Positions 1 through 52,407 of a stretch of DNA of 52,407 nt are shown in pieces. Both the position numbers and the translations under genes were made by a program. Each line of letters begins with the position of its first letter. Positions within the stretch are counted from its first letter, which is position 1. The notes under the pieces were generated by a model. The model did no database searches. It had not been told where the DNA came from and saw nothing but the letters and a program-made list of their open reading frames with translations. Origin of the DNA: a virus; UHGV virus genome UHGV-0113213, one strand, 5' to 3'.

Positions 1-546
1 TATCCAGCGAATCATTAAAGGGTATCCACACATCCGGCAGCGGCTGTAAAACATACGCGTAAGGCTGCGCCGTCTGATTGGCGTATTCGTGGGCTTCGTC
101 TCTGTATGTCTTAGCTGAATCGGCTGCGCTTGTCGCTGTTGTTGCAGCGTTGGTTGCAGTGGTAGCTGATTGTGATGCTAATTTTGAGGCTGAAATCACA
201 TCTTTGTTGTCGCTAAAAAATTCAACTGCGTCCGCTATTTCTGATTCTTTGCCCTGATAGTAACGCAGTGTTTCGGCTACATCCTGAGCAAGACCATCCA
301 CAGAGATCGAATCTGAAAGCAGGATACTAAATTTAGTTCCAGCCGGAATAGCAGGACTTGCCGCAGGTGTTACTGATAAACTTGTTGCGCTTTTTACCTC
401 TGTGATTGAGAAAATCTGCACCGGATTGCTAATGGCAATAAGGGTGCAACCAACCCTGATCAGAGATAATGCGGCATTGAATTCAGTCCCCGTTCCGGTA
501 ACTGTTTTTCCGCTAACGGCTATCGTGCCTGTTGTGTAAATCATCG
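1..546 (-). CDS. side tail fibre protein, N-terminal part (gene runs off window start)
   Basis: ATG at 546 with GGAG RBS. N-terminus MIYTTGTIAVSGKTVTGTGTEF followed by an Ala/Ser/Thr-rich collar typical of phage tail fibres. ORF is open to position 1. Confidence 0.55.
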
Positions 547-583
547 CAATGACTCCATTATGTTAATTAACCTGGTAATTTTA

Positions 584-627
584 CCATTTTGTGATCTGTG
601 TTACATTTCTGGCTTATACAAAATGTA
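584..627. promoter_or_regulatory. divergent promoter region: CRP-like palindrome (590-605) plus CCATTTTGT/TATACAAAATG motif copies
   Basis: TGTGATCTGTGTTACA fits TGTGA-N6-TCACA. About 45 bp is homologous to 12160-12191, upstream of the other lipoprotein moron. Confidence 0.45.
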
Positions 628-721
628 TTTATTGATTTATATCAATATCCGAAATGTTGTTTTGTCGGATATTTAAGCCACCGGATGAACCTGGCGAGCT
701 AACGAGAATGGGGATTCAAAA

Positions 722-970
722 ATGAAAAACATGCTCAAAGTGGTATTATTCGCTGCGGCTGTTGCTCTTACTGGTTGTGCTGTTGACAAAGATGCTGCAT
801 TGCACAACCTGCCAAATAGCGGAGTAATTCCTCAAGAAATTGTCTATGATGCTAATGGTCATCTTGTCTATGACACTGAAAAACTTCCATATACTGGTCA
901 ATGGTGTCATGAACTAGATCACAATATGCGCCGCATCGGTAGCCCGTCGAATTGTGTAGCTAACTACTAA
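722..970 (+). CDS. small lipoprotein (moron; possible Cor-like superinfection exclusion protein)
   Basis: Signal peptide plus lipobox LTGC. Inserted between two tail fibre genes, with its own promoter and terminator. Confidence 0.55.
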   Translation: MKNMLKVVLFAAAVALTGCAVDKDAALHNLPNSGVIPQEIVYDANGHLVYDTEKLPYTGQWCHELDHNMRRIGSPSNCVANY

Positions 971-974
971 AAGA

Positions 975-1003
975 AAACCCCGCGCAAAGCGGGGTTATTT
1001 TTA
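975..1003. terminator. bidirectional rho-independent terminator
   Basis: CCCCGCgcaaaGCGGGG hairpin flanked by A-run and T-run. Confidence 0.7.
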
Positions 1004-4000
1004 TGACCACGATCCAGAGCTTCTTGTGACAAGGACTAGGCCTGGTCTCCTTATTGCCGCTGATGATGTATTTGTGTAGTTTTCTGTAACAGTTACGGAA
1101 ACATGCTGAGATGTAATACCTGAAACACAATGAACGGCAACGTCTGACTTGTGGGGCGTTGATGCCGCCCTTTCTATGTCTATAGTCTTTGAATTTCCGT
1201 TAATGTTTATGGTTACGTTAATGCGTCCCGACTGGTTATATGTATAGTAAGCAAGGTTATAAGGTATCATTACATAAACCGTTTTCGATAAAGCAGATGA
1301 TGATGAATCCCAATAATTTTTGGTTACACTCCTGCTACCTGACCCTGATTGCGCAGGGAATGTTGCCTCTGGAATTACTGACATACTCGCAACGTCACCA
1401 ACAAAGGATGTAGCTTCTACAGTGCCTCTGAATTTACCGTCAGTCGCGTAAACAGTACCGTTAAACACACCAGAATTAGCGTATACCGTGCCGCGTACTG
1501 TAACGTTGTTAAATGTAGCCCAGCCATCTTTAACTATTGCCCAACCTTGATCGCTACCGTTCCAATTGTATGACGTTATGACATTGCCTATTTTTGCATT
1601 GTCGATTGAACCGTCTTTAATAAACGCTTCGCGCACATACATTGCGCCGTTAGTGACATAGAAAGGTGTCTGATATGTGCCGTTTGCGGCAGTCATTAAC
1701 ACGAATCGGTCAACAAGGAAAATGCACTGCGATTGAACATCAGTACCGCTGCCAGTGAGGCCAAGTGACATTCCTGTTGCGTATTTCATACCGTTGTTAT
1801 CAGTGGCAATCTTGATTGAATATGACGCATCAACGTTACCTTTAAAATCGGTTAACGCTTTCGATGTTGTCTCGATCGCTGTTGTGTTTCCGTTAACGGT
1901 CACTTTCAATTGATCAATTTTTGTCGATAATGCCTCATCTGCCGTTGACATGGCCTGCGACCATTCCGTGATGCTTGAGTTTACATCGTCGAAAGATGCC
2001 GATATTTGAACAAATTTTTCAGCACTTGATGCCTCGTGAGTTGCGAGCGCCGTTGATATATCTGTTATTTTTGCTGAAATGTTTTCATTAATATTGGCTT
2101 CAAGTGATGCTATAGCCTCCGCGCGGGCCTGTGTTTCGTCTGCTATTGCTGTGTCAATCCTTGCTATTTCCGCTTTTGTTTTTATCTGGCCTTTCCTGTA
2201 TTTTGCCTCAATAACGGTGCTCATCTTGCTTTGCGCTATTGAGTTGTTGATAAGTGCAATCGAGGCGTTTTGCAGACTTGCTTTCGCCTGTTCTATCTTG
2301 TCACTGTTTTTATCAACATCACTTTCAACAGAACCAAGCTCCGCACTGATGCCTGATATTGCCTGGGCGCGAGCGCTTGATTCGTCGGCGATAGCTTGAT
2401 CAAGGCGGCTAACACTGGCATTTGTGCTATTTTCAAGCGTTGTTAAATCAGCTTTAACATCTGTTATTGCGTCGCTTCTTGCCTGCGTTTCATCTGATAT
2501 TGCTTTATCGAGACGAGAAACGCTCGCGTCAGTTTTGTTTTCCAGGCTGCTGATACTGGCGTTAACGTTGCTTATAGCCTCCGTTCTAGCCTGCGTTTCG
2601 GTTGCGATTGCTTTGTCAACGCGGGCGATTTCCCCTTTGGTGCTGGAGTCCATTGCGTTCATTTCTGCTGTGATGGTTTCCAGTGATTCCGCTGTCGCTT
2701 TTTTCTCATCTGCGATAACGTTGTCGATACGGTCAATCTGTGCCTTTGTTTCGTTGCGACCTTTCTTATATTGAGCGGTAAGAGTAACCCGCGTGTTAGT
2801 TTGAGCAAGCGAGTTGTTGATCAGAGCAAGCGAAGCGTTTTGTAAACTTGCTTTTGTCTGTGCCAGTTCGTTATTAACGTTTTCGTTTGATACCTCTAAT
2901 GAGTCTATTCTTACCTCATGTTTGCCTATTCCATCGGCGTTTTCTTCGACTTTTTTATAAAGGTCTTCGGTGTCTTTTTTAAGTGTATCTGTATCAGCTT
3001 TAAGGCCATCTGTAGCTGTTTTAAGGTCGGCGGTTGCTGTTTTAAGGTCGGCGGTTGCGCTTTCTATAATATCAGTGCGATCACCAAGATCCTTAATATC
3101 ACTTACCAATTCCTTAAATTGCTCTGAGTTCATCACGTCTTTGGTGACATAGTCGCTGATTTCATCGAAGTTTTCAGTTGGCTTACCTGACGCCTCAACG
3201 AAGTCTGACACGCCAAAGGCATTGCGCGTGCGCACATAAACGTAATAAGTATGGCCCGTGTTCATTCCACCGAACGTCCACTGATACCCGCGCCCGGTAA
3301 ACTGCGCAGACGTGGTTATTTTTGCAGGATCTGTAATCTGGTTTTTCCCTGCATAGTAGAACTCATACGCTGTATCAGTTGTTAGCGTTGTTTTGCTTAT
3401 CGGGTACACTGTAGCCTGAAATACACCTGGAACCCAGTTAACGCCTATTGGCGAGGCTGGTGCACCAATAACAAGATCAACAATACTTTCAGCGCCCTTC
3501 ATGCCAGTATCATTTCTTCCGCGAACGCCTAACGAATACGCGCCAGCGTCGATGCCATAAAAATCATAACTGTATTTCGTTGTTTCGTAGCTTTTAACAA
3601 CCGCACCATCTGTGTTATATATGCGGATCTCAAAGGTCATGCGATGTGTTGTTGTCTGTGTCTCCCATGTTGCGCGGCATTGAACCGTTTCAGATCCAAT
3701 GTTTACCACCTTCAGATTTTCAATGCTCGGCACGCGGAAGTGATTAAGCGTGTCGTTGTTGATTTCAAATATAGCGCCTTCATCGACTACTGCTTGTTTG
3801 TTCGGGTCATGTTGCGCTGCTTCGATGGTGTACACGCTGTTGTTTTCAGTTTCTGCTACGCTGATGATTCGACATAAAACGGGTTTTGCAGATTCGGTTG
3901 ATACAGCAAAAACAGTACCGTTCCGAATCCATGCCGGGGCTGCTGCCAGTGTGATTTTGTTCCCGTTAACACCAGTGATCTGATGTTTTTTAAATTTGCC

Positions 4001-5578
4001 ATCGCCATCAAGTAAACTGATGGTGTCGCCTGCTGCAATGTATTCTGAATCGACTTTATCGACCGTTATCACTTTCCCATTGTTCGCCACGATACGACCG
4101 CCTAAACGCGCGCCTGCGCGGTTATTGTCGAGGATCTCGATTATATCCCCTGGCGTAAAGTGAATCGCATCACGGGCCATTTTAAACGTGAATTTTGACG
4201 GCTCGCGTTTTGCTGTTTCTATCAGCCATTTACCAGCGCGGTGCGCTTGCCCGCGTGAAGTGCACCCGAACGCCTCCAACGTGGTTTCGTTATAACCATC
4301 ACGGGCGATTAGCTCATCATCTGCCACATACTCTTTTGATTGCTCCCAGCCGTTTTCCGGGTCAGTCCATGATACAATCACGGCGTTGTAGCATTCTGCT
4401 CGGGCGATACTTGAACGAGTGAACGCACCATCAACGACGTTTGCGTTTGTGATGGTGGCGATCGGGTCTTGTGGCGCATCAATCATCACGGTAAGGCGTT
4501 GTCCGTCCCATAACGCGATGCCTCGGAACATCCCGGCGATATTGTCCAGTAAATCGCGGGCGCTCATTTGCTCTGTAATGTAAGCATTAAGCGTCATGCG
4601 AGGCTCAAGGCCACCGTAACCATCATCAACCAACTGGTCGCAGTATCGGGAGAGCGTATATAATGCGCCGTCGTCAACGTCAATATAGCCAGCATGGCGG
4701 GCAAGACCGAAACGCTCGTTTTTAACCAGGTAACGGAAGATCCACGCGGGGTTATTGGTGTACGCCTTCTTGAAGCCGCCAAGCCACAAACCGGAATAAG
4801 TGCGCGTTTCCGGGCTATAGTTATCAGGAACGTCAACAATCAGCCCGCGCAGGTGATAAGTGCGGGTAGGTGTATCAGTGTACTGATCATGATCAATAAC
4901 CGCGCCAGCTACAGCTGTGTGGGGATATGACAAATTATCGTCGATTATTTCGCTGTAACTACTCCATCTCGTATCATTCTGCAATAGATCGCTTGTGCTA
5001 TCGGCCGTTACACGGCGAACGCGAATATCAAACGGCTTTTCATCTGGTGCATTGATAATATGCGCTTCAAGATATTCTCCTCTGATCTTGCCGGGGCCTA
5101 TAGTGACATCTTTAACAAGCGTCCACGTAGAAGAAGATGAAGGCTTGACATCAATCATCATCATAACCGATGTGTTATGTTGATTGCTTTGCTCGTCAGA
5201 TTGTACAAGTGAATCGACGCCGATATTCAGGCGAACGCGCGTAACGTTAGGATCTGATACAGTCCTGATTATTGGGGTATCGTGTTTCACCTGAGCGTTA
5301 ACAATAACGGTTGATTCAATGGCGTTAAAACCGTTAATAGGTGATTGATCTAACGTGCCGTTACGCCACGCCACGCTAACACCAGGGACACTTGTATTGC
5401 CGTTCGCGTCTGTAACAGGTGTATCATTAAGCATCACGCTATTTAATGGCGCTTTTGTATTTACAGGTCCATAAATCGGACCTTCAGAAATAATATCAAG
5501 TACACGATAAAATTGTTTATGGTATAGATTATCGTTAATTAAAGTCGGTGTTTTTGCTTTACCGCCGCCGCTACTCAT
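1001..5578 (-). CDS. J: host specificity / tip attachment protein J-like, with ~400 aa coiled-coil insertion
   Basis: N-terminus and central regions align with lambda gpJ (MSSGGGKAKTP..., LNDTPV, GCTSRGQAHRAGKWLI). 1525 aa versus 1132 aa in lambda. Confidence 0.85.
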   Translation of the reverse strand: MSSGGGKAKTPTLINDNLYHKQFYRVLDIISEGPIYGPVNTKAPLNSVMLNDTPVTDANGNTSVPGVSVAWRNGTLDQSPINGFNAIESTVIVNAQVKHDTPIIRTVSDPNVTRVRLNIGVDSLVQSDEQSNQHNTSVMMMIDVKPSSSSTWTLVKDVTIGPGKIRGEYLEAHIINAPDEKPFDIRVRRVTADSTSDLLQNDTRWSSYSEIIDDNLSYPHTAVAGAVIDHDQYTDTPTRTYHLRGLIVDVPDNYSPETRTYSGLWLGGFKKAYTNNPAWIFRYLVKNERFGLARHAGYIDVDDGALYTLSRYCDQLVDDGYGGLEPRMTLNAYITEQMSARDLLDNIAGMFRGIALWDGQRLTVMIDAPQDPIATITNANVVDGAFTRSSIARAECYNAVIVSWTDPENGWEQSKEYVADDELIARDGYNETTLEAFGCTSRGQAHRAGKWLIETAKREPSKFTFKMARDAIHFTPGDIIEILDNNRAGARLGGRIVANNGKVITVDKVDSEYIAAGDTISLLDGDGKFKKHQITGVNGNKITLAAAPAWIRNGTVFAVSTESAKPVLCRIISVAETENNSVYTIEAAQHDPNKQAVVDEGAIFEINNDTLNHFRVPSIENLKVVNIGSETVQCRATWETQTTTHRMTFEIRIYNTDGAVVKSYETTKYSYDFYGIDAGAYSLGVRGRNDTGMKGAESIVDLVIGAPASPIGVNWVPGVFQATVYPISKTTLTTDTAYEFYYAGKNQITDPAKITTSAQFTGRGYQWTFGGMNTGHTYYVYVRTRNAFGVSDFVEASGKPTENFDEISDYVTKDVMNSEQFKELVSDIKDLGDRTDIIESATADLKTATADLKTATDGLKADTDTLKKDTEDLYKKVEENADGIGKHEVRIDSLEVSNENVNNELAQTKASLQNASLALINNSLAQTNTRVTLTAQYKKGRNETKAQIDRIDNVIADEKKATAESLETITAEMNAMDSSTKGEIARVDKAIATETQARTEAISNVNASISSLENKTDASVSRLDKAISDETQARSDAITDVKADLTTLENSTNASVSRLDQAIADESSARAQAISGISAELGSVESDVDKNSDKIEQAKASLQNASIALINNSIAQSKMSTVIEAKYRKGQIKTKAEIARIDTAIADETQARAEAIASLEANINENISAKITDISTALATHEASSAEKFVQISASFDDVNSSITEWSQAMSTADEALSTKIDQLKVTVNGNTTAIETTSKALTDFKGNVDASYSIKIATDNNGMKYATGMSLGLTGSGTDVQSQCIFLVDRFVLMTAANGTYQTPFYVTNGAMYVREAFIKDGSIDNAKIGNVITSYNWNGSDQGWAIVKDGWATFNNVTVRGTVYANSGVFNGTVYATDGKFRGTVEATSFVGDVASMSVIPEATFPAQSGSGSRSVTKNYWDSSSSALSKTVYVMIPYNLAYYTYNQSGRINVTININGNSKTIDIERAASTPHKSDVAVHCVSGITSQHVSVTVTENYTNTSSAAIRRPGLVLVTRSSGSWS
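2080..2760. repeat. ~108-bp imperfect tandem repeats inside J (coiled-coil heptad units D(K/Q)AIxxExxAR...ASVSRLD)
   Basis: Five to six protein-level repeats visible in the translation, with corresponding DNA periodicity. Confidence 0.6.
3015..3056. repeat. perfect 21-bp tandem duplication inside J
   Basis: gctgttttaaggtcggcggtt occurs twice; encodes ATADLKT twice. Confidence 0.85.
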
Positions 5579-5592
5579 GGTTAATTCTCCTG

Positions 5593-6123
5593 TTAACTTA
5601 CAACGTCTAAGGCGTCTTTATTGTTTGTTGTGTCTATGCCTAACGATCCGACGTTTGAACCTACTTTCATTTCTCCTAATAGGATTGGCACTGGTCTACC
5701 CTGTCCTACCCTGTTTTCTATGCTGGTGTAAGTGTTATTAGTTATGGTGTTATCCTGCGCGCTTTCTGATGATGTTTTTACCTTCATGTTGCGAGACATA
5801 AAAATAGAAAAAGCGACGCTGACAACTGATATACCAATCATAATCCAGCCAATCACACCAATACCTGCAATACCACCTTCAACTATTGGCGCAATAATTA
5901 CCGTAGTTCCATCTGGATATTTGCTATTAACAGCCGCTGGCGCGGTCTTTTCGTTGTAATCTTTCCCGGCAATTCGTAAGCGCAAAGGTGTATTTAAAAA
6001 CGCCTTTTTAAATTCCTGATTCTGCGCGGTCAATAAGCGAAGCCCTTGCGCTGGCGTTTCAACGTTTAAACACACTTTGCTGTAATATCTTCGAAGATTG
6101 CCCGTAAATCTAAATTTGAGCAT
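5593..6123 (-). CDS. I: tail assembly protein I-like
   Basis: Similarity to lambda gpI; hydrophobic G/A-rich core and C-terminus EMKVGSNV. Confidence 0.7.
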   Translation of the reverse strand: MLKFRFTGNLRRYYSKVCLNVETPAQGLRLLTAQNQEFKKAFLNTPLRLRIAGKDYNEKTAPAAVNSKYPDGTTVIIAPIVEGGIAGIGVIGWIMIGISVVSVAFSIFMSRNMKVKTSSESAQDNTITNNTYTSIENRVGQGRPVPILLGEMKVGSNVGSLGIDTTNNKDALDVVS

Positions 6124-6797
6124 TTATCAGATCTCCATATTGAATGCGTTTGTCGAACATAAGCAGGCCGCATTTGCTCGCGGCGGCTTAATAATCCGGC
6201 ATGGTCATGATGCAAAACCGTGTTATCACCCAGGTAAATCATTGCGTGACACGGGTCAGCGCCTTTGAATGGCTGGCGAATGATCACATCACCAGGCTGT
6301 ATGCTTTGCGCATCAACCTGATAAAACCCGTTCAATGGCAGGTTTTTTAAATACAGGTTTTCACCGCGAAGCCACCAGCCATCAAGGCGCTCGAAGTCAG
6401 GCAGATCTACACCGCAAAGGTGATATGCGTCGCGGAAAAGCGCGTAACAGTCTGTCGTTCCGTGTACGAATTTACGGCCTAGCAGGTGCGCAACCGGACG
6501 GAATTTCCTGATCTTGCCGCCGGAATATAAAAACCAGGGTAGCCCGGAAATAACCTGTTGCTGTCGATCCCGCGCTGACAATACAGGAATATCACCAACG
6601 TGGGAGTGGAAAACGGCGGTTATAACGCCCAATTCGTCCGCCTTGATGTAATCGTCCGGCGAAATCTTGAAGCTGTTGTAAGGCGTTTCAGACACGTTAG
6701 CGCACGGGTAAAAATACTCGTTATCTATTACAAGTCCGCAAACTTCCTCAAACGGATGCGCGGCGGCATAACGCGACATTTTGTCTTCCATCCCCAT
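6066..6797 (-). CDS. K: tail assembly protein K-like (NlpC/P60 + MPN)
   Basis: Aligns with lambda gpK (HSH..., DCY.LFRDAYH, QPGD). Start chosen at the ATG overlapping the L stop (TAATCATGG). Confidence 0.75.
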   Translation of the reverse strand: MGMEDKMSRYAAAHPFEEVCGLVIDNEYFYPCANVSETPYNSFKISPDDYIKADELGVITAVFHSHVGDIPVLSARDRQQQVISGLPWFLYSGGKIRKFRPVAHLLGRKFVHGTTDCYALFRDAYHLCGVDLPDFERLDGWWLRGENLYLKNLPLNGFYQVDAQSIQPGDVIIRQPFKGADPCHAMIYLGDNTVLHHDHAGLLSRREQMRPAYVRQTHSIWRSDKCSNLDLRAIFEDITAKCV

Positions 6798-6799
6798 GA

Positions 6800-7504
6800 T
6801 TAACCTACCTTGCTGGAACCAGGGAAACAGGAGATCGGCAGTGCTGCCGGACGCGGGAAACGCAAACGGCAACCGCTAAGGCGGTGGCTGCATTTGTCTA
6901 ACGTTGGGTCACTTGTTGGTGTATCTTTATCAGTTGCGACCGGGCCGCCAGAATACATGCACCCGTCGCCTCTGTATTGCCACTGACAAACGTCAGCAAG
7001 GATGGTGCGCCCTGGGATAACGGCTTTATCTGCATCAATTGGCGTTGACAATTCATATTGCACCTGATCCGCTGTTTCTTCGCTCATTGCTTCAACGACG
7101 TAAAAAGATACAGCCTCAATAGATGGATCTGCGTCTGGATTGCCGTTAGGGAAGTTAACGGCGTCCAGGTATTTAACCTCCACCTGGCGGCGCGTAACCT
7201 TCATGCCTCTTAGGTCGTTGAAATCGTTATTCATCCCCGTAATGAGTCCGCCGATGTTGGCTACAACCATTTGAGGGCGCGAATAAACGCCTTCGTTTTT
7301 CATTTCGAAGCCAGTAGCCTCGATCGGGTAGCTGTTGTAAGCCACACCCTTCCAGATAACCGGGCCGTAATAGCCATTCGCGCCGGAATGGAAGCGGATA
7401 ACCTCGCCACCCAGGGGCGTGAGGTCTAATTCAAACAAGTCAATTACCGCGCCGACTCCGGCATCGACGGAATCAATAATCATTTCTCTCGGAATATTGC
7501 GCAT
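6800..7504 (-). CDS. L: minor tail protein L-like
   Basis: Aligns with lambda gpL (LDAVNF.NGN, C.W.YRGD.C.YSG, DKCS..LSGC). Confidence 0.8.
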   Translation of the reverse strand: MRNIPREMIIDSVDAGVGAVIDLFELDLTPLGGEVIRFHSGANGYYGPVIWKGVAYNSYPIEATGFEMKNEGVYSRPQMVVANIGGLITGMNNDFNDLRGMKVTRRQVEVKYLDAVNFPNGNPDADPSIEAVSFYVVEAMSEETADQVQYELSTPIDADKAVIPGRTILADVCQWQYRGDGCMYSGGPVATDKDTPTSDPTLDKCSHRLSGCRLRFPRPAALPISCFPGSSKVG

Positions 7505-7522
7505 TTTCTCACCTTGTCATTC

Positions 7523-7558
7523 TGTGATCTGCGTCACGCTAAATCATACCAAAATGGA
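7523..7558. promoter_or_regulatory. CRP-like palindrome TGTGATCTGCGTCACG plus ATACCAAAATGGA motif
   Basis: The minus-strand reading gives TGgTATGAT, an extended -10 pointing into L. Confidence 0.4.
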
Positions 7559-7633
7559 TTGATCGCGGTTTTTACAATATGTATATTTTACTCAAACGGA
7601 AGCATAGTTAACAAAATGGCGCGGAGGTGCGTT

Positions 7634-7822
7634 ATGACTGAAAAGCTATGGAAGTTGACGGTATTCATGACAGACGGTAGGGAAAAGGTTATCGCCCTGT
7701 ATGACGACGAGGGTGAAGCATTGGTTGACGCGCTTTTACTTGCTGAGGATGACCGCCTTTTGGGATACCAGATCGAACCTGTCAAATATGAGGCTAACAA
7801 AAATGAAAAAATACAGTCTTGA
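7634..7822 (+). CDS. hypothetical small protein (moron gene A)
   Basis: GGAGG RBS. Paralogous to the N-terminal part of gene B (7803-8150). Confidence 0.5.
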   Translation: MTEKLWKLTVFMTDGREKVIALYDDEGEALVDALLLAEDDRLLGYQIEPVKYEANKNEKIQS

Positions 7823-8150
7823 TGTGTGGTTAAGTGGTAGCAAGGAGTGTTTCGGATTATTTGATAGCGAAGAAGTAGCCCTGGAAGAAGGCAGGATTCT
7901 TGAATGTAGTTTAGGCCATCCAGTGAAATATGCTGCTAATCCGGTACAGATAGTTGATGAGGTGGAAGATATGAACCCGAAAGATATTAATGGTAGCTTC
8001 ACTGCTTATTATGCAGATTCTATGGACCAGTCTTGCCCTGGTGAAATACACGCAAAAGGTTTCCCGGCTGACGATCCAGAAGCAAAACGCGAATACGAAA
8101 AAGCGGCGAAAGATTTCTGTATCGATAACCTTTCAGCATTCGATAAATAA
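7803..8150 (+). CDS. hypothetical protein (moron gene B)
   Basis: ATGA overlap with gene A; shares a ~50 aa domain with gene A. Confidence 0.5.
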   Translation: MKKYSLDVWLSGSKECFGLFDSEEVALEEGRILECSLGHPVKYAANPVQIVDEVEDMNPKDINGSFTAYYADSMDQSCPGEIHAKGFPADDPEAKREYEKAAKDFCIDNLSAFDK

Positions 8151-8159
8151 GGCGGCAAC

Positions 8160-8408
8160 ATGGGGCGGCGCAATCACGGTGATTATGTGTACACGTTGAA
8201 ACAGGCCGCCCGCCTCATCGGTTATCATGAACACGAATTTATTGATTTGCTGATTGAGCGCGGGATACTGTACCAGGTCTGTTTAACGCTGTACCCGAAA
8301 GCGAAATACCTACATGAAAAGTTATTCATCATCATGACGGATGAAAACCAGGTTAACCATTCATTCGTCACTGATAAGGGCGTTAATTATCTGCGTGATA
8401 ACTTATAG
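8160..8408 (+). CDS. hypothetical protein with possible HTH (moron gene C)
   Basis: YTLKQAARLIGYHEHEFIDLLIERGIL has a helix-turn-helix-like pattern. Confidence 0.4.
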   Translation: MGRRNHGDYVYTLKQAARLIGYHEHEFIDLLIERGILYQVCLTLYPKAKYLHEKLFIIMTDENQVNHSFVTDKGVNYLRDNL

Positions 8409-8534
8409 GTGACTGATTATAAAAATAAAAGTTTTGGCGCTAATAATAATGGGGTTGATAGTATTTGGCGTTCATGCTGTAGATCTGGACTGGAAAACGA
8501 TAGCAGAAAATATAGCATTAATGGAAATAGAATA

Positions 8535-8568
8535 AAAATAACCCCGCTTCGCGCGGGGTCGTGTTTAT
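8535..8568. terminator. bidirectional rho-independent terminator
   Basis: CCCCGCttcgcGCGGGG hairpin with flanking A/T runs. Confidence 0.7.
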
Positions 8569-8762
8569 ACGCCATCAACCAAAAATAAAACCTCCTTCCC
8601 TTCCCGGGATCTACACCCAACGTACCCATCACCAACGTCGTGAAGATACCATATATCGCCGTTGTCAGCTTTTACAGTAAGGTCGTTGATCTCATAGTCG
8701 TCAAACAATGTAAAAGCGTAAGTTTTGTCAACTACACAAGTCCCGTACATAACAACCCCCAT
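8565..8762 (-). CDS. hypothetical 65 aa protein
   Basis: TAATG coupling to M. Confidence 0.45.
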   Translation of the reverse strand: MGVVMYGTCVVDKTYAFTLFDDYEINDLTVKADNGDIWYLHDVGDGYVGCRSREGKEVLFLVDGV

Positions 8763-9115
8763 TAGCCAACAACTTGCTCAAACGTTGCGTTTAGCGTGTA
8801 CAAAGGCCCGTCTTTAGTCATACTCCATTGCCGACAGACAAAAAGCCTTTGCACGTTATCCATTGACGGCGACCAGTAAAAAGCCTCGACCGCGCCGCGC
8901 GCCCTCAAGAATGCTTCCGCCTGGATTGCTACGTTTCCACCATCACCACATCCGGCGCTACTGCCTTTAAACACCAGGGTGTAGCTATCAAGCAATGGAT
9001 TGATACCTTTTACCTGTCTTTGCTCATAACCATCGCCCAGCTTAACAACAGATACGTCTGGCTTCCTGGTCACGCTGTAGCTTCTTTGCGGCGTCCATCT
9101 GAACACTTCCGGCAT
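8762..9115 (-). CDS. M: minor tail protein M-like
   Basis: Aligns with lambda gpM (FRW.P....S....V.FGDGY.QR). Confidence 0.75.
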   Translation of the reverse strand: MPEVFRWTPQRSYSVTRKPDVSVVKLGDGYEQRQVKGINPLLDSYTLVFKGSSAGCGDGGNVAIQAEAFLRARGAVEAFYWSPSMDNVQRLFVCRQWSMTKDGPLYTLNATFEQVVG

Positions 9116-9129
9116 AAAACCCCCACAAG

Positions 9130-9172
9130 TTACATTTTGTATATATCTTTACGCGCTTCTACGCGAAAAATA
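9130..9172. promoter_or_regulatory. motif copy TTACATTTTGTATATA plus element TTTACGCGCTTCTACGCGAAAAATA
   Basis: The 25-bp element recurs with 2 mismatches at 21418-21442. Confidence 0.35.
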
Positions 9173-9200
9173 AGATCATTGTCACAATGATTATAGCTAG

Positions 9201-9213
9201 TTTACAAAATGGC
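9201..9213. promoter_or_regulatory. TTTACAAAATGGC motif copy
   Basis: Lies in the divergent region between M and the plus-strand moron. Confidence 0.35.
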
Positions 9214-9282
9214 TTCACATAGCACGCAACAAGATGTATATAGAAAGCAAGAAGAAAGTAGTACCAACGAAGGAGGCCCAAA

Positions 9283-9438
9283 ATGAAACGCTATGTAGTA
9301 GTAATGCTAAATAACGCATTCGAACAAGTGGAAATAGCAATCGTTAAGGGTTTCGACGACGCATTCAAATACGGTCAATTCATGATGAATGCGAAAGAAG
9401 ATGAATACCGGGACTTCTTCCTGAAGGCACTTAACTAA
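9283..9438 (+). CDS. hypothetical 51 aa protein (moron)
   Basis: Strong RBS GAAGGAGG; below the 60 aa ORF-track cutoff. Confidence 0.5.
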   Translation: MKRYVVVMLNNAFEQVEIAIVKGFDDAFKYGQFMMNAKEDEYRDFFLKALN

Positions 9439-9455
9439 GGATGATGGGGTGAGTT

Positions 9456-9710
9456 ATGAAACTGGTAGCGATTGACAGAAATCTGAAAGCACAGAAAAAC
9501 GCACAGGACCGGATCATCAAGAAAGGTAAGGAATTACTTAAAGCCTTTCTGAGAAAAGAAGTTTACCCCAAAAAGTTACGCGACGGTTACGGATACAAAA
9601 TGGATATCAATCTTGATTGGAGGCTGTTTAGCGAAGATTTGAAGGTTTGGTTAATTGTTGAGCACCGTGCCTATAACAAGTTATGTGGCGTGAAAGGCAC
9701 TCATAAGTGA
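9456..9710 (+). CDS. hypothetical basic 84 aa protein (moron; possible toxin-like partner)
   Basis: RBS present; K/R-rich; paired with the preceding gene. Confidence 0.45.
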   Translation: MKLVAIDRNLKAQKNAQDRIIKKGKELLKAFLRKEVYPKKLRDGYGYKMDINLDWRLFSEDLKVWLIVEHRAYNKLCGVKGTHK

Positions 9711-9764
9711 GTCGAGATATTCGAAAGGGGATATATCGCGCGGAATGGTCGTTTATAAATACGA

Positions 9765-9795
9765 AAAATAACCCCGGCATTGCACCGGGGTTTAG
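9765..9795. terminator. bidirectional rho-independent terminator
   Basis: CCCCGGcattgcaCCGGGG hairpin followed by a T-run. Confidence 0.7.
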
Positions 9796-9796
9796 T

Positions 9797-12139
9797 TTAT
9801 TTGCGGCGAGGTTGCAACATTCCGCCTGGTCTTTGAGATTCCCTTGTTATCATTTTCATGGCTACACGTTCCATTGTTAATTCAAGTCTGCGGCTGTCTT
9901 CGTCGCTGAATCCGTTCGTGGTCTGAATGCTGATACTGACAGGCATACTAATACCGCCACCGCCGCCAATATCACGGCCCGGAATAACTCTGCCGTTCTC
10001 GCCAGGGATCATATATTGATTGCCGTTAGATGTCTGGAATAGCTCCGGCCTGTTGTGTTCCCCTACGCGGTACATATTACCACCAATGACGCTACCACCA
10101 TTAAAGCGACCGCCGCCGAAAATTGACGTAGCCAGCGACATGATCGCAGTGAGCGCCGCCGAACCAGCCGCCGCCCAGCTACCGCCAGTTGACGCCGCAG
10201 TTGCCGCCGCTGCTGGGGCCGCCGCCGCAGCAATGCTTCCCTGAGCTGCTACCGCGCTTGCTGTTGTACTTGTTTGCGTGGCCTTGCTTTGTGTCTCCAT
10301 CATGATCTGATCTGCTATCCAGTTTGCAGCTATGTCTGAGAGTCTGTTACCGATATTGCCGAGTATATTGCTTCCTAAGTTAGCAAAAACATCACTCAAT
10401 GATTGAGTGCCGTTTAACAGGCCAACAAGCGCATTACTCATTCCGCCTTTAAGGCCATTAACACAATCACCGATAAGGCCGTTTGTGTCGCTTTGCGCCT
10501 GCCATTGTTCCCATTTCAGATCGCGGATCTGTTGCTCATAGGCTAACAATTCCTGTTTCTGTTGCGCTTCAGTAGCGCCCAGGTCTATAAGCATTTGCTT
10601 ACGGATGGCCCATTCATTTTGCGCCTGCTGGATGGGGTCAACTTCGCCTTTTAGCTGATCCATCGGGCTTACTATTTGTGACCATTTATCACGCAATTCA
10701 TCTACCGGAATTTGTGCTAATTCTTCTTTCAGTTCCTTGCCGATCCCTTTTTGCGCGGCGCGGTACTCAAGGAGCGTGATTTTACCCTGGGCAAATGCAG
10801 CATCAATGGCCTTGCCGTTCTCCAACGCTTTGCGCATGGCGGCGGCGTCTTTGTTGTACTGATCAGAAACGCTTATACCTTTGTCACCAAGCCGATCAGC
10901 TTCCGATTTCTTCTCTTTTTTCTGTTTTTTCGGCTTGTCTACTGGCTTGTCGAATCCGGTAATCGCTCCGTCATTGGCAGCATTCTGTTCATTTTTCCTT
11001 GCTTCTTCTGTAGCCTGGATTGCTGCGGTCAGATCATCCTGTAGTTGCATGACCTTGCCAACGGTCTTCCCGTATTTCTTCTCGTAGTTGCTGTTATATT
11101 CGTCGGTTTGCTCTCCTACTACCTCCTTCATCCATTTATAGCCATCCATTAGCGCCTTGATTGGCGTCACCATTGCGATGATCTTCTCTGCCACCTCTCC
11201 AGCCTTAACAGCCACATCATCAAACATGTCGATAAATTCGCTACCAGCCGTTTTGAGTGTGTCGAAGCAGGTTTTAGCGAATTTAGCGCCATCGCCAAGC
11301 CCTTTAACGCCTTTCGTGATCAAGTCGATAGCTGAAACAACGCCATCTGACACGCCAAAAAGATCATCCAACTGCTCAACAAGGCCCATAATTTCTACTT
11401 TAAGCTCATTGATAGCCATGCCGGATGTGCGCGGCAACTGAGCAAACTTATCGTTTGTTTCCTGCGTAGCCGCCTGTATTGCGTTAACCATCCTTTCAGC
11501 CGTGATCTTGCCGTCCAGCATTTCGGCGCGGAACTGGCCCATTGATAATCCCATATGGCGGGCCATTGTTTGTACGATGGTCGGCGTATTTTCAAGCAGG
11601 CTGTTAAATTCTTCGGCACGAAGAACACCGCCGTCGATAGACTGACGGAATTGACGCATTGAGTTAGACATCTGTTCCGCTGACGCGCCGCCTAATGCAC
11701 CCATTTTCTGAATAGTGCCAACCAGGTTAAGCAATTGCCCTTCCGTAGCGGAGGTGTTTTTTAGTGAGATAGCCAGGCCTTGCCATAATTCGCCAGTATC
11801 TTTCAGGCTCTGCCCCGTCTCCCTGGATATTGCTTTCAGGCCGTCGAAAACCCGTCCGGCGGACTCCGCATCGCCCGTAAGCATTTTGATTTTTACGCGA
11901 AGCATTTTTGCTTGCTCCGCCATATCCATAAATTGGCGCACAGCCTCCGCAGCAATTAGCAGATGGATAACCCTGGTCAGTGCCTTGATGGATGTTTTCA
12001 GGGTGTTTACCTGGCGGTCAGCCTGTTTTGCGCCGCGCTCTATACGATCAAAGGCCTGGTCTGCCTGTCGTTGTGCAACGAGAAGTTGACCAGTTTTCGC
12101 ATCAACTTCGTAATAAATTGTACCTACACTGGTAGCCAT
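9797..12139 (-). CDS. H: tail tape measure protein
   Basis: 780 aa, long alpha-helical region, Gly/Ala-rich C-terminus; sits between chaperone and M. Confidence 0.85.
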   Translation of the reverse strand: MATSVGTIYYEVDAKTGQLLVAQRQADQAFDRIERGAKQADRQVNTLKTSIKALTRVIHLLIAAEAVRQFMDMAEQAKMLRVKIKMLTGDAESAGRVFDGLKAISRETGQSLKDTGELWQGLAISLKNTSATEGQLLNLVGTIQKMGALGGASAEQMSNSMRQFRQSIDGGVLRAEEFNSLLENTPTIVQTMARHMGLSMGQFRAEMLDGKITAERMVNAIQAATQETNDKFAQLPRTSGMAINELKVEIMGLVEQLDDLFGVSDGVVSAIDLITKGVKGLGDGAKFAKTCFDTLKTAGSEFIDMFDDVAVKAGEVAEKIIAMVTPIKALMDGYKWMKEVVGEQTDEYNSNYEKKYGKTVGKVMQLQDDLTAAIQATEEARKNEQNAANDGAITGFDKPVDKPKKQKKEKKSEADRLGDKGISVSDQYNKDAAAMRKALENGKAIDAAFAQGKITLLEYRAAQKGIGKELKEELAQIPVDELRDKWSQIVSPMDQLKGEVDPIQQAQNEWAIRKQMLIDLGATEAQQKQELLAYEQQIRDLKWEQWQAQSDTNGLIGDCVNGLKGGMSNALVGLLNGTQSLSDVFANLGSNILGNIGNRLSDIAANWIADQIMMETQSKATQTSTTASAVAAQGSIAAAAAPAAAATAASTGGSWAAAGSAALTAIMSLATSIFGGGRFNGGSVIGGNMYRVGEHNRPELFQTSNGNQYMIPGENGRVIPGRDIGGGGGISMPVSISIQTTNGFSDEDSRRLELTMERVAMKMITRESQRPGGMLQPRRK

Positions 12140-12159
12140 GATTTAACCTCATGCAAAAA

Positions 12160-12219
12160 TGTGATCTGTGTATCTATTTTATACAAAATGGCTTTACTTC
12201 AACGACTCCATTTTGTATA
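12160..12219. promoter_or_regulatory. CRP-like half site plus 40-bp palindrome TATACAAAATGG-N16-CCATTTTGTATA
   Basis: Candidate promoter TTTACT-N17-TATAAG driving the lipoprotein gene at 12267. Confidence 0.45.
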
Positions 12220-12266
12220 AGGAAGCTAAAGGGAATGGTCAGTAAATCAAGTTAGCGTGGTGGGTT

Positions 12267-12926
12267 ATGAAACGGTTAGCAAAAGTGGCAATGATTGCGG
12301 CGGTATTGGGTCTGGTTGGTTGCAATGAGGATAATGAAAAAGCGCCTATAGTGACCAATCAAGAGCAACAAGCATTAGTAGAGAAAAATGCTAAATGGCT
12401 TGCAGAACAACAAGCAAAACAAGCCGCATACGATGCACAGTTAGAAAAAGAAAATGCTGGTAAACAGTGGCTTGTAGTTGAAAGAAAAGATGATATGCAG
12501 GACGCAAAAAACGTATTCCTTTTTGTGAAAGCAGAACAATTCAGCGGAAGTCTTGATGCTTTCCCGACACTGAAGGCACAGGATAAGAATAAACCGGTAT
12601 TAACAATCGCTTGCCAGGGTAATAAAACAAAAATGTTCGTAGCATGGTCACACCATGTAACTGACGCCGGGGACACTACTTATATTAACTACCGGATCGG
12701 CGTTCACAAAGCTGTAGCTACTGAGTGGTGGCGGTCAACTAATTATAAAGCTCTTGGATTATGGGACGGCAAAAAAGCCATCCCAATGATTAAAAAACTG
12801 GTTAACGAAAAACAATTCATCATTGAAGTAGTGCCGGAAGCTGGCGACATTGAGAAAGCAGTGTTTAACATTGATGGTCTTTATAACCACATCGACAAAG
12901 TGAAAAACGCTTGCAACTGGAATTAA
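12267..12926 (+). CDS. lipoprotein (moron)
   Basis: Signal peptide plus LVGC lipobox. Confidence 0.6.
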   Translation: MKRLAKVAMIAAVLGLVGCNEDNEKAPIVTNQEQQALVEKNAKWLAEQQAKQAAYDAQLEKENAGKQWLVVERKDDMQDAKNVFLFVKAEQFSGSLDAFPTLKAQDKNKPVLTIACQGNKTKMFVAWSHHVTDAGDTTYINYRIGVHKAVATEWWRSTNYKALGLWDGKKAIPMIKKLVNEKQFIIEVVPEAGDIEKAVFNIDGLYNHIDKVKNACNWN

Positions 12927-12936
12927 GGGGTAAATC

Positions 12937-13311
12937 ATGAAAAAAATAATCAAAGCGGTTCTCATTGGTGTTATGGCTTTAGCTCTTACAGGGTGCGCAA
13001 GATCAACTGATTTCGTTAAGTTAGCTGATAAAAATTTGCAAGTTGGAATGACTTGTGAGCAAGTGAATAAAATAATGGGGGAACCACAAAGAATCGAGCA
13101 TGACGGTAATTATAGTTATCACGTATGGTATTCAGTAACCAGCACGATAGGATTTACTTACATGGATGTTGAAGAATTATCCCCTTCAAGGGTTATCGCA
13201 AAGTTTGATAACTGCATCCTAAAAGAATGGAAAGATCGCAGTAAGGCAAAGTCTGTATACAATACAATCACACACAGTTCACCAGGTACAGCAATTAAAG
13301 ATTTCAATTAG
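12937..13311 (+). CDS. BamE/SmpA-OmlA-like lipoprotein (moron)
   Basis: LTGC lipobox; GMTCEQVNKIMGEPQ resembles the BamE motif. Confidence 0.5.
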   Translation: MKKIIKAVLIGVMALALTGCARSTDFVKLADKNLQVGMTCEQVNKIMGEPQRIEHDGNYSYHVWYSVTSTIGFTYMDVEELSPSRVIAKFDNCILKEWKDRSKAKSVYNTITHSSPGTAIKDFN

Positions 13312-14011
13312 CAAAACGCCCGGATCTACCGGGCTTTTCTTGCTCACGATTTTTCATTCTTTCTAGTGCCTTTTTAGCGGCCTCCATTTGCTCGTCATAA
13401 GCACGTTTATTTATGTGAATGTTTGGCTTGCTTTTCTCGTTTCTTTCGTCTGGCGGCGTTTTAGCGCGTACAGCGGCCCTATATCCGGTCATTGTCATAT
13501 TCCATGCTTCCGATTCTGACAAGCCCAGGTGAGCAACGGCAGAATAGACGAATTCAAGGACGTTAAAAGTCGGCTTATATTCCCCTTCCGGGATTTCCCC
13601 GGACTCTTCTTCCGGGCCATCACCAATAAGACCGTGGTACATGCAGTGCTGCGCAAGCGTGATGATATCCTCGATCGGCATTAATCCGGGCTTTAACTTT
13701 AACTTACCCGAAGGAGTAAACCAGCATTCGCCCAATAACGGGCCTATTTCGTCGTCTGAGCAACATTTCAGGATGTGCATTGATGTCTGAACTATTTCAC
13801 CATAACACCGCGCCAGAATGCGATTGCGTAGGTCTGGATCTGCTGGCAATCGTGATGGATATTTGCCGCCGTGGATAAGTGCGAAATATTCGACAAGCTC
13901 ACTATCGTTGCCGATTTTAGCCATCGCAGCAAAGCAAGGATTAAACTCATAGCGCTTACCGTTCACCACGGCAGCAAATTGTCCTGTACGAACATGGATC
14001 ATAGTATTCAC
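13304..14011 (-). CDS. tail assembly chaperone-like protein
   Basis: Lies between the major tail protein and the tape measure gene, the conserved G/GT position; no frameshift site identified. Confidence 0.45.
   Translation of the reverse strand: MNTMIHVRTGQFAAVVNGKRYEFNPCFAAMAKIGNDSELVEYFALIHGGKYPSRLPADPDLRNRILARCYGEIVQTSMHILKCCSDDEIGPLLGECWFTPSGKLKLKPGLMPIEDIITLAQHCMYHGLIGDGPEEESGEIPEGEYKPTFNVLEFVYSAVAHLGLSESEAWNMTMTGYRAAVRAKTPPDERNEKSKPNIHINKRAYDEQMEAAKKALERMKNREQEKPGRSGRFAN
13317..13342. terminator. rho-independent terminator
   Basis: CCCGGatctaCCGGG hairpin followed by CTTTTCTT. Confidence 0.6.
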
Positions 14012-14017
14012 CTTAAA

Positions 14018-14045
14018 AGAAAAGGGGCCAAATGGCCCCGATTGT
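14018..14045 (-). terminator. terminator/attenuator downstream of major tail gene
   Basis: GGGGCCatttGGCCCC hairpin followed by TTTTCTTTT on the minus strand. Confidence 0.6.
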
Positions 14046-14057
14046 TAATATTGGCTG

Positions 14058-14534
14058 TTATGCTGGCGGAACGTCGCCTACCGTTACCTTGCCAGCGCTT
14101 TCGCACTCAATAGACCAGGTGGAAACATCATCATGCGGATCTTCTTCTTTAAAGGAAGTGCAAAGGAATGGGCCTTCAGTTACGTCTACAGGAGAAACGA
14201 TCTTCAGCCATACATAAGGTTGTGATCCGGTGGTTTCACCTGGCGTAATTACGTGGCGTTTCAGCGCTTTCTGATTATGGATTTCTTCAGTGCGGGACAC
14301 ACCGTCGCCGGAGAAAGAAACGGATTTGTAAGTAACCATTGATTCTTTCGTGTAATCGGCTGATTTATCGGCGGTGGCGTCAGCGGTTTCCCATTCAACG
14401 GAAAGTGTTTTACCACGCATCATGCCTAACGCTTTGTACGCTTCAGCTTCCGGCTTCGCATTTGGACAAGCGATAGCGAAGAATACAGCAACGTCACGGC
14501 CTGTAAACGTGCCTTTTTCGCAAGTCTGAGACAT
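14058..14534 (-). CDS. major tail protein
   Basis: Position and size fit; a terminator follows. Confidence 0.55.
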   Translation of the reverse strand: MSQTCEKGTFTGRDVAVFFAIACPNAKPEAEAYKALGMMRGKTLSVEWETADATADKSADYTKESMVTYKSVSFSGDGVSRTEEIHNQKALKRHVITPGETTGSQPYVWLKIVSPVDVTEGPFLCTSFKEEDPHDDVSTWSIECESAGKVTVGDVPPA

Positions 14535-14547
14535 GTTTAGTTACCTC

Positions 14548-14934
14548 TTATCTGGATATTATGGTTTGAAAAGCTACGGTAAAAATAAAGCGCCCTTCTC
14601 TCGTCTGCATTGCGGGAATAGCGCCAACTGGCTTCATGTGTGTAATTTTATCAGTTTTATACTCGGTTATCATACTTTGACGTATTGCGTCGGCGAGGTC
14701 TTCCACTTCACTAATATTTGCATCGTTACGCGCTGAAATAACCAGGATGCGAAAATAGTCACGGGTTATCGCCTCTTCTCCCGCCGCGCCGCCGTTTTGC
14801 TGTATGACAATATATCTGCTGTTATTCGAATTGGATCGCTCATTCCAGAAACGGGCCTGCAAAATATAACCTTCGTCGTACCCGTGGGATTTAATCCAAT
14901 CCCTTATTTCGTCGTAAACCTCGCTGCGTTTCAT
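14548..14934 (-). CDS. tail terminator / tail completion protein
   Basis: Position. Confidence 0.4.
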   Translation of the reverse strand: MKRSEVYDEIRDWIKSHGYDEGYILQARFWNERSNSNNSRYIVIQQNGGAAGEEAITRDYFRILVISARNDANISEVEDLADAIRQSMITEYKTDKITHMKPVGAIPAMQTREGRFIFTVAFQTIISR

Positions 14935-15371
14935 GTCTTGTAACCTTCTATAATCGTTTTATAAATATCGTCTGCGTTATCTGGTTCCTCGAATGCTTTG
15001 CGCAAAAATTCAGGCTCCGCGTTCGGATCCCAGTAATTACCCTTACCAGTACCGCCGCCAAATTCGACGCCTTCTCTGGTTTTACCGAAATGTTCGCGCG
15101 GCTGGCCTTTTAATGTGCCCGGCATGTCATGCACCCATTCAGCGTAGCGGGCGGTATAACCCAGACGTAATTGCATACCCTCAGGAGTGTCACCTATATA
15201 CTGGAATTGACTGTTAATTAAAAAACCAGTATCGATCGGCGTCATATTTGCAGCAAATCCACCAGCAACAAGCCCCACTCGCCATAATACATCGTGCGTT
15301 TTTCTGTCTGTAATTTCCTTTAGCTCCTGCTTCAATCGCTCCCTGACGCGTTTAACGCCCTTAATAGGCAT
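14931..15371 (-). CDS. HK97 gp10-like head-tail joining protein
   Basis: N-terminus MPIKGVKRVRERLKQ is typical of the gp10 family. Confidence 0.5.
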   Translation of the reverse strand: MPIKGVKRVRERLKQELKEITDRKTHDVLWRVGLVAGGFAANMTPIDTGFLINSQFQYIGDTPEGMQLRLGYTARYAEWVHDMPGTLKGQPREHFGKTREGVEFGGGTGKGNYWDPNAEPEFLRKAFEEPDNADDIYKTIIEGYKT

Positions 15372-15373
15372 AA

Positions 15374-15763
15374 TTAACCCCCTGTTACGATCTTATAATC
15401 CGGCGTGTCGTTAAACATGCTCATGTCCCATTCAACGATTCCGGTTATAAAGTTGGCCCCAGCCGCCAGCGGGTCGGAAATAGCAGTAGTGTCACCAGTG
15501 GCAAGCATCCATCCTTTTTCAGGGAGCTGCACTGGCTGCATCTTGTGAAGCAGTTCGGTATATACGGTTATCGTGTTGCTAACCTCATTCCCGTTTGCGT
15601 CTGTTGCGGTTCCGTCAGTACGCTCCCATGCACAATCTACCAGGTATGGCGCACCGTATACGTCGGAGTTTGTCCAGTCGTCACGCGTTACGGGGTAAAT
15701 GGTGGCTAATGCCTTGTAACTGAATCTCGCGATCTTACTCATAGCCATAGCTCCATTTAACAA
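15374..15763 (-). CDS. head-tail adaptor protein
   Basis: Position. Confidence 0.35.
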   Translation of the reverse strand: MLNGAMAMSKIARFSYKALATIYPVTRDDWTNSDVYGAPYLVDCAWERTDGTATDANGNEVSNTITVYTELLHKMQPVQLPEKGWMLATGDTTAISDPLAAGANFITGIVEWDMSMFNDTPDYKIVTGG

Positions 15764-15920
15764 TTTTCGGATGGGTTTTCGCCACGCGCGGGCAAAGAAT
15801 TACCCATTCGCCAGCATCATTGAGGTAGGCGGCTACCTGTCGCCCGGTGTCTGTCTTCACCCATACGCGGGTAAACAGTTTCGGCAATAACGGATCCGGT
15901 AATGTCAGGTCGTTCCACAT
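15735..15920 (-). CDS. hypothetical 61 aa protein
   Basis: ORF in the structural operon. Confidence 0.3.
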   Translation of the reverse strand: MWNDLTLPDPLLPKLFTRVWVKTDTGRQVAAYLNDAGEWVILCPRVAKTHPKIVKWSYGYE

Positions 15921-15922
15921 TG

Positions 15923-16309
15923 TTACATCCTCCCACTTTTACCTATCCAAAGCCCTGCGTGCGCGGTGTTTTCTGGATCTGCTGGAATCAGTTCGGCTGT
16001 ACAGTGATGTTTATCAATGGAGTAAAGCAACGAATAGGCCGCCTTCCATCGTTTGTTGAAATCGACATAGCGGTATGACTGACTCGCACCGTTCGGCCCA
16101 GTCTGCGAGGAAACGTATTTATCAGCCTGGCTTAGTCCTAACAGGCCAATCAGATAAAGCTGAATCAATGTTGCAGTGGAGGCCGGATAGTTGGCATCAA
16201 GGCATTCATTAACGCTATTTGCCTGCTCCACCAGCAAAGATAAGATAATGTCTGGCAGGTCAATACCCTGGCTTTCAAGATATTCCCGCGCCTGTTCTGT
16301 AGTGACCAT
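15923..16309 (-). CDS. head-tail connector (gp6-like)
   Basis: Internal start MVTTEQAREYLESQG chosen. Confidence 0.45.
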   Translation of the reverse strand: MVTTEQAREYLESQGIDLPDIILSLLVEQANSVNECLDANYPASTATLIQLYLIGLLGLSQADKYVSSQTGPNGASQSYRYVDFNKRWKAAYSLLYSIDKHHCTAELIPADPENTAHAGLWIGKSGRM

Positions 16310-16326
16310 TTTGTTTGCTCCACATA

Positions 16327-16355
16327 CAAAAAAAATCCCCGGCATCGCGCCGGGG
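16327..16355 (-). terminator. strong terminator downstream of major capsid gene
   Basis: CCCCGGCgcgatGCCGGGG hairpin plus T8 on the minus strand. Confidence 0.75.
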
Positions 16356-16374
16356 AGTTACAGGAAATACGAAA

Positions 16375-17427
16375 TTATTTGTGACCGTAAACAACACCGG
16401 AACGGCCCAGCATGTCGCAGGTGATTTGTAAGCCTTCGGCAGACATGATTTTGAAGTTGTAGTTATCGGTAGGCATGGTGCGCGGCAGAGGCACTACGCC
16501 AGTAGTCATACCAACCAGCGGGGTAATGACGTTGCGGCGGCGTTGATAGGCAATGAACTCGTTGCCTTTCAGTGCATAGGTCTGACGGATTTCTTTAACC
16601 GGAATGAACGGTTTAACGATATTCAGAACACTGCCTACGACAGTCCCGTTTGCAATGTGCGGCGCTGCCAGGTTAGCCATAATTTCAGGTGACACCCACA
16701 TGAGATCATACTGGTCAACGCGGTTGTTGCGGGCCATAACACCGAATGCACCAGTGGTGAAGAATTTGATGAGAGCATCGAATCCGTCAGTGGTGAGATC
16801 TTCGGAGGTCATGACTAGTTGCTGGGTATTGCGGTGATTTTTAATACCCTGGCCAGGTTTACCGTTGACGTTGATTTTTGCGTTACCGTTAAGGTAATAA
16901 TCAACGCGGGCCTTGTTGAATTTTTGCAGTTTCAGGCGCTGGCTATCCAGTGCAAGGTCAATACCAACAGTTTTCAGACCTTCGGAATGACGCCAGCTGA
17001 CACCGTAACCCGCTGCGAACATCGGGATCGGGTCGCCATCGCTGCCATATTCAGTGTGATCGAAGCCATGCGGGGCTTGACCATCGATACTAACGACAAC
17101 TTCATCGTTAATATCACCGGATACGCTGTACATTTTCTCGGTTTTACCGATTGGCAATACGGTTTGCACAGCCATCAAATCGTTTACGATTTCAATACCA
17201 GTCTCTTCGGTGCTCATTTCGATAATCTGGTTATCGACAGCTTTCCAGAACTCCTGATCGAAGCCGCCAACGGCATTACATGCCAGGATGTCAGCGGTCA
17301 TGTTTGCCATATTTGCGGCAATAAGAGCGCCGTCCTGATCATTGAACATGTTGCGCTGCGCCCAAAGGTGATCCCACTGGGCACGAATGCGGCTGTTGGT
17401 AGCAAGGTTGTGTTTATTAAACAACAT
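16375..17427 (-). CDS. major capsid protein
   Basis: 350 aa; follows decoration and scaffold genes; a strong terminator follows. Confidence 0.7.
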   Translation of the reverse strand: MLFNKHNLATNSRIRAQWDHLWAQRNMFNDQDGALIAANMANMTADILACNAVGGFDQEFWKAVDNQIIEMSTEETGIEIVNDLMAVQTVLPIGKTEKMYSVSGDINDEVVVSIDGQAPHGFDHTEYGSDGDPIPMFAAGYGVSWRHSEGLKTVGIDLALDSQRLKLQKFNKARVDYYLNGNAKINVNGKPGQGIKNHRNTQQLVMTSEDLTTDGFDALIKFFTTGAFGVMARNNRVDQYDLMWVSPEIMANLAAPHIANGTVVGSVLNIVKPFIPVKEIRQTYALKGNEFIAYQRRRNVITPLVGMTTGVVPLPRTMPTDNYNFKIMSAEGLQITCDMLGRSGVVYGHK

Positions 17428-17446
17428 AGTTTTTCACCTCTTATTA

Positions 17447-17848
17447 TTATGCAACGCGGACACGTACAAAATCAGCCGCTTCAAGGGTTACAGTTTCCTG
17501 GCAGAAAGCGAAAACAGGTTCATCAGATGTAACCAATTTAAAGCCACCTTCACCAATGGTGATGGCAGCGTCTTTGGTGTAAGCACCTTCAGGAAGCAGA
17601 ATCGCAAATTCACGTCCTTCTTCTGCGTAGTCAGCAACCACGGAATGACCAACCGGGATCGCATCTTCAATGCCTAAACCTTCATGGTATGCCGGGTTAA
17701 CAACATAAATACGTCCTGTGGTATCAGTTGCGGCAGCGAATTTACCAGACGCCATTTTTACCGGAGTACCCGGCTTAAGTGCTGCGGCAGATACTGCTGT
17801 TTCAGTAACGGATTTGCCGTCAATATTTACACGACGAAAACGGGCCAT
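17447..17848 (-). CDS. head decoration protein-like
   Basis: Position between scaffold and capsid genes. Confidence 0.45.
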   Translation of the reverse strand: MARFRRVNIDGKSVTETAVSAAALKPGTPVKMASGKFAAATDTTGRIYVVNPAYHEGLGIEDAIPVGHSVVADYAEEGREFAILLPEGAYTKDAAITIGEGGFKLVTSDEPVFAFCQETVTLEAADFVRVRVA

Positions 17849-17858
17849 AATTCACCTC

Positions 17859-19145
17859 TTATGCGAAATAGTTGTTAATGTCAGGGGTGGCAGGTTTATT
17901 TCCACCAGCGGCTGAGTTTGCTGCCATTGGTGCTGCTTTACCCAGGGATTTAAACATTGCGTCTAACGCTTCACCACTTAATGCGTTAGCAACAATTTCG
18001 CCGTGTACTTTTGCTACTGCGGCGCGTTTTTCTGCTTCTTCTTTATTTGCGTTTGCTGCGATCTCTTCTTTAATCGCTTTCTGATTGGTCTGTAATTCTT
18101 CAACGCTTGCCTGTACTGGTTTTAATGCCTCTGCTACTGCATTAGCGATATTGGCGGATAAGCCTTCGTTAATTTCTTTTACCAGTTCGGCGCGTTCTTC
18201 TTTGGTCAAAGGCATGGGATCGTCCTCCGATTTATTGGCCTTAATTTTTTCATTCAGGGAGAAAAGATTAGAAAGGTGTTCAGCGAACTGCGTAAACCAG
18301 GATTTACTTTCCTCGTTGGTTGCAAGCTCGCCATTATTGAGAATAATTTTATCAGCCTGTTTTTCATATGCGCAAACTTGAGCACTTTCTGTATTAGTGG
18401 CGATCGTCACTTCTTTATCAGTGAAGTCCACCACATACACGTAATCGGCATCAGGAAATAATTCACGCGCCGCGTCGGTTAATTGTTTCTCAAGCGTACG
18501 GTAACTGTTTTCTTTCATTGCCACCGCCATTAACGGTTTCGCCTGGTCAGTATTAACCATCAACCCTACACCCTGTTCAGGTGATGCGGCTGGCGGCTCA
18601 TGCAGCAAAATAGCGTCATGGTCGATCGACATAATTTTTACTACATGGTCAGCGCCCTGGGCTTTCATCTCTTCAGTAGCTGGCATACGCTGACGATATA
18701 CAGCGACGGACGACCAGATAGGATCTTTGCTTTCTCCTTTCTCCAGTGCTTCCAGTCGGGTTAATAATTCACGCCCCTGTTCTGAATGGCTGGCTGTTTC
18801 AATATCCACCCATTTTTCCACATAAACACGATTGCCGCGTAATTCAACGTTTCTGTTCCACGCTCCACAAAACCCGGTGTTCAATCCTTCCGGGCTAAAT
18901 GCGGAAACAAATTTACCGTCAACGGTAGGATGACCCAGCGGGGCGAGTGTCCCCTCCAGTGACTGGTAATTAGCGATAATTTCAGCTTCCGGGTAATATT
19001 CACGATTCATAACGATATTGAATGGCAGCGTATATGATGGCACAACAATGTGCTCGCGTCCGTTATAAGTTTCCCGGCGTATGGTATTAGCGGTTAATTT
19101 GGTATTAACCTGAATCAGTTCTTTACTCACGGTTTTTACTCCCAA
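17859..19145 (-). CDS. scaffold / prohead protease-like protein
   Basis: C-terminal coiled coil. Confidence 0.4.
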   Translation of the reverse strand: MGVKTVSKELIQVNTKLTANTIRRETYNGREHIVVPSYTLPFNIVMNREYYPEAEIIANYQSLEGTLAPLGHPTVDGKFVSAFSPEGLNTGFCGAWNRNVELRGNRVYVEKWVDIETASHSEQGRELLTRLEALEKGESKDPIWSSVAVYRQRMPATEEMKAQGADHVVKIMSIDHDAILLHEPPAASPEQGVGLMVNTDQAKPLMAVAMKENSYRTLEKQLTDAARELFPDADYVYVVDFTDKEVTIATNTESAQVCAYEKQADKIILNNGELATNEESKSWFTQFAEHLSNLFSLNEKIKANKSEDDPMPLTKEERAELVKEINEGLSANIANAVAEALKPVQASVEELQTNQKAIKEEIAANANKEEAEKRAAVAKVHGEIVANALSGEALDAMFKSLGKAAPMAANSAAGGNKPATPDINNYFA

Positions 19146-20077
19146 TCTTCGCCATATTTAGCGTGCGCAACTTTATAGTTTTCTTGCGCCCGATCTAATA
19201 TTCGTTCGTTTAATATGTTACCGTCTTCGTCAACTAATACGGTAATCGTGCTACATTTGCAGTTAATTGAATTAGGGGATCTACTCCACCATTCGCGCTG
19301 CTCATCTATGGTGTATGTTTTACCGTGCCGCTGCGCGTGCGATAGCCTGGTAGTCGGTGATAATGCCGAAATGTGCATTTGCATAGTGCGCAGATTAAAT
19401 TCTTCTGTCGCCGCTTCTGCCTCATCCATACGCGCTGTGCGTAACGCTGTGCATATTTCAGTTCGAGCAATACGTTTACACCTGTATAGCGGTAATTGCG
19501 TCTCCTGATTCAATGTGCGCGCTATTTCCAGTGGGTTTAAACCACGGGCCATGCCTTCAGTTAATCGCCGGGCCATATCCTTTTTGATCTGTGCGGTCAG
19601 CCCGCGCATTTCCTCAAATACACGGGTACGGACCAGAGCAAGGCGTGTTCGGTAAGTTGTACTGGATAACACGGCAGATACATCGGGATAAACGCTTGAG
19701 TACGTGACAGACTGGTTAGCAAGGTTGGCGTATTCCTGTGCCGTGCCTCGCAGATACGCGACCTTCACGTATTCCTGCCAGAACCAAAAACTTTCCGGGT
19801 CGGTTAGCTCGAATATCTCATCAATCATGTCGCTGGCGTCCTCCAGCATGTCGTGCAATTCATCCATGTAAATCTGGAAGGTATATTTCTTATTAACAGC
19901 CAGGCTATATTGTATTTTGTCCAGTATGGCGATATATGGATCGGCTACTTTTTTCAGGCAGGATTTGAAACGCTTAATAGCGCCAGACCTCAACCTCCCT
20001 GTCATGGTCGGGTCTTCGGTGTTAGATGGCATTATCGCGGCTGGAGGTATTCGCCTGATTATTTTCTTCACCTTCAT
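19136..20077 (-). CDS. head morphogenesis protein (SPP1 gp7 / Mu F-like)
   Basis: Lies downstream of the portal gene. Confidence 0.5.
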   Translation of the reverse strand: MKVKKIIRRIPPAAIMPSNTEDPTMTGRLRSGAIKRFKSCLKKVADPYIAILDKIQYSLAVNKKYTFQIYMDELHDMLEDASDMIDEIFELTDPESFWFWQEYVKVAYLRGTAQEYANLANQSVTYSSVYPDVSAVLSSTTYRTRLALVRTRVFEEMRGLTAQIKKDMARRLTEGMARGLNPLEIARTLNQETQLPLYRCKRIARTEICTALRTARMDEAEAATEEFNLRTMQMHISALSPTTRLSHAQRHGKTYTIDEQREWWSRSPNSINCKCSTITVLVDEDGNILNERILDRAQENYKVAHAKYGEDWE

Positions 20078-21416
20078 TGTCGTTTTCCTCGTCGTCCAGT
20101 TCTACTTCCTGCGTTGGCCCTTCATACCCGGCAGCCTCGCGGATCTCGTCACCGTCGAATACTTGTTCACCTGTGGCGAGACATGCCTGATTGATTTGCG
20201 CCATTTTGTATGCCGCGTCGAGTAGCTCGGCTTTCGTCATGGCGTTAAGGTCGTCCCACAGTACCGACACGTCGACTGGCATACTGATAAGGCGGAGATC
20301 TGCCATCTTGCGGAATAGTTCCTCAAGCTCGCCTCCTATTTCCTCCCGGCGGGTCATACAGCGGTTATTGAAGTAGCGGAGGTCTTCGGTTGATGCACGC
20401 TCACCCTGCTGATTCCCAACCAGGATACGCGTTGGAATGTCGATACCAGCGGCGGCGGTTTGCAGGTTGACGTCATAGGTAGCTGATGGATCCGCCACGG
20501 CAGTAACCAGCGGGCTAACGGTAGCTCCCTGTAATGCCATCATCACATCATTCCCTTTGTTTATATCCTCTGCCGCTTCATTGAATTTTTCGCGCAGCTC
20601 TGTAACGTCGCAACCGTATGTCGCAGCCAGGGAACGGAAATCAATCTCTTTGTCGAATGAGATAGCTAGTTGACGCGCTGCGTTTTTCAGAAAGGATTCA
20701 CCGCTACCGCCTTCCACTTTCTCCAGCGATACAAAAGCGTTATAGGACGGCTCAAGGAAAGCGATGGCATCATCAGAATAATCACCGAAGATAAATATGC
20801 GATCTGGATGTATCTTTCTTGCTATGGTCTTACTGTTAATGCGCTCCTTGTATTCCCACCATGTCGGCAGGCCATAGCTTTCACTTTCCGGATCTTCTTC
20901 GAAGTCCTTCGGTGTAAGAGCACCAGCCCATACAGGGGTAAATTTGGCAATGCCTACACCTTTCGTCACTGGCTGATCCCACGGCTGGTTATCCCTGACG
21001 TGAATTAACAGGCCAGCATAACGACCAATGAGGCGGCGGCGATCGCATTCAGCTATGACGCGCCAGAAACGATTATCAAATCGTTTTTTGATTTCTCTTT
21101 CCCACGGCGTTTCCTTTTTTGCTTTCTCGTCTTCCGTACCTTCGATCAGCGTTGGCCTGGTGCGCCAGCACGTAGTGATGATCTTCTCAATAGCACCGTG
21201 AGCGATACCACCGCGACGATACAGTTTGTATAAATCGGCATAGGTGATTTCTTCTTTGAATCCGTATTCACTCCACGCAGCATCACGCTTTGCATCAATA
21301 CCCATTGAGAAAGGATGCGCGGCGGCATAGCGTGCAAAGGCCGCCTGACGTTGTGACAAGGCAGCATTAACCGCCAATTCTAAATTGGATGGCATAATGT
21401 TTACTCCTGAATGCAT
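20022..21416 (-). CDS. portal protein
   Basis: 464 aa; lies downstream of TerL. Confidence 0.55.
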   Translation of the reverse strand: MHSGVNIMPSNLELAVNAALSQRQAAFARYAAAHPFSMGIDAKRDAAWSEYGFKEEITYADLYKLYRRGGIAHGAIEKIITTCWRTRPTLIEGTEDEKAKKETPWEREIKKRFDNRFWRVIAECDRRRLIGRYAGLLIHVRDNQPWDQPVTKGVGIAKFTPVWAGALTPKDFEEDPESESYGLPTWWEYKERINSKTIARKIHPDRIFIFGDYSDDAIAFLEPSYNAFVSLEKVEGGSGESFLKNAARQLAISFDKEIDFRSLAATYGCDVTELREKFNEAAEDINKGNDVMMALQGATVSPLVTAVADPSATYDVNLQTAAAGIDIPTRILVGNQQGERASTEDLRYFNNRCMTRREEIGGELEELFRKMADLRLISMPVDVSVLWDDLNAMTKAELLDAAYKMAQINQACLATGEQVFDGDEIREAAGYEGPTQEVELDDEENDNEGEENNQANTSSRDNAI

Positions 21417-21417
21417 G

Positions 21418-21442
21418 TTTACGCGTTGCTACGCGAAAAATA
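21418..21442. promoter_or_regulatory. element TTTACGCGTTGCTACGCGAAAAATA (second copy)
   Basis: Immediately upstream of the portal start; matches 9148-9172. Confidence 0.35.
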
Positions 21443-21473
21443 GAAAAATTCGTGATGGATTGTGAGATGTTTT

Positions 21474-22988
21474 TTAAAATCCGCGCAGGCGCTTAGGTAA
21501 CATAAGGCCCATTGCCTGTGGCTGGCTTAATTCAGTGATACCCCACACCATAGCGTCGAGGCGGTCAGGTGATTTTTTAGCGGTAGCTGGCACGTATTCC
21601 ATCATTTGATTTTCCAGCGTGTACAGGCTGCCTGTGTGGGCCACCCTTCCTTGTGCATACAGTGCCGATATTGGCTCGGCGCGGGCGAATTTACCCTTGC
21701 TTGCGTGCACCTTAACAATGCGGCCTTTGAATCCGGCGTTACGTAGCGTGGCCTCTGCCATATCACCACCCTGGTTGGTTTCGATAACCATCGCGTCAGC
21801 TTCATGGATGTTGTAGGCGTTCATTGCTGCTTGCGCCCAGTCATTAGGTGACATGCGTCCTGAGTAGTCACCGTCTACTGAATACTGAGCATTCTTGCCA
21901 CCACCATAAGCGGAACAGGCTACAATCCCTGTTTCGTCTGACTCATCAGATGATGTTGTCGCCGGGTCGATGGCTATCACCGTGCGAATTTTCTCCTGCG
22001 TTATCTGCATCCTGTGCGCGGCGGTTATCATCGCTTCAGTCCACAATGCGCCCTCTTGATCGAACTTGCGCGGACACTGCATATATTGAGCTTCGAATGT
22101 TCGGCGATGTGATTTAAGAGTTGATTCATCTTTATCACTATGCTTATGCAACCATAGCCAGCCATCCGGCAGGTTGTGAGGAACAGGAATAGCAAATTTG
22201 TTTTCCGGGTACAGATCCCAATAGTCAAGACTGTTGTCGATCTTCACTGGCAGGCAAAGGTGATGCCATTTCTCACCACTACCGCCACGTAACAGGTAGC
22301 CGGATAAATCATCGTAGTGGATACGCTGCATGATGACGATCACTGGCGTTGTTTGCACAGCCAGGCGCGAAGAAAGCGTGTCGTTGTAATTGGTATTAAC
22401 CTGCTTTCGCACCACATCAGAATAAGCGTCAGCTGGTTTCAGGGGGTCATCAATAATCATTGCGCCGTTAAACCCAGGTTCCATGTACCCGGCGCGGAAC
22501 CCTGTCACCTGTCCAAGCGATGACGTCGCATACACGCCGCCACCCTGAGTGGTCCACCACAGGTTTTTCGCGTTCGAATCGTTGCGCATTTGCATAGGCC
22601 ACAATTCCTGATATTGCGGCATCGTGATTATGTTTCTTGTCTCTGAGGAATTAAGCAAGGCGAGTCCGTGTGAATACGATACATGCAGGAATCTGGTGCG
22701 GGGTTCTATTGCGAGGCAGCGGGCCATCATGTGAATTGTGGCAATCATTGTTTTGCCATAGCCCGGTGGGATGTTGATTATCAACCTGGTGATTTCACCA
22801 TTAATAACTCGTTGTAGCGTATCGGCAATTATTCTGTGATGACGCCCAACCAAAAAGTCCTTGCCAACCTGTTGCTTATAAAAGTAGGAACTAAAAAACA
22901 AAGGTGCTGATATGTCTTTGGGGGCACAACCTTTAACACACAACCCCCTTAGAACCTCTCTGTCAATCTTTGTCGTCGCAGTCTCCAT
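21474..22988 (-). CDS. terminase large subunit
   Basis: Walker A PPGYGKT, Walker B IIDDPLK, C-terminal nuclease region. Confidence 0.85.
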   Translation of the reverse strand: METATTKIDREVLRGLCVKGCAPKDISAPLFFSSYFYKQQVGKDFLVGRHHRIIADTLQRVINGEITRLIINIPPGYGKTMIATIHMMARCLAIEPRTRFLHVSYSHGLALLNSSETRNIITMPQYQELWPMQMRNDSNAKNLWWTTQGGGVYATSSLGQVTGFRAGYMEPGFNGAMIIDDPLKPADAYSDVVRKQVNTNYNDTLSSRLAVQTTPVIVIMQRIHYDDLSGYLLRGGSGEKWHHLCLPVKIDNSLDYWDLYPENKFAIPVPHNLPDGWLWLHKHSDKDESTLKSHRRTFEAQYMQCPRKFDQEGALWTEAMITAAHRMQITQEKIRTVIAIDPATTSSDESDETGIVACSAYGGGKNAQYSVDGDYSGRMSPNDWAQAAMNAYNIHEADAMVIETNQGGDMAEATLRNAGFKGRIVKVHASKGKFARAEPISALYAQGRVAHTGSLYTLENQMMEYVPATAKKSPDRLDAMVWGITELSQPQAMGLMLPKRLRGF

Positions 22989-23478
22989 GAGTATTGTACT
23001 CCTTATTCAGGTTATCGATTATCTCAAGGACAGTAGTCTGATTTACTTCTACCTGGACGGGCGCTTCTTCCCTGTTACCTACGATCTCCTGCGTGACGCG
23101 CTCACCATATTTACGCGGTTGCAGTTTTGCCAGTAACCATTTACGAGTTTCAATCATCAGTTGATGGCGGCGGCATTGGTCTTTATCGGTGTTCTCCGCT
23201 GCGTCTGCTATGTCGATAATCTCATCAGCCAATATCTCAAAACCGATCTCCTTCGCGCGCATGTACATGTCCGAGAACTCCGGCACGTCTCTGAACCATT
23301 TAAGGATTGTTGAACGCGCAGGCATATCAGGCATCTTCGAAATTTTGTTAATACTCTGACCGTCCGCCACCAGCTCACAGATTTCTAATGCCTTTTCTTC
23401 GGTATAACCATGCGGACGGCCCGTCTTTTTGGCTGCTGGCTTTTTATCGTCAGCATTTGCCTTTTTAGTGCGGGCCAT
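22963..23478 (-). CDS. terminase small subunit (Sf6 gp1-like)
   Basis: GRP.GYTEE.A.EIC..VADG.S.NK..K.P.MP..ST...W pattern matches Sf6-type TerS. Confidence 0.75.
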   Translation of the reverse strand: MARTKKANADDKKPAAKKTGRPHGYTEEKALEICELVADGQSINKISKMPDMPARSTILKWFRDVPEFSDMYMRAKEIGFEILADEIIDIADAAENTDKDQCRRHQLMIETRKWLLAKLQPRKYGERVTQEIVGNREEAPVQVEVNQTTVLEIIDNLNKEYNTHGDCDDKD

Positions 23479-23488
23479 AATTCACCTC

Positions 23489-23632
23489 TTAATCATCTTT
23501 ACCAAATCTTAATTTAAATTCATTCATCATCTTTTCTACTTCCTGTTCGGAAAGATAGATGGTTTCATTATTTTCTGCTGAATCAAGTGCCTTTCTTATT
23601 TCATCTGCTATTTTTAGTTCTTCATCGTTCAT
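23489..23632 (-). CDS. hypothetical acidic 47 aa protein
   Basis: RBS GAGGTGA; internal start MNDEEL. Confidence 0.4.
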   Translation of the reverse strand: MNDEELKIADEIRKALDSAENNETIYLSEQEVEKMMNEFKLRFGKDD

Positions 23633-23643
23633 ATCGTCACCTC

Positions 23644-23727
23644 TTAATATTTGTTGATGATATATACGCAAGCCACAAAACTTGCGCAATATGTTAATAC
23701 TTCCAACCAGTCGAATAGCTCTTTCAT
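23644..23727 (-). CDS. tiny TM peptide K (27 aa) MKELFDWLEVLTYCASFVACVYIINKY
   Basis: ATGA coupling with peptide J. Confidence 0.5.
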   Translation of the reverse strand: MKELFDWLEVLTYCASFVACVYIINKY

Positions 23728-23867
23728 TGTTGCCCCTTGAATATATGCTTCGCTTCTCTGTAAATTAGCGCACCAGTCATTACAATCGCGTATACGCATA
23801 ACATTAACGCGACGATAAGCACGCCAGAACAAAGCAAAAACATCAGTAGATCGATAAATTCAAACAT
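23724..23867 (-). CDS. tiny TM peptide J (47 aa) MFEFIDLLMFLLCSGVLIVALMLCVYAIVMTGALIYREAKHIFKGQQ
   Basis: RBS GGTGAGAAATATT. Confidence 0.55.
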   Translation of the reverse strand: MFEFIDLLMFLLCSGVLIVALMLCVYAIVMTGALIYREAKHIFKGQQ

Positions 23868-23875
23868 AATATTTC

Positions 23876-23944
23876 TCACCAGGAGAAAACAATAACAACC
23901 AACAGTGCGCTTATAGCTATAATTAAGAAATCACTATCAGACAT
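23876..23944 (-). CDS. tiny TM peptide I (22 aa) MSDSDFLIIAISALLVVIVFSW
   Basis: ATGTCTGA overlap with peptide H. Confidence 0.5.
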   Translation of the reverse strand: MSDSDFLIIAISALLVVIVFSW

Positions 23945-24011
23945 TGATAATTACCAAGATAATAAATAACGCAACTGTACACACGATCAACATAATATCA
24001 ATAGCGTTCAT
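23937..24011 (-). CDS. tiny TM peptide H (24 aa) MNAIDIMLIVCTVALFIILVIINV
   Basis: RBS GGTGAGCGA. Confidence 0.55.
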   Translation of the reverse strand: MNAIDIMLIVCTVALFIILVIINV

Positions 24012-24019
24012 TCGCTCAC

Positions 24020-24088
24020 CTACTGAGTCAGTGCTGTCATGGTAAGAACAATCGCGACAATCAGGAAAAAGAAATCAAGCCATTTCAT
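24020..24088 (-). CDS. tiny TM peptide G (22 aa) MKWLDFFFLIVAIVLTMTALTQ
   Basis: RBS GGAGTTAAA. Confidence 0.55.
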   Translation of the reverse strand: MKWLDFFFLIVAIVLTMTALTQ

Positions 24089-24103
24089 TTTAACTCCTGA
24101 GAT

Positions 24104-24175
24104 TCAGTTAACACTTAAAAGCACCGCAACGATGACAATCACTATAATCATGCAAAAGAAGTCTGCTTCTCTCAT
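24104..24175 (-). CDS. tiny TM peptide F (23 aa) MREADFFCMIIVIVIVAVLLSVN
   Basis: ATGA overlap with peptide E. Confidence 0.5.
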   Translation of the reverse strand: MREADFFCMIIVIVIVAVLLSVN

Positions 24176-24252
24176 CTTTTTAGCCCTCGATAAAAATCAA
24201 CAGCAATGACTACAACTACAGCCACCAGCAATAGCATTTCGTATGCGTTCAT
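24172..24252 (-). CDS. tiny TM peptide E (26 aa) MNAYEMLLLVAVVVVIAVDFYRGLKR
   Basis: ATGA overlap with peptide D. Confidence 0.5.
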   Translation of the reverse strand: MNAYEMLLLVAVVVVIAVDFYRGLKR

Positions 24253-24347
24253 TTGATGCTACCCATAACAAGGCCGATGATAATAATTATGGCGACAATG
24301 CCTAACATCATTCCGAACATAATCGCCATCAGTTCGAATATATCCAT
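24249..24347 (-). CDS. tiny TM peptide D (32 aa) MDIFELMAIMFGMMLGIVAIIIIIGLVMGSIK
   Basis: Follows peptide C closely. Confidence 0.5.
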   Translation of the reverse strand: MDIFELMAIMFGMMLGIVAIIIIIGLVMGSIK

Positions 24348-24350
24348 GCT

Positions 24351-24425
24351 TCAGCTTTCAATGAATATCATGATCGCCAGCCATACGGCGACGCATAAGG
24401 AAAGGATGATTAGCGGGTCAATCAT
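24351..24425 (-). CDS. tiny TM peptide C (24 aa) MIDPLIILSLCVAVWLAIMIFIES
   Basis: RBS GGGGTGAAAAT. Confidence 0.55.
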   Translation of the reverse strand: MIDPLIILSLCVAVWLAIMIFIES

Positions 24426-24429
24426 ATTT

Positions 24430-24534
24430 TCACCCCACCAAATACTTGATATATACGTTTATCAGCGCAACTATAATAGAACCAGCAAGAAACACAGAAA
24501 CGCCGATTAATACGGCAATGATGTAAGCGGCCAT
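24430..24534 (-). CDS. tiny TM peptide B (34 aa) MAAYIIAVLIGVSVFLAGSIIVALINVYIKYLVG
   Basis: TAATGA coupling; an alternative start lies 7 nt upstream. Confidence 0.5.
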   Translation of the reverse strand: MAAYIIAVLIGVSVFLAGSIIVALINVYIKYLVG

Positions 24535-24539
24535 AATCA

Positions 24540-24602
24540 TTACTTCCACAACAAAAACAATATTACAGCCGCCGCCATTCCGATAAATAAATAAGCGTCC
24601 AT
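24540..24602 (-). CDS. tiny TM peptide A (20 aa) MDAYLFIGMAAAVILFLLWK
   Basis: RBS GAGG; TGATTATG coupling to the upstream HExxH gene. Confidence 0.55.
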   Translation of the reverse strand: MDAYLFIGMAAAVILFLLWK

Positions 24603-24604
24603 AA

Positions 24605-25189
24605 TCAGCCTCGTTTAAAGCTCATTACACGCGGTACAAGCGCCTCTTTTGCTTTAGGCTTACGTTTGCCTTTCTTGGCTGGTTTTTTCTCTTCTTTCGG
24701 CTCCTCTGCCTGCTCTACTGCCTGTTCTGCTGCATCAGTCGCCTTTTCCGCCTGCTCCAATGCCTGCTCAACGACTTCAGCGGCCTGCATAGCTGCCAAC
24801 TGTGCTTCGTTAGATTCAGCCAGGATCGGGAAGAATGCATCAAAGATGCGGCCCACCATGTAAGCATATGTCTCGTTTGCCGGATGGCTTGGTTCTGTAG
24901 TCGCTACGACACCGACATCACTTAAAACGTGGAATGTAGTGTGAGCCGCTTCATGTACCAGCGTACCAAGCTCATTATCGAATACTGCGATCACGTAGAA
25001 GTTACCGCCTTTCTCGCCAGTGCAAGTAAGTGTTAAACCTCCTGCCAGTTCAAAATCAGGTTCGATTGGGATCCCTGCCTTTTCGCAAAATTCATAGAAC
25101 ATGTCACGAGTCGGGCAGAAGAAAACTGTTGTATGCTCGAAGAGCGGGACTTTGAATTGAGGCAACTTAATGCCTTTACCCTTAGCCAT
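24605..25189 (-). CDS. putative zinc metallopeptidase-like protein (HEAAHTTFH = HExxHxxxH), acidic linker, Lys-rich tail
   Basis: ImmA/IrrE-type HExxHxxxH signature. C-terminus KKPAKKGKRKPKAKE. Confidence 0.45.
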   Translation of the reverse strand: MAKGKGIKLPQFKVPLFEHTTVFFCPTRDMFYEFCEKAGIPIEPDFELAGGLTLTCTGEKGGNFYVIAVFDNELGTLVHEAAHTTFHVLSDVGVVATTEPSHPANETYAYMVGRIFDAFFPILAESNEAQLAAMQAAEVVEQALEQAEKATDAAEQAVEQAEEPKEEKKPAKKGKRKPKAKEALVPRVMSFKRG

Positions 25190-25526
25190 CAGAATATTCC
25201 TCTATCCTGAAAAATATAACCCCCGCAAAACTGGACACCGCAGGGAGTGAAAACAGATATAAAACACTGAAAACGGCGCTTAGTGAGTACCGTTTGCAGA
25301 ATTTTATAAAACTGGACCTGCTTAACATCTCTGATAAACAGATCCGGGCGCTCGTCCTACGCGTGGCAGGTGAGTAAATGGCGCTTTCTTCTACCCAGGT
25401 AGCGCCGTACCTGTTAATGAGGTTGTTTACCCGGTATTACGTGTTTTTGAATTTCCGCCGTCGCTCGCGGGAAGGATTGACCCGGTTATGGCTGGCTGGC
25501 AGAAACGGCGACACGTCCACGAGCTG

Positions 25527-26015
25527 TTATTCTTTACGCAAGCACTGCGTTTTGATGTAGTCCTGTAGGCCAGTGATCTGTGCGTCTTTTATTTTTAGTT
25601 GTTCTCTGAGGGATAGATAAGCCGATTTAGCGTCGGCAGTAGGTTCGCAGGTGGCTCCATCAATGCGGCTGGAGGTTCCGGTATTACTGTCTGTTCGCAT
25701 TGGCACGGCGTTGACGCGCAACCGGATAGTACCGTTATCAATGCCAGTGCGCAGATCGGCAATGTCAGATCTGATAGCTTTAATCTCATCGTGATACCTC
25801 TTATCAAGTTTTGACAGTTCGGCGTTTCGCTCCTTCATCTGCTGAATAGTGTTACTTGCTGTCTTCAGTGCGCCTTTCGTCACCGTGACTTCTTCCTGTA
25901 ACCTTGTCGCCTCACCCTGGTAATAACACGTTACGGCGGTTAGTCCGGCAATAATGCAAACAACAGCGGCGATAATTAACGCCTTCACCTTGTCCACGTT
26001 TCCCCCCATTCGCAA
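25527..26015 (-). CDS. Rz: i-spanin Rz
   Basis: N-terminal TM, coiled coil; follows the endolysin gene. Confidence 0.7.
25595..25789 (-). CDS. Rz1: o-spanin Rz1 (embedded in the Rz +1 frame)
   Basis: Lipobox LSGC; proline-rich. Confidence 0.65.
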   Translation of the reverse strand: MRLKLSDLTLPICALALITVLSGCASTPCQCEQTVIPEPPAALMEPPANLLPTLNRLIYPSENN

Positions 26016-26476
26016 ACGGCATATTCAACATCTCGGCGGTTTACCAGGCCTTGCCACTTCTTACCACCAGCGTATACCCAGCGTTTAAGCTGTGCGCACG
26101 CCTCTGATTTCTTACCGTCATTGAGTAGCTTTAATAAGGTTGATGTTTTGAAGTTGGTTGCGCCTACGTTATAGGCGAATGAATAAAGCGCAGCGCGGGT
26201 AAAATCTGATATTTCGACTTTGATATATGGGTTAATCGCTTTTGCGGTTTTGTGGAGATCTTTGTTTAACAAAGTATCGCATTCTGATTGCGTGTAAGTC
26301 TTACCAAGCATGATGTCTTTTCCGGTGTGACCATAGCAAACAGTCCATACACCGATAACATCACGATAAGGATCGTACTCCACGCCCTCTAATGGTTTAA
26401 CCATCACAGCCGCAATAGCGATCGCCCCACCAGCCGCCGCAGCAATAATTTTATTCTTCAGCGATTGGCTAATCAT
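25985..26476 (-). CDS. R: SAR endolysin (phage 21 R-like lysozyme)
   Basis: [21 protein letters not shown]...YSFAYNVGA is near-identical to R21. N-terminal SAR domain rich in G and A. Confidence 0.85.
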
Positions 26477-26477
26477 G

Positions 26478-26678
26478 TTACTTATTCCCCATTCGCGCGT
26501 CGTGTTCCTCTTGCGCTCGCTTGTTCTCCTGTGATTTGAAGTAATAGTTAACGGCAAATGTGCCTATGGTTGATAAGATACCCACAAAGACAGCAATATC
26601 ATTAATGGTTATCGCGCCGAAAAAAGCAGTTACGGCCCCGGTCACATACGCGCACGCCTCCCGTATTCTGTCGAACAT
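26478..26678 (-). CDS. S: holin (S21 pinholin-like, 2 TMD)
   Basis: 66 aa, two TMDs, charged C-terminus; ATGA overlap with the endolysin. Confidence 0.7.
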
Positions 26679-26691
26679 AGATTTTCCTCCA

Positions 26692-26720
26692 ACAAAGCAA
26701 AAACCCGGCTCGTGGCCGGG
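26692..26720 (-). terminator. tR-prime-like terminator upstream of holin
   Basis: CCCGGCCACGAGCCGGG hairpin followed by TTTTTGCTTTGTT on the minus strand. Confidence 0.6.
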
Positions 26721-26783
26721 TAATTACAATTTCGCATTGTTAGGAAATATTTTAATCTATTTGTTTTTTATGCGCGATTATGG

Positions 26784-26966
26784 CTACAAATCACTAACTT
26801 TCACCAAATCGCCATTATCAAGCCAGATTTTAATTGTTTCTCGCGTCGTCTTGATGATTGGCGCTACCCACTCACCATCGCTAACGCAAACGCGAATATC
26901 ACCACCCTCTATGCGATAAAACATCTTGTCGATTAGTGTTACGGCGTATATACCATCTTCAATCAT
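26784..26966 (-). CDS. hypothetical 60 aa protein
   Basis: ORF in a tightly packed minus-strand operon. Confidence 0.35.
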   Translation of the reverse strand: MIEDGIYAVTLIDKMFYRIEGGDIRVCVSDGEWVAPIIKTTRETIKIWLDNGDLVKVSDL

Positions 26967-27157
26967 TTCTTGCGCTCCTTAATAACCCTTTTGATCTGCG
27001 CGCGCGCGGCATCTACGAGAGCAATAAACACCGCTACAGGCCAGAAAGGAATCTCAAGACCACCACGATCGAGATCATTAGATTTGATAAAACAAGACAT
27101 CAGGATAGCGCCAGCAATATAAAGGAGAAACACAGCAATGATAAGACATTCAATCAT
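26963..27157 (-). CDS. small membrane protein (64 aa)
   Basis: TM helix. Confidence 0.4.
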   Translation of the reverse strand: MIECLIIAVFLLYIAGAILMSCFIKSNDLDRGGLEIPFWPVAVFIALVDAARAQIKRVIKERKK

Positions 27158-27292
27158 CCTCTTTCTCCCCGCCTAAATATTGATATATTTCTTCAGCATT
27201 TTCCCCGCGCTCAAAACAATAATGTTCAAACATGCGCCAATTTTCACTAAGAAACATAACAATAAAATTGTTAACGTATTCGTCATCCATAG
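27155..27292 (-). CDS. hypothetical acidic 45 aa protein
   Basis: ATGA coupling. Confidence 0.3.
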
Positions 27293-27604
27293 TTAATCAT
27301 CCTCTTCATCATCTTCTTGTTCAGCCAGGAAATCATCTACGGCACGGTAAGTAACTGGAGGGATATATTCGAAGTCATCCGTATCAAGATCGAGCGTCCG
27401 GCTGTCGCCGTCGTCGTCCAGCGTATTCATCCCTAATTCACCGAAAGGGCCGTACCCAATGTGGCCCAGGTATTCGCAACCAATCGTAAACCCAGGGTAT
27501 TCGCCTTTACACCGGATTTTGTAAGGTTTATTTGATGCGCTCAATTTCCGACCCTCCACTTTCTGCTTTAGTGATTTTGTATTCTGCCGCCAGTTCAGCG
27601 CCAA
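27293..27604 (-). CDS. hypothetical protein, acidic C-terminus (start uncertain; overlaps upstream ORF)
   Basis: ORF. Confidence 0.3.
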   Translation of the reverse strand: MALNWRQNTKSLKQKVEGRKLSASNKPYKIRCKGEYPGFTIGCEYLGHIGYGPFGELGMNTLDDDGDSRTLDLDTDDFEYIPPVTYRAVDDFLAEQEDDEEDD

Positions 27605-27851
27605 GCAATTCCACTTCCATATTAGCGATACCCTGGAACATCAGATAGGCAAAAACTAGGCTTTTAATTCTATCCGGGTCTTCAAGATGGTCTGCATTAA
27701 AAGGCGGTTCCGATACGTGGAAGCATTTAACATGCGCATCGTCTTCAGTGGCTACACAGAAACATGCGCCAGGTTGCCCGGCGAATTCCCCCAATCTTTC
27801 TTCGTTCGGTAAAGTACCACGGAAAACTTTAACGCTGATAAATTTAGTCAT
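27528..27851 (-). CDS. hypothetical protein
   Basis: ORF. Confidence 0.35.
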   Translation of the reverse strand: MTKFISVKVFRGTLPNEERLGEFAGQPGACFCVATEDDAHVKCFHVSEPPFNADHLEDPDRIKSLVFAYLMFQGIANMEVELLGAELAAEYKITKAESGGSEIERIK

Positions 27852-27854
27852 TGT

Positions 27855-28136
27855 TTATTCTCCTTCGTAAAGAGTTGCCACCAGTTCGGCATCTGTTAGC
27901 GTGTTATAATCTGTATAAAACCCGCAACGCATAAGTGAAGAAAGGCCAGCCACTTTGCACCACATAGGGGTCGATTCGCTCAAATATTCATTCTCCCTTT
28001 TTTCGCTGTATTCCAGTTCATAAAACCGACTATTGTTAACAACCTCAATTACACGGCTGTATGTGCCATCAAGCCTACTAACTCCGCGCCATAGTCTGAT
28101 CACAACCATAATTTCTACTCCGTTTGATGGGGCCAT
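27855..28136 (-). CDS. hypothetical protein
   Basis: ORF. Confidence 0.35.
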   Translation of the reverse strand: MAPSNGVEIMVVIRLWRGVSRLDGTYSRVIEVVNNSRFYELEYSEKRENEYLSESTPMWCKVAGLSSLMRCGFYTDYNTLTDAELVATLYEGE

Positions 28137-28148
28137 TCTGCCCCGTGT

Positions 28149-28289
28149 TTATTCTTCTTCTCCTCCTCTAAATCCTAAGCACTCCGCGTATTCGTCAATG
28201 CTTAATGCTTCTTCACCTGGTGCCAATACTTCAAAGTAGCGGGCGTATAGTTCGAAAACCCAGGCCGGATATTTAGCGTTAGCGTTCAT
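28149..28289 (-). CDS. hypothetical acidic 46 aa protein
   Basis: RBS AGGGGGAA. Confidence 0.35.
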   Translation of the reverse strand: MNANAKYPAWVFELYARYFEVLAPGEEALSIDEYAECLGFRGGEEE

Positions 28290-28298
28290 GGTTCCCCC

Positions 28299-28577
28299 TT
28301 ATGCCATGCGTGCAAATTCAAGTGATTTGCATTCGTAGTCTTCCTCTGCCTGTTCGATGACTGCCATCATCATTTCGTTTGCGTTGTTGAATGCGTTGCT
28401 TTGTGCGAACTTGTCGGCTCCACCTTCTTCTTCGAACTCCGCGTTGTTTGCTGCAATGTAGTGATATTCGATGTTGTTCAGGTAAGGGCTTGCAGCGTGT
28501 GCTGGGTCTTCTTTCTCCACCATCTCCCAAAATGCGTTTAAGCGAGATTCGACTTCTTTGTTAATCCAGCGTTTCAT
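28299..28577 (-). CDS. hypothetical protein
   Basis: Preceded by a promoter-like site. Confidence 0.4.
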   Translation of the reverse strand: MKRWINKEVESRLNAFWEMVEKEDPAHAASPYLNNIEYHYIAANNAEFEEEGGADKFAQSNAFNNANEMMMAVIEQAEEDYECKSLEFARMA

Positions 28578-28612
28578 TTTTCTACCCTCCGCATCGTTCT
28601 CTCTTCAGCTTC

Positions 28613-28674
28613 TTTATAACAAAATGGCACTGCCGAAACAATGCCATTTCGTAAACCTTGTGATACAGATCACA
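28613..28674 (-). promoter_or_regulatory. promoter TTGTTT-N17-TATAAA overlapping motif CCATTTTGTTATAAA; perfect CRP-like site TGTGATACAGATCACA at 28659-28674
   Basis: Read directly from the sequence. Confidence 0.5.
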
Positions 28675-28675
28675 T

Positions 28676-28903
28676 TTACGTTTCTTCCGTAAAAGTAACC
28701 TTCATCGCCCCATCCGAACTACGGACAACATAACGACCAATACCGCCTAGCGGCCCTGCATACCATAAGTGACCGTAAGTGTCAGTCACGACGATAAACG
28801 GAAATTTAGGAGACAATCCCATCGGTTTTTCAGCCGTGTACTGTGCTCCTTCCTCAAAACAACCTAATCCCGATTCGTTACACGTTAAAATCATTTTATG
28901 CAC
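28676..28903 (-). CDS. paralog family protein P4 (C..S..CF..G..Y... GxxW[YF])
   Basis: Shares a motif with the next three genes. Confidence 0.45.
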   Translation of the reverse strand: MHKMILTCNESGLGCFEEGAQYTAEKPMGLSPKFPFIVVTDTYGHLWYAGPLGGIGRYVVRSSDGAMKVTFTEET

Positions 28904-29135
28904 CTACATACGAAAACGCAGCAAAAGCACCACCACAAGCCCGCGCATAAACAAGCGCAGTTCCACATCCCATCTTATAAAATCGCCATAACTGGCCCTG
29001 GTCGTCAGTAATGGCGTGAATATATTCCTGATCCTTTGCGTCAAACAATGCCGCTCCGACTTCGTAGATCTTGCCATTCTTAAAAAACGCGCTGCATCGT
29101 GAGTATGTGCACTGGTATCTCTGATTCTGTCTCAT
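28896..29135 (-). CDS. paralog family protein P3
   Basis: See P4 (28676-28903). Confidence 0.45.
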   Translation of the reverse strand: MRQNQRYQCTYSRCSAFFKNGKIYEVGAALFDAKDQEYIHAITDDQGQLWRFYKMGCGTALVYARACGGAFAAFSYVGA

Positions 29136-29144
29136 AACACTACC

Positions 29145-29360
29145 TCACCACTTAACAAAACGCGCGATCGGTTCCGTACTGAACTGGCTGGCAACGTGTC
29201 CACGCGCGTAACAATCCCAATAGCGCCACGCGTCTCCGTGGTCGTCTTTAATGTATTGGGTGTTAAGTTCATCACCAGTCAGGTGAGCTACGGTATATAT
29301 TCCGCCAACCTCAAAGCATGATGATTTTGATTCAGTGCATCTAACATACATGATATTCAT
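29145..29360 (-). CDS. paralog family protein P2
   Basis: See P4 (28676-28903). Confidence 0.45.
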   Translation of the reverse strand: MNIMYVRCTESKSSCFEVGGIYTVAHLTGDELNTQYIKDDHGDAWRYWDCYARGHVASQFSTEPIARFVKW

Positions 29361-29581
29361 TCCTTATTTGCATTTATAAATAGCGCAACTGGCACACCAT
29401 TACCGCCAACGCCATCAACGAATCCGCTACCATTGAGATCGTTATAAAAAAACCACGGATCGCCATCTTCATCATAAATGTACTGAATATCGTTAGTTCT
29501 GCTTATTAGCGTTTCTATGTCGTAAATCTCATCAACCACAAAAAGATTAGGGAAACGAGACTTTATACATTTTACAAACAT
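29357..29581 (-). CDS. paralog family protein P1
   Basis: See P4 (28676-28903). Confidence 0.45.
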   Translation of the reverse strand: MFVKCIKSRFPNLFVVDEIYDIETLISRTNDIQYIYDEDGDPWFFYNDLNGSGFVDGVGGNGVPVALFINANKE

Positions 29582-29832
29582 CAGAAAACCCCTTTATAAT
29601 CGACCGTGTATTTTACCACCAATTTCCACTCGCTATAGTTTTCCATGTCGCGCGGCTGCCAGCCTTTCATGCCTACAGCACTACGCGCAGCGTGGCGGCG
29701 ATAATCGTCATTAAGATCGGCAATGCACCACGGTTGAAGGAAGAACATATAATTCGCTTCGTTAACCAGAATAGCCATCATCCGTCCAGTGGCCTTATCT
29801 TTCGCCCTGAAATAACTTACCTTGATTTTCAT
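29581..29832 (-). CDS. hypothetical protein
   Basis: ORF. Confidence 0.35.
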   Translation of the reverse strand: MKIKVSYFRAKDKATGRMMAILVNEANYMFFLQPWCIADLNDDYRRHAARSAVGMKGWQPRDMENYSEWKLVVKYTVDYKGVF

Positions 29833-30044
29833 TTTAATACCTCGTCGATCAGCATTTCTTCTTCCAGGTTAGCCGGACGTTTACGGAATATCCCGGCAAA
29901 AACCAGGTCATCAAGTAGGTCTTTGCGTTTAAATAGCCACTCTTTCATTATTACCCCGTCATCGCTGCGATATACGACGCCGTTTTTCAAAAAATAAAAA
30001 GTGCTGGTATTTGTTTGAAGGTATAAATCTTCGTAAACGTCCAT
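29829..30044 (-). CDS. hypothetical protein
   Basis: ORF. Confidence 0.35.
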   Translation of the reverse strand: MDVYEDLYLQTNTSTFYFLKNGVVYRSDDGVIMKEWLFKRKDLLDDLVFAGIFRKRPANLEEEMLIDEVLK

Positions 30045-30048
30045 GATA

Positions 30049-30276
30049 TTAACCCTCGACTACTTGCAAGCCGCGCCCCTTATCGCCTACGAAGTCGCCC
30101 AGGCTAAACGTATATGACCACGCCGGGTTAATGTAGTAATCATCAGCACCGTGAGCGATAAGGTCTTTACCCAAAATGACGCAGGTCACATCATCAGAAT
30201 GAACAACGTCTACCGTTTCCCCTACCACGCGTTTTAATGATGGGTAGCCGTGATCGTGCAAGAATTTAACTTTCAT
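30049..30276 (-). CDS. hypothetical protein
   Basis: ORF. Confidence 0.35.
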   Translation of the reverse strand: MKVKFLHDHGYPSLKRVVGETVDVVHSDDVTCVILGKDLIAHGADDYYINPAWSYTFSLGDFVGDKGRGLQVVEG

Positions 30277-30560
30277 ATTTCTTTCCCTTTATAAGTAACA
30301 GCATCAGCGATCAACAATACCGCCAGCAATTCACCGTCATGTAACGGGTCTGGAATAGCAAAAAATATGTCGCTGTTTTTGTCCGGCACTACTACGCGCA
30401 TATTTCCCTGTTTGTCTTCATGCACGAACCACGGCTTTTCGTGTGGCTCAAACATGCCGAAAAGTAATTTAAGATCTATTTCTTCACCCTTCGTGAATAA
30501 CGACACATCAGTTGTAGTGATAACTAACGCTTTCTGATCTGCTGTTTTCTTCGCTCTCAT
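30273..30560 (-). CDS. hypothetical protein
   Basis: ORF. Confidence 0.35.
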   Translation of the reverse strand: MRAKKTADQKALVITTTDVSLFTKGEEIDLKLLFGMFEPHEKPWFVHEDKQGNMRVVVPDKNSDIFFAIPDPLHDGELLAVLLIADAVTYKGKEI

Positions 30561-30835
30561 TCCTCTGTCTCCCAGCGGTCTATGCTGATTAAAAAGTCCC
30601 GGATAGCGTGTCGCTCGTCGCGCGTCGGTTTACGCTTCCGGTAAATTTTGAAATCGAACCATTCTTTTTCTTGTTCGAAGTCCAGATCGTAAGCAAGCGC
30701 CTCGATATATCCGCAGTCGTGATACTGGTAAGCCACGCCAGCACGAACAAAAAAGCGGGTTTTATCCCGCTTGTGTTCATAGATACACATATTTGCCCCA
30801 CTATGCAGTTGTGTAACTATCAACCAGCTTTTCAT
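30557..30835 (-). CDS. hypothetical protein
   Basis: ORF. Confidence 0.35.
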   Translation of the reverse strand: MKSWLIVTQLHSGANMCIYEHKRDKTRFFVRAGVAYQYHDCGYIEALAYDLDFEQEKEWFDFKIYRKRKPTRDERHAIRDFLISIDRWETEE

Positions 30836-31031
30836 CCTTCATTCTGGAAAGCTGCATGATATTCATCGTGTAGCCGTTGTCAGAGAAAAGCCACTCCGCA
30901 GCCTTGCGACGAAAAACAATATCATCATGGTTACGTGTCCATGTAGCTATCACAACGCGTTTCCCGTTAGTGGCGAACATAGATAACGCGTTATCAACTA
31001 CGTCGATAGCCTGCCAGATTTTTAGTTCCAT
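30801..31031 (-). CDS. hypothetical protein
   Basis: ORF. Confidence 0.3.
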   Translation of the reverse strand: MELKIWQAIDVVDNALSMFATNGKRVVIATWTRNHDDIVFRRKAAEWLFSDNGYTMNIMQLSRMKDEKLVDSYTTA

Positions 31032-31387
31032 GATTTATCTCCGTAGATTTTGAATAGTTCACACGCTTCCTGATTTTCAAGTATATTCATATGCAGGTCA
31101 CGCAGGCGGCGCATTGTGCGGAATCGCGGTCTGAACTCCTGGCTACGTTTAATGTATTTGCCGCCAATTGAATAAATATGCCCGTATGCGTACCATCTGT
31201 TGCCTACCCATATATCATATTCTTTTCCTTCGTAATTAAATTTTATAGTTAGCTCGCCTACTTCAACTATTAACCCTTTATCAATGATGTCATTAAGCAT
31301 TTCGTCCCATTCTTTGAGGAATGGTTGCTGATAAAAACCAAAAAGCGTATTTGCAGCATGGCAAAGATAATCAATGATTATTTGCAT
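31022..31387 (-). CDS. hypothetical protein
   Basis: ORF. Confidence 0.35.
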   Translation of the reverse strand: MQIIIDYLCHAANTLFGFYQQPFLKEWDEMLNDIIDKGLIVEVGELTIKFNYEGKEYDIWVGNRWYAYGHIYSIGGKYIKRSQEFRPRFRTMRRLRDLHMNILENQEACELFKIYGDKSWN

Positions 31388-31391
31388 ATTA

Positions 31392-31628
31392 TCACCACAT
31401 CATGTAATAAACGTTCTCGTCAGCTAATGCGTCCGCTACATCCTGCGTCATGTGCCTGACTTCAAGGAAAAAATCCTCATCATGCCATTCACTAACAAGC
31501 ATACGCGCCCATTTACGGCGGCGGCGCTTATTGTGTCGTAGATCATCAAAAGTCATTAATGCTTTGTCATATGCCCTTACAAGGCGTTTACGGTTACTTT
31601 TCATTGCTCGACCCACCTTAACATCCAA
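31392..31628 (-). CDS. hypothetical basic protein
   Basis: ORF. Confidence 0.35.
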   Translation of the reverse strand: MDVKVGRAMKSNRKRLVRAYDKALMTFDDLRHNKRRRRKWARMLVSEWHDEDFFLEVRHMTQDVADALADENVYYMMW

Positions 31629-31912
31629 TTCACATCACATTTAATTGCGAATACTCTCACCGGATCAGTGCCGAATAATGGATGTGTGATAGTTTTCACT
31701 TCGTACCCAAAATAAGGAAGGTTAATAATCCTGTGTTTTTCGTGGTTGGCAGGGTATCCCCATTTAATAATCAGGCGCTCATATTCCCGCCCTTCCAGAC
31801 GTTTACGCCAATAGTCATTATAAAGCCGGTATTCCTCCACCTTCTTTCCCGCCCGGATAGCGTGGAAATATTCCCCTTTCAGATTCAAATGCAGGTCTTT
31901 ACTTGCCATCGC
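31601..31912 (-). CDS. ASCH/DUF3850-like protein
   Basis: DLHLNLKGEYFHAIRAGKKVEEYRL resembles the ASCH N-terminal motif. Confidence 0.4.
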   Translation of the reverse strand, partial: AMASKDLHLNLKGEYFHAIRAGKKVEEYRLYNDYWRKRLEGREYERLIIKWGYPANHEKHRIINLPYFGYEVKTITHPLFGTDPVRVFAIKCDVNWMLRWVEQ

Positions 31913-32081
31913 TATGATCCTGTAAACAGTCGTTATAGCCTTCAATATATCCGGTTAATCCGGTATTACTCACTGACCATTCAGCCGAACGGCGTTTGAT
32001 GGCCTTGTCCATCGTCATTTCATCGCCTGGTCCGCCTGGCTCAATGTATTTTCTTAAATCCCTTACTATCCACGCCATCAA
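31899..32081 (-). CDS. hypothetical protein
   Basis: ORF. Confidence 0.3.
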   Translation of the reverse strand: MMAWIVRDLRKYIEPGGPGDEMTMDKAIKRRSAEWSVSNTGLTGYIEGYNDCLQDHSDGK

Positions 32082-32156
32082 TGATGCGTATCACTGCACA
32101 CACGCGCCGTTAATGTCAGGTCATTGACCAGCTTTGCAAATAGATGTTCTTTTAAT

Positions 32157-32504
32157 TTAGGCTTCATTGTCGTCACCTTCGAAATACTGCTCAATCGCAC
32201 GTTTGACGTTCATTTCTCGCTGATAATTGTTACCGCTATAGATTGCGGCTGCCGATACGTGATCGATAATTTGCTGTAATAAATAAGGATGAATTTTTAT
32301 TTTTTCATCAAGGACAATGCGAGATGGCTTAGGTGCTGTAGCAATATCATCAACGATTTCTATCTCACCACCTCCGCCGCAGCGAGGACAAACGAATTTA
32401 TCACCTTGATACAGCATGATGCCGCAACCTTTTTCGGTTTTTACGACCATGCCATCGTCGTCGCAGTTTTCGCAATACAGCCACCGAATATTAATTATTT
32501 TCAT
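32157..32504 (-). CDS. zinc-ribbon protein (CxxC...CxxC)
   Basis: CENC...CPRC. Confidence 0.35.
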   Translation of the reverse strand: MKIINIRWLYCENCDDDGMVVKTEKGCGIMLYQGDKFVCPRCGGGGEIEIVDDIATAPKPSRIVLDEKIKIHPYLLQQIIDHVSAAAIYSGNNYQREMNVKRAIEQYFEGDDNEA

Positions 32505-32694
32505 TGTCGTTACTCCGTCCGTAAATATGGACAGGCTCAACTGGTACTGCTGGCAATTCGCCATCATTTAACTCGCTCGCCATGCCTAATATTAAACGCG
32601 CTTCAGCACCAGTGACTTTCTTGCACCATGCGTCGCCTGTTTTATCTTCAAATAAGATAACGGCAAACTGATCGTTTATTTCCAGCTTATCCAT
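32491..32694 (-). CDS. hypothetical protein
   Basis: TAATG coupling to Q. Confidence 0.35.
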   Translation of the reverse strand: MDKLEINDQFAVILFEDKTGDAWCKKVTGAEARLILGMASELNDGELPAVPVEPVHIYGRSNDNENN

Positions 32695-33422
32695 TATTCA
32701 CCCCGTGTCACTCGTTTGATTTCGCTTTCCGCGCGAGATTCTTCTTTGAATAGCTCCGCTATGGCGTCTTCATAGAAAACCCTGTATTTCTTCCACCATG
32801 TTGATCTGCTTACCGGGAAAACAAGCTGGTTAACAGCCTGCCGGACGAGATCTACAGGGAAACGCGAGTACCCGCGCCCGCCGCAGTGCTGGCACGTTTT
32901 GAATACTGGCATTTCCGCCGCTTCGCTGGCTGCTTTATCCGGTACTTCGCCACGCCCCTTGCACCTCTGGCAATGGTTTTTAACGTAGCCTTTGCCGTTG
33001 CACCGCGAGCAAACTGTCGATGTGTATTCACAATATGGATTCGGTAAAAGCCCGTTACCTCCGCACTTAGGGCAAACCTTTTCGGTAGCCGCACTTTGGC
33101 AGTAATCCCGAAACGCGAAAACGGCAACAAGAATAATAAGATCATTGCGTTGTTCTTCATTTAATTCCATCACGTATTCGTAATCTTTCGCCATAACCCT
33201 TAAACGCTCTGTAAGCAAAATTACGGCCCTGTGTTTTTCAGCTTGCGATAGCTCCATTTTCCCTAAAAAAGCACTATAGCCAAGCTCTACGCGCGATTGC
33301 GCCATACCAGCGGCGGTAAGCGCATCCGTCGTATTAAGTGCATCCGGGGATGTTCCCCGGCTTTCGTCTGATAATCGCGGTGATTTGGGAAAGTGGAATT
33401 TCAGAATGGATTCTAAATTCAT
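32694..33422 (-). CDS. Q: late antiterminator Q (lambda Q family)
   Basis: MNLESILKFHFPKSPRLSDESRGTSPDAL...AAGMAQS matches the lambda Q N-terminus; Cys4 zinc site. Confidence 0.85.
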   Translation of the reverse strand: MNLESILKFHFPKSPRLSDESRGTSPDALNTTDALTAAGMAQSRVELGYSAFLGKMELSQAEKHRAVILLTERLRVMAKDYEYVMELNEEQRNDLIILVAVFAFRDYCQSAATEKVCPKCGGNGLLPNPYCEYTSTVCSRCNGKGYVKNHCQRCKGRGEVPDKAASEAAEMPVFKTCQHCGGRGYSRFPVDLVRQAVNQLVFPVSRSTWWKKYRVFYEDAIAELFKEESRAESEIKRVTRGE

Positions 33423-33604
33423 TATTTACCCCCATAGCGAGCAATAAGGCGTTTGCGATCAGAAATGGTTTGCACCAGTTTTCTTTCAAGCTCTTTCAGC
33501 GCAAGTAATTCCTGCATGTGAAAAGCCTGGATTCGTCTGACTGTCGCTAAATCATGCTCGTCACGTTGAACATCTATTTGCAGATCTTTAATTTCGTTTT
33601 TCAT
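33422..33604 (-). CDS. hypothetical 60 aa coiled-coil protein
   Basis: ORF. Confidence 0.35.
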   Translation of the reverse strand: MKNEIKDLQIDVQRDEHDLATVRRIQAFHMQELLALKELERKLVQTISDRKRLIARYGGK

Positions 33605-34008
33605 TGCTCACCCCACATATTAGTCGCATATTCGTTAATATCCGGTAGCAGGTCGCCGCGTTCGCATACCTTAATAAACAATCGCCCGCCTTTTACCTTC
33701 CGGCAGCGGACAATTTTTATTGAGTCGATTTGCCCATCATCATTCCAGAATCCGGCACAAGTAAGGCTGTCAAAAAGGCATTTTGGGATATTATCAAGAT
33801 CTCTGACCCGGTTATCCGGCGGCGCGGCATAAATGGCGATTGCCAGTCGGCAAGATAGGTTAATGTCTAAATTTAATAATTCGATGATGTCTTTTACTTG
33901 TTCCCGGTATTCCTTCCCCACTTCGCTGATATAGTGAAAACCTCGTGAATGTCGGTAATATCGGTTATTAGATGGCGGGTAAGGTAGGCTAAATGTATAC
34001 TCGTTCAT
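33601..34008 (-). CDS. rusA: Holliday junction resolvase RusA
   Basis: LPYPPSNNRYYRH...DLDN..K...D.L...GFW.DD matches RusA. Confidence 0.85.
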   Translation of the reverse strand: MNEYTFSLPYPPSNNRYYRHSRGFHYISEVGKEYREQVKDIIELLNLDINLSCRLAIAIYAAPPDNRVRDLDNIPKCLFDSLTCAGFWNDDGQIDSIKIVRCRKVKGGRLFIKVCERGDLLPDINEYATNMWGEQ

Positions 34009-34610
34009 GCTGCCTTTCTCCTTAAGGCGTCCAATTTTGCCTGATAGATGTTTATTAGCTCCTTACATTCTGCGATCGTCCATTTATGCGTATCATTGTT
34101 GTTCTCCAGCGCTTCCACCCTGGCGAGGCCAATTTTTCGAATCAGTGCTGGGCGATAGGCTTGTATGTTTCCGTCTAATGTCTGATTGCAGTGCCTACAT
34201 TGTTTATGGACGTTATCTTCATTGAAGCGAAGGTGTCCGGCGGCGGCGACCGTCCTGTAATGCCCCGCATCGTATCCGCATTGCTCACCGTAGTAAGTCC
34301 CGCAGGATATGCACGGCAACCGCGCGTCACGTTCGCGGATATAGGCATTAAATACCGCTTGTGCCTGCTTTAACCAATAGCTACGCGGATTTAACTGCTT
34401 CCGCTTCCGGTTGCGTTCTTCCCGCTGGCTATCACGGCGTTTCTTCCGTTCCATAGCCTTCATAGCCTTCTCACGGTCGCGGCATAACTGGTCAAATTTC
34501 AGTTCTTCCAGGCATTCGTCGCTGCACCACGTTTGATTGTGATATTTAGGCTCAAAAAAAACGCCGCAGCATTTGCAACGGCGTCTTATTGGTTTCTTAG
34601 GGTTTTGCAT
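34005..34610 (-). CDS. ninG: NinG / Rap recombination endonuclease
   Basis: RRRCKCCG, PRSYWLKQAQ, LPCISCG, DAGHYRT, RFNE.N.HKQC are conserved with lambda NinG. Confidence 0.85.
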   Translation of the reverse strand: MQNPKKPIRRRCKCCGVFFEPKYHNQTWCSDECLEELKFDQLCRDREKAMKAMERKKRRDSQREERNRKRKQLNPRSYWLKQAQAVFNAYIRERDARLPCISCGTYYGEQCGYDAGHYRTVAAAGHLRFNEDNVHKQCRHCNQTLDGNIQAYRPALIRKIGLARVEALENNNDTHKWTIAECKELINIYQAKLDALRRKAA

Positions 34611-34624
34611 AAAAACCACCCCAA

Positions 34625-34801
34625 TTATTTTTGATTCTCTGTTTCGTTCAGCCTTTCGGCGTGTCCGGCCCTTAGCGAGTGATCTACACATTCGTTGTAC
34701 TCGTTACATTCTCCTTTTTTCGTGCTGCATACATTGCACATTGCACGCATGACGCTTTCTCGTTCATAGTCGTCATGCCATTGGTAATCATCAAAAGACA
34801 T
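34625..34801 (-). CDS. hypothetical Cys-rich 58 aa protein
   Basis: RBS AAAGGAGAGAGC; lies directly downstream of the nut-like site. Confidence 0.45.
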   Translation of the reverse strand: MSFDDYQWHDDYERESVMRAMCNVCSTKKGECNEYNECVDHSLRAGHAERLNETENQK

Positions 34802-34830
34802 AATGCTCTCTCCTTTTCAGGTGATTTCTA

Positions 34831-34863
34831 CGCATTTCAGCGCTGCCGGATTTTTAAAGAGCA
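34831..34863 (-). promoter_or_regulatory. nut-like site: boxA TGCTCTTTAAAAATCCGG plus boxB-like hairpin CGCTGAAATGCG
   Basis: The boxA matches the nutR candidate (43322-43339) base for base over 18 nt. Confidence 0.55.
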
Positions 34864-34879
34864 TTTTGTTTGCTTGAAG

Positions 34880-34959
34880 TATACAAAATGGATACCCCCA
34901 AACAAGGCAAAAAGCGCCATTATGTGATCCGCATCACGCAATGATGCCATTTTGTAAAC
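34880..34959. promoter_or_regulatory. promoter region: TATACAAAATGGA ... CRP-like TGTGATCCGCATCAC ... CCATTTTGTAAAC
   Basis: Inverted motif pair flanks the palindrome. The minus-strand reading gives -10 TATACT. Confidence 0.45.
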
Positions 34960-34960
34960 T

Positions 34961-35725
34961 TTAGTCCGGTAAAATGCGGTTAAGCGTAGTACGAGTGATG
35001 GCCCGGTCGTTAGCCAGGAATACAGCACGGGCAAAGCCGCGCGGCGTTAGTGAGCGGATCATCTTAGTGCGTTTCGACTCTCCTCCTAACTTCGCGTGCT
35101 GTTTGCTGTCTTCCCATTCATCCGGCATAGGTACAGGCCGGAATAGCGGCTGCTTAAATCCATTCCCGCACCAGATACAAGTTTTCTTCGTGTATGCGTC
35201 GCGGGCAGCTATGTATTCAGGGAAAGCAGGGTGTTTGTCGTCTTCAGGCAGGTAGCCACCGTAAGCGCACGGGTTGAAGATAAAATCAGGTTTGCGCCAT
35301 AACGTTGACAGCGCACCTACCGGATTTTCCACCATCCACGGGACGTGGTACATATCAGCAAGCGTTTCTACCAGTTTTGCGTTGTATACCGCCTTCTGCT
35401 GGAAGTAAGGTTCTTTTTTCCGCTTATCAGCAAACCAGCGAGCGCCGGACACCGCAAGATCGTCGCACGGAGGAAAGCCCAGGATAATGTCAGGATCTGG
35501 ATAAACAGACAATTCAGGGGAGAACATTACCAGGAAATGGCTGTCAATCCATACGTTGATATACTCAATGTTCGGATGAATGATTTTGACGCCTTCATAA
35601 TCGCCGTGATTAGCGCCATCATAGTTGAAGCAATAGCATTTATAACCAGCGTCGGCCCAATCTTTAACGGCGTATCCGCTGCCGTCGTACAGCGACCACA
35701 CCACCCAATTTCTAAGCCCACTCAT
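34961..35725 (-). CDS. C5-cytosine DNA methyltransferase-like protein (short, no obvious TRD)
   Basis: GFPPC (motif IV PC), ENPVGA (motif VI ENV-like), LYDGSGY (motif I-like). Confidence 0.4.
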   Translation of the reverse strand: MSGLRNWVVWSLYDGSGYAVKDWADAGYKCYCFNYDGANHGDYEGVKIIHPNIEYINVWIDSHFLVMFSPELSVYPDPDIILGFPPCDDLAVSGARWFADKRKKEPYFQQKAVYNAKLVETLADMYHVPWMVENPVGALSTLWRKPDFIFNPCAYGGYLPEDDKHPAFPEYIAARDAYTKKTCIWCGNGFKQPLFRPVPMPDEWEDSKQHAKLGGESKRTKMIRSLTPRGFARAVFLANDRAITRTTLNRILPD

Positions 35726-36225
35726 TTCCTACCCTCGAACGTAAAGTAGCGGCGCATGATGATAGTGATCACCGTTACCGCCGCCATTTTTGAGATGAAT
35801 TGCATAGCTGATATTTCCGGCATGAATGCCATAAACGATAGCGTTGGGAAAATTAACGCATCGCCAATGGCGGACGCTATATTTGCAGGCCAGCGTTTAG
35901 AATCGAAATCACCAGGTAAAACCCGGTAAACGCCGCCAGAAATAAGCGCACCGGAAACAACCGCGACGAATGACGCGATCGCCACCATTCCGGCGTCGTA
36001 ATTTATCAGCACCGTGATTGCGCCAGCGGCGGCGCATGTTGTAGCCGACCATTTAAGGCCGCCGTCATATAACAGAAAATCACGAATCATCATATTGACA
36101 CACACGGCGGCTACCGTGGTGATCGGAATTACCCACGGGCCACAGTGGTTAACAATAAGATTGATGATAACGAAAACGGCGACATAAACGCAGGCTAATA
36201 ACCTGTCAATTGCCACCATCTTCAT
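35722..36225 (-). CDS. YhhQ/DUF165 (queuosine-precursor transporter family)-like membrane protein
   Basis: SKRWPANIASAIGDALIFPTLSFMAF aligns with YhhQ SRRWWLAPTASTLFGNVSDTLAFFFIAF; polytopic. Confidence 0.5.
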   Translation of the reverse strand: MKMVAIDRLLACVYVAVFVIINLIVNHCGPWVIPITTVAAVCVNMMIRDFLLYDGGLKWSATTCAAAGAITVLINYDAGMVAIASFVAVVSGALISGGVYRVLPGDFDSKRWPANIASAIGDALIFPTLSFMAFMPEISAMQFISKMAAVTVITIIMRRYFTFEGRK

Positions 36226-36400
36226 TTAGCTCTTCCTCCCGATACGCTAATATCTGTTCGGCCTTAAGCGCGTTATAAGCAATAAGGTCTATAAGAGTGT
36301 CGAGCGGATCAGTTCCATTAGCGAGAATAGCCCCTAAACGCGCTTCCTTGAGGCAAATCATTAGATCCCATACATCAAGTGGGGTTAAATTCGCATTCAT
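36206..36400 (-). CDS. hypothetical protein
   Basis: ORF. Confidence 0.35.
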   Translation of the reverse strand: MNANLTPLDVWDLMICLKEARLGAILANGTDPLDTLIDLIAYNALKAEQILAYREEELNEDGGN

Positions 36401-36517
36401 CTTAGCGTTGAAAATAGCCGCTATTTTTGGCGCTGATTTTTCTTCTTTTCGATCGTATCCGTTTTGCTCCCTCTTGCCTCGATAGTTTCAGCCGCAAGTC
36501 TCAGCAATTCAGCCGCT

Positions 36518-37057
36518 TTATTCATTTTCTGCACCTCTTGCATATAGCTCTTTACGTGTTATCTGCGTGAAAATACATTCATGTCTGCATCGTGGATGCC
36601 AGATCAGGAACAAGCTCCCCTTATTGTTCCCGCTTACTGGTTTCCCTGTTGCAGCATTGATAAACGCCAGCCGCCCGCGCGTGATTAATCGGCATTCGTT
36701 TGCCGTCTCCACGCCGTTCATAAACCAGCTAACAGAAATGTCAGCGGGCAATAACATTACGCATCCGATATGATTTCGGCTGTGTTCAAGCGCCGCTTTA
36801 TCAACGAATGGCCCCGGATTAGAATATGGCGGATTCATCCAGACATACTCACCAGGCATCGCCACCGCTCCCCACGGATAATGGAGCGTGTCCATTTCTT
36901 CGGTTATATATCGCGGTATTAATGCGTTTGCCTTGTTTGCCGCCACATCCGCGACGAACTCGAATTCTCGATCCATTCCTCTAAAAACGGGTTTTGGCGT
37001 TTGCCATAAGTCCTTTATTTCTTTCGGCGTATGGCTGCCGCCGTAATCATTTTTCAT
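36518..37057 (-). CDS. phage N6-adenine DNA methyltransferase (Dam_N6A-like)
   Basis: NPPYS motif IV; size matches phage Dam-like methyltransferases. Confidence 0.7.
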   Translation of the reverse strand: MKNDYGGSHTPKEIKDLWQTPKPVFRGMDREFEFVADVAANKANALIPRYITEEMDTLHYPWGAVAMPGEYVWMNPPYSNPGPFVDKAALEHSRNHIGCVMLLPADISVSWFMNGVETANECRLITRGRLAFINAATGKPVSGNNKGSLFLIWHPRCRHECIFTQITRKELYARGAENE

Positions 37058-37066
37058 TACGCCCCC

Positions 37067-37555
37067 TTAGAAATAATCCTGATCTGTTCCCCAGCGGTTA
37101 TTCAGATACCCCACCAACCACACAAAACGCTCAATACTGATTAGCGGGGCGACCTTGCGATAATGCTTATCTAATATCAGCCGCGTGGCTTTATCGCTGT
37201 AGCCGTTCTTCTCTACCTCCGCTTTGCAGGCCGAAAGCGCGGCGCGGGCGGCAGTCTTTACGGCGTTAAATTGCGGCTCTGACATATTGAATAAGGCCAT
37301 AGGATCACCATGTGTCAGTCCAATCCGGCGCGGCAGTCCAGCAAAAACCAATGAATGCGCTAACAGCCAATAAAGCGCGGGCTGCAAAAAGAATATTCCC
37401 AATGTCGTTAAATTCAGGAAGCGACCACGTAATAAACATAGCCCCAGCATAATAACACCGATAACAGTCATGGCCGCCAGGAAAACAAAAAGCGTAGCCA
37501 AAAGCCACGCCCCCAACCAGTTAAAAAAGCTCTTAAGCATTTTAAACGTCCTCAA
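37067..37555 (-). CDS. membrane protein (3-4 TM)
   Basis: Hydrophobic N-terminal half. Confidence 0.4.
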   Translation of the reverse strand: MRTFKMLKSFFNWLGAWLLATLFVFLAAMTVIGVIMLGLCLLRGRFLNLTTLGIFFLQPALYWLLAHSLVFAGLPRRIGLTHGDPMALFNMSEPQFNAVKTAARAALSACKAEVEKNGYSDKATRLILDKHYRKVAPLISIERFVWLVGYLNNRWGTDQDYF

Positions 37556-37745
37556 TTACCCCGCCTTTCACACGCTCTTTAATATCCCATACGTGAGGCT
37601 TGCATATTTCCTGATAATAGTGATCCGGCCTGCTGCCGAAATACCATTTGCCATCCATATAAAAATAAACGCCAGAATAATTTCCTGGCGCTGCCTTTGT
37701 TGCTGCTTCTGGAATTTTCCATTCCATGTAATGTTTAAATTTCAT
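37542..37745 (-). CDS. hypothetical protein
   Basis: ORF. Confidence 0.3.
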   Translation of the reverse strand: MKFKHYMEWKIPEAATKAAPGNYSGVYFYMDGKWYFGSRPDHYYQEICKPHVWDIKERVKGGVIEDV

Positions 37746-37929
37746 GAGTTTTTAAATAACCCCTTCTGAATGCTTTGATGTAAAGTCCTAGCCTTCTTAT
37801 ATGCTGAACGCCATCAATGATGCGCACTAAATAAATTGCACCGTTTGTGTCAGATACAAAATGACAGCCAAAACCAATACCAACCAACTTCAGGTTGTCA
37901 GGTATTCTATAATCAGTTTTCTGTTCCAT
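37735..37929 (-). CDS. hypothetical protein
   Basis: ORF. Confidence 0.3.
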   Translation of the reverse strand: MEQKTDYRIPDNLKLVGIGFGCHFVSDTNGAIYLVRIIDGVQHIRRLGLYIKAFRRGYLKTHEI

Positions 37930-38027
37930 GCCTCACCTCATATGGTATTCAATAAACCACCTGATAAACAGACATAAGGCAATAAAACCCCAGCAACAGC
38001 ACATATAAAACAATGTGTCGTCCATAA

Positions 38028-38246
38028 TTAAGCCTCAATAACACCGTAATCGAACGTGCCTAAATACCGTTCGATACTTACAACCTCAATACCATCAATG
38101 CACCGTTTCCACACAGACACCTGGCTTTCATTTTCTCTGAAGTGCATATTAGAAAGCACTTCATCGGCTGGGTAGCCTTTCCCGGCGACGTAGGCATCGT
38201 GACCTACGCCACCTTCTACGCAATAAAGCATCAATTCGCGTTCCAT
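38028..38246 (-). CDS. hypothetical protein
   Basis: Internal start MERELM has an RBS. Confidence 0.35.
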   Translation of the reverse strand: MERELMLYCVEGGVGHDAYVAGKGYPADEVLSNMHFRENESQVSVWKRCIDGIEVVSIERYLGTFDYGVIEA

Positions 38247-38282
38247 CTTGTTTCCTCCGTGCCGTAAACCTCTTAATTTCAG

Positions 38283-38340
38283 TTTACAAAACGGATATGC
38301 GATCGCAATACAAAATGTATATTTATGTGATCGCAATCAC
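38283..38340. promoter_or_regulatory. motif copies TTTACAAAACGG / ATACAAAATGTA plus CRP-like TGTGATCGCAATCAC
   Basis: Read directly from the sequence. Confidence 0.4.
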
Positions 38341-38344
38341 GCTG

Positions 38345-38995
38345 TTAATGCAGTACACGTTTTTCCTGTTCATGAATAGGCTGTGCACTTTTCATTGCTT
38401 CGTTAAGCGTAGCTATAGCCGCCTGTACGCCGAATTCATTAGCGCGCATATCATCGCCAACAAATTTTCCGTAAAGCACCGGAATAAACGCCTTAACGTT
38501 CACTTCTTCGTGTCCTTCCTCAATAAATTTCTGCAACATCTTAACCTCAAAGACCTTTTTCATCAGGCCGCGCATAGAATGCAGTGAAACACTGCCAAGC
38601 AGATCCTTGTTCAACGGGAAAATAACAGCACTTCCGAACGCGAGCGGATCAACATCTTCCGGCACTGGTGCGCGTCCGAATTCCTCCTCCATGCGTCTTA
38701 CGAAAGTGAGGCAGAACACATAACGCGCTACCGATGTTTTTTCTTCCATGCTTAAAGACACGTAATCGCGGATTGATGCATTCATCATAATATCGACAAT
38801 CTGTAGCGCCAGATTTAAGTCACTGTCATACACTCCTGCTTCCATATCTTTTAAAACTTCGTGATAATCCTTAGTTACCACTTCGTGAAAGCTCGCGTCC
38901 TCTGTGTAGCGAGTAATTAACATGCCTTCGCTGCCGAGTGAATAAGCCGTTTTGATATTGTTCATAATATTTACCCTTATAGTGGATGATGCCAT
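38345..38995 (-). CDS. hypothetical protein
   Basis: ORF. Confidence 0.4.
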   Translation of the reverse strand: MASSTIRVNIMNNIKTAYSLGSEGMLITRYTEDASFHEVVTKDYHEVLKDMEAGVYDSDLNLALQIVDIMMNASIRDYVSLSMEEKTSVARYVFCLTFVRRMEEEFGRAPVPEDVDPLAFGSAVIFPLNKDLLGSVSLHSMRGLMKKVFEVKMLQKFIEEGHEEVNVKAFIPVLYGKFVGDDMRANEFGVQAAIATLNEAMKSAQPIHEQEKRVLH

Positions 38996-39309
38996 TTCAT
39001 TTCAGTTTCTGAATTAAACGGGTTTCCTTCGCTTGAAAGGAATAAATCACGCTCCCGTTTCAGTTCTTCCGGGCTTATTTCTATTTCATCAATCTGACCG
39101 AACGATCCAGGCATCATCCGTTTTAAATCGGATAGCGGACGCATAAGGCCGCAGCCACGTAACAGCATGTCTATAGCGAATTGTCTACGCCCTGCTGCAT
39201 CATTAAAGCGACGCGCCCACGGGACACACACAATCCGGCGTTCGAACTCAATAAATAGTGATAGCTTGTTAGTCTGACTATCATAGGCCTTATGTAATTT
39301 AATTTTCAT
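38977..39309 (-). CDS. hypothetical protein
   Basis: ORF. Confidence 0.35.
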   Translation of the reverse strand: MKIKLHKAYDSQTNKLSLFIEFERRIVCVPWARRFNDAAGRRQFAIDMLLRGCGLMRPLSDLKRMMPGSFGQIDEIEISPEELKRERDLFLSSEGNPFNSETEMKWHHPL

Positions 39310-39490
39310 TTAACACCTCAACATATTGTTCAAGATGCCATCTCCCCACCTCATCATCTTCCTCATCAAATAATATTACTTGACCACCAGGCAAAAAAGA
39401 AAAGGCAGCTATAATAAACTCATAGCCATACCAAGTGCGGATCTTCTCACCGCCTTTCAGGTGTTTTACTTTCACTAATTTTATAGCCAT
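39299..39490 (-). CDS. hypothetical protein
   Basis: ORF. Confidence 0.3.
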   Translation of the reverse strand: MAIKLVKVKHLKGGEKIRTWYGYEFIIAAFSFLPGGQVILFDEEDDEVGRWHLEQYVEVLNEN

Positions 39491-39753
39491 ACGCCGTACA
39501 TCCCATTCAGCCCGGCAAACAATTTCCGCCAGTGGTCTTCAACATAATCCCGGAACGGCTTAACGCGAACATTGCGGGCCTTCAGTTCAATCTTGTCAAA
39601 GAAACGAGGCTCAATAATCGTTCCATCCAGATATTTAACCAGGATCGGGCGCTCAAGATCGTTATATGTCTTGTTCAGCACAACCAGACCAGGGTCGCTA
39701 CGATATTCTGGCAAAACAACAAGATCGCCATCTTTTGCATTCCAAGTAACCAT
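39481..39753 (-). CDS. hypothetical protein
   Basis: ORF. Confidence 0.35.
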   Translation of the reverse strand: MVTWNAKDGDLVVLPEYRSDPGLVVLNKTYNDLERPILVKYLDGTIIEPRFFDKIELKARNVRVKPFRDYVEDHWRKLFAGLNGMYGVWL

Positions 39754-39872
39754 CACATCGCCCCTTTACAAATAAAGCTAATCACCGCAGCAAGTGCGCC
39801 GCAAAACACAATCGTAAACAGGAAACAAATAACGCAAAAAGCGACCCTTACAATATTCTTGCAAACCTTCAT
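39753..39872 (-). CDS. 39 aa hydrophobic peptide MKVCKNIVRVAFCVICFLFTIVFCGALAAVISFICKGAM
   Basis: RBS GGGGTGAG; fills an otherwise ORF-free gap. Confidence 0.45.
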   Translation of the reverse strand: MKVCKNIVRVAFCVICFLFTIVFCGALAAVISFICKGAM

Positions 39873-39875
39873 AAC

Positions 39876-39995
39876 TCACCCCAACAATGCAACAATTAAT
39901 TCAGCAATAAAAACGGCGACATAAAAAGAAGCTGTGATATAAATCACCCCAATAACGAAGGCGGCGGCTAATGCCGCAATTTTTACCATGCTCAT
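39876..39995 (-). CDS. 39 aa hydrophobic peptide MSMVKIAALAAAFVIGVIYITASFYVAVFIAELIVALLG
   Basis: RBS GGAGGCTGATAA. Confidence 0.45.
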   Translation of the reverse strand: MSMVKIAALAAAFVIGVIYITASFYVAVFIAELIVALLG

Positions 39996-40231
39996 TTATC
40001 AGCCTCCGCAATGAACTTATCAAGCCATTTGTTATTGGCCAGGCGTTCGGCATCTTCGCCAAATGTTTTACGTTCGCTTAATTCCTTGCGCGTTGGTATA
40101 GGCCATTTATCGTGCCACCCGGCAGACGTTTCGAACTCATACAGGCCGCCGTTAAAAGTGACATAGTCATCAGATGAGTCAGGCAGCTCTTTATCAACAT
40201 CTTTTTCTTCGATCATGATTTGATACCTCAT
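39992..40231 (-). CDS. hypothetical protein
   Basis: ORF. Confidence 0.35.
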   Translation of the reverse strand: MRYQIMIEEKDVDKELPDSSDDYVTFNGGLYEFETSAGWHDKWPIPTRKELSERKTFGEDAERLANNKWLDKFIAEADK

Positions 40232-40509
40232 TAATCGTTAATAACCTGGCCCATACGCCCGCGATATTTGCGCATACGTGGATCGACATATTCAGGCCAG
40301 TGCATATCCGGTTTTCTTTGCAGCGGATAAAAACTTGCCTGCCAGTTGTCGAACCATATTTGTTTTGCGTACAGGTCACTAAATCTTTTCGCCATCCGTT
40401 CCGCTGCCGTGCCGCATAAAAAAAGCCCGCGATCGATTTGATCACGGGCTTCTTTTAATACTTGCTCTTTTGTTCGTGGCGGTGGTGGCGGTTTTAGATA
40501 ATCAACCAT
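40231..40509 (-). CDS. hypothetical protein
   Basis: ORF. Confidence 0.35.
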   Translation of the reverse strand: MVDYLKPPPPPRTKEQVLKEARDQIDRGLFLCGTAAERMAKRFSDLYAKQIWFDNWQASFYPLQRKPDMHWPEYVDPRMRKYRGRMGQVIND

Positions 40510-40524
40510 CGCTAACCTATTGGA

Positions 40525-40929
40525 TCAAAACGGGATATCGTCATCAAAGTCCATCGGCGGATTATTCCCGTTATTATTCTGCTGCTGCGGAGGCGCTTTC
40601 TGCTGCTGGCCTTGTTGGTTAACGTTCATGAATTCAAATTCGTTAACCGCCACTTCTACCGCCGTTCCCTTCGTGCCGTCGTTCCGGTCATATTGCCGAA
40701 CATCCAGGCGACCGCTTACCACTATTTTTCCACCCTTGCGGATATGTGGCGCTAATTTTTCCGCACGCTCACCAAATACCAGGCAAGTGACCCACATTGT
40801 CCGCTTATTATCGCCGTAGCCATTCGTTACAGCTAACGGAAAACTACCAATCGCTTTCCCGTTTTGTGTGTAGCGAACCTCCATATCATTACCGATATTC
40901 CCGCCCAGCGTGATTGAATTTAAACTCAT
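40525..40929 (-). CDS. ssb: single-stranded DNA-binding protein
   Basis: OB-fold pattern; Gln/Pro-rich linker; acidic tail DFDDDIPF. Confidence 0.85.
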   Translation of the reverse strand: MSLNSITLGGNIGNDMEVRYTQNGKAIGSFPLAVTNGYGDNKRTMWVTCLVFGERAEKLAPHIRKGGKIVVSGRLDVRQYDRNDGTKGTAVEVAVNEFEFMNVNQQGQQQKAPPQQQNNNGNNPPMDFDDDIPF

Positions 40930-41573
40930 TAACCCATCTCCCCGTTAAGCTCTGCTACCCGGATGTCATAAACATCTTTTGCCTTGATTCGATGTTCCGA
41001 TCCTTCCGGTAGTAATTTCCAGCATTTGCCAAATATTTCACGCAGCTTGTTAGCGTCCTGCGCTTTCGCTGCTGCATCACAGAAACGTGCTAATACTTCA
41101 TCAGGATTTGGCGGCGCTTTCTGCTGCTGTGGTTGTTGTTTTGGTGGGTTTTTCTGCTGGCGAGGCTGCTGGCCTGTCTGCTTAGCGTATGCGTCAGTAT
41201 CAGGATCTCGCGCATCATCAATGCAGAATAAACCGTTCAAAGCGTATTTTCGCGCGTAACTTGATGTCGCACCTGTTAGCTGGCTTGCGTCCATTCCCTT
41301 CTTGCTTTCTTCTTCCCTGGCGTAAGCCGTTACCGCTATTTCGTCTTCACCGTCGCTTAGCGTCGCCGTAGCTTTCACATAATAGCGATTGCCGATCAGG
41401 ACAATTTCATCGCTTACAGTCAGCGTAATACTTTGAAGCAGTGGTTTAACCGCCTCTAAAATATCCTCCGCCGACCTGTAATTATATCCACCAAAATTAT
41501 TACGCTGATTTTTCGGCGCGTTCAGCGTTTGCTGAATCGTCCATAGCTTTTTATGTAACTCTGTTTTCACCAT
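40929..41573 (-). CDS. Erf-family single-strand annealing protein
   Basis: GGYNYRSAEDI...YARKYALNGLF. Confidence 0.6.
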   Translation of the reverse strand: MVKTELHKKLWTIQQTLNAPKNQRNNFGGYNYRSAEDILEAVKPLLQSITLTVSDEIVLIGNRYYVKATATLSDGEDEIAVTAYAREEESKKGMDASQLTGATSSYARKYALNGLFCIDDARDPDTDAYAKQTGQQPRQQKNPPKQQPQQQKAPPNPDEVLARFCDAAAKAQDANKLREIFGKCWKLLPEGSEHRIKAKDVYDIRVAELNGEMG

Positions 41574-41689
41574 TTAATCTCCCGTGCTGTTAACACTATG
41601 TATAAGGCTTTATTCGCGGCGCTCCACATTTCGGCATCGTGAAGCATTTCCGCTACTGCCAGTTTGAATTGAAGCGCCTGAATAACCAT
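41570..41689 (-). CDS. hypothetical 39 aa protein
   Basis: RBS GGAG; coupled to erf. Confidence 0.35.
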
Positions 41690-41719
41690 AATGTCATCTC
41701 CGGATGTTTACATTTTGTA

Positions 41720-42010
41720 TTAATGGTAGCGGACTTTATCCAGGGGTTTTTCCCCTAAATGGCGTGGTTGCGTTGCGTGGTAGTAGCTGCCGCTTTCATT
41801 TTCCGTATACCATTTTACTGATCCTTTGCGACGTTCTTTAATGCTATTTGGTTTGCATCTTTCCTCGTTTGCAAATCGAATAGCTTTATCCACATTGTCT
41901 GTTTTATTGATTGCAGGTGATGATTTTCTTTCGTTTTCTCTTTTTATCCTTCTGCGTTCCCTGGCATTCATTTTGCTATCACATTTACCATATATAATTG
42001 TAACGCTCAT
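41720..42010 (-). CDS. N: N-like antitermination protein
   Basis: Arginine-rich motif NARERRRIKRENERK; first gene downstream of the pL candidate and a nutL-like boxA. Confidence 0.55.
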   Translation of the reverse strand: MSVTIIYGKCDSKMNARERRRIKRENERKSSPAINKTDNVDKAIRFANEERCKPNSIKERRKGSVKWYTENESGSYYHATQPRHLGEKPLDKVRYH

Positions 42011-42299
42011 AATCTGATCTCCGTATATCCTTGATGATACTTAATAAAAAATCATCTTCGTTAATTGCCGCACTTCCAGCGGCTGACCAGATTGTTAATG
42101 AGCGGCTTAACATCTTTCAACTAATCCCGCAATCATCGCCGTTCCCGGCGTGACCTTGCTCACTCCAAGCAAGCTGACTCGTCGCCTTGCGTGCGGTTTC
42201 GTGGGGGATGTAACGCTTTAAACACCCCATGCGCCTTGTTATCAGTGCCGCTTTCGGTCCCCCATCGGGGAGTTACTCCACGGTTGACAAGGTGTTAAG

Positions 42300-42317
42300 C
42301 CTGATTTTTAAAGTGCC
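42300..42317 (-). promoter_or_regulatory. nutL-like boxA GGCACTTTAAAAATCAGG
   Basis: 15/18 match to the other two boxA copies. No clear boxB; a TCCCCGATGGGGGA hairpin lies ~35 nt downstream. Confidence 0.35.
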
Positions 42318-42349
42318 AGGAAGTTGCTTTTGTTACCTGCGCCCTTCCT

Positions 42350-42387
42350 TTGACTCGCAATATACGCCCCGTAAAACATCGAGTCAA
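42350..42387 (-). promoter_or_regulatory. pL candidate TTGACT-N17-TATATT inside an inverted repeat TTGACTCG-N22-CGAGTCAA
   Basis: Near-consensus sigma70 promoter on the minus strand. Motif copy TCCATTTTGTATAC lies just upstream. Confidence 0.5.
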
Positions 42388-42477
42388 TCCATTTTGTATA
42401 CTTTTTTAAAATATTTTATATGCCATTGATATTTAAATAATAAATAACGTTTTCTGTTTACGTTTTGGTGTTTTCCA

Positions 42478-42504
42478 GGCAAAGAAAAGCCGCCATTCGG
42501 CGGC
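42478..42504 (-). terminator. terminator after cI
   Basis: GCCGCCGAATGGCGGC followed by TTTTCTTT on the minus strand. Confidence 0.65.
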
Positions 42505-42510
42505 TAATGT

Positions 42511-43158
42511 TTATGGCAGGTTTACGATCTTCGCATCAACCACCACGCCTATAATTTTTGATTCTGGATTCATAGGGATTGGCGGATACAGCGGATTGAG
42601 CGAACGTAAAAGCCTTTGACCTCCATCAATAATCAACTGTTTAAACGTCGGTATCTGCCCTTCCTCAAGCTGGGCTATAACCAGTTTGCCGTCAATAGCT
42701 GGCGCGTGCGGGTCCACAAGTATCATCGTCCCCGCCGGGATGCTCAACCCCTGCGGCGCGTTCATTGATTCACCTTTGGCAACCAGCCAGTAACTGTCAT
42801 CTGAACAAATAACGCTAGTCGTAACGTGTCGTAATGCTGAACGCCTTGCGTCATCCATATTGTTTACTGTGTCCTTCCAGTCAATAACCGGGTAACTACC
42901 TAAATCACGCGGCGGCACGGCCTGAAGTGTATTAGAAACAGAATCATCAATGACCATGCCATCATGTGTAACAGTAAACTGCCGACGACCAAGCTCGCGC
43001 ATAATCCGCGCAATATCTTCAAGATTTGGCTCTCGGCGACCGTTCAGCCAGTGTGACAGGCCGCCTTTAGTTATCCCCATACGATCCGCGAGTGAATCCT
43101 GGCTCATGCCCTGCGCCCGCATGAGCTGCTTTGCTAAGTCATACCATTTTGTTTTCAT
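42511..43158 (-). CDS. cI: CI-like repressor (HTH_XRE + S24 LexA-like peptidase)
   Basis: N-terminal HTH (QDSLADRMGITKGGLSHWLNG); C-terminal SMN...G and K dyad consistent with the S24 family. Confidence 0.8.
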   Translation of the reverse strand: MKTKWYDLAKQLMRAQGMSQDSLADRMGITKGGLSHWLNGRREPNLEDIARIMRELGRRQFTVTHDGMVIDDSVSNTLQAVPPRDLGSYPVIDWKDTVNNMDDARRSALRHVTTSVICSDDSYWLVAKGESMNAPQGLSIPAGTMILVDPHAPAIDGKLVIAQLEEGQIPTFKQLIIDGGQRLLRSLNPLYPPIPMNPESKIIGVVVDAKIVNLP

Positions 43159-43189
43159 GTCGCTACCCTATAACCTCAAAAAGTTTGAT

Positions 43190-43282
43190 GCAAGTCACAA
43201 AACGTGTATTTTAAGCCTTGATCTTAAAATTCCATTTTGTAAACTTGCAGACAAGGTAAGGCCATACTTGCAAAGACGCAAG
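43190..43282. promoter_or_regulatory. OR-like region: pR candidate TTGATC-N16-TAAACT with operator-like palindromes CTTGCAGACAAG and CTTGCAAAGACGCAAG; motif copy TCCATTTTGTAAAC
   Basis: The CTTGC/GCAAG half-site recurs four times between cI and the first rightward gene. Confidence 0.4.
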
Positions 43283-43321
43283 GAAAAAGATAACGGAAGG
43301 CACAAAAAGGCACTTACCTTA

Positions 43322-43355
43322 TGCTCTTTAAAAATCCGGTGTCGCTGCGAAGCGA
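43322..43355 (+). promoter_or_regulatory. nutR candidate: boxA TGCTCTTTAAAAATCCGG plus boxB hairpin TCGCTGCGAAGCGA
   Basis: Consensus boxA (CGCTCTTTA-like), with a stem-loop 3 nt downstream. Confidence 0.55.
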
Positions 43356-43463
43356 AAAACAAATATCACGCAACGGCGGGATCTGTTGAGCGGTCAGTCA
43401 CTGCTATCTAATGCTAATGGGATGCCCGCCCGCGCGTTCACTCTAACCATAGGAGAAAATGCG

Positions 43464-43730
43464 ATGAGTATAAACATGATTAGTAAAGCATGGAACGTAA
43501 AACTTAATAGCCCGATTCAAAAACTTGTCTTAATGGCTCTGGCTGAAAAGGCAGATAACAAAGGACGGGTACATGATGCATCACGCAAAGAAGTAGCCGC
43601 AATGTGTGAACTTCCTGTTCATACGGTACATGATGCCTTCGCCGCGTTAATGGATAAAGGATTTGTTTGTCGTCTTGATGCATTCAGTGATGTCTATGTA
43701 GTGATGTTGCCGGGGGGGGATGATCTATGA
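43464..43730 (+). CDS. winged-HTH protein resembling the N-terminal DNA-binding domain of replication protein O
   Basis: KLVLMALAEKADNKGRVHDASRKEVAAMCELPVHTVHDAF resembles lambda O residues ~50-100. RBS AGGAGAAAATGCG. Confidence 0.45.
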   Translation: MSINMISKAWNVKLNSPIQKLVLMALAEKADNKGRVHDASRKEVAAMCELPVHTVHDAFAALMDKGFVCRLDAFSDVYVVMLPGGDDL

Positions 43731-44773
43731 AGTGGTTTAAGCATGACAGCGATGCGAACCGCGATGAAAAACTTCAAAACGTTTTGTTAGATTATGGCCT
43801 GGAAGGGTACGGGCTTTATTGGTATTGCCTCGAACTAATAACTTATGACGTAGATCAGCACAATCTGAATTTTGACCTACGACATGACGCGAGAATCATT
43901 GCGCGAAACGTCGGATCGACTGAAAAACGTATAGAAGAAATGATGAAATACTTCATCGAAATTGGTTTGTTTGAATGTTCTCAAGGCCACATAACTTGTT
44001 TAAAGTTATTGAAAAGGCTTGATCAATCAATGACTTCTAAAAGCGCGTACAGGGCCGCCATAAACACAGCTAAGGAGCAATTAAAATTAGAAAAGTTAAT
44101 CAATCCAACACAAAAAGGTCATGATAGGGTCATGACCGGGTCAGGAAAGGGTCATGAATTAGAAGTAGAAGAAGAAAGAGAAAAAGATATATACACTTCG
44201 TGTATTGTCGAAAATGAACAAAAAATGTTCAATCGGGATGGCGTAAACGAAGCGGCATTGCGTTGTCTTTCCTTCTACAACGACAAGGCAGGATGCAAAT
44301 GTCGTGATGCGAAGCCATTCATAGAACTACTGACAGAAACAAAAACACGTAAAGCATATACTGAGGAAGAAATCACATTAGTAATCGAGTGGGCTTTAAC
44401 GCAATGGCGTAGCCGTGGTGGAACACCTAAGCCTATCAACATTTGCCGGGTAACTAAATTTGATGGGTATCTGGCTGATGCTGAACAATGGCGCAAACTG
44501 TCAGCCACTGCAAACGCTGCCGATGTGGTGGAAGCATTTAACAGCACGTTTGACGGTCTGTTACCACATGCCGAACTGGATCGGGATCTTGAACGTAAGA
44601 TCTATGCGTTCACTGACTACCTGAAAGACAAAAGCATCACTGGCTTTATTGCTTACTTTGAGGCGTTCAAAAACACGGCTTCAGATTTTTACTTCGGCAA
44701 TGGCTTTACTGCGACACTGGATTTTCTACTTAAACCAAAAACGCTACGTGATACACGATGTGGCGCTCTTTGA
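43727..44773 (+). CDS. replisome organiser / replication initiation protein (Phage_rep_org_N-like)
   Basis: MKWFKHDSDANRDEKL N-terminus; iterons embedded in the linker region. Confidence 0.55.
   Translation: MKWFKHDSDANRDEKLQNVLLDYGLEGYGLYWYCLELITYDVDQHNLNFDLRHDARIIARNVGSTEKRIEEMMKYFIEIGLFECSQGHITCLKLLKRLDQSMTSKSAYRAAINTAKEQLKLEKLINPTQKGHDRVMTGSGKGHELEVEEEREKDIYTSCIVENEQKMFNRDGVNEAALRCLSFYNDKAGCKCRDAKPFIELLTETKTRKAYTEEEITLVIEWALTQWRSRGGTPKPINICRVTKFDGYLADAEQWRKLSATANAADVVEAFNSTFDGLLPHAELDRDLERKIYAFTDYLKDKSITGFIAYFEAFKNTASDFYFGNGFTATLDFLLKPKTLRDTRCGAL
44117..44200. promoter_or_regulatory. candidate replication origin: four GGTCATGA iterons at 11-bp spacing, then an AT/purine-rich tract
   Basis: Iterons at 44117, 44128, 44139 (degenerate) and 44150; followed by agaagtagaagaagaaagagaaaaagatatata. 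Confidence 0.5.
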
Positions 44774-44905
44774 CCAATCACGATCCGCAAAAATCCAAAA
44801 TTACCCACAAACAACCTCACCAGCTAGCTAAATCGCATGTGGTGCTACACTTGCTTACCTTTTTGCGATTAGCTCGTTATAGAGCGTTACAGAGAGGATT
44901 TTAAA

Positions 44906-45007
44906 ATGGACGGTAAACACGTTTTCGCCCTGGCTTTTGCCATCGCTGCGGCAATCGCTGTTAACGTCGCCTTGTTCGGCGGATTGTATCTGCTAGTTAA
45001 TCCATAA
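44906..45007 (+). CDS. 33 aa hydrophobic peptide MDGKHVFALAFAIAAAIAVNVALFGGLYLLVNP
   Basis: RBS AGAGGA; fills an intergenic gap. Confidence 0.35.
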   Translation: MDGKHVFALAFAIAAAIAVNVALFGGLYLLVNP

Positions 45008-45147
45008 CTACCCTTCTACCTTAAAAATCGAAAATTAGCCACATGATTGCGCTTCTGGCGCAAAAAAGACACTGCAACCTTACAAGTGGGTTACGCGGTG
45101 GGTTTTTGCGTTGTAGCGCGTCTGAGGCGTTTTAAGGAGTTGGATCG

Positions 45148-46071
45148 ATGCGCAAGTTAACACATGATGAACAGGTTGCGGCTATCGCTAAGGTTAATCA
45201 TGATGTCGAAGTGCTTGGGGAAATTGTCAATAACAGGACAAAAGTATCCTGCCGCTGCAAGGTTTGCAGTCACGAATGGTCGGCTAGACCTTACAATCTT
45301 AAAAGCGGTTACGGCTGCCCGAAATGCGCCGGAAAGATGAAATTATCACACGAAGAACAGGTTGCCGCTATCGAGAAGGTTAATTCTGATGTCGAAGTGA
45401 TTGGCGAAATAATAAACGGCGATACAAAAGCATTATGCCGCTGCAAAGTTTGTAATCACGAATGGTCGGCTAAACCTAACAACCTAAAAAACGGGCGCGG
45501 CTGCCCGAAATGTAAAGGTTTAAAAATCGCACAAAGACGAACATTATCACACGAAGAACATTTATCCGCTATCACTAAGGTAAATCATGATATTGAAGTA
45601 TTGGGAGAAATAATAAACGATAGGACAAAAGTATTATGTCGATGCAAGGTTTGTGATCATAAGTGGTCGCCTAGACCTTATGCTATTAAAAGCGGGCAAG
45701 GCTGCCCGAAATGTGCGAAACACGGTTTTTTGTCACACAATTTCGGCAAACTTTACATCATGGTTGATGATCCTGAAGTGCCTACACAAATGAAAATCGG
45801 CGTAAGCGTTAATGAGAACAAGCGAAGAAATCGGGTATTAAAAAGCGCACATAAATCAGGCGTTAGAATCCCTGATTTATGTGTCGTGAAAACGTTAGAA
45901 GGTCCAACCGAAAATATCCATGAATTAGAAAGCACGATGCATAAATATTTCAGCAATTATAAAATTAACTTTCCTGTAAAATTTGATGGCAGTAATGAGT
46001 TTTTCTATTACAGGCCGGAAGTATTCGACATGGTAGAAGAAGCATATAAAGAGATTGTTTGCTGTCAATGA
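45148..46071 (+). CDS. protein with 3 tandem zinc-ribbon repeats plus C-terminal GIY-YIG/T5orf172-like domain
   Basis: Three copies of CRCKVCxHEWS..P...K.G.GCPKC; C-terminus GKLYIMVDD...MKIGVS. Confidence 0.5.
   Translation: MRKLTHDEQVAAIAKVNHDVEVLGEIVNNRTKVSCRCKVCSHEWSARPYNLKSGYGCPKCAGKMKLSHEEQVAAIEKVNSDVEVIGEIINGDTKALCRCKVCNHEWSAKPNNLKNGRGCPKCKGLKIAQRRTLSHEEHLSAITKVNHDIEVLGEIINDRTKVLCRCKVCDHKWSPRPYAIKSGQGCPKCAKHGFLSHNFGKLYIMVDDPEVPTQMKIGVSVNENKRRNRVLKSAHKSGVRIPDLCVVKTLEGPTENIHELESTMHKYFSNYKINFPVKFDGSNEFFYYRPEVFDMVEEAYKEIVCCQ
45157..45729. repeat. three ~190-200 bp tandem repeats (zinc-ribbon units)
   Basis: Protein-level triplication mirrored in the DNA. Confidence 0.6.
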
Positions 46072-46104
46072 ATATACAAAATGTAAACATGAGGAAATAA
46101 CAAC

Positions 46105-47223
46105 ATGTCACAAAGAAAGATAAGCGATGAGCAATTGATCGCTGAATATAACAACGGTTTAACGTACAAGCAGATCGCTGAAAAATATGGCATGTCAAAA
46201 CGCAACGTCGAGCGCCTGGGCGCAAAGCTGGCGAAACGCGGTTTAATATCCACGCGTCGCGCGCCGGGTTTTGGCGTCAATGGCGAGTCATTGCTAGTTG
46301 ATAAGGATGGCAATGTGATTATGCGCTGGATTAAAACAGCCCGTGATCGCGATGAAATGGAAAGGCTAATGCAAGCGGCTTGCGATGCTTTCACGGAAGA
46401 CATGCCACGCGCTGAGGCTGTGCCAGTGCCGGAAATTGATTTCCAAAAAAGCCTGGCTCTTTATCCGGTATTCGATCTGCATATCGGTGCGCTTGCGCAT
46501 AAAGCTGAATGCGGTGAGAGCTACGACACCGGGATCGCCGAACGTGTGTTAAATGACTTCTTCGACTACGCGGTGGGCGCTGCGCCAATGTCTGAAAAGG
46601 CTGTTTTGTTGTTAGGAGGTGATATTCTTCACACTGACGGCCTGTTACCAGTGACGCCATCAAGCAATCACGTCCTGGATTGCGATTCACGCTACGCAAA
46701 ACTGGTTTACGTGGCGATCCGGTCGGTCCGGCGTGCGGTCGGGAAGATGTTACTAAATCATAAGTATGTCGAGATCCAGACATTATCCGGTAATCACGAC
46801 CAATCAGGGATGATCTGGCTACGTGCGGCGCTGGCGGCTTTTTACGAAGATGAACCGCGCGTAACTGTTGATGTGTCCCCTGCTATCGTTCACCACACAC
46901 AGTACGGCAAAACATTCCTTGCTTACCACCACGGACACACCATCAAAAAACCAGAAAATTTGTTGTCTGCCTGCGTCTCTGACTGGCGGGAGGATTTCGG
47001 CAAGTCGTCGGCGGTTTACGCTCATTGCGGACACTGGCATCACCAACGGCTGATTGAATCATCGTTAGGCGTTGTTGAGTATCACGGCACGTTAGCTGGC
47101 AAAGACGCTTATTCAACAAATGGCGGCTGGCGGTCGCGTCGGCTGGCTGCGGTAATAATTTACAGTCCTGATCATGGGGAAATCGGGCGCTTTGTTTATT
47201 ACCCTGAATATTCCATTTTGTAA
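46105..47223 (+). CDS. HTH plus calcineurin-like metallophosphoesterase fusion protein
   Basis: N-terminal HTH (LTYKQIAEKYGMSKRNVERL). Phosphoesterase motifs DLHIG, GGDILH, GNHD, HHGH, GHWHH. Confidence 0.5.
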   Translation: MSQRKISDEQLIAEYNNGLTYKQIAEKYGMSKRNVERLGAKLAKRGLISTRRAPGFGVNGESLLVDKDGNVIMRWIKTARDRDEMERLMQAACDAFTEDMPRAEAVPVPEIDFQKSLALYPVFDLHIGALAHKAECGESYDTGIAERVLNDFFDYAVGAAPMSEKAVLLLGGDILHTDGLLPVTPSSNHVLDCDSRYAKLVYVAIRSVRRAVGKMLLNHKYVEIQTLSGNHDQSGMIWLRAALAAFYEDEPRVTVDVSPAIVHHTQYGKTFLAYHHGHTIKKPENLLSACVSDWREDFGKSSAVYAHCGHWHHQRLIESSLGVVEYHGTLAGKDAYSTNGGWRSRRLAAVIIYSPDHGEIGRFVYYPEYSIL

Positions 47224-47241
47224 ACCGGAGGCGATACCATA

Positions 47242-48663
47242 ATGATAACCGAACAAGTAAACTCATTGCGGCAAGAAAGAGAATCTGCGGTTATCGGTGG
47301 CCTGCTGTTAGGTGGGCTTACTCCTAACGCGCAAGACGTTCTCGCTACTCTAGATCCTGAAGTATTCACTATTCCGCTATATAAGCGGGCTTTTGAAATT
47401 ATCCGTGCGCAAGCCAGAAACAGAAATCTCATCGACGCGTTACTGGTTGGTGATGAGATTGGTAATGAAAACTTTGTGCCGCTAATGCAAACGGCGCGAT
47501 CGTGCCCTTCTGCTGCCAACCTGAAGGGGTACGCACAGTTACTACGTGAAGAGCACCAACGTCGGCAGATGTTGGAACTCATCGACGATATGCGCTACAA
47601 ACTGGAAACTGGGACACTTGAGGTCGTCAAAGAGACGATGAAAGATTTTGATTCCCGGTATTCAAAATTAAAGGTAACAAAAGATCAGATTATCCCGGTG
47701 CTGTTGCGAGATGCTGTCCAGGAATACACGGAAGTGCTAAGTAAACGCATGGAGTGTGGCGTGAACTCTGACAACATCAAAACAGGGATTGACCCACTCG
47801 ACGAAATGTTAGGCGGCATTAACGCTACTGATATGGTGCTTATCGCCGGACGCCCAGGGTCTGGTAAATCGGCGTTGGCGTTGGCAATTGCCCGCGCGGC
47901 GGCTGAACGCCAATACCCTGGCGGAGAAGGTCAGCGGGTAGGCGTTTTGCTGTTCACGCTTGAAATGTCGCTCGATCAGATGACTGAACGCGCTATCGCT
48001 GGCGCAGGGAACTTGTCAACGGATTGCCTACGTAATCCGGTAAAACTGGATGACGAAGGGTGGGCGCACGTTGCCCAGGGGATGAGCGCACTTGCCGATC
48101 TCGACGTGTGGATTGTTGACGCATCACAGTTAACGGTCGAGGAAATACGCGCCACCACGGAACGGATGAAACAGGACCATCCTAACCTGGGAATGGTAAT
48201 GATTGACTACATCGGGTTAATGAAGCTGGCTAAGGCCGAACGTCATGATCTCGCCGTAGGGCAATTGTCGTGGTCATTGAAAATGATGGCGAAAGAGTTG
48301 CGCGTGCCAGTGGCGGCGCTGGCGCAATTATCCCGCCGCGTTGAAGAACGACCGAACAAGCGCCCTAACAATTCTGATCTGCGTGATTCCGGCAATCTGG
48401 AACAAGACGCAGACAGGATCATCATGGTCTACCGCGACGGCTACTACAACGAACAATCAGTTGCACGCGAGTACATGGAGATCATCGTTTCAAAAAACCG
48501 TCACGGGAAAACGGGTACTGTTTACCAGCGGTTTGATGATAACGGCAACATTTTACCATGCGACCAGGCCCGCGCGGCGTCCGCGTGTATCCAGTCAATG
48601 CAACAACGTCAGGCGACAAGCCGATTCTCCCAGCGAAATAACCAGACAAACTCATCTTTTTAA
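47242..48663 (+). CDS. replicative DNA helicase (DnaB family)
   Basis: Walker A GRPGSGKSALAL, LFTLEMS, DLRDSG..EQDAD. Confidence 0.85.
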   Translation: MITEQVNSLRQERESAVIGGLLLGGLTPNAQDVLATLDPEVFTIPLYKRAFEIIRAQARNRNLIDALLVGDEIGNENFVPLMQTARSCPSAANLKGYAQLLREEHQRRQMLELIDDMRYKLETGTLEVVKETMKDFDSRYSKLKVTKDQIIPVLLRDAVQEYTEVLSKRMECGVNSDNIKTGIDPLDEMLGGINATDMVLIAGRPGSGKSALALAIARAAAERQYPGGEGQRVGVLLFTLEMSLDQMTERAIAGAGNLSTDCLRNPVKLDDEGWAHVAQGMSALADLDVWIVDASQLTVEEIRATTERMKQDHPNLGMVMIDYIGLMKLAKAERHDLAVGQLSWSLKMMAKELRVPVAALAQLSRRVEERPNKRPNNSDLRDSGNLEQDADRIIMVYRDGYYNEQSVAREYMEIIVSKNRHGKTGTVYQRFDDNGNILPCDQARAASACIQSMQQRQATSRFSQRNNQTNSSF

Positions 48664-48739
48664 TTAACTTGAGAAACGGCTTACCGGAAAGTTTACCGCT
48701 TTCTGGTGGCTGTTTTCGCGCTTAAATCGAGGCTAAAAA

Positions 48740-49297
48740 ATGAGCGTTGAACTTGAAACAAAAATTATCAATATCCTTGAACTTGATGGCATCGACACAA
48801 TGCACCAGCTACGCCAGAAAACAGGATTATCAGCGGAATATGACGAAGCTGGATGTTTGCCTGAGACAATTAAACACCTGATAGACGCTGGTATTGTTGA
48901 GCGTGTGTATACATATTTTGGACCGCGCCGCCGCTTGCTGGGGTATCGAATTAAATATTTGTATGCTCAACGGCGCGATCGTGTGGCGGCGTTATTTAGT
49001 GACTACAGCGTTAAAAAGCGTATGCGTGACATTAGCGCGGAAACTGGTATTCCGTGGAATTACCTGTCGCGCACGCTGCGTTTAATGGTACTTGATGAAA
49101 CGCTTTGCATAGACACCAATAAACACGGCCTTAACTTTTACTCACTGTTTAAACCTGGGCGCTTTGGTCACGCTAATGATCTCGCGTTTAATTTTGACAG
49201 CCGCCTGAATGAATACCGGAAAAATAACGGCCTGTTACCGGATAAACCAGTATTTGAGATCGAAAAACTTAACGGTGAAACGGGGTTAGAATTATGA
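48740..49297 (+). CDS. hypothetical protein
   Basis: ORF. Confidence 0.4.
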   Translation: MSVELETKIINILELDGIDTMHQLRQKTGLSAEYDEAGCLPETIKHLIDAGIVERVYTYFGPRRRLLGYRIKYLYAQRRDRVAALFSDYSVKKRMRDISAETGIPWNYLSRTLRLMVLDETLCIDTNKHGLNFYSLFKPGRFGHANDLAFNFDSRLNEYRKNNGLLPDKPVFEIEKLNGETGLEL

Positions 49298-49500
49298 GAC
49301 GGGTAATCTTTTATTCAGTTGAAACGTTTATCGACGATACGCGCGTTTATTATCCGTGGGAAGTATACGACGCAAAGGTGTATACACCGCCACTGATGCG
49401 GAAATATAAACACGTAAAATTTAACCGGGTTTTTGTGCCAATGCACGATGCATTGCGGGCGCTGCGTGGGGAATTGCGAAACACAATGCGGATTGTGTAA
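49294..49500 (+). CDS. hypothetical protein
   Basis: ORF. Confidence 0.35.
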   Translation: MRRVIFYSVETFIDDTRVYYPWEVYDAKVYTPPLMRKYKHVKFNRVFVPMHDALRALRGELRNTMRIV

Positions 49501-49508
49501 GGGGAGTT

Positions 49509-49706
49509 ATGGACAAGGAACTGGATTTAACTGTTGAAGACCTGAGCACGATTGCGGAATACATGCGCGGCGATGATCCTGATCGCCCTGTTGTCGTTGA
49601 TATGAAAAAACTTAAAAACGATTTTATGGCTAGTTCAAGGCTCATTTCTTTATGGGCGATCATGTATGCGCGTGCACCGCGTGAAAATAGTAACGGTGTA
49701 TCATGA
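49509..49706 (+). CDS. hypothetical protein
   Basis: ORF. Confidence 0.35.
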   Translation: MDKELDLTVEDLSTIAEYMRGDDPDRPVVVDMKKLKNDFMASSRLISLWAIMYARAPRENSNGVS

Positions 49707-50134
49707 AACAAATTAGATTTGAAATAGTTAATGACGCTGTGAAAGAAAATGCTATCAGGCAGATAAGGGAAATACAGCCTGATAGCAAAAGCCCGCTGAT
49801 AATTACCATCCAGGAGAAAACCCGCTCGCTAAGCCAAAATGCGTTGCTTTGGGCGCTGTTGACCGACATTAGCGATCAGGTTAATTGGTACGGTAAGAAG
49901 CTGTCGCCGGAAGACTGGAAAGCGGTATTCACTGCCGGACTTAAGAAATATGGCGTAGTCCCTAACCTGGATAAATCAGGCTTCGTTGTATTGGGAACGT
50001 CTACAAGTCGAATGAGTAAATCAGAATTCAGCGAACTAATCGAATTGATTTACTCGTTCGGTGCGGAGCATGATGTTCAATGGTCGGGTGATACGAAATT
50101 AAATGAGGAATTCATAAAACGCTGGGGGCAATAA
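49703..50134 (+). CDS. ninB: NinB recombination protein
   Basis: QNALLWALLTDIS...WYGKKL..EDWK matches lambda NinB. Confidence 0.85.
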   Translation: MKQIRFEIVNDAVKENAIRQIREIQPDSKSPLIITIQEKTRSLSQNALLWALLTDISDQVNWYGKKLSPEDWKAVFTAGLKKYGVVPNLDKSGFVVLGTSTSRMSKSEFSELIELIYSFGAEHDVQWSGDTKLNEEFIKRWGQ

Positions 50135-50310
50135 TGGCGCGTTATTATATGGCTAAACCTACCGGAATTTTGTATAAGATTGATGGCGAATACGTTTTTT
50201 ATTTTCACAACCAGGCGCGAGAGTGGCGATTGTGTCACGCGCACTTTCAGCACGAAATAGAAAACCACCCTGAATATTTTATTAAGGTTGACAATGTAAC
50301 GGTGGCGTAA
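50134..50310 (+). CDS. hypothetical 58 aa protein
   Basis: TAATG coupling. Confidence 0.35.
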   Translation: MARYYMAKPTGILYKIDGEYVFYFHNQAREWRLCHAHFQHEIENHPEYFIKVDNVTVA

Positions 50311-50325
50311 CTGAGGATAGGCAAA

Positions 50326-50973
50326 ATGAATAAACTTAAAGCAATTGGCGTAATTCGCCATCGTGTAGACCCGGACTACCCTTCTTTTGAGGTTGCCACA
50401 TACCGCAACGAATACCAATATGGATCATCTTTCCTTGTGGGTGTTCGCGCTGATACTGGCGGCACTTATTCAGTTATGGCGGCTTCATGTGTTTTTGAAG
50501 AATATAAAAATATAGATGATGACGGCATGAATAAAGAAAGTGAAATCATTGATGAATTAATCGAAGATGAGCGGCATGATTGCGATAAACCGGAAGTTAC
50601 AGAATGGAAGGCAGGAGAAAAGCCGCCGTGCGGAGTGTGGCTTGATTGCATTGGATCAAGAAGCGATATAGTGATTGATGTCGTTAAGTTTTTCTACCTG
50701 GGCGATAAGTGGTCTATTGCTCACAGTAAATTAGATACAGGTATTGAAACACCAATTGCATGGAAACAATACTCGTACCGCATTCACATTGACCCGAAAG
50801 AAAAAGCACTGGCGGAAATTGCGTTTGCGCTGGCTACTAAGGTGATTGGTGAAGATGCGGCAAAAGAAATTAATTTTAACCGCGACAACGAATTTTCATG
50901 CGATTATCGCAACATGGCGCAAGCTATTATCGACGGATGTATCGGACACGTTGAATACACGGGAGGTAAATAA
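50326..50973 (+). CDS. hypothetical protein
   Basis: ORF. Confidence 0.4.
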   Translation: MNKLKAIGVIRHRVDPDYPSFEVATYRNEYQYGSSFLVGVRADTGGTYSVMAASCVFEEYKNIDDDGMNKESEIIDELIEDERHDCDKPEVTEWKAGEKPPCGVWLDCIGSRSDIVIDVVKFFYLGDKWSIAHSKLDTGIETPIAWKQYSYRIHIDPKEKALAEIAFALATKVIGEDAAKEINFNRDNEFSCDYRNMAQAIIDGCIGHVEYTGGK

Positions 50974-51203
50974 TGGATAAAACAGGGACAATCCTTCTTA
51001 GTCGCCCTGCCATCTGCCGGATGCTTGGTGGAATTAGCAGGGGAACATTTTATTTATGGCGTAAAAAATGGGAACGGAACGGAACTCCGTTCCCCGACCC
51101 GGTTGATGTACTTGGTAACGGTCGTGGCGTTATGTACCGCTATCAGGACGTAATGCAGTTCTTTGATCAGATTGGTTTAACGTCAGCCAAAGATAATACA
51201 TAA
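50973..51203 (+). CDS. AlpA-family excisionase / transcriptional regulator
   Basis: LLSRPAICRMLGGISRGTFYLWRKK is typical AlpA; lies adjacent to int. Confidence 0.65.
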   Translation: MDKTGTILLSRPAICRMLGGISRGTFYLWRKKWERNGTPFPDPVDVLGNGRGVMYRYQDVMQFFDQIGLTSAKDNT

Positions 51204-52357
51204 TCAGCAAACTTATTTAGCGCCTCCTTTTGTTCGTCAAGATAATCGTATTTATCGTACACCGCCAGTATTCCCCTTAATGAATGGCCTAAGATCTTTT
51301 CCGCAATATGTACCGGAACACCTATAGCTGAAAGGTGTGTCCGGCACGTCCTGCGGAGGTCGTGACAGGACCATGATTTACCGCCCATCCTTTTACGCAC
51401 GAAGATTGCGGCTACTTTTATCACCGATGCGTTTACTGGCCTGTTACCGCCGTTAATCACTGGCGGGAACACGTAATCATACTCATGGGAGGATAACACC
51501 TCCCTGAGCATTTTTATCGACAAATCTGATAATCCCCGCCTGATTTCACTTCTTGTCTTCGCCACCGCTGCCGGGACGGTCCACACCCCGTTATCCAGGT
51601 CGAGGTGCTCCCTTCTCATTTTCTGCAACTCCCCCACCCTGCACCCGGTGAGCAATAATAGCTTTAATGCTATCTTGTTCTGACGGTAGATCTGCGAATC
51701 ATCCACCGTTCGCCAGAAATGGCCTATTTCATCGCATGATAAATAACGCTCGCCAACCGCATAATTTTCGCCAACGTCAATAACCCTGATATTGTTTATC
51801 GCTGTACTGGTCATTAGCCCGCGCCTGATAGCGCTGTTCACAACAATCTTCATTCGCTTAAGTATCAGTCCCGCCGTAACCGCGTGGCCCGCCGCAGTGA
51901 TCTCGCCGAATATGTCCATCCATTGTTTCGTACTGACATCATCGGCAATATACTCACCGAATTTATCGACAACATGGCGCTTAAGCGCGCTCCTGACGTC
52001 ATTATATGCAACCAGCTTAATAACGTTCGGCAGGGATAAATAGTCACTCACAATGGCGCTTATTGTTAATTTGCCACGCTCAATACTTATCGCTTGCTTT
52101 ACTGAAACGGTTGGATTCTTCCCCTTCGCTAATAGTTCTTTGTATTCTGCCACCGCGTGGCGTGCATCTTTCAACGTCATGCTGCCGTAATCGCCGATCT
52201 TCATCCTTACAGGCTTACCGTTGAACCTGTACCGGAACTGGAAAATAATTTTCCCTTTCGGGCTTATCCTGGCAGACAAGCCATCGCGATCTGCTATCTC
52301 GTTCGGGCCGTCATATGGCTTGTTTGCTATTGCGCGTAATTTCGTATCCGTCAGCAT
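51167..52357 (-). CDS. int: tyrosine integrase (P4-type)
   Basis: C-terminal catalytic region HDLRRT...LGH..........Y; N-terminal arm-binding domain MLTDTKLRA. Confidence 0.85.
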   Translation of the reverse strand: MLTDTKLRAIANKPYDGPNEIADRDGLSARISPKGKIIFQFRYRFNGKPVRMKIGDYGSMTLKDARHAVAEYKELLAKGKNPTVSVKQAISIERGKLTISAIVSDYLSLPNVIKLVAYNDVRSALKRHVVDKFGEYIADDVSTKQWMDIFGEITAAGHAVTAGLILKRMKIVVNSAIRRGLMTSTAINNIRVIDVGENYAVGERYLSCDEIGHFWRTVDDSQIYRQNKIALKLLLLTGCRVGELQKMRREHLDLDNGVWTVPAAVAKTRSEIRRGLSDLSIKMLREVLSSHEYDYVFPPVINGGNRPVNASVIKVAAIFVRKRMGGKSWSCHDLRRTCRTHLSAIGVPVHIAEKILGHSLRGILAVYDKYDYLDEQKEALNKFADYVLSLADVKPI

Positions 52358-52407
52358 TCTGATACCTCTTTTTGGTCACGATTTGGTACACAGTTTTATC
52401 TGAACGG

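Follow-up and report, generated by a model that had tools for sequence, protein, structure and literature searches.

The stretch of DNA analyzed here (the window, 52,407 nt) is an E. coli prophage of the mEp021 type (mEpimmI), and the minus-strand early cluster within it comprises four closely spaced genes, encoding Dam, a DUF6378 protein, a membrane protein, and a C5-methyltransferase-like protein (Table 1). The phage is a temperate coliphage of the mEp021 type, and in its delayed-early operon these genes probably form a mosaic of accessory functions, each of an individually known kind and most likely acting independently of the others. In this otherwise known gene set, the occurrence of the transporter without DpdA is a modest peculiarity.

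Table 1. Genes of the early cluster and the adjoining hairpin, in window coordinates
Feature	Position	Strand	Basis of assignment
Hairpin just 3' of the Dcm-like gene	34914..34947	-	Position equals that of mEp021 terminator t4
Putative compact Dcm-like C5-cytosine DNA methyltransferase, 254 aa	34961..35725	-	phrog_757; DNMT3-like predicted fold; catalytic residues
Compact VUT/YhhQ-family membrane protein, 167 aa, six predicted helices	35722..36225	-	phrog_4899
DUF6378 gene, frameshifted	36206..36526	-	PF19905; phrog_474 and phrog_9871 on the intact FAH copy
Dam, predicted orphan N6-adenine DNA methyltransferase, 179 aa	36518..37057	-	PF05869, TIGR01712, phrog_111, PADLOC

At the DNA level the window shares 99.8% identity with an E. 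coli FAH prophage, and its identity to mEp021, MagusPhagus, and mEp010/013/044/554/515 is 84-91%; the mEpimmI group has been described previously (PMC11893012). The Dam-DUF6378-VUT-Dcm cluster is kept throughout the mEp021-type group, and the longer gene order Dam-DUF6378-VUT-Dcm-NinG-RusA-Q is retained in a distant relative, L088 (53-64% protein identity). Over the Dam, transporter, and Dcm-like genes, dN/dS ratios are 0.02-0.12. In mEp021 itself, the same cluster appears in the same order as gp30-gp33 (MH706966; 84-91% DNA identity), for which the GenBank labels are Dam, hypothetical protein, membrane protein, and cytosine methyltransferase, with the VUT identity absent; mEp021 differs from the window in its longer DUF6378 gene (165 aa) and in an additional N4/N6 methylase adjoining NinB. 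An earlier note on this DNA had described three adjacent early genes. All three open reading frames lie on the minus strand where that note had placed them, but the genes number four, the DUF6378 gene having been missed, and the three families proposed (C5-methyltransferase-like, YhhQ-like, and Dam) are all borne out, by matches to phrog_757, to a Vut_1/YhhQ profile, and to PF05869/TIGR01712, respectively.

The assignment of Dam is the most straightforward. The protein scores 174.5 bits with PF05869 (E 1.9e-51; cut-off 28.1), the Dam_N6A comparison that the earlier note had proposed, and 140.9 bits with the TIGR01712 equivalog (cut-off 97.05), in both cases over its full length and far over the cut-off. 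Its translation contains the (D/N)PPY motif as MNPPYS, PADLOC classes it as an orphan methyltransferase (E 1.9e-24), and dN/dS relative to mEp021 and MagusPhagus is 0.05-0.09; a sequence search against the PDB gave no meaningful match. Judged by these family models, from whose members it shows no notable difference, the window's Dam is an ordinary member of the phage N6-adenine methylases and would methylate adenine, with GATC as its likely target as in characterized family members.

The gene following Dam is interrupted in the window: an apparent loss of one base from a run of G near 36468 leaves two open reading frames (36421-36543 and 36206-36400) in place of the 106-aa product of the intact FAH copy; the 64-aa remnant still matches PF19905 (E 2e-4). 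A second apparent 1-bp deletion occurs at about 37441. The placing of a DUF6378 gene between Dam and the transporter recurs in mEp021, MagusPhagus, and the distant L088 locus. In mEp021 and MagusPhagus the DUF6378 gene is longer, and a check of this longer version for a DpdA remnant found none. A sequence search of DUF6378 against the PDB gave no meaningful match, we found nothing in the literature on DUF6378 function, and NCBIfam holds no model for the DUF6378, Dcm-like, or transporter proteins.

The C5-methyltransferase-like protein had been regarded as a short protein of open function with no obvious target-recognition domain. It belongs instead to a widespread and experimentally supported Dcm family, and the puzzle is mostly gone: the protein matches phrog_757 'DNA methyltransferase' with E 3.6e-87, a family of 1,515 phage records that mostly occur without the transporter, and is 60% identical over 232 residues (E 2e-101) to the Dcm-like bas06_0055 of phage KarlJaspers, whose genome is 95.4% identical to that of K42. 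The equivalent 711-bp gene of K42 makes 5mC at CCWGG by LC-MS, and its catalytic set is C82/E128/K175/K176, among which C82 and E128 have been mutated (bioRxiv 10.1101/2023.08.16.553469). The counterparts of these residues in the window's protein are C87, E133, K180, and K181, conserved with equivalent spacing. Its motifs include ILGFPPCDDLAVSG and MVENPVGAL; C87 of motif IV (FPPC) and E133 of motif VI (ENP) are both invariant among 36 relatives. Motif I, the SAM-binding F-x-G-x-G loop, is represented by SLYDGSGYA at residues 11-19, where G15 and S16 are invariant among the 36 relatives and G17 nearly so, and it aligns with motif I of DNMT3B. At the canonical position of motif II the family carries an unusual invariant N-x5-HG-x-Y segment.

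The Pfam model that the earlier note had suggested for this protein, PF00145, gives no match to it at E<=1, and so none at the gathering threshold, but matches 16 of the 36 relatives weakly (best E 1.3e-6). Direct sequence searches of the PDB with the 254-aa and 167-aa proteins likewise returned no meaningful match. The AF2 model of the 254-aa protein (pLDDT 88.5, pTM 0.88) has a class I methyltransferase fold, and all 50 of the 50 PDB matches listed by Foldseek are DNMT3A/3B/3C catalytic domains (E 6e-7 to 4e-5, TM about 0.5), with DNMT3A/3B the best (E 6e-7). On the evidence of this modeled fold, and not of the Pfam model, the protein is a divergent branch of the C5 enzymes. By analogy with its KarlJaspers and K42 relatives, it most likely forms 5-methylcytosine, which it would place on replicating phage DNA, with CCWGG as the probable target given the 60%-identical relative.

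The gp55 Dcm of K42/KarlJaspers (Bas06), which is the trigger of retron Ec86, shares with the window's protein its phrog_757 membership, compact size, and DNMT3-like fold. The window's protein differs in a few-residue N-terminal extension and a 15-residue C-terminal tail, and the phages differ as well, the window being a temperate mEp021-type siphovirus whereas K42 and KarlJaspers are virulent Drexlerviridae. Since the phrog_757 Dcm family triggers retron Ec86, the prophage probably carries a putative retron trigger.

Among the genes neighboring the methylases (DUF6378, the transporter, NinF/NinG/RusA, and small open reading frames) there is no cognate restriction endonuclease such as would mark a restriction-modification system. 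Both candidate target sites are abundant in the window, with 125 CCWGG sites observed against 57 expected and 237 GATC sites against 177, and the anti-restriction role suggested in the earlier note is plausible for the two methyltransferases: as orphan methylases, Dam and the Dcm-like enzyme would dampen restriction by the host. The description of mEp021 gives an NdeI restriction pattern, DNA modification being outside its tests (PMC11893012).

The membrane protein required a deeper comparison. It matches phrog_4899, a family of 21 phage records, with E 2.7e-46, whereas the sequence alone scores only 12.3 bits (E 0.22) against Pfam Vut_1 (PF02592), under the cut-off of 27.2. In an alignment of 70 sequences, consisting of the 167-aa protein and the homologues gathered by exhaustive HMMER search, 69 match Vut_1 (best E 2.5e-15), which confirms the DUF165/VUT family that had been proposed even though the single sequence is sub-threshold, and the homologue profile aligns with E. 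coli YhhQ by hhalign (94.4% probability, E 9e-8, 141 columns). A shallow profile built from close relatives alone (alignment A2) left YhhQ undetected. Through alignment and profile, then, the protein is a true compact homologue of the YhhQ/VUT family (PF02592, COG1738). Homology to the E. coli preQ0/preQ1 transporter YhhQ extends over the whole protein, with shared motifs N (helix 1), xDLxxR (helix 2), IAxAS, and SN...D(S/T)xxF...AF...K and six helices in each; at 167 aa against 221 aa, the window's protein lacks the loops and C-terminal tail of YhhQ. A polytopic arrangement is likewise predicted by the AF2 model, with six long helices (pLDDT 70.5), and GenBank records six transmembrane domains on the mEp021 orthologue. 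RibU, an ECF-transporter S component, is the model's top PDB match, at a non-significant level (probability 0.91, E 0.58).

Elsewhere, this small phage YhhQ-like family is a near-constant neighbor of DpdA: phrog_4899 transporters directly adjoin it in 74 of 80 IMG/VR metagenomic loci and in 9 of 9 cultured phages. Such VUT-DpdA cassettes are found in Pectobacterium phage PEAT2 (gp18-gp19), Escherichia phages LHE71, Lg3, and Phleasolo, and Acinetobacter phage AB3P2, and resemble the window in having a phrog_4899 transporter (28-37% identity to the window's), an early-gene position, and a start/stop codon overlap with the adjoining DNA-modifying gene; the neighbor differs, being DpdA (phrog_887) in the cassettes and the Dcm-like methylase in the window. 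The Drexlerviridae proteins encoded downstream of the transporter were compared with the Dcm-like protein and do not resemble it; they are DpdA. PEAT2 was reportedly entered in a 2019 survey with DpdA only.

The absence of DpdA, QueC/D/E, and FolE noted earlier holds here. Searches for DpdA came back empty: for the window, tblastn and an hmmsearch against its translations in all six frames; for mEp021, a DpdA HMM and tblastn over the first 50 kb of its 54.7-kb genome; and, for the larger window open reading frames without assignment, PHROG scans. The larger frames scanned match replication, nuclease, or structural families or PHROGs of unassigned function, apart from 50326-50973, which matches none. 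Neither the PGAP annotation of the 99.8%-identical FAH prophage region nor the GenBank annotation of mEp021 lists DpdA, Que, or FolE genes, and a search for tRNA genes with GUN anticodons, a possible queuosine link, found none.

We consider it most plausible that the 167-aa protein acts as a YhhQ/VUT permease in miniature. Its family membership, the DpdA linkage of its relatives, and one homologue that is fused to QueF suggest transport of preQ0, preQ1, or queuine, so that it would carry a 7-deazaguanine-type (preQ0/preQ1-like) base across the inner membrane. Because the phage has no DpdA, the imported base could not enter phage DNA via a phage enzyme; its most likely use would be to supply the host queuosine-tRNA pathway during infection, with a shifted substrate specificity as the alternative. 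E. coli already encodes YhhQ and a complete preQ0 pathway, which makes the benefit of a second importer less than obvious. The mEp021 group, available as a cultured system in K-12, keeps the transporter without DpdA, and a DpdA-independent role for deazapurine transport by phages thereby becomes testable.

Several other readings must be weighed against an accessory-gene mosaic. The transporters of the mEp021 group, L088, and the P0133 clade may represent a sub-clade of small phage YhhQ-like transporters that has been uncoupled from DpdA and selected for another job, a proposal that we regard as unlikely; if it were true, that job might be base import reprogramming host tRNA queuosine levels during infection, or the supply of a host or unrecognized DNA-modifying enzyme. 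The phages concerned are all apparently temperate.

A further, rather improbable reading is that the membrane protein does not transport at all, being either left over from a decaying VUT-DpdA cassette or recruited to a membrane function, for instance superinfection exclusion. Small prophage membrane proteins frequently function in exclusion, DpdA is absent, and deletion chimeras in public data (P0007 and P0010) demonstrate that the transporter can be lost. Moreover, three usually conserved polar positions are altered in the window's protein (N44 for D, S96 for D, and A123 for S), changes that may also mean that the transporter's substrate differs. N44 fails as a mark of DpdA-less transporters, as N occurs in 11 of the 70 homologues. 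Against a non-transporting protein, dN/dS of the gene is 0.02-0.05, indicating strong purifying selection and excluding neutral decay; most family-invariant residues are kept (N22, G29, R48, D49, A82, A84, S85, N115, D122, F126, P127, F131, and K146); and the gene's place is the lytic early operon, not that of a lysogenic moron.

The same purifying selection in a genome without DpdA, the near-constant DpdA linkage of the family, and co-expression with DNA-modifying enzymes in an early operon would also fit a transporter that serves 7-deazaguanine modification of phage DNA through a non-adjacent transglycosylase, either a Dpd-type enzyme present in some hosts or an unrecognized phage protein. 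Typical E. coli are not known to carry a dpd cluster, which speaks against the host version, while the phage version is opposed by the HMM, tblastn, and PHROG results above and by the families matched by the larger open reading frames, leaving only 50326-50973 without a match; we judge this reading to have a slim chance of being correct.

Scarcely credible, finally, is a functional pair in which the transporter would import a cofactor or precursor from which the Dcm-like enzyme would form a new cytosine modification. In its favor, the pair is retained in the distant L088, the ATG of the Dcm-like gene overlaps the transporter's stop codon over 4 nt (ATGA), and the N-x5-HG-x-Y segment replaces motif II. 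Against it, phage records number 1,515 for the Dcm family and 21 for the transporter, plain 5mC is made by a 60%-identical member that works with no transporter, no Dcm adjoins the next transporter clade (P0133), and DpdA-linked transporters mostly have none nearby. We see no sign of the novel DNA hypermodification that the earlier note had entertained: Dcm genes mostly occur apart from the transporter, and the transporter occurs in the company of DpdA but not of Dcm, which makes mosaic packing of accessory genes the best reading of their adjacency here. The ATGA overlap, which would imply tight translational coupling, is in itself compatible with a functional link.

We note in passing that the hairpin downstream of the cluster contains the inverted repeat GCATCA-n5-TGATGC at 34931-34947. 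The mEp021 annotation places TERM_4 14-47 nt past the homologous Dcm-like gene, and by analogy the window's hairpin may have a terminator-type function; nutR2 has also been placed downstream of the mEp021 Dcm-like gene (PMC11893012).

The 2.8 kb around the cluster are 99.8% identical to a prophage of E. coli strain FAH. They share 84-91% identity with mEp021, MagusPhagus, mEp010, mEp013, mEp044, mEp554 and mEp515, cultured temperate phages that have been described as the 'mEpimmI' group (PMC11893012). Gene order is identical in the FAH prophage (PGAP annotation) and mEp021 (GenBank annotation): a long early operon starts at a repressor-proximal promoter and runs from Erf, SSB and anti-RecBCD genes through small ORFs to Dam, a DUF6378 gene, a membrane protein and a cytosine-methylase-like gene, downstream of which lie a terminator and a second nut site, and then NinF, NinG, RusA and Q. 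This shared order, together with the second nut site, places the cluster within delayed-early, antitermination-dependent transcription, in agreement with an earlier note that had assigned it to the early genes.

Coordinates of the cluster genes and of compared features (window positions unless a locus is named)
Feature	Position	Strand	Remark
Dam-type methylase	36518-37057	minus	179 aa
DUF6378 gene	36206-36526	minus	1 bp missing from a G run at ~36468
YhhQ/VUT-like membrane protein	35722-36225	minus	167 aa
Dcm-like protein	34961-35725	minus	254 aa
Joined upstream ORF	37067-37555		162 aa; 1-bp deletion near 37441
Extended DUF6378 genes, mEp021 and MagusPhagus	L001 5401-5898; L002 5407-5919
mEp021_05, putative N4/N6 methylase	L007 2836-3573
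Split Dcm-like gene, LHE71	L006 2157-2890
Gene upstream of minor head protein	L003 5058-6428		roughly window 20022-21416

All three ORFs on which that note had rested are present where it placed them, on the minus strand and with the motifs read in them, but they do not form a cluster of three, as the DUF6378 gene lies between Dam and the transporter. The genes are closely packed: the DUF6378 gene overlaps its neighbors on both sides, and the ATG of the methylase-like gene sits on the stop codon of the membrane protein (ATGA). The DUF6378 gene had been overlooked because a 1-bp deletion relative to FAH breaks it in two; a second such deletion joins two small upstream ORFs, one for a small membrane protein and one homologous to mEp021 'ipe'. 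Since the window and FAH differ by only three substitutions over 2.8 kb, yet by two 1-bp deletions, the deletions are suggestive of sequencing errors in homopolymers or of damage (pseudogenization) that is very recent. In the mEp021 group the DUF6378 gene invariably separates Dam from the transporter; its product has a helical-looking core of ~100 aa and, in mEp021 and MagusPhagus, a variable C-terminal extension of ~65 aa that is missing from the window and from the distant relative L088. The PHROG name of its family, 'phosphofructokinase', looks like an annotation artefact. In some prophages the cluster is eroding, as seen in two deletion chimeras from public assemblies, one joining the N-terminal part of the transporter to the Dcm C-terminus (P0007) and the other the Dam domain PF05869 to the C-terminal half of the transporter (P0010).

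By its sequence, Dam is an ordinary phage N6-adenine methylase, as had been proposed: its match to Pfam PF05869 (E 1.9e-51) spans the full length, and it scores well over the cut-off of the NCBIfam equivalog TIGR01712, and also matches the PADLOC orphan-methylase models. Characterized members of this family are specific for GATC, which is by analogy the probable target here. Over the whole window, GATC (237 sites versus 177 expected from dinucleotide-preserving shuffles) and CCWGG (125 versus 57) are both over-represented; neither is avoided.

The 254-aa protein by itself matches nothing in Pfam or NCBIfam, but it matches phrog_757 'DNA methyltransferase' (E 3.6e-87) and has relatives in more than 2,300 clusters at 90% identity. 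With tblastn, the family is found in 1,515 of 50,697 phage records, mainly Escherichia, Klebsiella and Salmonella phages, including Drexlerviridae and genomes of 136-168 kb. The C5-methyltransferase motifs noticed earlier are borne out by an alignment of 36 relatives, in which DGSG (motif I), PPC (motif IV) and ENP (motif VI) are invariant or nearly so, and WR, a KK pair and a C-terminal IRSLTPRG block are also conserved; 16 of these relatives match PF00145 weakly. A PDB profile search with the family returned DNMT3B alone, aligned across motifs I-IV, and the best PDB matches of the confident AlphaFold model (pLDDT 88.5) are all catalytic domains of DNMT3A, 3B or 3C, in which, as in this protein, the target-recognition region is very small. 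The function, which the earlier note had left open, is settled at the family level by a preprint on retron Ec86. Phage K42 shares 95.4% genome identity with KarlJaspers (Bas06), and its escape mutants all disrupted a 711-bp dcm gene; its product, modelled on DNMT3A with catalytic residues C82, E128, K175 and K176, places 5mC on msDNA at a CCWGG site, as measured by LC-MS (10.1101/2023.08.16.553469). The KarlJaspers gene bas06_0055, a 711-bp 'Dcm-like C5 cytosine methyltransferase', encodes a protein 60% identical to ours over 232 residues (E 2e-101), and the four catalytic residues map, with the same spacing, to C87, E133, K180 and K181. Because of this identity and these residues, the 254-aa protein is assigned to a compact Dcm family that is known and active, and CCWGG would be its probable target. 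We note in passing that in phage LHE71 the phrog_757 gene is seemingly split into two overlapping fragments, ~2.5 kb from a VUT-DpdA pair and on the opposite strand.

The alignment with YhhQ claimed for the membrane protein also stands. A word-indexed search picked up no more than about twelve close relatives. When a seven-sequence profile was run exhaustively with HMMER, 259 representatives came up at E<=0.001, mostly of 155-180 aa, and we aligned 69 of these with the window protein. Pfam Vut_1 is matched by 69 of the 70 sequences (best E 2.5e-15), while the window protein alone reaches E 0.22 over the whole model; the 70-sequence profile matches E. coli YhhQ with 94.4% probability (E 9e-8) across residues 8-152 of the window protein, and the AlphaFold model has six long helices. 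These matches identify it as a real, loop-trimmed YhhQ/VUT homologue (phrog_4899). It keeps most family-invariant residues; N44, S96 and A123 depart from the polar residues that are usually conserved at these positions. One of the 70 sequences (P0221) carries an N-terminal QueF-like domain fused to a small VUT homologue; separately, some twenty homologues of ~300 aa have added sequence without a consistent Pfam match.

Elsewhere, this small VUT family is a near-universal neighbor of DpdA. In all nine cultured-phage loci examined outside the mEp021 group (PEAT2, LHE71, Lg3, Phleasolo, Phc, RCIP0319, Tbat1_6, ECO111 5-P and AB3P2), phrog_887 'queuine tRNA-ribosyltransferase' (DpdA) directly adjoins the phrog_4899 gene, and among the IMG/VR loci retrieved with the family alignment DpdA is adjacent in 74 of 80, in most of these with an overlap between the two genes; of the six loci without it, four have the transporter no more than ~300 nt from where the contig stops. 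A 2019 survey of phage deazaguanine genes found phage YhhQ homologues uncorrelated with any group and listed PEAT2 with DpdA only, so the small family was evidently missed in part, and many 'DpdA-only' phages may carry an overlooked YhhQ-like partner.

The absence of DpdA and of preQ0 synthesis genes reported for the window extends beyond it. DpdA HMM and tblastn searches found no match in the window, in the FAH prophage region, in L088 or in mEp021 (54.7 kb, of which the first 50 kb were covered); PHROG scans of the larger unassigned window ORFs gave replication, nuclease, structural or unknown-function families and no DpdA; and no Que or FolE gene is annotated in the FAH region or mEp021. 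Despite the missing DpdA, the transporter is clearly kept under selection, as its dN/dS is 0.02-0.05 (39 synonymous and 3 non-synonymous changes against mEp021, 24 and 4 against MagusPhagus). A vestigial or non-transport role is unlikely; neutral decay is contradicted by this ratio. L088 retains the order Dam-DUF6378-VUT-Dcm-NinG-RusA-Q at protein identities of 53% (Dam), 53% (transporter) and 64% (Dcm). In the next-closest transporter clade (P0133, 43% identity), on contigs of apparently temperate phages (one with an integrase), there is no DpdA within 5 kb, and the transporter adjoins an N4/N6 methylase and two small unknown genes. In relatives at 31-33% identity, DpdA is once more the neighbor. 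We consider 7-deazaguanine DNA modification through a non-adjacent or host transglycosylase improbable.

Every component can be placed in a family already known, and part of the cluster carries annotation in mEp021. The earlier suggestion of a new hypermodification module finds no support. In phage records the Dcm family outnumbers the transporter about seventyfold, and it acts by itself; DpdA is the usual partner of the transporter family. The two families also occur independently in T1-like phages. That they form a functional pair making a new cytosine adduct is highly improbable, given their independent distributions and the plain 5mC yielded by the K42 enzyme. We think it likely that the cluster is a mosaic of known parts with no new hypermodification. 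In the simplest reading, the mEp021 lineage would have assembled a block of independent accessory genes, in which two orphan methylases would protect the abundant GATC and CCWGG sites, and a deazapurine-type permease would either have lost its DpdA partner or never had one. The 2019 survey authors suggested that host queuosine might be boosted by phages that have preQ0 genes but no DpdA; by analogy, the permease would most plausibly supply the queuosine pathway of the host or have shifted substrate; deazapurine import for host tRNA specifically is a tentative proposal. Why a DpdA-associated transporter is kept without DpdA is a modest question, and one that a cultured K-12 phage makes testable.

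The methylase complement differs between members of the mEp021 group, as mEp021 has a third, putative N4/N6 enzyme adjoining NinB that is absent from the FAH prophage and apparently from the window (compare ~49300-49700). Finally, names may conflict for the gene that lies upstream of the one for the minor head protein: PGAP has 'anti-CBASS protein Acb1 family protein', and the mEp021 gene at the matching position is annotated as a portal protein.

Follow-up and report, generated by a model that had tools for sequence, protein, structure and literature searches.

Bacterial inner membranes contain very small proteins such as KdpF (29 aa), PmrR, MgtS (31 aa), CydX (37 aa), MgrB (47 aa) and AcrZ (49 aa), and many such small membrane proteins regulate larger ones (reviewed in PMC12648545). 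The three phage-encoded peptides considered here, designated ORFs A, B and C, come from a 52,407-nt stretch of viral DNA (hereafter the window, meaning the whole stretch that was analysed), and they have the general make-up of small inner-membrane regulatory proteins: each is shorter than 50 aa, is predicted to form a single transmembrane (TM) helix and is constrained by purifying selection, and like the bacterial proteins they are often missed by annotation. The resemblance is closest for KdpF and PmrR, which also have almost no soluble part. The bacterial proteins are, however, chromosomally encoded and usually stress-regulated, and their partners have been identified, whereas A, B and C are early-operon genes of a phage and have no detectable sequence relationship to them.

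Phage and viral counterparts are also on record. LysM/SglM (levivirus M), one of the single-gene lysis proteins, is a phage peptide of about 37 aa that likewise consists of a single helix; the 37-residue LysM blocks the lipid II flippase MurJ by wedging into it, and hence a peptide of this size suffices for a specific function (PMC12506998). LysM is nevertheless the lysis gene of an ssRNA phage, whereas A, B and C, which have no sequence similarity to it, are early genes of a dsDNA phage with a lysis cassette of its own. Papillomavirus E5 (44 aa) is a protein that amounts to a TM helix alone and binds specific membrane targets by packing against them, and the artificial "traptamers", Leu/Ile helices of 26 aa, are again nothing but a TM helix and bind receptors specifically (PMC5597333); both are eukaryotic systems, and the likeness to A, B and C is a functional analogy only. 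Finally, conserved hydrophobic micro-ORFs are abundant in the Enterobacteriaceae, and the statistical inventory known as "Entero67K" lists ORFs of 15-70 codons that, like A, B and C, lie in annotation gaps, are under purifying selection and are mostly predicted to be transmembrane (PMC11188072).

We identify the window as a prophage of the mEp021 or "mEpimmI" group, 99.9% identical to a prophage in Escherichia coli M1/5; the segment under study is 83-88% identical to its counterparts in phages mEp021, mEp010, mEp013, mEp044, mEp515, mEp554 and MagusPhagus. The mEpimmI phages are Nus-dependent non-lambdoid coliphages, and in mEp021 the N-like protein Gp17 antiterminates the operon that holds A and B by acting at nut sites (PMC11893012). 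This minus-strand operon runs in the order N-like gene, Kil-like ORF, Erf, SSB, Abc2, U, A, B and D, followed by a long series of small genes, while ORF C lies in the divergent early operon. The features on which the comparison rests are as follows.

39876-39995, minus strand: ORF A, 39 aa (MSMVKIAALAAAFVIGVIYITASFYVAVFIAELIVALLG), 35-39 aa in relatives
39753-39872, minus strand: ORF B, 39 aa, rich in Phe and Cys (MKVCKNIVRVAFCVICFLFTIVFCGALAAVISFICKGAM), 38-40 aa in relatives
44906-45007, plus strand: ORF C, 33 aa (MDGKHVFALAFAIAAAIAVNVALFGGLYLLVNP)
39992-40231, minus strand: gene U, 74-79 aa, phrog_28542, weakly similar to DUF2737, upstream of ORF A
39481-39756, minus strand: gene D, 90 aa, phrog_28396, downstream of ORF B
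40003-40007, minus strand: Shine-Dalgarno site of ORF A, GGAGG, 7 nt from the ATG and within the 3' end of gene U
39875-39882, minus strand: Shine-Dalgarno-like site of ORF B, GGGGTGAG, overlapping the stop codon of ORF A
44892-44897, plus strand: Shine-Dalgarno site of ORF C, GAGAGG, 8 nt from the ATG
39961-39977, minus strand: GC hairpin within ORF A, GCGGC-ATTA-GCCGC
42387-42359, minus strand: promoter-like site of the minus-strand operon
41720-42010, minus-strand operon: N-like antiterminator gene, phrog_271
41567-41689: Kil-like ORF of 40 aa between the N-like gene and erf, the canonical Kil position
43727-44773: replication gene of the divergent early operon, just before ORF C
25527-27157: lysis cassette with Rz (phrog_13), a SAR-type endolysin (phrog_7) and a holin-like 64-aa ORF with two TM segments
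27173-27286: further hydrophobic ORF of 37 codons
12937-13311: phage lipoprotein gene
35722-36225 and 37067-37555: further membrane proteins encoded by the phage

The original prediction held that what looks like an empty gap between two minus-strand genes is occupied from end to end by two coupled mini-ORFs, each with a ribosome binding site (RBS), and the coordinates, the start and stop overlaps and the Shine-Dalgarno sites bear this out. The distance between U and D is taken up by A and B with nothing left over: the stop codon of gene U and the start codon of ORF A overlap (ATGA), ORF A stops three bases short of the ORF B start, and the ORF B stop overlaps the ATG of gene D (TGATG). Pairing energies with the 3' end of 16S rRNA are -9.5 kcal/mol for A, -6.0 for B and -6.5 for C, against a median of -1.8 kcal/mol over all 1971 ATGs of the window, which ranks the three sites in the top 1.2%, 8% and 5.6% of those ATGs, respectively, and puts them in the range of the accepted genes of the same operons. 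The sites are also maintained: the GCGGAGG motif of ORF A is invariant in 30 of 30 aligned relatives, most relatives carry GTGAGG with a 6-nt spacer before ORF B, and GAGAGGA precedes ORF C in nearly all of 42 loci.

A third, similar hydrophobic peptide had been proposed on the plus strand, and ORF C was indeed found at 44906-45007. It had further been described as preceding a zinc-ribbon gene. This is correct as a matter of position, the next gene being a zinc-ribbon, HNH/homing-endonuclease-like gene (phrog_681/559), but it does not extend to a linkage between the two, which lie 140 nt apart; among relatives ORF C keeps its place beside the replication gene, and it is the gene downstream of ORF C that varies. 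The intervening 140 nt fold strongly (-49.3 kcal/mol, z = -3.6). With A and B in an N-antiterminated operon and C in the divergent early operon, position leads us to infer that expression of all three would come early, during lytic growth or following induction, and that they would be repressed, and hence silent, in the lysogen.

In some genomes PGAP gives gene D, whose start is overlapped by ORF B, the name "toxin-antitoxin system toxin subunit". Neither a family match nor a PDB match was found to back that name, and a single-sequence AlphaFold model of the protein (pLDDT 49) is unusable.

Small hydrophobic frames are easily come by. About 50 hydrophobic ORFs of 20-70 codons occur in the window, the majority of which lie within longer genes that are read in a different frame, and since chance hydrophobic mini-ORFs are this frequent, the case for A, B and C rests on comparison with relatives. 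For A and B we compared 45 loci (seven phage records, 30 IMG/VR contigs, seven E. coli chromosomes and the window) and for C 44 loci (43 contigs and the window). U and D lie 231-242 nt apart in all A/B loci but one, that of the STEC308 prophage, which carries an inserted gene. ORF B is intact in 45 of 45 loci and ORF A in 44, the exception being a metagenome contig that has lost a single base from an A5 run. Of the 44 loci compared for ORF C, 42 have it; one of the other two has a different gene at this place and the second is a contig that ends too early. Three contigs have ATT instead of ATG at the start of ORF C, with an in-frame TTG two codons upstream.

Substitution patterns agree with this. 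By the Nei-Gojobori method, applied to the distinct nucleotide sequences (n = 23 for A, 26 for B and 26 for C), dN/dS is 0.20 for A, 0.31 for B and 0.17 for C, compared with 0.20 for the flanking gene D, while pS reaches 0.57, 0.43 and 0.29, respectively, so that synonymous divergence is near saturation and the frames are still kept. Alternative frames give dN/dS values of 0.8-2.1 (0.8-1.7 over A and B), with the exception of the codon-aligned antisense frame, which gives 0.31-0.39, as expected. In ORF A, 35 of 39 third codon positions are variable versus 18 second positions, and the length variants of A (35, 37 or 39 aa) and B (38, 39 or 40 aa) differ by whole codons. All five alternative frames of ORF A contain stops in 14-23 of the 23 sequences. 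Over B and C some antisense frames are largely or fully open, two of them in about three-quarters of the B sequences, but across A and B taken together only the named frame remains open, the others having stops in most or all relatives. An antisense ORF of 130 aa (39532-39924, plus strand) was also considered as a gene and ruled out by its stops in relatives. Comparative sequence thus makes us highly confident that A, B and C are real protein-coding genes under purifying selection.

The same evidence bears on two alternatives in which the peptides themselves would not matter. The segment might be a conserved non-coding spacer or RNA element in which the ORFs are accidental, and the mEp021 record does mark a terminator inside ORF A, at a place where a GC hairpin of 5-6 bp occurs in most relatives and 86% of cells are paired. 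The hairpin lacks a U-run, however, and when the pairing is slid by three columns in either direction 66-70% of cells still pair, which reflects mostly alanine codons of the form GCN-GCN; the hairpin is probably a by-product of Ala-Ala..Ala-Ala codons. Given also the preference for third-position substitutions, frames that stay open at a dS of about 1 and indels of whole codons, we consider a non-coding element extremely improbable. Alternatively, A, B and C may be young ORFs that are translated as filler, keeping U and D translationally coupled, with the peptide sequence irrelevant. In favour of this, they are lineage-restricted orphans and hydrophobic micro-ORFs arise easily (PMC11188072). 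A filler of this kind would not account for dN/dS values of 0.17-0.31 together with invariant residues, a pattern in which the amino-acid sequence is constrained beyond the mere openness of the frame. Nor does it fit the STEC308 prophage, in which a KilA-N gene of 714 nt has entered exactly where A and B meet and leaves both intact, which indicates that mosaic exchange respects them as separate genes. We hence regard translated filler as very unlikely.

Searches for relatives place the three peptides outside any described family. Neither Pfam, PHROGs, NCBIfam nor PADLOC returned a match for A, B or C. A phmmer search of A against 1.84 billion representatives recovered only A's own cluster, and tblastn against 50,697 phage genomes found B only in the seven mEpimmI phages and gave no match for A, which was presumably masked by the low-complexity filter of BLAST. 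A concatenated A+B profile run against a large protein database retrieved mainly 40-aa variants of B and a few frameshift fusions, with nothing shorter than 40 aa, and a profile of gene D gave no match in GTDB at one genome per species. These results suggest that homologues of A, B and C are confined to the mEpimmI group and, being limited to one phage group, the three may be accessory genes that the phage can do without and whose effects are subtle.

Several more specific assignments were also considered and rejected. Paralogy among A, B, C and the peptides of an array described below was not borne out (best shuffle z of 4.6, in one of 42 comparisons; z = 1.6 for A versus B). The peptides are not signal peptides, their hydrophobic runs of 25-28 residues being too long for a signal peptide core. 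They are not exclusion lipoproteins of the Cor, Llp or mEpimmI Lpp type, as all three lack the lipobox [LVI][ASTVI][GAS]C: A and C contain no Cys, and every Cys of B is preceded by F or I, which a lipobox disallows. Holins, pinholins and antiholins were set aside because A, B and C lie in early operons, 12-18 kb from the lysis genes; the C-terminal ends of the peptides comprise 2-5 uncharged or singly charged residues, with no hydrophilic charged tail. There is a resemblance to class IIb bacteriocins, in that A and B are adjacent and coupled and carry an invariant AxxxA (A7/A11) and an invariant GxxxA (G25/A29), but it is a resemblance only; the double-glycine leader of that class is absent from A and B, and no transporter gene was found among the ORFs of the window.

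Lambda Kil (PF06301), with which the peptides had been compared and whose expression causes FtsZ-dependent filamentation, is similarly the short early-operon product of a temperate coliphage, but it is not a membrane helix. No Kil match to A, B or C was obtained in Pfam (PF06301) or PHROGs at E <= 1, and homology to Lambda_Kil was rejected. The only Kil matches, both weak, belong to the ORF at 41567-41689 (E = 1.4e-3 to phrog_2055, and E = 2.2e-4 to PF06301, which falls short of the curated cut-off), and the term "Kil-like" can be applied to A, B and C by analogy only.

What the peptides do have in common is hydrophobicity. Each contains one run of 25-28 hydrophobic residues (about residues 6-31) flanked by at most 5-10 residues, the best 19-residue Kyte-Doolittle means are 2.32 for A, 2.84 for B and 2.55 for C, and the summed apparent free energies of Hessa are below zero for all three. 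By both measures there is one strongly hydrophobic segment per peptide, in agreement with the single helix first proposed for each, and A, B and C are very likely to be membrane-inserted single helices. Such peptides have no soluble domain, only the TM helix, and must therefore act within the inner membrane. Neither A nor B shows a positive-inside bias, so that their topology is not predictable.

The residues that are kept are not simply random hydrophobic ones. Invariant positions are K5, I6, A7, L9, A11, Y19, S23, I30, L33 and I34 in ORF A and M1, V3, F12, C13, F17, F19, G25, A28, A29 and I34 in ORF B, while ORF C follows the pattern ...K..F...FAIA..I.VNV.LFGGL.L...., which includes Asn20 in mid-helix and Gly25-Gly26. 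Pairs at i and i+4 occur in all three: A7/A11 (AxxxA) and Y19/S23 in A, where T27 extends the series in most relatives and the window allele has A27; G25/A29 (GxxxA) in B; and F7/F11 and I13/I17 in C. ORF C also has small residues four apart (A10, A14, A18, A22 and G26), of which only A14 and G26 are invariant. Membrane helices that pack specifically against one another typically carry polar residues and motifs of the GxxxG type, and we infer that the invariant residues of A, B and C, mostly small or polar, may form helix-packing faces. Regularly spaced small residues are, however, a common feature of Ala/Gly-rich helices in general.

We suggest a model in which A, B and C, once synthesized early in infection or induction, would insert into the inner membrane and pack side by side with host or phage membrane proteins, modulating or blocking the partner in the way of LysM and of the bacterial small membrane proteins. 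Action of this kind, by protein-protein binding within the membrane and not by bulk membrane damage, is our tentative reading, and we put it at somewhat less than an even chance. A and B might further work jointly, as an antiparallel pair. The net charges of the A C-terminus and the B N-terminus fall into three allele classes, (+1,+1), (-1,+3), which is the class of the window, and (0,+2), to which correspond (+1,+1), (+1,+1) and (+2,0) for the A N-terminus and the B C-terminus. Both sums equal +2 in 14 of 15 distinct A-B pairs, the remaining pair having +1. Flanking charges that compensate across allele classes are the pattern expected of an antiparallel A:B pair, and we take them as a weak sign of pairing, the pattern resting on three allele classes only and arising about once in six by chance when the pairing is permuted. 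Tight linkage alone accounts for the co-occurrence of A and B alleles. An A:B heterodimer is hence possible but doubtful.

It is also conceivable that A, B and C are early toxins that damage the membrane, oligomerizing to depolarize or permeabilize the inner membrane in the manner of TisB, Hok, Ldr or viroporins. The outcome would be host shutdown or division arrest, a Kil-like effect without Kil homology. The peptides match the type I toxins (Hok, Ldr, TisB, Ibs, ShoB, DinQ) in length and hydrophobicity, and those toxins, too, are frequently associated with prophages. The invariant mid-membrane Asn of ORF C and its zipper-like Gly/Ala face would favour homo-oligomers, the conserved Tyr/Ser(/Thr) stripe of ORF A could line a pore, and early expression would place the peptides alongside Abc2, the Kil-like ORF and other genes of host takeover. 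Toxins known in this size range, however, usually have charged or polar tails and are under tight translational control, whereas A, B and C are not stand-alone genes and have strong RBSs with coupled translation, in a long operon that has to sustain a productive early phase. The Hok, Ldr, TisB, Ibs and Sho families gave no match, the phage already has a Kil-like gene, and we found neither an antisense promoter (no opposite-strand promoter-like site at 39700-40000 or 44850-45050) nor an antitoxin RNA (no Rfam match anywhere in the window). On balance, we think it unlikely that the peptides are toxins of this type.

Superinfection exclusion would be another early function, in which the peptides alter an inner-membrane entry component and so block the DNA of a secondary phage. 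In phage T4 the DNA of secondary phages is kept out of the cell by the early proteins Imm and Sp, and A, B and C would have the appropriate location in the inner membrane and the appropriate early expression. The mEpimmI phages do invest in exclusion, for example through an Lpp-type lipoprotein (PMC11893012). But exclusion is most valuable in the lysogen, and there the genes would be repressed; nor do they resemble any known exclusion protein or defence model. Exclusion is, moreover, a biological role and not a distinct mechanism, and overlaps with binding to membrane proteins. We regard this explanation as distinctly unlikely.

A, B and C are not the only micro-membrane peptides that may be encoded here. 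A tandem array at 23724-24602 comprises 10-11 hydrophobic ORFs of 20-51 codons, most with a Shine-Dalgarno-like site, and it has eight counterparts in mEp554 and four in mEp021, several of them nearly identical at the protein level. The number put forward originally, at least 14 such peptides, stands as a count of ORFs, being made up of A, B and C and the 10-11 in the array, and may be too low; at least one more hydrophobic ORF lies at 27173-27286. We note a more ambitious extension of the in-membrane binding model, in which some 15 tail-less single-helix peptides would serve as "transmembrane aptamers" against host inner-membrane proteins, with A and B forming an obligate antiparallel heterodimer whose interface co-evolves, as the exchange of charges from one allele class to another would suggest. 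The set would consist of A, B and C together with the ORF at 27173-27286 and the peptides of the array at 23.7-24.6 kb, whose copy number varies, each peptide being tuned to bind and either disable or re-purpose one host protein. This extension is speculative, and we think it improbable as a whole.

A, B and C are not undiscovered, as they are already present in some annotations as hypothetical or putative membrane proteins. Of seven related phage records, six have A and B called by PHANOTATE/pharokka, in each case as hypothetical proteins, ORF C is annotated in mEp013 and mEp044, and GenBank carries the exact sequences on hundreds of contigs, labelled "hypothetical protein" or "putative membrane protein". 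RefSeq/PGAP, on the other hand, annotates neither A nor B in M1/5 and WCHEC025970 and only B in UMNK88, the original mEp021 record leaves out A, B and C altogether, and the mEpimmI paper and its supplements make no mention of these peptides (PMC11893012). With a 240-nt "empty" gap in the RefSeq/PGAP annotation of M1/5, and with database matches that include nothing shorter than 40 aa, the genes are invisible in common resources.

Small hydrophobic phage ORFs to which no function has been assigned are common, and current views are hence left unchanged by these results. Within that setting, A, B and C are minimal one-helix proteins that a gut-prevalent group of coliphages keeps in its early operons. 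If partners are found, they would provide simple, genetically tractable cases of a bare TM helix targeting a bacterial membrane protein, and they may offer leads for peptide inhibitors, as LysM does for MurJ.

The boundary between the two minus-strand hydrophobic microproteins, ORF A (39876-39995) and ORF B (39753-39872), has taken up an extra gene in one prophage. The junction that holds the insertion in E. coli STEC308 measures only 8-10 nt, and this is a clean case of a moron entering at a gene boundary:

784-1497 of locus L084 (E. coli STEC308, NZ_CP091020.1): KilA-N domain gene, exactly at the ORF A/ORF B junction

Frameshifted or fused forms of these genes are rare in public assemblies (proteins P0024-P0028; related loci L014, 2260-2380, and L062, 2102-2444), and comprise ORF A running on into another frame, ORF B joined to gene D (39481-39756, minus strand) and a deletion hybrid of ORFs A and B. 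One contig carries a 1-nt deletion inside ORF A, and one a tandem duplication of the plus-strand ORF C at the contig end. All of these versions probably reflect mistakes in assembly or sequencing, or else uncommon mutants. ORF A also contains a short inverted repeat, which the mEp021 record annotates as a terminator:

39961-39977, minus strand: GC hairpin in ORF A (columns 49-53 / 61-65 of the A5 alignment of related sequences)

Its central pair is C:G in 15 sequences, G:C in four and A:U in one, and is unpaired in 10; the helix would mostly follow from the Ala-Ala..Ala-Ala codons.

ORF C is followed by a strongly folded spacer and an endonuclease-like gene:

45005-45150, plus strand: 140-nt spacer from ORF C to the zinc-ribbon/HNH-like gene
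45148-46071, plus strand: zinc-ribbon gene, CxxC...CxxC module in three repeats

The spacer folds at -49.3 kcal/mol (z = -3.6 relative to shuffled sequences) and has no match in Rfam. Many related contigs share its sequence, which appears there as a spurious 'GYAVGFCVVARLRRFKELDRC' ORF; the spacer may act as a terminator or as some other regulatory RNA. The PHROGs that the zinc-ribbon gene matches are of the endonuclease, HNH and homing-endonuclease kinds (phrog_681 at E=2.7e-57). Some relatives have other genes in its place, as would fit a mobile endonuclease-like cassette.

Between the lysis region and the small terminase gene lies a further set of hydrophobic ORFs, most of them preceded by a recognisable Shine-Dalgarno-like site; this array is listed here with genes of the lysis side:

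23724-24602, minus strand: tandem array of 10-11 hydrophobic ORFs, 20-51 codons each
L088 496-1225 and L089 999-1318: array counterparts in related loci
24605-25189: unknown gene, lysis region
25527-26015: Rz, lysis region
26963-27157, minus strand: holin-like two-helix ORF, 64 aa (phrog_10061)
27173-27286, minus strand: 37-aa hydrophobic ORF, directly upstream of the holin-like ORF

Copy number differs between phages (eight in mEp554 and four in mEp021, against 10-11 here), and several members are nearly identical between phages in protein sequence. The SAR-like hydrophobic segment at the N-terminus of the endolysin (25985-26557) suggests a lysis system of the pinholin/SAR-endolysin type.

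The early operon holds other small or predicted membrane products:

41567-41689, minus strand: Kil-like ORF, 40 aa, between the N-like gene and erf
37067-37555, minus strand: predicted membrane protein, 162 aa, at least two hydrophobic segments
35722-36225, minus strand: predicted membrane protein, 167 aa, at least two hydrophobic segments

The first matches Lambda_Kil weakly (PF06301 at E=2.2e-4, which falls short of the curated cut-off, and phrog_2055 at E=1.4e-3). It is probably the 'Kil-like protein' named for the mEpimmI core genome. Gene D is called a 'toxin-antitoxin system toxin subunit' by PGAP in several E. coli genomes and is named similarly in the mEp021 record; this name appears unsupported, since gene D has no match in NCBIfam, Pfam, PADLOC or PDB. 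Its single-sequence AlphaFold model (pLDDT 49) is unusable. The two predicted membrane proteins, which share the early operon with ORFs A and B, are possible candidates for phage-encoded partners of the micro-peptides.

Follow-up and report, generated by a model that had tools for sequence, protein, structure and literature searches.

A candidate replication origin within the linker of the Lin1244_N initiator gene of an mEpimmI phage

An origin of replication embedded in the gene of its own initiator protein is a known design, which is found in the phages lambda, P22 and SPP1. In lambda four annotated iterons are located at nt 349-433 of the O gene. They are followed by 41 nt with an AT content of 78% and a purine content of 73%. 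In lambdoid phages the ori region itself forms the junction between the ori-specific and the helicase-loader-specific half of O. The sequence record of P22 annotates a rep_origin inside gene 18 (gene nt 353-497), and the DnaB-like gene 12 is located just downstream. In the Bacillus phage SPP1 oriL lies inside gene 38, which encodes the replisome organiser G38P, and the binding sites of this protein are found in its own gene beside an AT-rich region.

The DNA analyzed here is a stretch of 52,407 bases (the virus genome UHGV-0113213), which will be called the window. It is from a coliphage of the mEpimmI (mEp021) group. The prevalence of mEpimmI coliphages in human gut samples was reported to equal that of lambdoid phages, and the mEpimmI genome paper makes no mention of an origin or of iterons (PMC11893012). 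A search of the literature on mEp021 replication, on DUF4373/Lin1244/PF14297 and on iterons in connection with a replisome organiser revealed no earlier description of this origin or of the iterons of this family. Likewise, no described function of Lin1244_N/DUF4373 was found in the searchable literature.

The replication module and its likeness to lambda, P22 and SPP1

The candidate origin is located inside an open reading frame that encodes the initiator, or replisome organiser, of the phage. The genes and gene regions of the module are the following.

42511-43158, minus strand: cI-type repressor gene, upstream of the initiator gene
43464-43730, plus strand: gene of an 88-aa winged-helix protein, phrog_4617 "replication initiation protein" (profile positions 1-89 of 223)
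43727-44773, plus strand: initiator/replisome-organiser gene, 348 aa, with the candidate origin inside
43727-44116, plus strand: N-terminal Lin1244_N winged-helix region of the initiator, aa 1-130, presumed iteron-binding domain
44243-44773, plus strand: conserved C-terminal half of the initiator, putatively helicase-recruiting, with a TIGR02220-like middle domain and a P22-gp18-like tail
45148-46071, plus strand: Zn-ribbon/T5orf172 endonuclease-like gene, 307 aa, PHROG "endonuclease"
46105-47223, plus strand: HTH-metallophosphatase gene, 372 aa, HTH at the N-terminus and motifs resembling a metallophosphatase, phrog_704 "DNA repair exonuclease"
47242-48663, plus strand: DnaB-type replicative helicase gene (Pfam DnaB_C, 1.8e-75; DnaB N-terminal domain, 6e-12)

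The N-terminus of the initiator (aa 3-87) matched the Pfam family Lin1244_N (DUF4373, PF14297) at profile positions 1-88 of 95 with 43.8 bits against a cutoff of 25. With this score above the gathering threshold the protein is a bona fide member of PF14297. Relatives were found in phages as well as prophages from many phyla. Lin1244_N was the only Pfam family found for the N-domain, and the mEp010-type siblings match HTH_36. Phage_rep_org_N, the type found in SPP1 G38P, gave no Pfam match in the initiator at E<=0.01. Within PHROGs the protein was assigned to the unannotated phrog_20981, and families labelled "replication initiation O-like" matched it less well; the "replisome organizer" families of this collection matched the homologue of the Vibrio phage PP270 only. 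The PGAP label is restricted to "Lin1244/Lin1753 domain-containing protein". NCBIfam contained no match for the initiator and none for the 88-aa protein, and a PDB sequence search with the full initiator protein returned nothing significant.

The last 86 residues of the initiator (residues 263-348) are 38% identical to residues 182-271 of P22 gp18 (E=6e-15). Residues 174-254 match a homologue from a Vibrio phage in its TIGR02220 domain (E=2e-5). The 88-aa gene and the initiator gene share an ATGA, in which the stop codon of the former overlaps the start codon of the latter, and are translationally coupled. A canonical helicase loader was not evident in the replication module. Among 5,426 complete E. 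coli genomes, 28 carry the module.

The candidate origin itself consists of an array of four short repeats and an adjacent tract, followed by a small palindromic island.

44117-44124, plus strand: iteron 1, GGTCATGA, codons GGT CAT GA (G-H-D)
44128-44135, plus strand: iteron 2, GGTCATGA, inside the 10-bp palindrome GGTCATGACC, codons GTC ATG A (V-M-T)
44139-44146, plus strand: iteron 3, GGTCAGGA, codons G-TCA-GGA (S-G)
44150-44157, plus strand: iteron 4, GGTCATGA, in the frame of iteron 1, codons GGT CAT GA (G-H-E)
44158-44190, plus strand: purine-rich AT tract of 33 bp, 76% AT and 85% purine, candidate DNA-unwinding element
44191-44207, plus strand: 17-nt island ATACACTTCGTGTATTG, which contains a palindrome (arms of 6 bp, loop of 3 nt)

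The array occupies nt 391-434 of the 1047 nt of the gene. This corresponds to the linker between Lin1244_N (aa 3-87) and the C-terminal half, which starts at about aa 173. A sequence-only reading of the window had placed four iterons, followed by an AT- and purine-rich tract, in the linker of an initiator gene. The open reading frame, the Pfam boundary of Lin1244_N and the conserved C-half bear out this location, and the composition of the tract agrees with the description given there.

That reading had also likened the arrangement to the ori within lambda O. The likeness holds for the location in the gene, the number of four repeats and the AT tract. In both phages the ori, or candidate ori, is found in the middle of the gene between a DNA-binding N-half and a helicase-recruiting C-half (relative position 0.39 in lambda and 0.37 in the window), and four direct repeats precede an AT-rich tract of 33-41 bp that is biased towards purines. 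In both cases this site is part of the early rightward operon beside the immunity region (PMC7466680). The likeness does not extend to the iterons, which are cores of 7-8 bp at every 11 bp, or one helical turn, in the window and 18-bp dyads at every 20-24 bp, or about two turns, in lambda. Moreover, the N-domain of the window initiator is Lin1244_N (PF14297) and not of the lambda O/HTH_36 type. The window encodes its own DnaB helicase instead of a P-type loader. Another difference to lambda is that the repeats are laid over coding sequence in three frames, so that one degenerate copy is forced.

With P22 the window shares the C-terminal 86 residues of the initiator, which are homologous end-to-end with the C-terminus of gp18, as well as an annotated or candidate origin inside the initiator gene and a downstream DnaB-type gene. 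In contrast, P22 has an unrelated N-terminal DNA-binding domain and unrelated iterons, and in the window two extra genes (Zn-ribbon/T5orf172 and HTH-metallophosphatase) separate initiator and helicase gene, which are thus not adjacent. The organiser G38P of SPP1 represents the same concept, with sites in its own gene near an AT-rich region, but there is no sequence or Pfam relationship and the repeat architecture is unlike.

Phasing of the array and selection on its DNA

Direct reading of the letters gave three copies of GGTCATGA and one copy of GGTCAGGA, whose starts are separated by exact steps of 11/11/11 bp. Tandem Repeats Finder reported a repeat with a period of 11 and 4.2 copies at 44113-44158. 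Only 2 more exact copies of GGTCATGA occur on the plus strand of the whole 52,407-base window. The hexamer TCATGA, a 6-bp palindrome that forms the core of the repeat, is found 22 times in the window, with 3 of these occurrences inside 34 bp at the array. The window was also scanned for four phased 8-mers with at least 22/24 matches at periods of 9-24. The array at 44117 was the sole match in the real window, and no match was obtained in 300 composition-matched Markov-1 random windows. Self-similarity at 10/11 bp peaks window-wide at 44115. The exact 11-bp phasing claimed in the sequence-only reading is therefore correct.

The adjacent tract belongs to the least stable DNA of the window: the 40-bp segment starting at 44154 is within the least stable 0.15% of all 40-bp segments of the whole stretch. 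Among close relatives the length of the tract differs by in-frame indels of 6-9 bp.

The 11-bp step is not a multiple of 3. Consequently, the copies of the array are spread over three reading frames. In the third of these an exact copy would place TGA in frame as a stop codon (TCA-TGA), so that one substitution is forced at this position. The third copy had been called degenerate before. It is true that GGTCAGGA deviates at 44139, but the deviation reflects avoidance of the stop and not decay. Other solutions for the third register are found elsewhere, namely TCA-AGA in mEp515, TCA-TGG and TCA-TGT in the loci L046 and L047, and TCA-TGC in the Vibrio phage PP270. The element thus represents a clean case of a cis-acting DNA code laid over a protein-coding sequence in three frames, the cost of which is one imperfect copy, with several independent evolutionary solutions.

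Synonymous sites were compared in 26 independent non-mEp lineages and the window (27 in total). The third base of the codon preceding the His is T in all 27 lineages, although this codon encodes S, N, H, R or G. The His codon of the motif is always CAT (background usage 0.58), and the Val/Ile codon of the motif is always GTC or ATC (background 0.10 and 0.22, respectively). By contrast, the neighbouring Asp codon outside the motif is GAC in 17 and GAT in 10 of the lineages, and the spacer codon occurs in ten different forms. The nominal log10 P of -45 for this test assumes independence of the lineages and overstates the significance. The argument for selection at the DNA level is therefore based on the frozen synonymous sites inside the motif next to freely varying neighbours, and not on the P value. 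Judged by the three frames and the invariant synonymous sites, the repeats are selected as DNA and not as protein.

These data also bear on a purely peptidic explanation, in which the HD..VM motifs form a peptide repeat in a flexible linker and the DNA has no function of its own. An H-D-x-V-M motif is indeed visible in many homologous proteins. However, one and the same DNA heptamer yields different residues in each copy (G/S/N-H-D, V/I-M-x and S-G), and a repeating peptide is not expected from an 11-bp period that is not a multiple of 3. The synonymous sites of the motif are invariant while its neighbours vary, and the residue before the His varies while its third base is fixed. The synonymous-site comparison effectively refutes the peptide-repeat reading, to which we attach practically no probability.

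Arrays in related phages and the probable iteron binder

In viral contigs and annotated phages the exact hexamer TCATGA is almost confined to the linker of these initiator genes. A pair of TCATGA hexamers at a distance of exactly 11 bp was found in 51 of 59 distinct genes. The consensus of the family is RTCATGA, 4 bases, RTCATGA, 4 bases, a degenerate third-frame copy, another copy and then AAGATAAGATTAGATTAGATAAGAAT. A scan with one genome per bacterial species revealed 41 loci from many phyla with the order N-domain, 10/11-bp phased array and purine-rich AT tract. For 10/11-bp self-similarity, the linker ranked within the top 1% of its locus at 31 of the 34 loci compared, and at 25 it held the maximum of the locus. 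The members L117, L119 and L120 showed no obvious array. In the relatives the arrays contain between 2 and about 11 copies, and an equivalent purine-rich AT tract comes next.

The iterons of this layout fall into the classes TCATGA, CCATGG or TCCCGAC. Of those other than TCATGA, at least two were obtained in the 41-locus scan, (G/C)TCC(C/G)GAC at 11-bp steps and GTCAGGA in L110. The most extreme array was observed in a Geobacteraceae contig (L126), where about 11 copies of (G/C)TCC(C/G)GACA follow Lin1244_N in strict 11-bp steps at gene nt ~350-480. The TCCCGAC class is also present in Methylotenera, Planctomycetota, Microbacteriaceae and Bacteroidota contigs.

The palindromic cores could alternatively serve to form a hairpin. 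Copies 1 and 2 make up an 8-bp stem, which is followed on the minus strand by a T-run, as in an antisense terminator; as an mRNA hairpin the same stem might modulate translation between the two domains. A terminator-like match was found on the minus strand at 44137-44117, the predicted dG is about -11 to -15 kcal/mol with z-scores of -2.4 to -3.1, and the palindromic core is retained in the CCATGG variant. For a hairpin two copies would suffice, yet 4-5 are found here, and L126 has up to about 11, in a strict 10/11-bp register and some of them unable to pair. The TCCCGAC class consists mainly of direct and not of inverted repeats. No Rfam covariance model matched between 43100 and 45200 at E<=1, and no antisense promoter was evident beyond a weak match to 9 of 12 consensus positions. 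We consider a hairpin function very unlikely, and the terminator-like structure of the minus strand was judged to be a by-product of the palindromic cores.

Sibling coliphages of the window carry a different array. In mEp021, mEp010 and mEp013 the C-terminal half of the protein is about 94% identical to that of the window, and the N-half is unrelated and of the HTH_36 (lambda-O-like) type. At the equivalent position of their gene (L003-L005, 4624-4711) four dyad-symmetric repeats of 22-23 bp, GGTAGTGACACAGAGTCACCGGG, are followed by an AT-rich tract. These repeats in the O-like gene would represent an unannotated lambda-style candidate origin of that half of mEpimmI. The same logic, with yet another array, is seen in the Stenotrophomonas phage BUCT708. 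Since N-half and array are both replaced in the siblings, the DNA-binding domain and its iterons are exchanged as one unit. Such a joint exchange is what one would anticipate if an initiator and its origin form a cognate pair.

The 88-aa winged-helix protein had been considered as a possible binder of the iterons. Two relatives are instructive in this respect (identities to the window):

MagusPhagus: N-domain 99%, small protein 62%, iterons identical (TCATGA)
E. coli prophage L094: N-domain 78%, small protein 86%, five copies of CCATG(G/A/T) at 11 bp

Thus, the iterons track Lin1244_N and not the small protein. In distant phages with TCATGA the upstream genes are unrelated to the 88-aa gene. 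The C-terminal domains of the TCATGA-bearing genes vary as well and are TIGR02220/DnaD-like, lambda-O-like or gp18-like. Because both the upstream genes and the C-terminal domains vary, Lin1244_N is the only constant partner of the array. This disfavours the 88-aa protein as the binder, and these comparisons indicate that the Lin1244_N domain of the organiser itself is likely to bind the iterons. Only two weak positions of the N-domain, 22 and 104, were found that might separate the TCATGA from the TCCCGAC class, the latter being represented by only 6 sequences. The TCATGA/CCATGG pair in near-identical coliphages would offer a ready system for the evolution of origin specificity under coding constraint, in which specificity swaps are directly testable.

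The 88-aa protein is a stand-alone copy of an O-type N-terminal winged helix, and diverged alleles are found in all mEpimmI relatives (62% in MagusPhagus, 37% in mEp010). It could be a truncated-initiator paralogue that acts as a regulator.

The origin reading, its rivals and neighbouring elements

The array and the AT tract very probably constitute the vegetative replication origin of the phage, located within the linker of its own initiator gene; we hold this reading, including the mechanism proposed below, with considerable confidence. It is supported by the selection at the DNA level, by the lambda-style iterons of the siblings at the same place, by the layout resembling that of lambda and P22, and by the gp18-like C-terminus together with the DnaB gene. 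From these features we infer that the locus acts as an origin, where the initiator binds the iterons, oligomerises, unwinds the DNA and recruits the helicase. Early rightward transcription would lead to expression of the initiator. Its Lin1244_N winged-helix N-domains would then bind the four one-turn-phased RTCATGA sites (44117-44157). With all sites on one face of the helix, a cooperative O-some-like oligomer could form, and this complex would destabilise or open the adjacent 33-bp purine-rich AT tract. The P22-gp18-like C-terminus would finally recruit the DnaB-type helicase of the phage.

A DNA-level binding site need not be an origin. The array might instead regulate the initiator operon by autoregulation or as a roadblock, or bind another phage or host factor, with the true origin located elsewhere. 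Selection on the DNA proves that the sequence matters but not that it is an origin, and the stand-alone O-type winged-helix protein, which is encoded upstream and coupled to the initiator, is an additional DNA-binding player. On the other hand, the window contains no other candidate with iterons and an AT tract, the siblings carry a canonical lambda-style array of four iterons at exactly the same spot, and in every case an easily melted tract comes after the array. A host factor is disfavoured by the conservation of the motif across phyla with unrelated hosts. We therefore regard a merely regulatory site as unlikely. The cumulative GC skew has its minimum at 42-44 kb, at the same place as the switch from leftward to rightward transcription, and was rejected as an origin diagnostic owing to this coincidence.

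The 17-nt island next to the tract was examined as a further element. The sequence ATACACNNCGTGTATTG is identical in the modules of mEp021, mEp010 and mEp013 (L003-L005, at ~4754), so that it is shared by two unrelated origin modules. Its translation differs, being IYTSCIV in the window and NTLRVLE in the mEp021 type, which use different frames. The arms of the palindrome are invariant and a base of the loop is variable. The identity in both module types in spite of the different framing and the invariant arms mark it as an element at the DNA level. However, the island is missing in L049 and L095, both of which keep the array and have a longer purine-rich AT tract. The idea of an obligatory third origin element, comparable to the inverted repeat of lambda, was dropped for this reason. 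The island may be a conserved but dispensable accessory element of the origin, or a recombination junction.

Homology breakpoints of E. coli prophages flank the region of AT tract and island. This raises the possibility that the whole locus is only a recombination junction or a hotspot of module shuffling, where short conserved sequences at the domain boundary promote the exchange of N- and C-halves without any role in replication. The breakpoints do cluster: homology to H82 starts at query nt 430, homology to H80 and H81 ends at nt 461, and that to the mEp010 type resumes at the 17-nt island. The 17-mer is also common to unrelated modules in different frames. At best, such a junction would account for the 17-mer but not for the phased iterons, which differ by module type and co-vary with the N-domain. 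Breakpoints are moreover expected at an origin, because the lambdoid ori is the junction of the O halves. A junction without replication function is accordingly most improbable.

In comparison with the origins embedded in the genes of lambda, P22 and SPP1, the Lin1244_N/DUF4373 initiator family, the very short iterons phased at one turn and their three-frame overlay on the coding sequence are new. The association of phased arrays with the own-gene linker of Lin1244_N proteins appears to be undescribed. We are somewhat inclined to go further and to view Lin1244_N/DUF4373 proteins as a multi-phylum class of phage initiators, whose origins would be one-turn-phased arrays of 7-8 bp placed in three frames in the linker of their own gene, with TCATGA, CCATGG and TCCCGAC as iteron "alleles" that co-evolve with the winged helix. 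If the origin reading is true, the replication origin of mEpimmI is located, and the uncharacterised Lin1244_N/DUF4373 domain gains a function in origin recognition. An N-domain followed by an 11-bp array and a purine-rich AT tract makes a simple searchable signature, from which origins in phages of many phyla could be predicted. If the wider class also holds, the phages and prophages with predictable origins would number in the hundreds to thousands.

Some minor observations concern other repeats and the neighbouring genes. Tandem Repeats Finder reported further short tandem repeats at 3015-3058 (21 bp, 2.1 copies, 100% identity) and at 24705-24766 (21 bp, 3 copies). The protein encoded at 45148-46071 contains three tandem Zn-ribbon (DUF4379/CapR) repeats, corresponding to DNA repeats of 186-201 nt, and a T5orf172 domain. 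All mEpimmI relatives keep the HTH-metallophosphatase gene between initiator and DnaB helicase. Among relatives the slot between these two genes is hypervariable: it is empty in MagusPhagus, contains the gene of a 495-aa Zn-ribbon protein in mEp021, and in mEp515 and mEp010 harbours other genes as well as HNH endonucleases, which suggests a landing site for homing-endonuclease-like genes. T5orf172/GIY-YIG-like domains were also found inserted in the linkers of Lin1244_N initiators, between N-domain and array, in L086 (gene nt ~340-640), L101, P0023 and P0027. Thus, mobile endonuclease domains invade the origin-bearing linker itself.

Follow-up and report, generated by a model that had tools for sequence, protein, structure and literature searches.

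Gene organization and internal repeats

The stretch of DNA analysed here (the window; 52,407 nucleotides, virus genome UHGV-0113213) is a prophage of E. coli that carries an integrase and belongs to the mEpimmI group. A cI-like repressor gene (42511-43158) and a Lin1244-type replication-initiator gene (43727-44773) are followed by a very hydrophobic ORF of 33 aa (MDGKHVFALAFAIAAAIAVNVALFGGLYLLVNP; 44906-45007, + strand), the gene examined in this study (45148-46071, + strand), a 372-aa gene that is metallophosphoesterase-like according to RefSeq annotation (46105-47223, + strand) and a DnaB helicase gene (47242-48663). The gene thus lies in the replication region, as the first-pass annotation had proposed, and adjoins essential genes, with the initiator upstream and the metallophosphoesterase-like and DnaB genes (46105-48663) downstream. 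The 33-aa ORF, which is conserved and is carried as hypothetical in the annotation of mEp013, mEp515, mEp044 and MagusPhagus, probably encodes a small membrane peptide. Some records give the 372-aa protein the name 'metallophosphoesterase family protein' or 'DNA repair exonuclease'; against Pfam it gave no above-threshold match, with only weak N-terminal helix-turn-helix-like signals (Rrf2, 7e-4; sigma-70 region 4-like, 1.8e-3). A promoter and terminator scan found nothing above the shuffled expectation that bears on the gene.

The ORF runs from ATG to TGA exactly as first annotated (45148-46071, + strand) and encodes a complete protein of 307 aa, in which three zinc-finger modules precede a T5orf172 nuclease domain. 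Module 1 (aa 4-60; 45157-45327) was delimited by Pfam, unit alignment, unit conservation and AlphaFold, and modules 2 (aa 66-122; 45343-45513) and 3 (aa 133-189; 45544-45714) by Pfam, unit alignment and DNA repeats; the nuclease domain, of GIY-YIG fold, occupies aa 193-303 (45724-46056), all on the + strand. The periodicity that had been noticed in the DNA was recovered by Tandem Repeats Finder as a pair of overlapping arrays whose periods are 186 and 201 nt (matches 77-80%, scores 481 and 466), and a repeat search located three in-register copies of 173 nt (45154-45326, 45340-45512 and 45541-45713), the second and third being 80% and 76% identical to the first. This repeat signal is far above chance. 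At the protein level, the three tandem repeats of approximately 65 aa described previously correspond to start-to-start spacings of 62 and 67 aa, each unit consisting of a gap-free 57-aa core (L[TS]HxEQ...CRCKVCxH[EK]WS...GCPKC). The three cores are 67-74% identical to one another and are joined by linkers of 5-10 aa.

Type and diversity of the zinc-finger modules

Each of the three modules was matched in Pfam by DUF4379 (1.3e-19, 70.6 bits against a cutoff of 24.5) and by the CapR homology domain (PF21817; 1.5e-17, 64 bits against a cutoff of 24.2). The latter takes its name from CapR, the capsid-operon repressor of the Vibrio cholerae satellite PLE, a zinc-finger DNA-binding protein related to the N-terminal domains of putative T5orf172 homing endonucleases of phage ICP1; its DNA binding requires four cysteines, as Cys-to-Ser mutants no longer bind (PMC8096241). 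Across 402 distinct units, the cysteines at unit positions 34, 54 and 57 are invariant, that at position 37 is 94% conserved and an extra cysteine at position 32 is 93% conserved, and the likely zinc ligands in module 1 are C37, C40, C57 and C60. The Cys4 module noted at first is thus present, with one refinement of its type. In the AlphaFold model the unit comprises a helix, three short strands, a short helix and a further helix (58-63 in module 1) beginning inside the second CxxC (C57/C60), and because of this feature and of the Pfam description of DUF4379 as a 'probable treble clef zinc finger', 'treble-clef zinc finger' appears a better name for the module than 'classical zinc ribbon'.

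The variability of the modules is confined to a small part of their length. In the same 402 units, ten positions (26, 27, 38, 42-44, 46, 47, 50 and 52) are hypervariable, with entropies of 2.4-3.5 bits, and the scaffold outside them is nearly invariant. Among the best 120 homologues and the window's own protein (121 proteins), 415 units displayed 391 distinct ten-position signatures, and a signature recurred within the same protein in only one of the 121. Between three 3-unit orthologues, separated by dS values of 0.5-1.5, dN/dS was 0.10-0.14 in the finger scaffold and 0.08-0.17 in the nuclease domain, showing that purifying selection acts on both parts (dN/dS about 0.1), which indicates that the gene is maintained. 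Higher values at the hypervariable positions (0.4-1.1) were rejected as a sign of positive selection, since these positions had been picked for their variability and dS is near saturation.

The T5orf172 nuclease domain

The two GIY-YIG-like motifs reported downstream of the repeats are both present, GKLYIM at aa 200-205 and MKIGVS at aa 215-220. The domain was matched by T5orf172 (PF10544; aa 202-293, 5.4e-6, 27.3 bits against a curated cutoff of 20) and by MUG113 (26.0 against 22.3 bits). All four Pfam families (DUF4379, CapR, T5orf172 and MUG113) thus exceed their curated thresholds, and both domain guesses of the first-pass annotation, zinc module and T5orf172, held up in the HMMER comparison. 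The C-terminal domain has the fold of the GIY-YIG superfamily; the canonical GIY-YIG model PF01541 found no match at E <= 1 in the Pfam scan of the 307-aa protein. PHROGs assigned the protein to phrog_681, 'endonuclease' (2.7e-57), and also to phrog_559, and NCBIfam held no family for it.

An alignment of 148 non-redundant homologues revealed 14 residues that are 98-100% conserved (G200, Y203, D207, P212, K216, G218, R226, E261, H265, F279, G281, E284, F286 and Y288), with Y203, K216, G218, R226 and E284 at 99-100%. Y203 lies on the 'GIY' strand and K216-I-G218 on the 'YIG' strand, where Lys takes the place of the second Tyr; R226 is found ten residues past the K-I-G motif, where the first helix begins, and E284 within an FDGxxEFF segment. 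These residues constitute the T5orf172 version of the GIY-YIG centre, and motif order, spacing and secondary structure suggest that R226 and E284 correspond to the catalytic residues of I-TevI and Odn. The spacing of R226 equals that in I-TevI, where R27 follows Y17.

The AlphaFold model, for which 40 three-unit homologues served as input, reached a mean pLDDT of 85.9 and a pTM of 0.42, with confidence dropping at the linkers, and the protein accordingly looks, in the model, like well-folded beads on a flexible string. Profile searches of PDB sequences gave no usable match to the nuclease domain; the matches obtained were limited to DUF4379 proteins from assembly intermediates of the trypanosome mitoribosome (6yxx_E2, mt-SAF33) and chance CxxC matches to GspE/PilF, and were discarded. 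When the nuclease domain was compared with 1.84 billion representatives by single-sequence HMMER, only 26 clusters were recovered, marking the T5orf172 subfamily of the window as a narrow one by sequence, and among these clusters other finger types are fused to the same T5orf172 domain.

The first-pass annotation had ventured that the protein combines a DNA-binding module with a nuclease-like domain. This view is supported by published work on the two domain types, as the CapR finger binds DNA (PMC8096241) and Odn, a T5orf172 nuclease, cuts DNA in vitro, an activity abolished by the E180A substitution (PMC8263062).

A swappable slot between replication genes

Comparison with MagusPhagus, whose flanks are approximately 92% identical to those of the window and whose slot is empty, showed that the gene is an ORF-precise cassette in a swappable slot. 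Homology to the empty allele (...GCGTTGTAGCGCGT TTTACGGAAAATAAATATACATTCTGTAAACC...ATG) stops at 45121 (...GCGTTGTAGCGCGT) and resumes at the stop codon, so the breakpoints are exact, at 45121/45122 on the left and at about 46069 on the right. The MagusPhagus alignment and a junction comparison of 14 alleles place a cassette-specific leader with the ribosome-binding site AAGGAG (45134-45139) at 45122-45147 (+ strand). In the junction comparison, the right boundary falls at 46069-46104 (+ strand), where the TGA overlaps a conserved (T)AAATATACA..TGTAAAC..GAGGAA spacer before the downstream ATG (46105).

In a survey of 32 E. coli prophages with both flanks, the slot held a zinc-finger-T5orf172 gene in 12, a Bro-N or Rha plus KilAC gene in 11 and a DUF559-type gene of approximately 350 aa in two, and was empty in the remaining seven. 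One of the two DUF559-type proteins has a DUF559/Vsr-like match and the other has no Pfam match, the N-terminus being common to both. Cultured phages show the same range: the slot is empty in mEp010 and holds Bro-N-KilAC in mEp515 and mEp554 (from its translation, mEp515_13, of 247 aa, is a Bro-N-KilAC protein). In mEp044, inspection by eye and similarity to the M15 protein indicated Bro-N fused to a Vsr/DUF559-like domain (mEp044_12), together with a second gene whose product, also by eye, resembles the Rha-KilAC cargo. The zinc-finger-T5orf172 gene is thus variably present at one locus, and the slot exchanges non-nuclease genes as well.

The slot boundaries are identical for all cargos (loci L003 and L005-L016; window 45117-45147 and 46069-46104), and since the Bro-N/Rha-KilAC cargo shares them, presence and absence fit module exchange through flanking homology as well as they fit homing. 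At the left junction, an extra 8-9 nt (TCTGAGGCG / TCTGATGCG) are common to the zinc-finger-T5orf172 and the approximately 350-aa DUF559-type cargos. No junction polymorphism separates zinc-finger-nuclease from Ant-type alleles among the 14 compared; the single consistent difference, TATACAAAATG in contrast to TATACATTCTG in empty alleles, was considered as a target or immunity mark and set aside as uninformative, because Ant-type alleles have it too.

The next junction, before the helicase gene, is occupied in mEp021, mEp515 and mEp010 by an HNH-AP2 homing endonuclease gene (HNH_3 + AP2; L001 7044-7547, L004 3905-4459 and L016 2804-3394), a second presence/absence nuclease gene of the same replication module; the window has no gene at this position (47224-47241). 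The region is thus a hotspot for accessory genes of the 'DNA-binding module plus effector' type.

The cargo of the slot bears on the possibility that the product is a non-cleaving DNA-binding regulator, either a CapR-like repressor or an antirepressor-type accessory protein matching the Bro-N/Rha-KilAC proteins that otherwise occupy the slot. PLE CapR is indeed a pure DNA-binding repressor derived from such a zinc finger, and T5orf172 was historically grouped with the Bro/KilA DNA-binding modules (cited in PMC8096241). Nevertheless, we consider a regulator improbable, as the full GIY-YIG-type centre (Y203, R226, E261/H265 and E284) is invariant over the 148 homologues and under strong purifying selection, the domesticated CapR has lost the nuclease domain that the window protein keeps, and the joining of the same finger arrays to other nucleases (HNH, Vsr/RAP-like) in other phages argues for a role in nuclease targeting.

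Module number, spread and decay among relatives

Homologues of the protein are widespread. The protein database yielded 1916 at E <= 1e-5. E. coli is the source of most of the best 120, which bear the names 'zinc-ribbon domain-containing protein' or 'GIY-YIG nuclease family protein'. A tblastn search matched 761 of 50,697 phage records, with hosts including Vibrio, Escherichia, Staphylococcus, Salmonella, Klebsiella, Campylobacter and others, and 269 viral models in BFVD matched at E <= 1e-3. The best named structural match there is the 'T5 Orf172 DNA-binding domain-containing protein' of Escherichia phage navn (E 6e-26), and a link to the experimentally homing 'Hef' is given by the name of one BFVD match only. 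Full-length homologues also occur in two unrelated lytic phages, Campylobacter phage A147 (46% identity, covering 99% of the protein) and E. coli O157 typing phage 14 (41% identity); such high identity suggests that the whole gene has spread horizontally across distant phage groups.

Module number was counted with an HMM of the unit in the best 120 of the 1916 homologues and the window's own protein. Three units (55 proteins) and four units (38) predominate, followed by two (15), five (7) and six (6), and the C-terminal tail is constant at approximately 118 aa in every counted protein; one-unit homologues of approximately 178 aa are also known. Orthologues at the same locus have one unit in mEp013, three in the window and six in mEp021. 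In mEp021, a recent duplication is indicated by the 94% DNA identity between units 5 and 6, and certain arrays recur inside longer ones: units 1-3 of a 3-unit protein, for example, equal units 3-5 of a 5-unit protein. The first-pass annotation had asked whether the repeat number is conserved or selected among relatives: it is not conserved (1-6), and the repeats themselves are under purifying selection. This variation does not refute the proposed function, because variable repeats are a described property of the family (PMC10448857) and the repeats are selected.

Several relatives are in decay (P0122, P0130, P0139, P0141 and P0134). Some are ORFs of 93-103 aa that begin inside the nuclease domain; P0141 has an in-frame deletion that joins unit 2 to the nuclease domain with loss of the GKLYIM strand, and the C-termini of P0134 and P0141 are frameshifted. 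These forms fit the decay phase of the homing-endonuclease life cycle. Other close relatives of the modules have a C-terminus that is not T5orf172, with a weak RAP/Vsr-like match in P0107.

Since homing-endonuclease genes pass through invasion, decay and loss, and P0122, P0130 and P0141 are shortened or internally deleted, the window gene might itself be a defunct remnant drifting to loss and without current function. This is highly improbable, because the window copy is not shortened and retains every motif residue, comparison with orthologues at dS 0.5-1.5 gives a dN/dS of about 0.1 once the hypervariable positions are set aside, and a cluster of 99%-identical proteins (P0004, 23 member sequences) has been seen independently.

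A probable homing-type nuclease

The most probable explanation, to which we assign a probability of roughly 0.6, is that the gene is a selfish, free-standing gene for a site-specific nuclease of the homing type, belonging to T5orf172 within the GIY-YIG superfamily. This interpretation follows from the three DUF4379/CapR and T5orf172 matches above thresholds, the catalytic-type residues invariant in 148 homologues, the dN/dS of approximately 0.1, the exact presence or absence of the gene, its adjacency to essential replication genes, the neighbouring HNH-AP2 homing endonuclease gene, the 1/3/6 unit series, the 391 signatures among 415 units and the decayed derivatives, and it is reinforced by the literature on the CapR finger, Odn and repeat-finger homing endonucleases (PMC8096241, PMC8263062, PMC10448857). 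Against it stand the non-nuclease cargo in the slot, the failure of any junction polymorphism to set zinc-finger-nuclease alleles apart from Ant-type ones, the Lys in place of the second Tyr and the unmatched PF01541. Domain composition, fold, residue conservation, purifying selection, exact-site presence or absence and module-number variation are direct observations, from which we infer that the window protein would bind zinc and DNA, cleave at a target and home.

Under the homing reading, the three treble-clef modules, independently folded as beads on a string, would jointly recognise an extended DNA site, with approximately ten hypervariable surface positions per module setting the specificity, and the C-terminal GIY-YIG-fold domain would cut nearby DNA through its Tyr203 / Lys216-Ile-Gly / Arg226 / Glu284 centre. 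The expected target is the gene-less allele of related mEpimmI-type phages, and recombinational repair from a gene-carrying genome would insert a copy of the cassette, along with flanking markers, in the slot. Unequal recombination between DNA repeats of 76-94% identity may add or remove whole modules (1-6 units) and thereby retarget the enzyme.

Alternatively, the gene may have been domesticated, like Odn of ICP1, into a targeting nuclease that is aimed at a competitor phage, satellite or plasmid and benefits the prophage. Odn and the Odn-like genes of coliphages show that T5orf172 has been recruited repeatedly in mobile-element conflict (PMC8263062; PMC10448857), and extremely diversified fingers (391 of 415) beside a conserved nuclease have the look of an arms race; the position in the early/replication operon predicts expression on induction or infection, and PADLOC returned a candidate match (PDC-S57, 1e-4), the only one, which is weak and for that reason was rejected as a defence-gene assignment. 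Such a role is unlikely: there is no candidate target, the fingers form a generic homing-endonuclease array rather than a domain copied from the replication initiator of a competitor as in Odn, and the patchy distribution of the gene, together with its empty sites and decayed copies, is typical of a selfish element.

Comparison with known systems

The architecture has already been published and is common, and the gene is an ordinary member of a described family. Of 229 T5orf172 homing endonuclease genes, 200 carry CapR, DUF723 or DUF4379 zinc fingers (Barth, Dunham & Seed 2023, PMC10448857, where DUF4397 appears in print as well), often several per protein as 'beads on a string'; their DNA-level repeats recombine, adding or deleting domains, and the genes adjoin essential genes and are variably present (PMC10448857). 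Homing by the ICP1 members is described there as lacking experimental verification. Compared with this set (gp174, gp165, gp121, gp130 and gp53 of ICP1, Vibrio phage Helene and T5-like coliphages), the window gene has an identical architecture (treble-clef zinc fingers arrayed at the N-terminus, T5orf172 at the C-terminus), similar DNA-level repeats with recombination altering unit number, and the same patchy occurrence among close relatives beside essential (replication) genes. It differs in that its host is an E. coli prophage of the mEpimmI type, temperate and equipped with an integrase, as opposed to the lytic ICP1 and T5-like phages from which the family is named, in the unusual regularity of its modules (a gap-free 57-aa core, 65-89% identical within a protein), in its clean allelic series of 1, 3 and 6 units at one orthologous slot and in the alternative occupation of that slot by Bro-N/Rha-KilAC or Vsr-type genes.

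Odn (ICP1 Gp88, origin-directed) likewise has a T5orf172 domain that keeps the catalytic Arg and Glu, and it provides the only biochemical proof we found that this domain type cuts DNA (PMC8263062). However, its DNA-binding part is a RepA_N domain copied from the satellite target, and it is domesticated for anti-satellite defence. The zinc-finger module of PLE CapR (PF21817) is homologous to those present in three copies in the window protein, but CapR is single and stand-alone, without the nuclease domain that remains intact here, and its cysteine motif is CxxC...CxC as opposed to CxCxxC...CxxC. In phage introns, tandem targeting arrays of approximately 60-aa CapR/DUF4379/DUF723-like modules (CapR-like x3-5) are fused to EDxHD/Vsr-type homing nucleases (PMC12350094); those enzymes are Vsr-like and borne in group I and II introns, whereas the window gene is GIY-YIG-like and free-standing. 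The I-TevI and T4 Seg enzymes differ more, with an N-terminal nuclease (the reverse order), two Tyr in the GIY...YIG motif, the second of which is Lys216 in the window protein, where PF01541 is not matched, and DNA binding through NUMOD/helix-turn-helix elements instead of a treble-clef finger array.

The locus is not a new kind of system, but it is a good experimental handle. What is locally noteworthy is the series of 0, 1, 3 and 6 units at an ORF-precise slot, combined with the extreme diversification of ten positions. In mEpimmI-type E. coli prophages, genes now annotated as 'hypothetical' or 'zinc-ribbon domain-containing protein' could be re-annotated as T5orf172-type homing-endonuclease genes, and cultured, closely related temperate coliphages with no unit (mEp010, MagusPhagus), one unit (mEp013) or six units (mEp021) at the identical slot form a natural test system, which would allow simple crosses for T5orf172 homing and footprinting for target recognition by each module. 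We also consider, as a rather doubtful extension, that the 57-aa modules might form a programmable, additive DNA-recognition array comparable to TALE repeats or C2H2 finger arrays, in which each module would read a few base pairs through approximately ten hypervariable positions on an invariant scaffold and target length would scale with module number (1-6). If true, the allelic series at one phage locus and the 391 signatures in 415 units could let a recognition code be read, and this code would offer a compact targeting scaffold of a new kind, to which a monomeric GIY-YIG-type nuclease is already attached.

Solved structures containing a DUF4379 module are confined to trypanosome mitoribosome assembly factors (PDB 6yxx_E2; 6sga/7pua chain Fd), in which the module sits in an RNA-protein complex, suggesting that nucleic-acid binding by this fold extends beyond DNA.
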